The translations under genes and the position numbers were made by a program. The notes below the pieces were generated by a model. It made no database searches. It worked only from the letters and a program-made list of their open reading frames with translations, and was not told the origin of the DNA. 64,000 nt of DNA. Origin: Amoebidium appalachense (lineage: Eukaryota > Protista > Ichthyosporea). Shown piece after piece: positions 1-64,000 of this stretch (its first letter is position 1; each line of letters opens with the position of its first letter). The stretch covers positions 1,111,861-1,175,860 of the forward strand of contig CAVNZM010000018.1 in the NCBI GenBank assembly GCA_963693365.1. Reading direction: 5' to 3'.

Positions 1-98
1 CCACCGTCCCAAACGGGCACCGGTAATTGAGCAAATTTTATCTGTTCCCTTGCTTCTTCGTTTTTTGATCTGGCCGGGCCGTATGGTGTGTGTGTGAC

Positions 99-570
<472 letters not shown>

Positions 571-1562
571 CCAGTGTTCCACCGAGGGTTTCCCCTCTTG
601 CTCTCCACCCCGTTCCCCCCTTTTACATATCTCGCTACCCACTGCCCATTCCTCCACCCCTTCTCTTTGCGATCGAGGCCGTCACCTCCCCCCCCCCAAC
701 CACCACCACCCACCCACAACCTGCCCCCTCGTGTGCGTTTTGTACTGCAGGAGGGAGGGCGGGCCCAGGGGGGGGGGGGGGGAGGTTGGTTTGCCGGCAT
801 TCTAAACTGCTGAGAATCGATAGGAGGGCTGGTACCCGTTACTGATCACCGTTTTGAAGCTAACAGTCAGAAAATTTCCAAGACAAATTTCTGTACATGT
901 TTTAATGAACGCCTTGTTCACAACCGTAGTTGCTGTGTGAGAGTGGCACGTGTACAACAAAGACATGTTTATTTTCTCAAGTGTGTCTTGCTGTGGCGGC
1001 AAGAGTCCCTGTGTGTCATGCATAATACTTGGTCACACAGACCGGTATGAAATCTCTGCAAAATCCAAGCGAGGCCTCTAGGCATATATACCTCCTGCAC
1101 GTAATATATTCCTCCTATAATATGTTGGTCATCTGTGACGACACACTTCATTATATCATGTGTCCTTATAATAGATACACACTACTTCCCCAAATGAATA
1201 TAGTATGAGGGAAGCCAATTGCAAGGTTAGGTAACTACCCTAAGAAGCTGACCAATGATTACTAATGCAACAAAAACCGAATATTACGATGTATAAATAA
1301 TTCTGTCTGGTGGTAAGCAAGCACACCATTAAAAAGGAAAAGAGATGCGTAAAGACACGGCCTACTTTACATTACTAATACCTCCTTTGAATGTTGACTA
1401 TAAATAGAACTCATTCGCTCAACCCAATTCACTCTCCTTAATACTTATCTGTTATCTCTGAGCCTATGGCAATATCAAACCCCCTCCCCTCCCAAACATA
1501 CACACCAACCACATTGTCAAACACCCACCCATGCCCACGCCCGCACAGAGGAAAGCACACGT

Positions 1563-1619
<57 letters not shown>

Positions 1620-1711
1620 ACACCCGGTCACCCCTGGTGTGTCACATCACCACCACGCCTCCTCCATCGCCATACGCGCATGTCTCGCACACACACCTCG
1701 TTGCCACCCTC

Positions 1712-2097
1712 CTAGTTGTCCCCAATAGGCAAACCCTTGGGCTCATAGGACGCCGACGGCTCTGCGTACCTGTGCTGTGCAGCAAACTGCGCGTTGTTTG
1801 CCACAAACGGGTTTGACTGCACACTCTTAATCTTGGTGTTGCGCTGGATAACGTTGCGTAGCGTGGACTGGGGGCCCAAGATGAACCGCCTAAGCTCGTG
1901 AATGCGGTCGATCTCGCACACGCACCAGGCAGGGTCGTTACAGTAGCTGATGCGGGGAGAGGCGTTGCACATGGTGTTGCACCAGTTCTTCTCGGCACGC
2001 TGGTTGACCGTGCGGCACACGTACTTGGACCTGTAAAGGGGAGGATATGGGGTGAGAATGATGTTGTTATTGTTGTTGTTGTTGTTGTTTGTTTTTT

Positions 2098-2171
<74 letters not shown>

Positions 2172-2540
2172 GTTTTTGTTTTTCTTTATGTAAATGTGTG
2201 TGCGTGTGTGTGTGCGTGTGTGCGTCCGTGTTTGCGTGTGTGCGTGCTTGTGTGTGGCGACATGACAACCAGCACCATTTTCAGCACACTCGTCGCTTAT
2301 ACTATTGTGTGCTGATGTTGCATGGCAGGCTATGGGGTGGTAACTTTGACTGTCTTGTGCAAGTGTTCGATTGGCCATGCCAACCTCTGTACGCACACAA
2401 GTCCGGAGCAAGCCTTTAGCCTGGATGTGCCCCTGCTTGTTGCTACAAATGTGCATGCATGTAGACATACGTATGCACTCTTACGTGCACGAATAAAGAG
2501 GCGCGGAAAACACACGTAGAGAACACACATGTACACACTT

Positions 2541-2592
<52 letters not shown>

Positions 2593-5500
2593 ACACACCT
2601 GTTTGCCTGGTCACCCACTGCAGCCTGCAGCCTCCTACGGTACCAAAAGCGGTCAGCCCTCTGCAGCCTCGACAGCTGCAGCAGCACACCGGCCTTAACT
2701 GACGGCCCCACACTGCTTCCAGGTGCATGGTCCTCGGCAAGCATGCCCACGTACATGTCGACCTTCTCCACCTGTGTGTGGAATTAAAACAATTGCGTCA
2801 GAGCACAGGGGAAGGGAAGTAGCAGGGTGTTAAACATGAACTTACAGAGCATGAACCTTGGAGCACATCCCTTTCGGGCGTTAGTGTGTGAGAGCACGTG
2901 CATGCTATTAGCCCACGTGTGTGATGTTCTTGGATGGCGTACGTGCTGCATGTGCATGCACAGTTTGCACACGAGAGTGCATGCACACGTGCATTGCTAC
3001 ACGTGTATGTGTGTGGGACGTGCGAATGACATTGTGCTAGAGAAAATTTGGCAAGCCAGGCGATCATTGGATCGAACCTCCCCCCCCCCCCCCCCCCCCC
3101 CGCCCCCCCCCCCCCCTGCATGCAATCACAGCCGAAAAACCCCCCACCAAGAGTCCCTCCCCCTCACAAACCAAAATATAGTGCCAAGTCCCAATTGCCG
3201 CACTTTGTCGTGAAGTTATTGAACATTTAAACACAATAAAACAAAACACCAAACATCAAGATTAAGATTCAAAGTCACACCTTGTCATTGTACAGGGTTC
3301 TCAGTTTCTCCTGCAGGTCAGGGTCTGACGTGATCTCATCGAAGTCATCGACATCCACATTCAGAAGATCCTTTTTGAATGTTTGGAACGAGGGAAGGCC
3401 GAGGTCTCTGCCTCGTGCAACTGACAGAGACACAATGTCGGCAGCCTCCGAGCCAATGGGGAGGCCACGGAACATGTGGTTGCGCATGCAGTCACCAACC
3501 TGGGAGGGGCAGAGGGGAGAGGGGGAGGAAGGGTACGGGAGGGGGTGGGGGGAGGGGGTGGGGGGAAGGTGGGGGAGGAAAGGTGGGTGGGTGGGTGGGT
3601 GGGGGGGGAATGGACGTGAGTTGCTGGTGGTGGTTACGTGTGTACGTGTGTGTTGGTCACGTGCGTGTGTACGTGTGTGTTGGTCACGTGCGTGTGTACG
3701 TGTGTGTTGGTCACGTGCGTGTGTACGTGTGTGCGTGCGCATTTGCCACAGTTGTATGTGTGTCTGTGTGTGGTGGTGGTGGTGGCAGGGGGGAAGGGGG
3801 AGGGGGGGAGAGGGGGGAGGAGGGGGGGGAATATGGGTAGTTGCCGGTGTCTGTGTCTGTGTCAATGTGTGTGTGCGCGCGCGCACCATTTTGTGCACTA
3901 ACGACAATGGTGGTCCAAATTCCCAAAAATCACACAGAACAACTCAGGCTACTCCTGAGCAGGTGACAAGAACAAAACACCACGATGTTATCCGCATATG
4001 GCATGGAACACAACTGAAAAGCAGGAGCGGCACTTGCATAACCCCTCCCACCCACCCACCCACCCCGGTGGTTCCCCCTTTCACAACCTCTTGCCTGATT
4101 TGGCAAGAGACCCAATATCCGATGCACAATGTATCATGACTGGTGAAAAACACGCCATACGCCACACAACTTCCCCCCCCCCCCGCCCCCCTCCCCCCCC
4201 AAACACACACACACACATCCAACCCCCATTCTTCCAAACACGAAGGCAACACCTGCCCACACTACCCATTCACCCCTCCCGCTTTCCCACAACCAACCCA
4301 ACCCATCCACACACCCGTACGAGTACACACGTAGGCACACACACTGCACACACACACACACGCACGAGTACACACGTAGGCGCACACTCATACGCACATA
4401 CACACACACACACACACACACGTACCCGCATGTCCACGGCCTCCATGCGCTGGAACAGTGCCCCGGCCAGGGTCGAATCAATGCCGCCAGTTTCGAGGAA
4501 CGACTGCCGTGCCTGTGTGCATGTAGTCAGTACACGCACACGGGGTAACACACACCACGCACACACAGGGTTAGACACACCACACAAACACCACAGAGAC
4601 CCTGCCCCCCCCCCCCCCCCCCCCCCCCTGCTCACTTCTCGGCCCCTCCAAACACACACACTCACACACACACACACATACACAACACGCACACACGCAG
4701 GGTCGACAGATCACACACACCCCTCACCACCTCCTCCCTCCGTAACACACACTCTTCTAACTCGACCCCACCACCACCACCTCTTCCATGCTCCGTCCAC
4801 AGCCCTTTCCTTTCATGTACTGTACACCACCATTAGCTACACCCCCATGCATCACAGGCAGACGCCTAACCCTCTACCCCTCTGCCTCACCCCCAAATTC
4901 TTTAATACCGCTTCTATTGTTGTTTACACCACTACACACTGCAAGCAGACACCTACCCCGAAGAAATTAGCCCTCTTCTCCTCGGGCACACACAGGCGCC
5001 AAGGGCCCAGGGGGTGAGGTTGGAAGGTGACGGGGTCTCTGCGGTCGAAGCTATCAGGGACCATGCTGTGGCCCATACGGAAGAGAATGTTGAAGAAACG
5101 GAACAGTTCACCCATACTCTCCTCACTGTATTCCTGCTCCTTGTATTTCTCTCCTGTTAGAGCAGGTAGCCACTCCTGGTAGGTGATGTCCTGCAAAACA
5201 TCAACTGTTAGTGATGTTACCTCAGGTCTTATTCTCGGCTTTTCAACTAAGATGGAGCGTGTGTGTTTGTTTAGTGATGTCATACAGAGGGTGACGTTGA
5301 TTCCATGAGCCGAACGAGGGTAGGCAATTTCACCGAGAGGCATATTTTTATGCCTAAAAGATTCTCAAGCAAGCCTAATTTGTTTGGCCTTCTCCCTCCA
5401 ACACCTTCCCCCCCTCCAACCCTTTCCCCCCCCTCCCCACCCCAACACACACACACACAGACACACACACACACACACACACACATGCACACACCACCCC

Positions 5501-6601
5501 CGTCTCTCATTTCCTCTACCTGCAGCTCAGCCTCGACAATAATCCTGGCCTCGTTGAAGATCTTGTCATCGTCCCACTCAGGGAACTGCTTCTTGAGTGT
5601 TGAAGCCACCCAGTTATGCTCTCTGAAGAACAGCAGGTGGATGGACGTAAGAAGGGGCACCTGGTTTGCTCTGCTCTCGCCAAACAGGAAAAGACCGCGC
5701 TCGTCAAGGCCAGGGTAGCCGTCGGGGCCCAAGAAGAGGAGGTGGCGGTTCTTGGGGTCACGAGACTGCGCCGGCGGGAGGGGGGGAGGGGGGGCAGGAA
5801 TTAGGTGTATATTCATGGGTCTTGGTGGTGCGAGACCAAATGGGGGTGGCCTGTAAAGACGAATTGCACTCACAGACATCAATAACTCAGAGACAAACAG
5901 GGATACCTTTCAAATTCCCAACCAAAGGAACAACAAGAACCACGAAAGGCCAAGTACCAGCAGATGTCAATTCCAGTAGGACCACCACACCAAGTGAACC
6001 CCTCCCTCCCTCTCCTTCTCCATCTACCCCTCCCCGTTGTTTTTCTTTGAGCACTTACCCTCTCCACCAGCTCCGGGGTGTCACCGTAGATGGAGGAGGC
6101 GTCGAGCCAGCTAGTGATGTGGTTCTCGGCCCTGTTCTGATCGATACCATCCACCCTTCTGAACAACATGGTCGACTTGGGGGGGAACACCTTGTCATCG
6201 TCGGGTATGACGATATCATCTTTGACCAGGTTGGGCGTGATTAGCGGCAGGTCAAAGACCAGACTGATGTCATGGTTCACAAACTGCCCCCACTGCATGT
6301 GCAGCGTGTTGAGGCCACGGGAGTCAAACACCACCTCGGTGTGGTCGAACAGTTCGTTGCTAAGTTTCCTTACTTCGGGTTGGTCGGGGTCGTGGAGCTC
6401 GGCGTCGGCACGCGGTATGGTCGACCACGTGTTTGTGTCGGCCTTGAGTGACCCACGGAGAGGGTGGCGCAGGTTATTGTAAGCACCTGTGCTGTTTCGG
6501 TAGACGTAGGGAGCGGGGTTGGGGTGAAGGAAGGGGCATTGTGCGGTGGTCAAAGCCAGACCGGCACACAGCACGGCTAGGCCGAGCTCTAGGTGTACCA
6601 T
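1712..6601 (-). CDS. Secreted heme peroxidase (An_peroxidase, peroxidase-cyclooxygenase superfamily), 7 exons
   Basis: Exons 6601-6059, 5765-5520, 5190-4957, 4512-4426, 3499-3281, 2771-2599 and 2030-1712 join in frame at GT-AG sites. Signal peptide MVHLELGLAVLCAGLALTTA. Motifs QWGQFVNHD (distal His), NHITSWLDASSIYG, GESRANQ (distal Arg), LFFREHN, ITYQEWLP, FRMGHSMV (proximal His), RGRDLGLP, VDMYVGMLAE, DRFWY. Confidence 0.93.
3637..3730 (+). repeat. 27-bp minisatellite x3
   Basis: Unit GTGTGTACGTGTGTGTTGGTCACGTGC. Confidence 0.85.
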
Positions 6602-7717
6602 GGTGGAGGGTGGTTTATGCGTGTGGGGCTGCTACTACTAGGCGATTTTTCTTTCACGACACAGAAAACAGAAACGCGCTCTAGCGTGTGTGTGCTTGTC
6701 CGCCGGCTTGTGTGCGTCTGTAAACACTGGAGGGGAAACGGCGCGGCATTCCGTCGCGGCTGTGGAATGTTCGCGCGGCGAAGCTCATGGAACTTGGAAG
6801 TCAATGGCGATTGGCTAATACAGAAGTGGATCTGTTACGTGGCATGTTACCAACACAATGTCTGAAGTAGACATTTGCTGTTTTTCTCATGCTTTTCCTG
6901 CCTAAAAAGAACCAAAAAAATCATGTATGGAAATTGTGAATTATTGTCTGTAAAACCCAGAAAATAAAGCTTCGGAGCCCTTAGCACGCGTCCGGACGTT
7001 CAGATATCGCCATTCGCCAATGGCATTAAACCTGCATGCCGATCTACATAAACCACATTCCTAAGTTTACTGCGCACCAATCAGCGCCAGACACCGGCGG
7101 CTTGCAATTTCCACCAAAATTGGTCCAAAAAGCAACGGCAGTAACGTAACGGCGCCAAACACTGACTCACCGAGGCCACACACGGAGGCACTCTGCCCTG
7201 ATTCACAAGTGTTTTGCGGCTGCCTCCTTCACCGTGATAGCTCTCCGTCGGCCCACCTATTTCTGTTTATATATATAGCTAGCCCGCTGTAGGCGCCGTC
7301 TGGTTGAAGCGTGGTGGTGCGCAAACTTATAGTGACTCACTTGCAGATGAGATGTTGACTTGTGGGGGAGGTGAACTTCGATTGAGGGCAGTGCTTCAGT
7401 TATGGGCGAGGGTGCTTCCCGAAGTATGTATAGGTAAAATAATTCAAAGATCAACTGAGCGTACTTACGGCGCTATCCTTTGCTTGCTTGAGCCACACAA
7501 CGACATCGTATTCGTAGCCGGAGGTAGTGTGGGTCTGTGGCCTGGGCTGTGTGAGGGTTTTTCTATGTTTGAAAACCCTCCTCGTTCTATTTAGTGTAAA
7601 TAAAAGGTGGTAATTCGTTGCTGCCCATAACTTTGGTAGGCATATGCCGGGAAGGCATGCGTGTATGTGCATTTTATTTCTTATTGCTGCTCGGGTTCCA
7701 ACAACCCCCCCCCCCCC

Positions 7718-7754
<37 letters not shown>

Positions 7755-9251
7755 CCCCACTTCTTTAGGGGTTCAACACAGCACACAACTTGCCTGCGCC
7801 TGCATGCTGTGAGTGAACACACAGCCTGCCCTTCACCTGTGTTGGTTTCATGTTTATTCATCATCCACATCATTACCATCCACCACACTTTCAACCTTCG
7901 ACATGCTTCTATCGTTATCATGACTACCGCACTCACCCCAAAGCCTACCGCTTCGTCCACGGAGAGCTTTTTACTTAGACAGGCCAACAGAATAAGAGAA
8001 GAGCCCATTGATGTAGACATAAGAGCTATACCAACCGGAGCCCCTGGGACGCTTGCTACTAGGATTTAGGAGGATGTACACGACATAAACACAAGAACTT
8101 GACAGAATGCATACGCTTGTAATAAAGCCCATGAGGATGATAGAGCTAAGAACAGGGCTATAATCGCACAGACAGAAAGGAAAGAAGTGGAAGAGAAAAT
8201 GGCACATCTATAGCAGTCGTGCTAGTATTCTAGTACTAGCATTCCATGAAACTTGACGTAGGATGCACCACACCACTTGATTGCAGCTAAAACGGAGCCA
8301 CCAACAGCAAGCATTCGATTTTCTCACGTCCATGGGAGCAATAGAACAAGACATGTACATCATCGCTGTGCAAGGTCATGGCGTGGGTCCACGCACATTG
8401 TCGCGGAATGGTTGTTAAGTTTATAATTAGCCTAAGACAAGCGTGGCTCCCTGGTGCAAAAATGTATACGCGTATAGCGGCAAACAAGGCAAACACAAAA
8501 GGCAGGCTTAATTAGTGACGCAGTGTGTAGTAGGCCTCAGTTGAAGTGTCTAAAAAACGCGGGCCCTGTAATCTACAGGCTACGCAGGCTGGTCACCTGA
8601 CTTATCAAGCACATGACTGCAAAAGTCTGGCACCACATGTCACGGGCTCCATGTTATTGAGGATAATTGGACGGACCTAGCTGGCAGCGCCAGTTGGTGT
8701 AAAGTCGTCATCTACTCGATCTATTATCAGCGGGTTAGAGATAACACCCCCCTCCCCCCCCCCCCCCGCCCCCGCCTTCCCCCCCCCCCCTCCCCCCTTC
8801 CCCTGCTGATCTACCCTGCGCTGAGTTGTCGTTGATACCTGGCCCACGGCTGGCACCATTCAATGGTTGATTTGCCTGGCCGTGCACAGGCACTTTTGTC
8901 CTTAACTCCTGTTGTGTTGACTCCTGTCCCCCTGAAAATGAATCCACTGGCAAAGTAGCAGTATTAGCAGCAAGCCCCACTGTGTACAAAAAGAAAAACA
9001 TAAGAAAAGAAAACTTGAAGTCAGGCCCAGTGTCGGGCCCGAGGCCGCTGAGGTGAGCCAGATTACGTAATCTCGCCGCTCGGTCGCACGGACCGCAGCA
9101 AGCTTGGGCGTGTCTGGCCTCGGAGCCTCTTGAAAGGCGGACTCACGTTTTGCAGGGCCCCAGTCACCTATGCGAGAGAACCGTGGCACACAGGATATGT
9201 ACACTGGGGCAGGCGGCCAGGCGGCGGGGAGTATAGGCAGGGAGTAGGCAG

Positions 9252-19462
<10,211 letters not shown>

Positions 19463-19512
19463 ACATCCCTCCCCCCTCCCCCTCCTCCCCCCCCCCCCCC
19501 CCCCCCCCCCCC

Positions 19513-20060
19513 GATGCTGCATACTTGAATGTTTGCCTTTGCATGTGTCCTGCACCATGTTTCTCATCGTGTATGCGTACTTCGTACTGTGTTCCGCATT
19601 CAAACCCCCCTGTCTTCTTTCAGAGGTGTCCTTTCAGGACAGACCACTGTGTGGAGACATCTTTACTCCCATGCAACCGGGCATGGTTGCTCTGTGTCGT
19701 GCATCTGTAAGCACATACGCGTTTGTCGCTGCACTGCATTAGTTTGCACATACATCTTCACCGTTTTGCTCACCTTGCTTGCATAAGCAACCCTGCTCGT
19801 CTTTGATCAAGACGGGTTGACCCACCCAAGTTCAGTTGATGCTGCTGTCTGAGTTGGAGCGTCGTATATACGCGGGCTAAGGGGTCGAAACTCAGACGCA
19901 ATTGATGACTTGGGCCCTCCCTGAGGATGGGCTCTGCTTATGACGCATACTGTGCGCATGGCTGATGCTGCATACTTGAATGTTTGCCTTTGCATGTGTC
20001 CTGCACCATGCTTCTCATCGTGTATGCGTACTTCGTACTGTGTTCCGCATTCAAACCCCC
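19513..20060 (+). mobile_element. Non-autonomous PLE/retrozyme-like element, 451-bp unit with ~97-bp pseudo-LTR
   Basis: Direct repeats 19513-19610 and 19964-20060 differ at one base. It is flanked by poly-C on both sides, is non-coding, and is homologous to 33037-33290. Confidence 0.85.
19782..19942 (+). ncRNA. Structured RNA motif copy A (candidate permuted hammerhead-like ribozyme)
   Basis: Several helices covary with copy B. GUU 19853-55, GAAA 19887-90, CUGAGGA 19921-27. Confidence 0.7.
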
Positions 20061-20135
20061 CCCCCCCCCCCCCCCCCCCCGGTCCTCTTCCACCACCACC
20101 ATCACCACCACCACCACTCCCACTCTCCCACTAGC

Positions 20136-20270
<135 letters not shown>

Positions 20271-20275
20271 TACAG

Positions 20276-20307
<32 letters not shown>

Positions 20308-22164
20308 ACCCCCCCCAACCAACCGACCCATCAACCAACCAATCTGCCACCAATGCACACCAACATGCACCGTAAGGCTCCCCCATTCACACCCACGTTG
20401 CCTCAAAGCAACGCGTTCTTAGCGGCCTCGGTTGGCCCCACGATTAGTCGATCGAAGACTGCATTCCATTAGAAATGAGACATAAAGCTTCCTGATTATT
20501 AACCATCAATCAAGTTTTATTCATTGATTACGATGAGTCACATGAGCCATTAGAGGTCACAAACCAGGCAGTTTAAAGCCTATCTATGTGATGAAGCAGA
20601 GAAATAACAACAAAACAAACTAAAAAAACATCACAACGTGCTGTTTTATTATGTTTAAGTTAATTTGAATTATCAAAAAGCTTACATAAACACCCATGCT
20701 TCCGGTTTTTCCAAAAATCTACAGCCAATCAGAGAACAAATGTGCACTTCGTGTCAGAGCTGTTGATTGGTCGTGCACTCATAATGATCTGGTTCGACCA
20801 ATCATTAACAAACGGCAAAAGCCCTCTTTTGCCTATGTTTTTGAAAGGTGAATTAAAAGGTAACCTTACTTCATTCGAGTTTTGGTAACTTCCAGAACCA
20901 ACGAAAAGGTCCCATAAAAAATACAATACATTTTAAAAGAAACAAGTCACTTCTGTAAAACAGTTTTTTTGATTTCGCTATAATAAGTTGATTTTTTTTT
21001 TCATGCTATGAATGCATAAATCCTCAATGTGTTTTTTTCAAAGTGGAAAAACTCTATATTGGTTTTAGAAAAACGCAAAAACTATTTCACTGACAATATC
21101 AAATATATATATATATATAATGGTTTTTGAAATATCAAATCAAGTCTTTTTGTAACACATTAGGTCAGGAAATGGGATTGAATACACCCTCTTTTGATAC
21201 CGGGATCACATGACCGGGCACTAAGATCGGCTCGCAGATAGGTGTCGTGAACCACCTAACCGGTAATGGTGCAATGGTCACCTCTATCTAGTTTACCTCT
21301 TTTTAAGCCACCAACCACATCACCTCTCCCCAATCCACCTGGTGATAATCACCCAATCAGATCACCCCGTCCCACCCGTGGGCCTGGCCTCTACACGCTA
21401 CCTGGTGATGTTCAATATGGCAACCAATCAACACCCCCGCCAGCATCGGGCCACTTCAGGAGGTCCTCACATGGTCCCCCCGTCATAGTCCCAGGCCCAC
21501 GTCCACACAACAGCGAGTATGACCCCCCCTGCCCCCCCCCCCCCCCCCCCCCCCCCTTCGCCCGCCCACCGCCACCACCGCCATGCACACACATGCACAC
21601 GCGCACGCACTCAGGCACACACATACGCACGGGCACACAAATCACCGCCACCACAATTAAAAACAAAAAAGGAAAAGAAAAAAAAAGAGCGGAAAGAAGG
21701 AAGAAGAGAGGTTGAAAGAAAGAAAGAAAAATGTATATATGGTGCAAAAGGAGACAGCGGTGCAGTGGGGCAAGAGCCGCATGTAACCATGCAAGGTGGA
21801 AGGTTTAATGGAGAAGTGTTTGTATGAAGGGTAGGGGTTGAGACTACATGAAAAGGAGGGAAGGGGGAGGGTGGACGTGAATTTATAAATGGGTGGTGGT
21901 GGATAAGTTTGGGGGGGGGGGGGGGGGGGGGGGGGGGGAGACCTGCATCCGTTCTCTCTCTCTCTCTTATGTGAATGCTTACATGTGTGCGCGTGCCCGC
22001 GCGCGCACGCACACACATACACACACACACACACATTGACATACATCATCCCTCTCTTTCCCATTCCCCGTCTCTCTTTTTTTTTCTCTGATTCTTTCCT
22101 TTCCTCCTTTCGTAATTCCCCGCCCCCTCCCCCCTCCCCCTTCTCCCCTTCCCCTCCTCCCCCC

Positions 22165-22197
<33 letters not shown>

Positions 22198-23389
22198 TTT
22201 TTGAGGTGGAAACTGAAGAATGTGGGAGTATGCAAGGTATAATGTCATGGTGGGCTGTTTGGTTCCATGTGTGTGATGCTGTGCATGCAGTATAACTGCT
22301 CCATTACACTGGCCAGGAAGGGACATGGGTGACTGACTGACTGTTGCATTTTGCAGTTCCGGAGGCCCACCGGACATCATCAGCCTTGGCGCTAATTTTA
22401 GACTCGTGGTGAGGCAAGATAAGACTTCAAAGAAATAGATACACCCGCTTAAGTGTGTTTTTCCTCTTAATTTTTTTTTTTTTTTTTTGTTTTTTTAGAT
22501 TTGAGATAAGAGTATATGCATGAATGTGTTTCGGCTAGCATGAATGGTGCAGAAAAAAAAAAAAGACAGAGACGCCAAATTTAGTGTCATTTATCGTTTG
22601 TATGGTTTAAGTTGGAGACCAACATGTGTGTACATAACATGCTTTTGCATGAACCACTCTATCCAGCCATCCAGCGGTAGATTAAATTATAACACAACAC
22701 ATGCACGTGTCCCAGATATAAGAACCCCCCCCCCCCCCAAAAAAAAAAAAAATAAAAAATATATAAAAAAATAAAAAATCTCACCCTGCAAGGGCTATAT
22801 ATACCCACCCCAGTCACATAGAAATATGCACGAATGTCTGCTGTGTACACGGACTGGGGCGGGGGGAGAGGGGGGGGGGGGGGGGGGGGGGGGGTTTCGT
22901 GGGACTGACATATGGATATAAATGAGGTTGGGGTCAGGGTACACCACCGAGGCTGGTGCAAGCCAATAAAAAATAAATGAAATTGGCACGAGTCCTGAAA
23001 TGTGCACATGCATATGTGTGTATACGTACCGAGGTGTGTGTGAGAGTGTGCGGCCGTGTGTGTCGTGCAAAGCTAGTGTGTGCACCGGTGTGCAATGTAA
23101 TGCCTTGTGTGCATTGGTGCGTTCTGCATACTTTAAGTGTGCACACGTTCGGGCGTATGTTATACAGTGTGTGCTTTAGTTTTTGTGGAATGTGGTGTGT
23201 CATGCAAAGCGTACACGCTGTGTCGTGCGCCACGAAAGTTTGCAGTACGGCAAGCATTATATCCCGTAACTTTTCCTTGAGTCTGGCCTTGTGCTGCCGG
23301 AGACTGCTGTGAACGTTAATTATAACCGCAGAAATTGTTGTTGTTGTTAATTGTGGTGGTGGTGGTGGTTGGCGGGGCGGAGGGGTGGT

Positions 23390-23489
<100 letters not shown>

Positions 23490-23736
23490 CTAGCAATGCT
23501 GTGGCCACGACGTGCTTGTGAGTGCATGTAAACTGGAATAGTTATCACTGTGGCTCGACGCGTCCTGAAATACGTTCTTATCTGCTCCCCCACCCTTCCT
23601 TCTGCTGGACTGCTGGCGCCGGCCATGCATATGCATGGTGGATCCTTCGAGTCCGTGCGTGCTGGCTGCAGTACGTGAAATTACTCTCCGCCCGTGCCGT
23701 TTGCAGTGTTCTATCCACGGTGGTGGTGGTGGCGCG

Positions 23737-23774
<38 letters not shown>

Positions 23775-24852
23775 ATGATCTGAAGGGGGTTCCTTGGGAT
23801 GGGAACTGTGCCAATTAGGACGTTTGCATACATATACGAAACACGTGAAGCCGGACCGTCACGGTGTGTTAATTATTATGTGACACCGTGTGCATGCACC
23901 GCACATGGGGCTGGCATGGGTGTGCACGTGCACGCGCACAGCGCATGGGTGCTCCACGTGTGTGTGCACGGGTGGGTCAACGATCACAACACTACCGGCA
24001 CATGAATTCATGCTGCACACGGGTACACATGTACTAGTGCATTTGGGTGGGTGCGTACATGTACTGGTGCATTTGGGTGGGTGCGTACATGTACGCATGC
24101 ACGGGGCCCGGCGTTTGTGTATGGGTTGAAATGATTACAAGAATGGCCCGAATGTGTACGTGTTTTCATGCAGGGGAGGTGGGCCTGTACGTGTGTGCAT
24201 GCATGGGACGGTGTGTATCTGTGTGCCTGCATGGGTGGGTTTGTACGTGTGTGCATGCATGGTTGGATGGCTGTGACGTGTGTGCAATGCCATGCACATG
24301 GTGGGACCCGGTGGGTGTCGGTGTGTATACATACGTGCATGGGTGGGTGGGTGTGCTCGCAGCCCTGCATGGATGGGCAGGTGGGCGTGTATACGTGTGT
24401 GCATGCTTTGGTGGGTGTGGGTGTGTAGTCGTACACGTGGTGCGAGTGTACGTGTGTGTGATGCCATGCATAGTGTGTCTGTATGTGTCAATGTACATGC
24501 ATGGGCGGGTAAGTACTTGCCTGTGTGCATGCACAGCTGAGCGTGTATTTGTGTGTTTGCATGTGTGCAGTGTGTGTGCGTGCTTATGTATGGGTGAGCA
24601 CGTACACGTTTGCCTGTGCATGCATTTGGGTGTGTGGACGTGTGTGTGTGTGTGCTTGGGTGGGATCTGAGGGGGCACACCATGGGAACGGAACCAGAGA
24701 CTTGGGTTGTCGATGCTTTCATAATCGGCACAGCCGCTGCATTAATGTATTCGGTTATACACCTAAGTACTGGCACATGTATGTACAATGCTAATGGGGT
24801 CACCACTGAAAAAAACAACACTGTCAACAAGAAAATATCCAATTATAGCCGC

Positions 24853-25427
24853 TTACTTGCTAGCACCCTCCAGCACCCTCTTGATAATGGCCAGCCCCTC
24901 ATCCAACTCCGCCCGCGTCATCACCAGAGGGGGAGCAAACCGAATAATATGGTCGTGCGTGGGCTTAGCAAGAATCCCTGCATCCTTCAACCGCATGCAA
25001 ATCTCCCACGCACTAACCGGGTGGTTAGGATCGACCACTACAGCGTTAAGCAGACCCTTGCCCCTGACTGTCTGGATGAATGGCAGGTTAAGTGCGCTCA
25101 GTTCACCTCTGAAAATCTGGCCCAGCTTCTCGCTGTTCTCAGCCAGGTTTTCATCTTTGAGGATCTGCAGTGCCTCCATGGCCACCCTGCAGGCCAGGGG
25201 GTTGCCACCGTATGTTGACCCGTGCATGCCTGGCTTAATGTTGTCCATGATGATGATGTCGCAGAGGACGGCAGACACGGGCAGCATGCCTCCGGACAGT
25301 GCCTGCACACAGACTCAATGTTAGCACCATTCAAATAGAGCCCACGATCCCCTTTCTTCCCCCCCCCCCCCCCCCCCCCCCCCGCCCTCGTGGCTAATTA
25401 CACAGCCCACAACACCCGCAAACTCAG

Positions 25428-25459
<32 letters not shown>

Positions 25460-27502
25460 GCCAAATGCCCCAAAATCTACACTCCCATCCACTCACCAAT
25501 CTATCCCCCCCCCCTCCTACCCCCAAAATCTACATGCTCCCATCCATCCACCAATCTATCCCCCCTCCCCCCTTCTACCCCCCCCCCCCCCCCCCCCCCT
25601 TGCCCGACACCACCACCAAACACAGACCACCAACAAGCACGCACCTTCCCCCCCCCCCCCCCCCCGTCTTCGAACCCTCTCCCCCCCCCCCCCCCCCCTC
25701 CCCACACCACCACCAAACACACACACACACAATCGTAAGCACCCACCTTGCCCAGGACGAGGATGTCAGGGCGCACGCCCGAGTGGTCCACACACAACAT
25801 CTTGCCCGTGCGGCACAGCCCCGTCTGGATCTCATCTGCAATGAACAGCACGTTCTTCTCCTTGCACATGCGCGCTGCCTCACTCAGGTAGTTGTCTGCC
25901 GGCACATTCACACCGGCCTCTCCCTGAATGGGCTCGATGTAGAACCCTGCGACATTGGGGTCTTCAAGGGCCTTGGCAAGCGCCGGCAGGTCATTGTAGG
26001 GCACGATTTCAAACCCTGGCCTGAAGAAAGGGAGCGCGGTCAGCAAATGGTTGCTACCTCTAATCACCAACGGTGCTCATCACCGAATCCCATTTGTAGA
26101 GGGGTGTGTGTGTGTGTGTGTGTGTGGCTGGGTGGGTGGCTGGGTGGGTGGGTGGGGGGGGGGGGGGGGGGGGGGGGGGAGGGAAGGAGAAACTGACAGC
26201 AACATTGATTCGAGTGTGCCGCTGTATGTGATGTGTATTCGGGGGAGCGAAAGGGCGGCGGCGGGGGGAAGGGGGGGGGGGGGGGGGGGACATTTCGAGT
26301 ATGTGTGCGTGCATAGACATGTAGGGCAGCAGGAGGAAGGCCCACAGGCGGATGCAGCAGGTTAGGTGTTGGGTGTGTGTCTATGTCTCGTTGGGGGGGG
26401 GGGGGGGGGGGGGATTGGCCGAGGGGGGAGGGGGGGGGGGGGATAAACGCACATGAAGGGGCCAAAGCCCTGGAAGCAAGACGGGTCTGTGGAGGAGGAG
26501 CATGCGGCAAGGGTGCGGCCCCAGAAGTTGCCCTCAGCAAAAATGATCTTGGCACAGTTCTCGGGCACCTTCTTCACGTTGTATGCCCACTTACGGCACA
26601 GCTTGATGGCCGACTCACCACCCTCCACCCCCGTGTTCATGGGCAGAACCTTGTCGTAACCGAAATACTCCGTGATGTACTTGGTGTAAGGGCCCAACAC
26701 GTTGTTGTGGAAGGCACGGGAGGTGAGGGTGAGCTGAGAGCACTGCTCCTGCATGAGCTTGACCAGGCGGGGGTGGCAGTGGCCCTGGTTGACTGCACTG
26801 TAGGCAGACAGGAAGTCGAAGTAGCGCTTGCCCTCCACGTCCCACACAAACACACCCTGTCCACGCTCGAGCACAACGGGGATGGGGTGGTAATTGTGGC
26901 ATCCTGTTCAATGAAAAGTTAGCACGGCAGCTAAAATTGCAGTGGGGACAGGCTGGAGAGAGGCCGGGGGATGGGATGGGCCGGGGGGGGGGGGGGGGGG
27001 GGGGGGGAAAGAGGGGAGGAAGGATGGAGCGGGAGGGAGGGGGGGGGGGGGGGGGGGGGAGAAAGGGGGGTGGGGGGGCGAGAGGGGGGAAAGAGTAGAA
27101 GAGGGCAGGAAAGTTGCAAGCATGTTGGCAAAGCAGAACGACACACACCAACAATGGCAGCAATTGACAACACCGTCAAAATCCCAGTTAGAAAAAGCAA
27201 GAAGAGGGGAGGAGGAAAGGAGTGGGGAGAAGGGGGGAGGGGAGTGTTTGGCATAGGCAGGGAGGAGGGAGGGGGATGGAGGCAGCAAACAGGGAGCAGA
27301 GAGGAGGATGGGGAGGTAGAGGTGGTAGGTTAAGGGTGTTTGGAGAGGATCCGTGCTTCTAATAACAGGACGGGAGGGTGCTGTGACCCGGGGGCGGGGG
27401 GGCGGAGGGGGGCAAACTACCGTGCTTGTCCTCGGTGTCCATGTAGTCCTGGCCCTTGGTCATACCGGCCGTGAGCTCAGCGAGAAGGTTGCTGTTCGTC
27501 AT
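24853..27502 (-). CDS. OAT: Ornithine aminotransferase (class III PLP aminotransferase), 4 coding exons
   Basis: Exons 27502-27421, 26903-26453, 26020-25747, 25302-24853. Motifs [70 protein letters not shown] (PLP Lys), [21 protein letters not shown] probable non-coding first exon ends near 28070 (GTGAG donor). Confidence 0.97.
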
Positions 27503-29976
27503 TTTCCGTTGATGATAGGTTACACAGCTCTGTAAAAGGAGGTGAGAGAAGCAAATGACTGTGGTAGGGAGAAAGATATGATGTCAGAGATAGAAAGTCA
27601 AAGTGGCGAGTGCGCCTGTGTTGTACGTGCGTGTGTTTGTGCATGTGTGCATGTGTGTGTGTGCGTGCGTGTGTGTTGGGGGGGGAGGGTGTGTGTGTGG
27701 TATGTGTGTGTGTGTGTGTGTGTCTTGGAGGGGAGGGTGTGTGTGTGTGTGTGGGTGTGGGTGTGTGTATAGAAGGTGTGTTCAAAGCCGCCGGTGTATG
27801 AAAAAGGGCAACGTCGCCGGTGTATGAAAAAGGGCAACGTGAAGTAAACCACAAAGGCAGAAGAAAGGGAGCAAAGGAGACCGTATGCATAGTGAAATGG
27901 GAGCGAGGCGTGTGTGCATCTGTGTGCGTGTGGGCGTGTGTGTGTTCGTATTTTGTGACAAGTGAAGCGAAGTGAACATCAGATCAAAAGATCCAGCAAG
28001 TGAGGTCCAAAGATCCAGCAAGGGAGGTGCAAGATAGATGCCCGTGTCCACTCAGAAGAGGATTCTCACCAGCCAAAAGTTATAGCACGTTCTAACAGCG
28101 AGGATCTCAAGACACCTTCATAACACACGTTCACAAACACGTTCTCAATGGATGCACACCTTTTTTTCCAGGTAGTAGTTCACTGTTGTACTTATTACGA
28201 GGCGATTCTCAGTTTTTGTGCATCTGACACTGATTATATATTTTTTGAGGCATTCCATATGATGTCATGAGAGGGGCTCTGGTCTATGTGTGACCTGTAG
28301 CCAACCATTGCGCGCAATTAGGCGATTGGTGCTACCAGTGCTTTCCAGACGTTAATTAAGGAGCCGGACAGGTGTGTTAATACATACATTCGGTTATCAG
28401 ATATATTTTAATAAAAACTAGTCGTATATTTTTATAAATATCCAACTAAAGGGAAATGAACCACTTTTTTCTATCATTTCATATTTCTCAGAGTGTTAAC
28501 TCTTGTCAGGCTCTTACCGCTCGGGAGTGTTCCTCGGAGCGTGAAAACTGAGTAAGCCAATCGTTTCATAGGCGCGAGAGCGTGTCTTCACCGGTGTTGA
28601 AGGAGCACTGGGCCGGCGCCCACGTCCCGTTCTCAATTTTTTATGATAACCGTGCCCACACTCCCACGAATGTATCATATGCTCGGTGGTTATTGGACAT
28701 GCACTTTATCTATCTTTGCGTTTCATGGCGATATTTGACTTTCATGTATTCACTTTCAAAGTTACATGATTTTACATGTACATCCTCACGTCAAAGTCGA
28801 TGCCTGCGTACACAATGTTCTTCCTCCGCAGTGGCATATATATGTCTGTCCAATAGCTGCCAGTTTTAAATCCATTACAATTTAATAGAGGCATCCCTAC
28901 TACATATCACGAGTCAGTGTAACCAACCACGCAACCAATGAGCTGCAACAAGATTTATTGATTTGCCATATTTGGCAAGCTATTATATCATTTGTCGTCA
29001 CGTTGCCGGCACAGCGGCGCAATCGTTCCGCAAAACGGCACTCTGCACGCCGATCAACTCTGCATTTCTTCCGAAGAAATGTTTACTGGTAGACACGGCC
29101 AAAAAACAGAGCTCGAGACAGGTTAGTTAGGGCGTAAGTCGGGTAAATAGGCGGTGCAAGCGCCTTATTTTCTCAGTTTTGCCTGGGCTGAAAATGCAGC
29201 AGCTGGAGTTTTATAGGCAACGTTTGGTGAAAGGCGAGTGGTTGCTGCCGATGTGCTCGCCTTTGCAGCGTCGGGCTTCCTGTGACTGTGAGTTGTTATT
29301 TTTTTCTGCGCCGCCTGTAGATAGGGTACCTGGCAGCCTCCCTAATCCCCAACACTTATCAGATATTCATTCATTGGGTGATAACGTGTATAACTTAACT
29401 CGATTTGGCGTGATAACTCATCAAGTTATAGGCTCGAGAGGTGTAACAAGCGGTACAGTATCATGTTGAGCTGTATAGCGGGACCTCGCGTATTTCGACC
29501 GTGTAATTGCTCACATCAGCATAAACATTCGTGGTGTTTTAGAAAACGGGTTATATAACTACGCAAAGGAAGTAATCCCTTAGCGTTTAACTGTAAAAGT
29601 AACAGTGGCACGCTCCTTTCTGTCGGGTTCAACAAACTAGCCTTCTATTCCGGGTTGCAATAACAAAAGAACACACAACTGACAACTGAGCATCTTGACT
29701 GTACGAACCAGCGAGGTGTGATCTCTGGTTTGCCGAGTGGTGTGCCCCTTCCCCCCTCCCCAACCCCAACCCTGCCGCTCTCTCACCCGTTCCGCCCCCT
29801 CAACCTCTCCCCCTTCCGTCATTCTCGTCTTTCTTTCTCTTCCTCCCCGGGCCCCTGCATCTCCCTCTCCCCCCCCCCCCCGTCATTCTCTCCCGCTCTC
29901 CTCTCTCCTTCTCCGTCTCAAACTCCCCCCCCCCCCCCCCCCCTCCTCTTCCCCCCCCCCCCCCCCCCCCCCCCCC

Positions 29977-31013
29977 AGCTCTTGGATTCTCACGGATAGC
30001 ACCGCACTCACACACACAATCAACGCCCTTAACCGTACCACACGCCAACACGAAAATACGCCCGTGTCTGTGTTTGATTTTTCCACACTCTACACCAAGA
30101 TTGACTTGCATGATTTGAAAGCTCGCCTCACTACACTGATTGATGCAATATTTGTCAAAAAAAATGCACGTACGCTCGCAAACCACACATGTTTATTAAG
30201 AAAACCGGCTCCACGTTGTCCTGGGTGGATCGTGTAGATGATGATTCCTAGGATGATTCCTTTGAGCCTAAAGAACACTCTCTGCATCTCTCTAAGGCAC
30301 AGCTTGCGGATTTTCTATGTTTCCTCGTAGATAACATATATATTGTGTTTGGCGATACCCTCTACAAACAGGACATTGGTATCCCCATGGGTACAAACTG
30401 TGCTGTTTTCTTGGCTAATTTCTATCTCTTTACTTATGAGTTGGATTTTGTTCGCAAACTTATTGCACACGACCGCATTGATGTCTTGGTAGATTTTCAG
30501 TTTACTCGCCGCTACATAGATGATTTGATCTCCCTTCATAATCCTCGCGTTCTCTCCCACCTCTATTTAGAAGATTGTGATTTCGGTCTATATCCCAAGA
30601 CCAGCCTTCAACTCAACCCTGCCGGTTCCTCCCCCTCTGTCCCCTACCTCGACTTGCATATCACCTGCACTAATCACGGCATTCACACAACCATCTACAA
30701 CAAGCTCGACACACCCAGGTTCAATACACTAGACATCGTTCGTTTCCCACATCACGACTCATTCATCTCCCGCACTGCAAAATACGGCATCATGACAAGT
30801 CAAATGCATAGCTACCAGCGCAAATGCTCCACACTTGCTGCTTTCACCACATGCACTGCACGACTTTCTAAAACATTGCTTAACAAAGGCTACTCGTTTA
30901 GACTCTTGCACCACAAAATGCACAGCTTTCTCGCCACACACCCGCACATATACCGTGGCGTTCACTCCTCTCACATACTCTCCAACCTCACTAAAAAGAT
31001 CAACACTCCCTAG
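29977..31013 (+). pseudogene. 5'-truncated reverse transcriptase of a Penelope-like element (Naiad/Chlamys-type, RT at C-terminus)
   Basis: Motifs WILTDS, FDFSTLYTKI, GIPMGTNCAVFLANFYL, RRYIDD, YLDL, IYNK, FPHHDS and YGIMTSQ. No endonuclease follows the RT. A frameshift lies in the A8 run at ~30157-30164 and an in-frame TAG (30249) lies within a short GATGATTCCT duplication. It begins directly after a poly-C tract. Confidence 0.88.
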
Positions 31014-31409
31014 TCCCCCACTCTATCCCGATTCCCCCTCCCTCCCCTACCAGCCCCTACACCTCCCCCCCTCCCCCTCCCCCCCCCCCCTCCCTCTCTC
31101 TCTCTCTCCCTCTCCCTCTCCCTCTCCCTCTCCCTCTCTCTCCCTCCCTCTCTCTCTCTCTCTGCCTCCCTCTCTCTCTCTCTTTCGTTCTCTCTCGTTC
31201 TCTCCCTCCCTCTCTCTCTCTCTCCCTCTCCCCCTCTCCCCCCCCTCCCCCTCCCCCCCCCCTCTCTCCCCCCGCTCCTTTTCCCAAACAATTCCCCCCG
31301 CCGTTCTTCTTTCTCAGCCGGCTAAGTTTTTTGGGTTGCCTGGTAAGTTTTGAAATGGAGCTCTCGTCTCTGATCTGTCCACCACAGGGTTTTTTTTTTT
31401 TTTTTTCTC

Positions 31410-31443
<34 letters not shown>

Positions 31444-31732
31444 CCCTTCCCCCCTCCCCCCCCTTTTCCCCCTCCCTCCCCTCCCCTCCCCCCTTTTTTT
31501 TTTTTCTCCTCCCCCTCCCCCCCCCCCCCCCCCCCTTCTCCTCCCCCCCCCCCCTTTTTTTTTTTCTCCCCCTTCTCCCCCGCCTCCCCCCCCCCCTCTC
31601 CCTCCCCTCCCATCGCCCCTTCCCCGGCCTACTCCCCCCCCCTCCCCCCCTCCCCTTCCCCTCCTACCTTCTTTCCCCCCTTCCCCCCCCCCCCCCCCCC
31701 TGGCCAAACCATGTATACACTCTTCTCATCAG

Positions 31733-31880
31733 CAGGTCTCTAACCCACTCTGCAGAACGTTTTACGCATTTCTCCCCTTGGAGAACTTTGTCGTTGGTGC
31801 GTTTTTGTCTGATATCTAACGACTCTGCAGGGTCCCCTGAGACTACTGACACTCTAACATTCCCTCCCCTCTCTTACTTC

Positions 31881-31918
<38 letters not shown>

Positions 31919-32074
31919 TTCCCCTCCTCCTTCCCCTCCCATTTTCTCTGCACACTCAACAGGTCTTAACCAGCTCTGCACATCGTTAGTCACAATCTTC
32001 TCTCATATATGAGAGAATGATCGTATTGGTACGATTTGTCTAATATCTGACGATTCTGCAGCATCCCTAAGACC
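31733..32074 (+). repeat. Two diverged ~110-bp structured direct repeats in the PLE 3' region
   Basis: 31733-31844 and 31960-32074 share CAGGTCT..AACC..CTCTGCA...TTGTCT.ATATCT.ACGA.TCTGCAG..TCCC..AGAC. Confidence 0.75.
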
Positions 32075-32129
32075 CCCCTGCCCCTCCCCCCCCCCTCCCC
32101 CCCCCCCCCCCCCCCCCAGCCACCTCTCT

Positions 32130-32242
<113 letters not shown>

Positions 32243-32280
32243 CTCTCTCCCCCTCTCTCTCTCTCTCTCTCTCCCCCCCT

Positions 32281-32393
<113 letters not shown>

Positions 32394-33044
32394 GGCGCCT
32401 GTTGTTTTGCTTGTCACTTGTTGTTCTGATTGATTACCTGTAATCTTCGCTTATTTATGTGTGTGTGTGTGTGTGTGTGTGTGTTGTGCGGGGTTGCACA
32501 TACCGGTGTCTACTTTTCTTCTTACTGTTTTTCTCTCCACACACTTCATCTGTCCACTTCTGCATACCCCCTTTCACAGCTATAGACACACTTCACACAT
32601 TGCGTTACGCGCACGCATGCACACACCGCTCTGTTGGCGACAGCTCCCTTGGAACCCATGCGGCATGTTGCCCGCCGGCGTAACATAACTCGGACTATCG
32701 GTTTGGCTTTTTTCAAGCCCAAAGCAATGGGTGATACCATATTTCCGGCTGACATCCGGGAGCATAGCTTTCCGTTCGAAGACGATAAAGTTCCGCCCTA
32801 ATAAGCGTGTTACTACCCTGCGGCGTGGGTCAAATCTCATATTTTCCCCTCTGATTGCGAATTCTGCGGCTTCGGGACTTAATTCTTTTCAGCTGGTGTA
32901 GTATGTTAGCCAGGGAAGTATCGACTTAGGTATCGACGGGGGAGCTTCCTAGAAGCCCCGTCTCCTGAGTTCCTATCTATATTTTTCTTGCTTCTGCTTA
33001 CTGCTGCAACTTTAACCCCCGGCCTTTCCCACTGCCCTTGCCTG

Positions 33045-33198
33045 CATAAGCAACCCTGCTCGTCTCTGATCAAGACGGGTGACCTACCCATGTTCAAGTG
33101 AAACAGTATCTGAGTTGGGTTTCGTTAACGAGGTGAATAGGTCGAAACTCGGGTACTGTGGATGACGTGGGACCCCCCTGAGGATGGGCTCTGCTTAT
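33045..33198 (+). ncRNA. Structured RNA motif copy B (candidate permuted hammerhead-like ribozyme)
   Basis: 14-bp helix 33103-33116/33146-33159. GUU 33114-16, GAAA 33144-47, CUGAGGA 33178-84. Covaries with copy A. Confidence 0.7.
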
Positions 33199-34175
33199 TA
33201 TGCATACTCTTTATGTATGGCTTGCATTCTGCATCGTGTTCTCCGTTTGTTCTTGTGTACTTCGTACTTTTTGACGCATTCAAACCCCCCTCCTCCCCCC
33301 GGCCCTCCCAGTGTGTGTTCGGTACTGCACGACATGGTAGTGGTGTTTTTTGTTGCTTGGGATAATCACACGTGCATTCGTATGCCACAGTTTCAACCTC
33401 CTCCTCTTCTCCTCAACCAACCCCTCACTCCCCCTAGCCCCATTCCCATCACCTCCCTTTCCCCCCCACACCTCCCAAGGCCACACGTTTGTAAGAGGTT
33501 TGTGGTATGTGTTTCGAGGTTGGAAGGGGATGTGTGGATGAGTGCCAGCAGAGTCTAGATCGAGAGCTAGGAGTACTTGGGTGCTGGGCTGTGGGGGCCG
33601 CATAGAGGAAAGGGACTCTCTAAGTGATACAGCAAAGACGCAAGGCTCGAAATGCTATGAGCCAAGTTATCCCTACATTTACAACTATTAATCCCCTTAG
33701 CACGCTTGCACATATGTACACACGCACACACACCGTGACACACACACACGTGTACACACGTAACTCAACACACACACTTGTCCACACACTCCACGCACAT
33801 GTGTGCACAAACAAAATAGACCGACGGTATTCATGGACACACAAACACAGGAACTTCAGCAAACTATGCAGTGCCATGCACGATGATGTGTGTGTGTCGC
33901 GGTGTGCATGCTGGTGAAATGGTGCCCTGGGCCCTGCAGAAAGTTCTGAACGTGCGTGTGAGGTGCGCGCACCTCAGGTTTAAATGGAGTTGGAAGGTCG
34001 AACTGGTGCAGCAGGCCACAAAGCAGTTCTTGCTATACATGCCCAGGCGAGCTCTGGGTGAAGGTGGAGAGGGAGGATAGACATATATATGACTAAGGAA
34101 ACCTAGAGAGAGGGGGAGCCCCAAGGGGGGAGGCCCGGGAGGGAAGGAGCTTCGGGGGGGAAGGTGCAACCAGAG

Positions 34176-34218
<43 letters not shown>

Positions 34219-34576
34219 GGATCCGTAGTTACACCATGCTCTGTTTTGCAGGCTCGAGAAATTCCTGTTTATGTAAACACCTTAATGTCGAGCTGAGAAC
34301 CTTTGATATGTTACCTTGAGCTTATTTATCGACGGGTTTCTTCGGCCGAATACTTAAAGCTCCCCTGCACCTTGCACCTGGGCCTTGCATTGCATTCAGG
34401 CAATCGGATGGTTGACTGCACCTATACGTGAACATGTGCACGGTTTGGGCCAAGTGGACATCTGGATATATCTACAGATGTAGATGCCCTATGTTAACGG
34501 TCATTCATTTACTACACGAACATTAGGTAGAACCAAAGCAAAGCAAAGCAGCTACAACTAATGTACTGTGCAAACG

Positions 34577-34610
<34 letters not shown>

Positions 34611-35465
34611 CTCCCTCCCTCCCCCACGGCCATCCTTGAACAGCTGTGCCCAGCGGGCCCCCTGGTTTGCTCAAACCATGAGTTGCGCAAACCACCCTGG
34701 TTAACCAATCAAAACCAAGCCCGTCCGATTCAAATCAAATCTGGCCAGGCGCCTGTGACCGTTATCGCCTGCAAGGTGATCGAACGTCACACGATATCGA
34801 TAGCGCCCGGAAGTGAAATTTCATGAAGTTGGTCACCATACATGCTGCATAAGTATAGTTATAGCGGGATGGAAAGAAGCCTTTAACAGGTCTAATAATA
34901 AGGGTGTGCGATAGTTAAGACATCCCATGTGAGACTAGTAAAGACGTAGGAAGTAAGTACACATAAGGAGAAGCTACTTGGGGTGGACAAGAGGCGAAGA
35001 CCATATCCACGTTATCTTACTCCGTGGCATATTACCAGTGCATAGGGTTGACGTAATCTGTATTTATGCTTTATTGTAGACGCGCAGTGTATGTAGGAGC
35101 TTTAACAGGCTCATAAAGTTGCATCATCTTAGTGCTTCTTGTGGGTCATCCCTGTGGATCTGTTGGGCCTAAACGCTCGTATATAAGGTATGTGTGTGCA
35201 TAAGTGCACGAAAAGACCGTTGTAGCGCAAAATACATTCTAAGGCTTCTCTTTAAAACCATTGTCCTCACTTTGAGTAGTTTGGCATGGTTCGGGAATCG
35301 TGCTGAAAGTTCACGCCACACAAGTTTTGGTCCACGTTGCCAGAGACTGATTTGTGTGCTGTTCAAAGAACTTTTTTGAATTCACAAACTCTCAGCCTGC
35401 CACAGAAAGCGAATAACGTTTTGTATCCACTACACAGAACCCTACCTTAGGATCAGCAAGTTGTG

Positions 35466-55144
<19,679 letters not shown>

Positions 55145-55149
55145 ATATA

Positions 55150-55430
55150 TGCATGAATAGATAGACGGGGGATACGCCTGGATGCGCCAGTGTTTAGGCT
55201 ACTGTATGTGTAGATAGACGGCTGATATGTGTGGATGAGCTGCTACTTACCCTAGACTTTCGAATAGATAGACGGGGAATATAGTTCAACCGGCCAGTAT
55301 TAGTATTTTTGCTGCACCTATGTGTAGATTTACTGGGGATATACATGGCTTGGTAATTATCTAGACTTTTGAATAGGTAGATGAGGGATTAGCGTGGATG
55401 AACCAGTATTTATGCTACGCCTATGTGTAG
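55150..55430 (+). repeat. Diverged ~110-bp tandem repeat x~3 downstream of the coiled-coil gene stop
   Basis: Recurring GAATAGATAGACGGGG...CCAGT.TT...TATGTGTAGA and CTAGACTTT.GAATAG. Confidence 0.7.
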
Positions 55431-57176
55431 AGCGCGTCATGTCAAACCCCATCTTTTTTTTTTTTTTTTTTTGCTTAATATCTGAACGAAACGGCGCAAG
55501 GCGGGTCTTTGCGCTATGTGTGCATAGAAGTTGCAAGTATGATCATGAATTTTCTGACTGAACGTGAGGCTGGGCTTATACGTCATGCACAGTTCGCCAT
55601 ATCCCGCTTTGATTGTCGACTTATATTTATGTGCATGTGGTGCATAGTTCTACCTTGTGCCGATTGGCGCAAATTTTCAACAAAAAGAATAGGAACATTT
55701 GTTCTGTTTTTGTCGCCTGTTGATCCGCGCGTGTGTTTCCAAAGAATGAAATCATCTTGAGATGCACTCATGTGTCATTGATGGTGGTCGAATGTTGCAG
55801 CTTCATATGCATGTGCTGCTGTTGTGGACTTGCACGGAGCCACAAACTTCGCTTGCACTAGCAACAACTCTCCGCCTAGAGCCTCCCTACCCTCCCCCCC
55901 CCCCCTCCTCCCTACCTCCCCTCCTCCAGCCTCCTCGTCGCACAGCCTCCCCCCCCCCCCCCCCCAATGAATCAACCTGCAAAACAAAATAAAATATAAT
56001 AACACTTATAAACAGCGCACTGTACAGGTGCTTTGCATCTACTTCATGGCCCAAATATTTGCGCCTACACCGCTAGCTCACGCCATGGTTACGACTCACG
56101 AGGTGGCTTCGGCACTACATAATAAATTGCCGCCGCCGCAGTGCAAGATCTCAACACTCGATATACATAAAACAAAACACTGAGTAAAATAACCACAATA
56201 ATATCTGGTAGTATGAATATTTAGTATATGCGCGGTACATACATGAACACCGTATACATGTGCATGCAGATTAATTGAGGTTGCCTATAGTTCTGAGGTT
56301 TGGGCTCAAACCCATGTAAAGCATTCAAATTTTGTTTCTTCTGCCGGCGGGGACTCAAATGCTGGCCGATGCATCGATTGGGAGCTCATGAAGCCGTGCA
56401 TATTCCCGAGGTTTGCGTCCGTTATTACGCGCCTAAATTTATCGTATACCTTACGCGACAATTGCAACACGGTGAACATCGAACATAGAAGAGCGCACGC
56501 CCTGTCTCTGTGCACGTGTGGCCCACACAGCGCACTATAGCTAGCAGGCAGCATGGAGGGCAGCAAGGCCTTTGCGGGCATGGGCGGCACATACACGCAC
56601 GGCCCAGCCACCGCCCTGGCAGCCTATGACGAGGAGGAGGAGGTCGATGGTAGCTGGACCCCTCCCCCCCCCCCCCCCCCCCCCCCCCCACCGCCCTCCC
56701 TTCCCCCTCCCCCCACCCACCGCCCTCCCTTCTCCTGCCCTCCCCTCCCCCCTCCCCCTCCTTCCCCTCCAACCTCCCCCCCCCCCTCTCCCTGCCCCCC
56801 CCTCACCCCCTCCCCCACCTCCCCCTTTCCTGCTCTTCCCCTCCTTATCCCCCCGCTCCTTCCCCCCCCTCCCCCCCCCCTCCCCCGCCTACTTCCCCCC
56901 TCTTCCCCCCCCCCCCTTCCCCCCCCCACGCTTACTGTGATACTGTTTAGGTGTCGTTATGAATGTGTACAGCATTACTTTGTGCTCTATAACTTTCCCC
57001 CGCCGCTCTCACTCAACAGTACCGCACAACACCGTGTTCCCCGGCCCGCTCCCTTCTTCCTGCTTATGCACCTTGCCAACGTGCACTTTGGGAAGCGTTT
57101 GTTGAGTCCACTCTCTCCCGACCATCAACACCCCCCCCCCCCCCCCAAAAAAAAAAAAAAAAAAAAAAAACCCTTT

Positions 57177-57224
<48 letters not shown>

Positions 57225-57275
57225 ACACACAGACACACATGCACACAGCTTTCCATCTTTCCGCTTGCTCATACA

Positions 57276-63077
<5,802 letters not shown>

Positions 63078-63224
63078 GTGGGTGGTTGGTTGGGTGTGGG
63101 GGATGACAAGGGCATATACACAAAAACATACATGTGCACGCAGGCATGCACGCACGTGCTCGTGTGTATGCACACGCAACACATAAGCACACACACACAC
63201 AGACACATGCGAGCATACACCAAT

Positions 63225-63305
<81 letters not shown>

Positions 63306-64000
63306 CACATGCGCAGACACAATACTGCACATATAATAGTGTTCCTGGTCTGTCCTATACACTAGTTCGGAATTCCCATTGGAATTCGTATGTGTAACCC
63401 TATATGGATTACCTGAAAGATTCGGATCATCTGATTGGCCTTACATTCCGAAAGGGCTAGGGTAAGGGCTGCCCTCACCCCATAGGGGTATCACAAATCT
63501 GGAGGCTCTGATGTGCATGTTTTACTCGTTTTTACTAAGAAAAGAGGTTTTGGTCCATTATAAAAAGATGTCGGAAATGAAAACACGTGTACTAAAGATA
63601 TAGGGTGCCAGGGATGTCCGACGTTTCCTTCATCGTTAAAATTGGCCAAAACCCGTCCGGCTAAGCCTCCGATCGTCAGGGTCTTGGTCGATCGTCAATG
63701 ACAAAACCTTAGTTTTTTCTAGCTTTCACCATAATAAGTGGCGGACAGCCCATGCTGCTTATACATTAAATGTGTGTCGCGTTATGTATGCAAATATTAA
63801 TTGGTTGACCAAAACCTGGTTTCTATTCATTTTTTTTAAAATCTGATCACTCAAAGCTTCATTTGGAATATGAGTAGCTCTTTCCCCAGCCCTTCATTAC
63901 GTCATCGATCTGACCGGAGCGAAGCAAAGCCATTGAAAATTTTACATAGGCAATCCGAACTAATGTATTGCTTGGTGCTTGGATTGTTCCAGCCCTTCGA

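What the first reader, a model, noticed from the sequence alone, without database searches (positions are those of the whole stretch)
33045..33198. Candidate new ribozyme architecture: permuted, kissing-loop hammerhead-like RNA carried by a Naiad/Chlamys-type Penelope element
SEEN: two diverged copies (A 19782-19942, B 33045-33198) keep the same helices through compensatory changes. P1 AUAAGCA/UGCUUAU. Hairpin CUCGUCU/AGACGGG with palindromic loop UGAUCA. GACCUA/UAGGUC (B) vs GACCC/GGGUC (A), U-A to C-G. CCCAUG/CGUGGG vs CCCAAG/CUUGGG. ACAGUAUCUGAGU/ACUCGGGUACUGU vs GUCUGAGU/ACUCAGAC. GGG/CCC vs GGAG/CUCC, G-C to A-U. These place invariant hammerhead core nucleotides in register: stem III-GUU(H17)-stem I, stem I-CUGAGGA, and stem II-C-GAAA-stem III. 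The three core strands are linked in the opposite cyclic order to hammerhead types I-III, and a branched insert lies between A9 and G10.1, so stems I and II form by loop-loop kissing. A second palindrome (CGUUAACG in B, CGUAUAUACG in A) sits in the linker hairpin. KNOWN: canonical PLEs carry minimal, often dimeric hammerheads, whereas N-terminal-EN Naiad/Chlamys PLEs are reported to lack canonical ones. INFERENCE: this is a non-canonical, possibly dimer-dependent self-cleaving RNA missed by standard descriptors, with predicted cleavage after 33116 and 19855.
Basis: partly seen in the sequence, partly recalled or inferred. Interest (0 to 1): 0.93.

Follow-up and report, generated by a model that had tools for sequence, protein, structure and literature searches.

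The report
Split-core scrambled hammerhead in Penelope retroelements
Two repeat copies here carry all the catalytic letters of a hammerhead self-cutting RNA in a scrambled order, with the core split and rejoined by two extra helices; the same fold sits at the tails of some Penelope-type jumping genes reported to lack a standard hammerhead, so it likely cuts their transcripts, although cutting is untested.

Summary
Observation confirmed. Copies A and B keep every named helix, with hammerhead core letters in register (0 of 3000 shuffles reach either score). The reversed block order is published: type SGC (Eckert 2023), including its stem I-II bridging helix. What I did not find in print is the split: the 5' strand of stem II lies upstream of the cut site, and CUGAnGA rejoins it through a closing helix plus a hairpin inserted between A9 and G10.1, a step Eckert assumed uninterruptible. 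The same scaffold with different sequence occurs in metagenome contigs, in animal-like DNA inside one MAG (covariation 0/500 shuffles), and by eye at the 3' ends of 2 of 12 published Naiad consensus sequences (0 of 11 Chlamys). A Chlamys-type RT remnant, 96-100% identical to an Amoebidium transcript, ends 2 kb upstream of B; that they are one element is unproven. A is a 452-nt tandem non-autonomous unit. Dimer dependence is not supported: stem III is long and the palindromes are not conserved. Cleavage is untested. This scan noted the same fold five times before in animal genomes; this adds a likely non-animal host.

The parts
33045..33198 (+). Copy B of the split-core, SGC-order hammerhead-like RNA; predicted cut after 33116
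19782..19942 (+). Copy A of the same RNA; predicted cut after 19855; kink-turn signature at 19838-39 / 19901-05
33046..33080 (+). B: 5' strands of closing helix P1 and inner helix, then hairpin P2, ending directly before G10.1 (the insert between A9 and G10.1, 5' half)
33081..33094 (+). B: displaced 5' strand of stem II (33081-86) followed by 5' strand of the stem I-II bridging helix (33087-94)
   Evidence: compensatory variants 33085/33139
33103..33119 (+). B: block S (stem III strand, U16.1 33115, H17 33116, stem I 3' strand)
33138..33159 (+). B: block G (stem II 3' strand, GAAA, stem III strand)
33164..33198 (+). B: bridging helix 3' strand, stem I 5' strand, CUGAGGA (33178-84), 3' strands of inner helix and P1
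33199..33290 (+). 3' tail of element B, ending in a motif shared with A and running into a C-rich tract
19605..20056 (+). 452-nt non-autonomous repeat unit carrying copy A; head-to-tail joints in other runs
   Evidence: joint 20056 to 19605 in 3 of 4 runs in table 5; a wrap-around contig in the fourth
19513..19610 (+). 98-nt partial upstream copy of the unit's 3' end (pLTR-like partial tandem), preceded by poly-C
   Evidence: (98.98% to 19964-20061)
29983..31013 (+). 5'-truncated remnant of a Naiad/Chlamys-clade RT (residues 597-938 of P0001), one frameshift near 30160 and one in-frame stop, preceded by poly-C; same strand as B, link to B not proven

Best explanation
Copies A and B hold a complete hammerhead core in S-G-C order whose stem II 5' strand lies upstream and is rejoined to CUGAGGA by a closing helix and a hairpin, and they likely self-cleave as single RNAs after 33116 and 19855 to process tandem Penelope-element transcripts. 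Shown: the core letters in register, six helices, covariation, the repeat context and the tandem unit. Inferred: P1 clamps the RNA's two ends so that A9 and G10.1 meet; the long arm (bridging helix plus stem III) bends at an internal loop, a kink-turn-like motif in A and in the animal-like family, so that its apical loop docks on the multiloop to form stems I and II; G12/G8 acid-base chemistry then cuts as in any hammerhead. Inferred role: one cut per repeat, 170-200 nt before the element's 3' end, releases unit-length RNA from partial-tandem transcripts; because the two products stay paired through P1, stem II, the bridging helix and stem III, religation into circles is plausible.
For: Register and shuffles. 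Across 10 representatives from five sequence families, stems I-III keep pairing with many pair types. Animal-like family, 10 rows: 92.9% of cells paired, 11 of 31 pairs changed on both sides, 0 of 500 shuffles, slid controls 35-54% paired, double changes in all six helices including P1 and P2. Same nested scaffold under constrained folding in A, B, L038, L252-L255 and L087. Near-null set: 1 of 121 matches in prokaryote genomes passes the descriptor, and that one (L140) lies in eukaryote-like DNA; 8 of 120 metagenome matches and 0 of 12 viral matches pass. Paired variants 33085 T>C and 33139 A>G at about 4% and 3% depth in run X1. SGC-order hammerheads with the same bridging helix cleave in vitro as 77-81 nt constructs (PMC10085705). 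[quoted passage not shown] Same fold read by eye at the 3' ends of Naiad_Amil and Naiad_Ovul in the supplement of PMC8557442. Head-to-tail A units and an 800/1200-nt-spaced tandem array in G001. Kink-turn signature in 6 of 10 representatives.
Against: No cleavage data and no raw RNA reads; all runs laid were contigs. The scaffold that leaves stems I and II free lies 4.1 (B) and 10.5 (A) kcal/mol above the minimum-energy fold. Stem I is only 3 bp in B and 4 bp in A, and H17 is U. B has no 3-nt kink-turn bulge, and a crude length estimate leaves B (about 63 A needed, 54 A available) and L087 (83 versus 40) short of closing as monomers without fraying. Descriptor thresholds were chosen after seeing candidates, and four stem III and two stem I pairs were fixed by the search pattern. 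L017 and L085 do not refold cleanly into the scaffold; L106 is doubtful. The alignment control (a) does not correct for relatedness. No RT lies within about 8 kb of the G001 copies, and the Naiad-like RTs of G001 lack this RNA within 1.5 kb downstream. 10 of 12 Naiad and 11 of 11 Chlamys consensus ends read by eye do not show it.
Confidence: 0.68

Rival explanations
1. The RNA cleaves only as a domain-swapped dimer: the arm of one copy docks on the multiloop of another, helped in this host by the two self-complementary loops, so tandem transcripts are cut and monomers are spared.
For: A rigid arm cannot easily fold back in B or L087. P2 and linker hairpins of A and B gain 9.6-12.6 kcal/mol as homodimers (no non-palindromic control was run). 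The linker loop differs between A and B yet is self-complementary in both. Dimeric cleavage is the rule for canonical PLE hammerheads (PMC4209133).
Against: Those dimeric hammerheads have a 1-2 bp stem III; here it is 9-13 bp. P2 and linker loops are not consistently palindromic in the animal-like family and a contig variant of the linker in run X15 differs. A kink-turn signature in 6 of 10 representatives offers a monomer route.
Confidence: 0.15
2. The fold is real but works mainly as a non-cutting 3' structure (recognition or priming signal for the element's RT/endonuclease), or these two copies no longer cleave.
For: It sits where 3' cis signals of retroelements lie; other Naiad ends carry unrelated conserved structures; short stem I, GUU site and competing folds; B deviates from the majority of its subfamily at 33088, 33134, 33172 and 33241; 4 of 10 G001 copies are decayed.
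Against: All catalytic letters stay in exact register in five sequence families with unrelated stems, which a protein-binding role would not require; B's deviations spare the core and keep pairing.
Confidence: 0.13
3. It is an ordinary type-SGC hammerhead, with stem II formed by the letters right after CUGAGGA, and the upstream helices are incidental.
For: Block order and bridging helix match type SGC.
Against: The strand after CUGAnGA can form only 0-3 pairs with the strand before GAAA in all 10 representatives, against 5-12 for the upstream strand; P1, P2 and the displaced stem II each show double-sided changes.
Confidence: 0.02
4. Chance assembly of short motifs in a GC-rich repeat.
For: Pattern scans return over a hundred chance matches per collection.
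Against: Shuffles, covariation, recurrence in unrelated sequences and at published Naiad 3' ends.
Confidence: 0.01

Closest known systems
Type-SGC hammerhead ribozyme (HRIMA-1 and SGC variants; Eckert et al. 2023, PMC10085705; parts 2-6 of 8 read, supplements not opened)
   Same: 5'-to-3' order cut site, GAAA, CUGAnGA; stems I and II as pseudoknots; linker from stem I to stem II; a helix joining the other strands of stems I and II.
   Different: There block C is continuous (CUGAnGA directly followed by the stem II strand) and assumed uninterruptible; here that strand is moved to the 5' side and rejoined through P1 and hairpin P2. SGC RNAs are about 80 nt and were found in metatranscriptomes, none in genomes of known organisms; these are 130-160 nt in eukaryotic repeats.
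Type-CSG hammerhead (same paper)
   Same: Same cyclic order of blocks; stem II 5' strand precedes block S on one strand.
   Different: CSG starts with an intact block C; here the RNA opens inside block C, between A9 and G10.1.
PLE and retrozyme hammerheads (Cervera and de la Pena 2014, PMC4209133, passages; Li et al. bioRxiv 10.64898/2026.07.22.740005, abstract and passages)
   Same: Sits in the 3'/pLTR part of a Penelope element and in short tandem non-autonomous units; insertion tolerated between positions 9 and 10.1.
   Different: Those are type I, mostly with a minimal stem III and dimer-dependent, with a single extra nucleotide rather than two helices at 9/10.1.
Naiad/Chlamys N-terminal-EN Penelope-like elements (Craig et al. 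2021, PMC8557442; passages and parts of the supplement)
   Same: RT/EN architecture of the neighbouring remnant's intact relative; insertion into (C)n; partial tandems; reported to lack canonical hammerheads.
   Different: Host is likely an ichthyosporean, a lineage not among the metadata rows I saw; the paper reports no permuted hammerhead, though two of its Naiad consensus ends show this fold by eye.

Membership tests
Hammerhead ribozyme | Invariant core CUGAnGA, GAAA and UH in register with stems I, II, III | tested here: met
Hammerhead ribozyme | G10.1-C11.1 and A15.1-U16.1 pairs; covarying stems | tested here: met
Hammerhead ribozyme | Site-specific self-cleavage after H17, lost in G5A | not testable with these tools
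   needs a cleavage assay; only contigs were available
Hammerhead types I-III (Rfam clan CL00010) | Blocks in cyclic order C-G-S; score at gathering threshold | tested here: not met
   order is S-G-C; best Rfam score 14.2 bits against 34; none for A or L255
Type-SGC hammerhead | 5'-to-3' order S, G, C | tested here: met
Type-SGC hammerhead | Helix joining the outer strands of stems I and II | tested here: met
   8 bp in A and B, 4 bp or more in relatives
Type-SGC hammerhead | Continuous block C (stem II strand within 1-2 nt after CUGAnGA) | tested here: not met
   adjacent pairing 0-3 bp in 10 of 10 representatives
Dimer-dependent PLE hammerhead | Stem III of 1-2 bp or absent, with palindromic loop 3 | tested here: not met
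   stem III 13 bp (B) and 9 bp (A); definition
N-terminal-EN PLE (Naiad/Chlamys), for the RT remnant | GIY-YIG N-terminal to RT, CxC motif, DKA-type motif | tested here: met
   P0001, 96-100% identical to the remnant: GIY-YIG at residues 27-79 (E 3.4e-4, just under the Pfam cut-off), CxC and DKA seen in the sequence
Chlamys subclade | No CCHH motif in EN; (C)n or (CA)n targets; phylogenetic placement | tested here: inconclusive
   no CCHH by eye and poly-C flanks; no tree with reference elements was built
N-terminal-EN PLE, for copy B | RNA motif and RT on one element | tested here: inconclusive
   same strand, 2.0 kb apart, separated by C/CT tracts and short unique segments; no contig evidence across the gap
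Non-LTR retrozyme, for unit A | Short non-coding tandem unit with one hammerhead | tested here: met
   452-nt head-to-tail joints
Non-LTR retrozyme, for unit A | Monomeric linear and circular RNAs in vivo | not testable with these tools
   no raw RNA reads offered

The most novel reading that the evidence does not exclude
A hammerhead topology with a fourth open helix: the RNA's ends leave through a helix inserted inside the catalytic strand between A9 and G10.1, on top of a non-circular permutation. It is an old 3'-processing ribozyme of N-terminal-endonuclease Penelope elements, shared by an ichthyosporean and by animals, and because the cut products stay clamped it both cuts tandem transcripts and recloses unit RNAs into circles.
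Probability: 0.45. Interest if true: 0.87.

Novelty: new variant of a known kind. Interest (0 to 1): 0.75.

Why it matters
It breaks the working rule that the CUGAnGA strand and its stem II partner cannot be separated, so there are more than six hammerhead topologies and present descriptors miss them. It moves non-circularly permuted hammerheads from unassigned metatranscriptome contigs into eukaryotic retroelements with many genomic copies. It gives a direct test of an open question: whether Naiad/Chlamys elements, abundant and reported to lack canonical hammerheads, process their tandem RNAs with a hidden one. A 150-nt transcript and a few mutants would settle it.

Tried and rejected
No RNA holder listed; X13 and X20 are only guessed to be RNA. 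Contigs ending at 33118 in X13 and X15 are not a cleavage signal: they stop 30 bases after the common variant at 33088 and occur in a DNA run too. Absence of common variants at core positions was not counted as evidence because most positions lack them. Whole-window Rfam scan: 150 of 180 matches shown, all below gathering score and none on A or B. Viral contigs: exact family pattern 0 hits; relaxed pattern 12 hits, 0 with the fold; RT searches found no relative. Metagenome loci are not held as records, so the 11-kb contigs behind L085/L086/L105 could not be read further; no RT similarity in the metagenome and viral loci. Pfam and PDB found nothing for the 253-aa RT piece alone. No stretch spanning RT to copy B was laid on reads because it holds long simple repeats, which leaves that link open. 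Literature searches for the split form returned nothing relevant; Weinberg et al. 2015, cited in PMC13725137 for hammerhead variants with additional helices, is not held and was not seen; Forgia 2023, Perreault 2011 and Weinberg 2019 passages showed no helix at 9/10.1. Supplements of Eckert 2023 were not opened and those of the bioRxiv retrozyme paper are closed; either may bear on novelty.

Full report
Observation. Both copies are as described. A descriptor that asks for the hammerhead core letters plus five helices finds exactly two sites on the two strands of the window, at A and B. Holding the core letters fixed and shuffling the rest, 0 of 3000 shuffles reach the helix score of either copy. 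Rfam does not recognise them: a partial Hammerhead_1 match of 14.2 bits (E 2.1) on B and nothing relevant on A.

What the order is. Eckert et al. 2023 (PMC10085705; parts 2-6 of 8 read) divide the hammerhead into blocks C (CUGAnGA with its stem I and II strands), G and S, and show that natural RNAs in the orders SGC and CSG cleave. A and B have order S-G-C and the helix that, in that paper, joins the outer strands of stems I and II (33087-94 with 33164-71). So the reversed order is published. The difference is block C. [quoted passage not shown] Here the strand after CUGAGGA pairs only 2 bp with the strand before GAAA, while a strand upstream of block S (33081-86; 19819-23) pairs 5-6 bp and supplies G10.1. 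A9 is followed by the 3' strand of a closing helix whose 5' strand leads through hairpin P2 to G10.1, with 0-1 unpaired nucleotides at each step.

Relatives. A relaxed core pattern gave 119 loci in metagenome contigs (33 of 64 parts scanned), 12 in viral contigs and 120 in prokaryote genomes (57 of 64 parts). With thresholds set after seeing the candidates, 8 of 120 metagenome matches (five distinct sequences: L087; L038; L003/L017; L085/L086/L105; L106), 0 of 12 viral and 1 of 121 genome matches pass. None of the metagenome loci is similar to A or B by BLAST. L087 and L038 refold into the full scaffold; L017 and L085 do so poorly; L106 I regard as doubtful and did not refold. The single genome hit, L140, lies in a 20.3-Mb MAG in (CA)n-rich DNA among animal-like genes, most likely host contamination (inference). 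That assembly holds 10 matches; 6 of 10 pass the strict descriptor, three of them in a tandem array spaced 800 and 1200 nt, and 4 of 10 are decayed copies inside segmental duplications. On an alignment of 9 of these 10 (L259 left out as near-identical to L261) plus L038, 92.9% of cells pair, 11 of 31 pairs change on both sides, no shuffle of 500 reaches this, slid structures pair 35-54%, and each of the six helices has a double change. The shuffle control does not correct for relatedness. Across 10 representatives of five families, stem II positions 2-6 show three or four pair types each; the first four pairs of stem III and two of stem I were fixed by the search pattern for most of them and carry no weight. 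Within the host family, run X1 shows 33085 T>C and 33139 A>G at similar low depth, a compensatory pair, but also a disruptive 33077 G>A at about 9%.

The element. An RT remnant runs from 29983 to 31013, starts right after poly-C, and has one frameshift and one stop. It is 96-100% identical to P0001/P0017, listed as Amoebidium parasiticum transcripts, whose N-terminus matches GIY-YIG and which show the CxC and DKA motifs and no CCHH by eye: the Naiad/Chlamys architecture of Craig et al. 2021 (PMC8557442, passages), nearer Chlamys. The host is therefore likely an ichthyosporean (inference). B lies 2.0 kb downstream on the same strand, across C- and CT-rich tracts, and ends in a motif shared with A before a C tract; whether RT and B are one insertion is not shown. 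A is a 452-nt unit without an ORF, preceded by a 98-nt copy of its own 3' end, in poly-C; head-to-tail joints appear in 3 of 4 runs in the joint table and as a wrap-around contig in the fourth. In the supplement of Craig et al. I read by eye the last 600 nt or more of 12 Naiad and 11 Chlamys consensus sequences: Naiad_Amil shows the whole split fold about 50 nt from its end and Naiad_Ovul shows it too; three others (Nbra-3, Hpol, Smim) show C-then-G order with a long stem II; the remaining seven Naiad and all 11 Chlamys ends show none that I could see. Against a tight link: the Naiad-like RTs in G001 carry a different 3' structure, and no RT lies near the G001 copies. So the fold belongs to some, not all, N-terminal-EN elements and to their non-autonomous derivatives.

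How it likely works. The nested scaffold (P1, P2, arm) costs 4.1 and 10.5 kcal/mol over the minimum-energy folds; stems I and II return about 18-19 kcal/mol of stacking before pseudoknot penalties. The arm must turn back on itself. A has a kink-turn signature (3-nt bulge 19901-03, tandem G-A pairs, U-U), as do L038 and L252-L255, 6 of 10 representatives; B, L087, L085 and L017 do not. The kink-turn lead came from earlier notes of this scan; the consensus used is recalled. B keeps the G-A pairs with a 1-nt bulge and by a crude length estimate needs about two frayed pairs to close. A natural extra nucleotide at 9/10.1 in PLE hammerheads (PMC4209133) makes an insertion there plausible. A dimer remains possible but is not needed: stem III is long, and the loops are not consistently palindromic outside this host. 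The predicted cut lies 170-200 nt before the element's end; in tandem transcripts it would release unit-length RNA whose ends re-pair through four helices, favouring religation (inference, by analogy with retrozymes; bioRxiv 10.64898/2026.07.22.740005, abstract and passages). None of this is tested.

Novelty. Ten library searches found the SGC paper and the Naiad/Chlamys paper but no description of a split block C or of a permuted hammerhead in retroelements. PMC13725137 mentions variants with additional helices and cites Weinberg 2015, which I could not read; the Eckert supplements were not opened. This scan had noted the same fold five times in animal genomes; those are unchecked notes, and I tested their Naiad and kink-turn claims myself. 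Verdict: a new variant of a known ribozyme class, real as a conserved structure, likely catalytic, here in a likely non-animal host and beside a Chlamys-type element.

Noticed in passing
window 31720-31836 and 31946-32067: Two diverged copies (71% over 126 nt) of a short unique segment between the RT remnant and copy B, each flanked by C-rich tracts; another small repeat or part of the element's 3' region.
   Followed up: no
L262 about 3130-3330 (also L263-L269; G001): The Naiad-like elements of G001 end in a different conserved, highly paired RNA-like segment with long nested helices; no Rfam match.
   Followed up: partly
PMC8557442 supplement, 3' ends of Naiad_CGi, Naiad-1_Skow, Naiad-1_Pfla: These three share yet another conserved 3' motif just after the stop codon, not of the hammerhead kind by eye.
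   Followed up: no
L085, L086, L105 (contigs of 11,046-11,082 nt): The same split-fold candidate in three near-equal-length contigs with shifted start points, suggesting a circular 11-kb element; a second CUGAnGA lies about 330 nt downstream.
   Followed up: partly
   Followed up: partly
run X13 record 12 and run X15 loose end, on window 33129-33205: At least one further subfamily of the motif in this host, with a different bridging-helix strand and stem II letters.
   Followed up: no
window 51563-52332: Tandem array with 51-nt period, 96-98% identical copies, inside long open frames.
   Followed up: no
window 87-223 and 44897-45033: 138-nt dispersed repeat in inverted orientation, 95.7% identical.
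   Followed up: no
window 20400-21200 and 28000-29700: AT-richer stretches without microsatellites next to each Penelope-related insertion; possibly other mobile elements.
   Followed up: no
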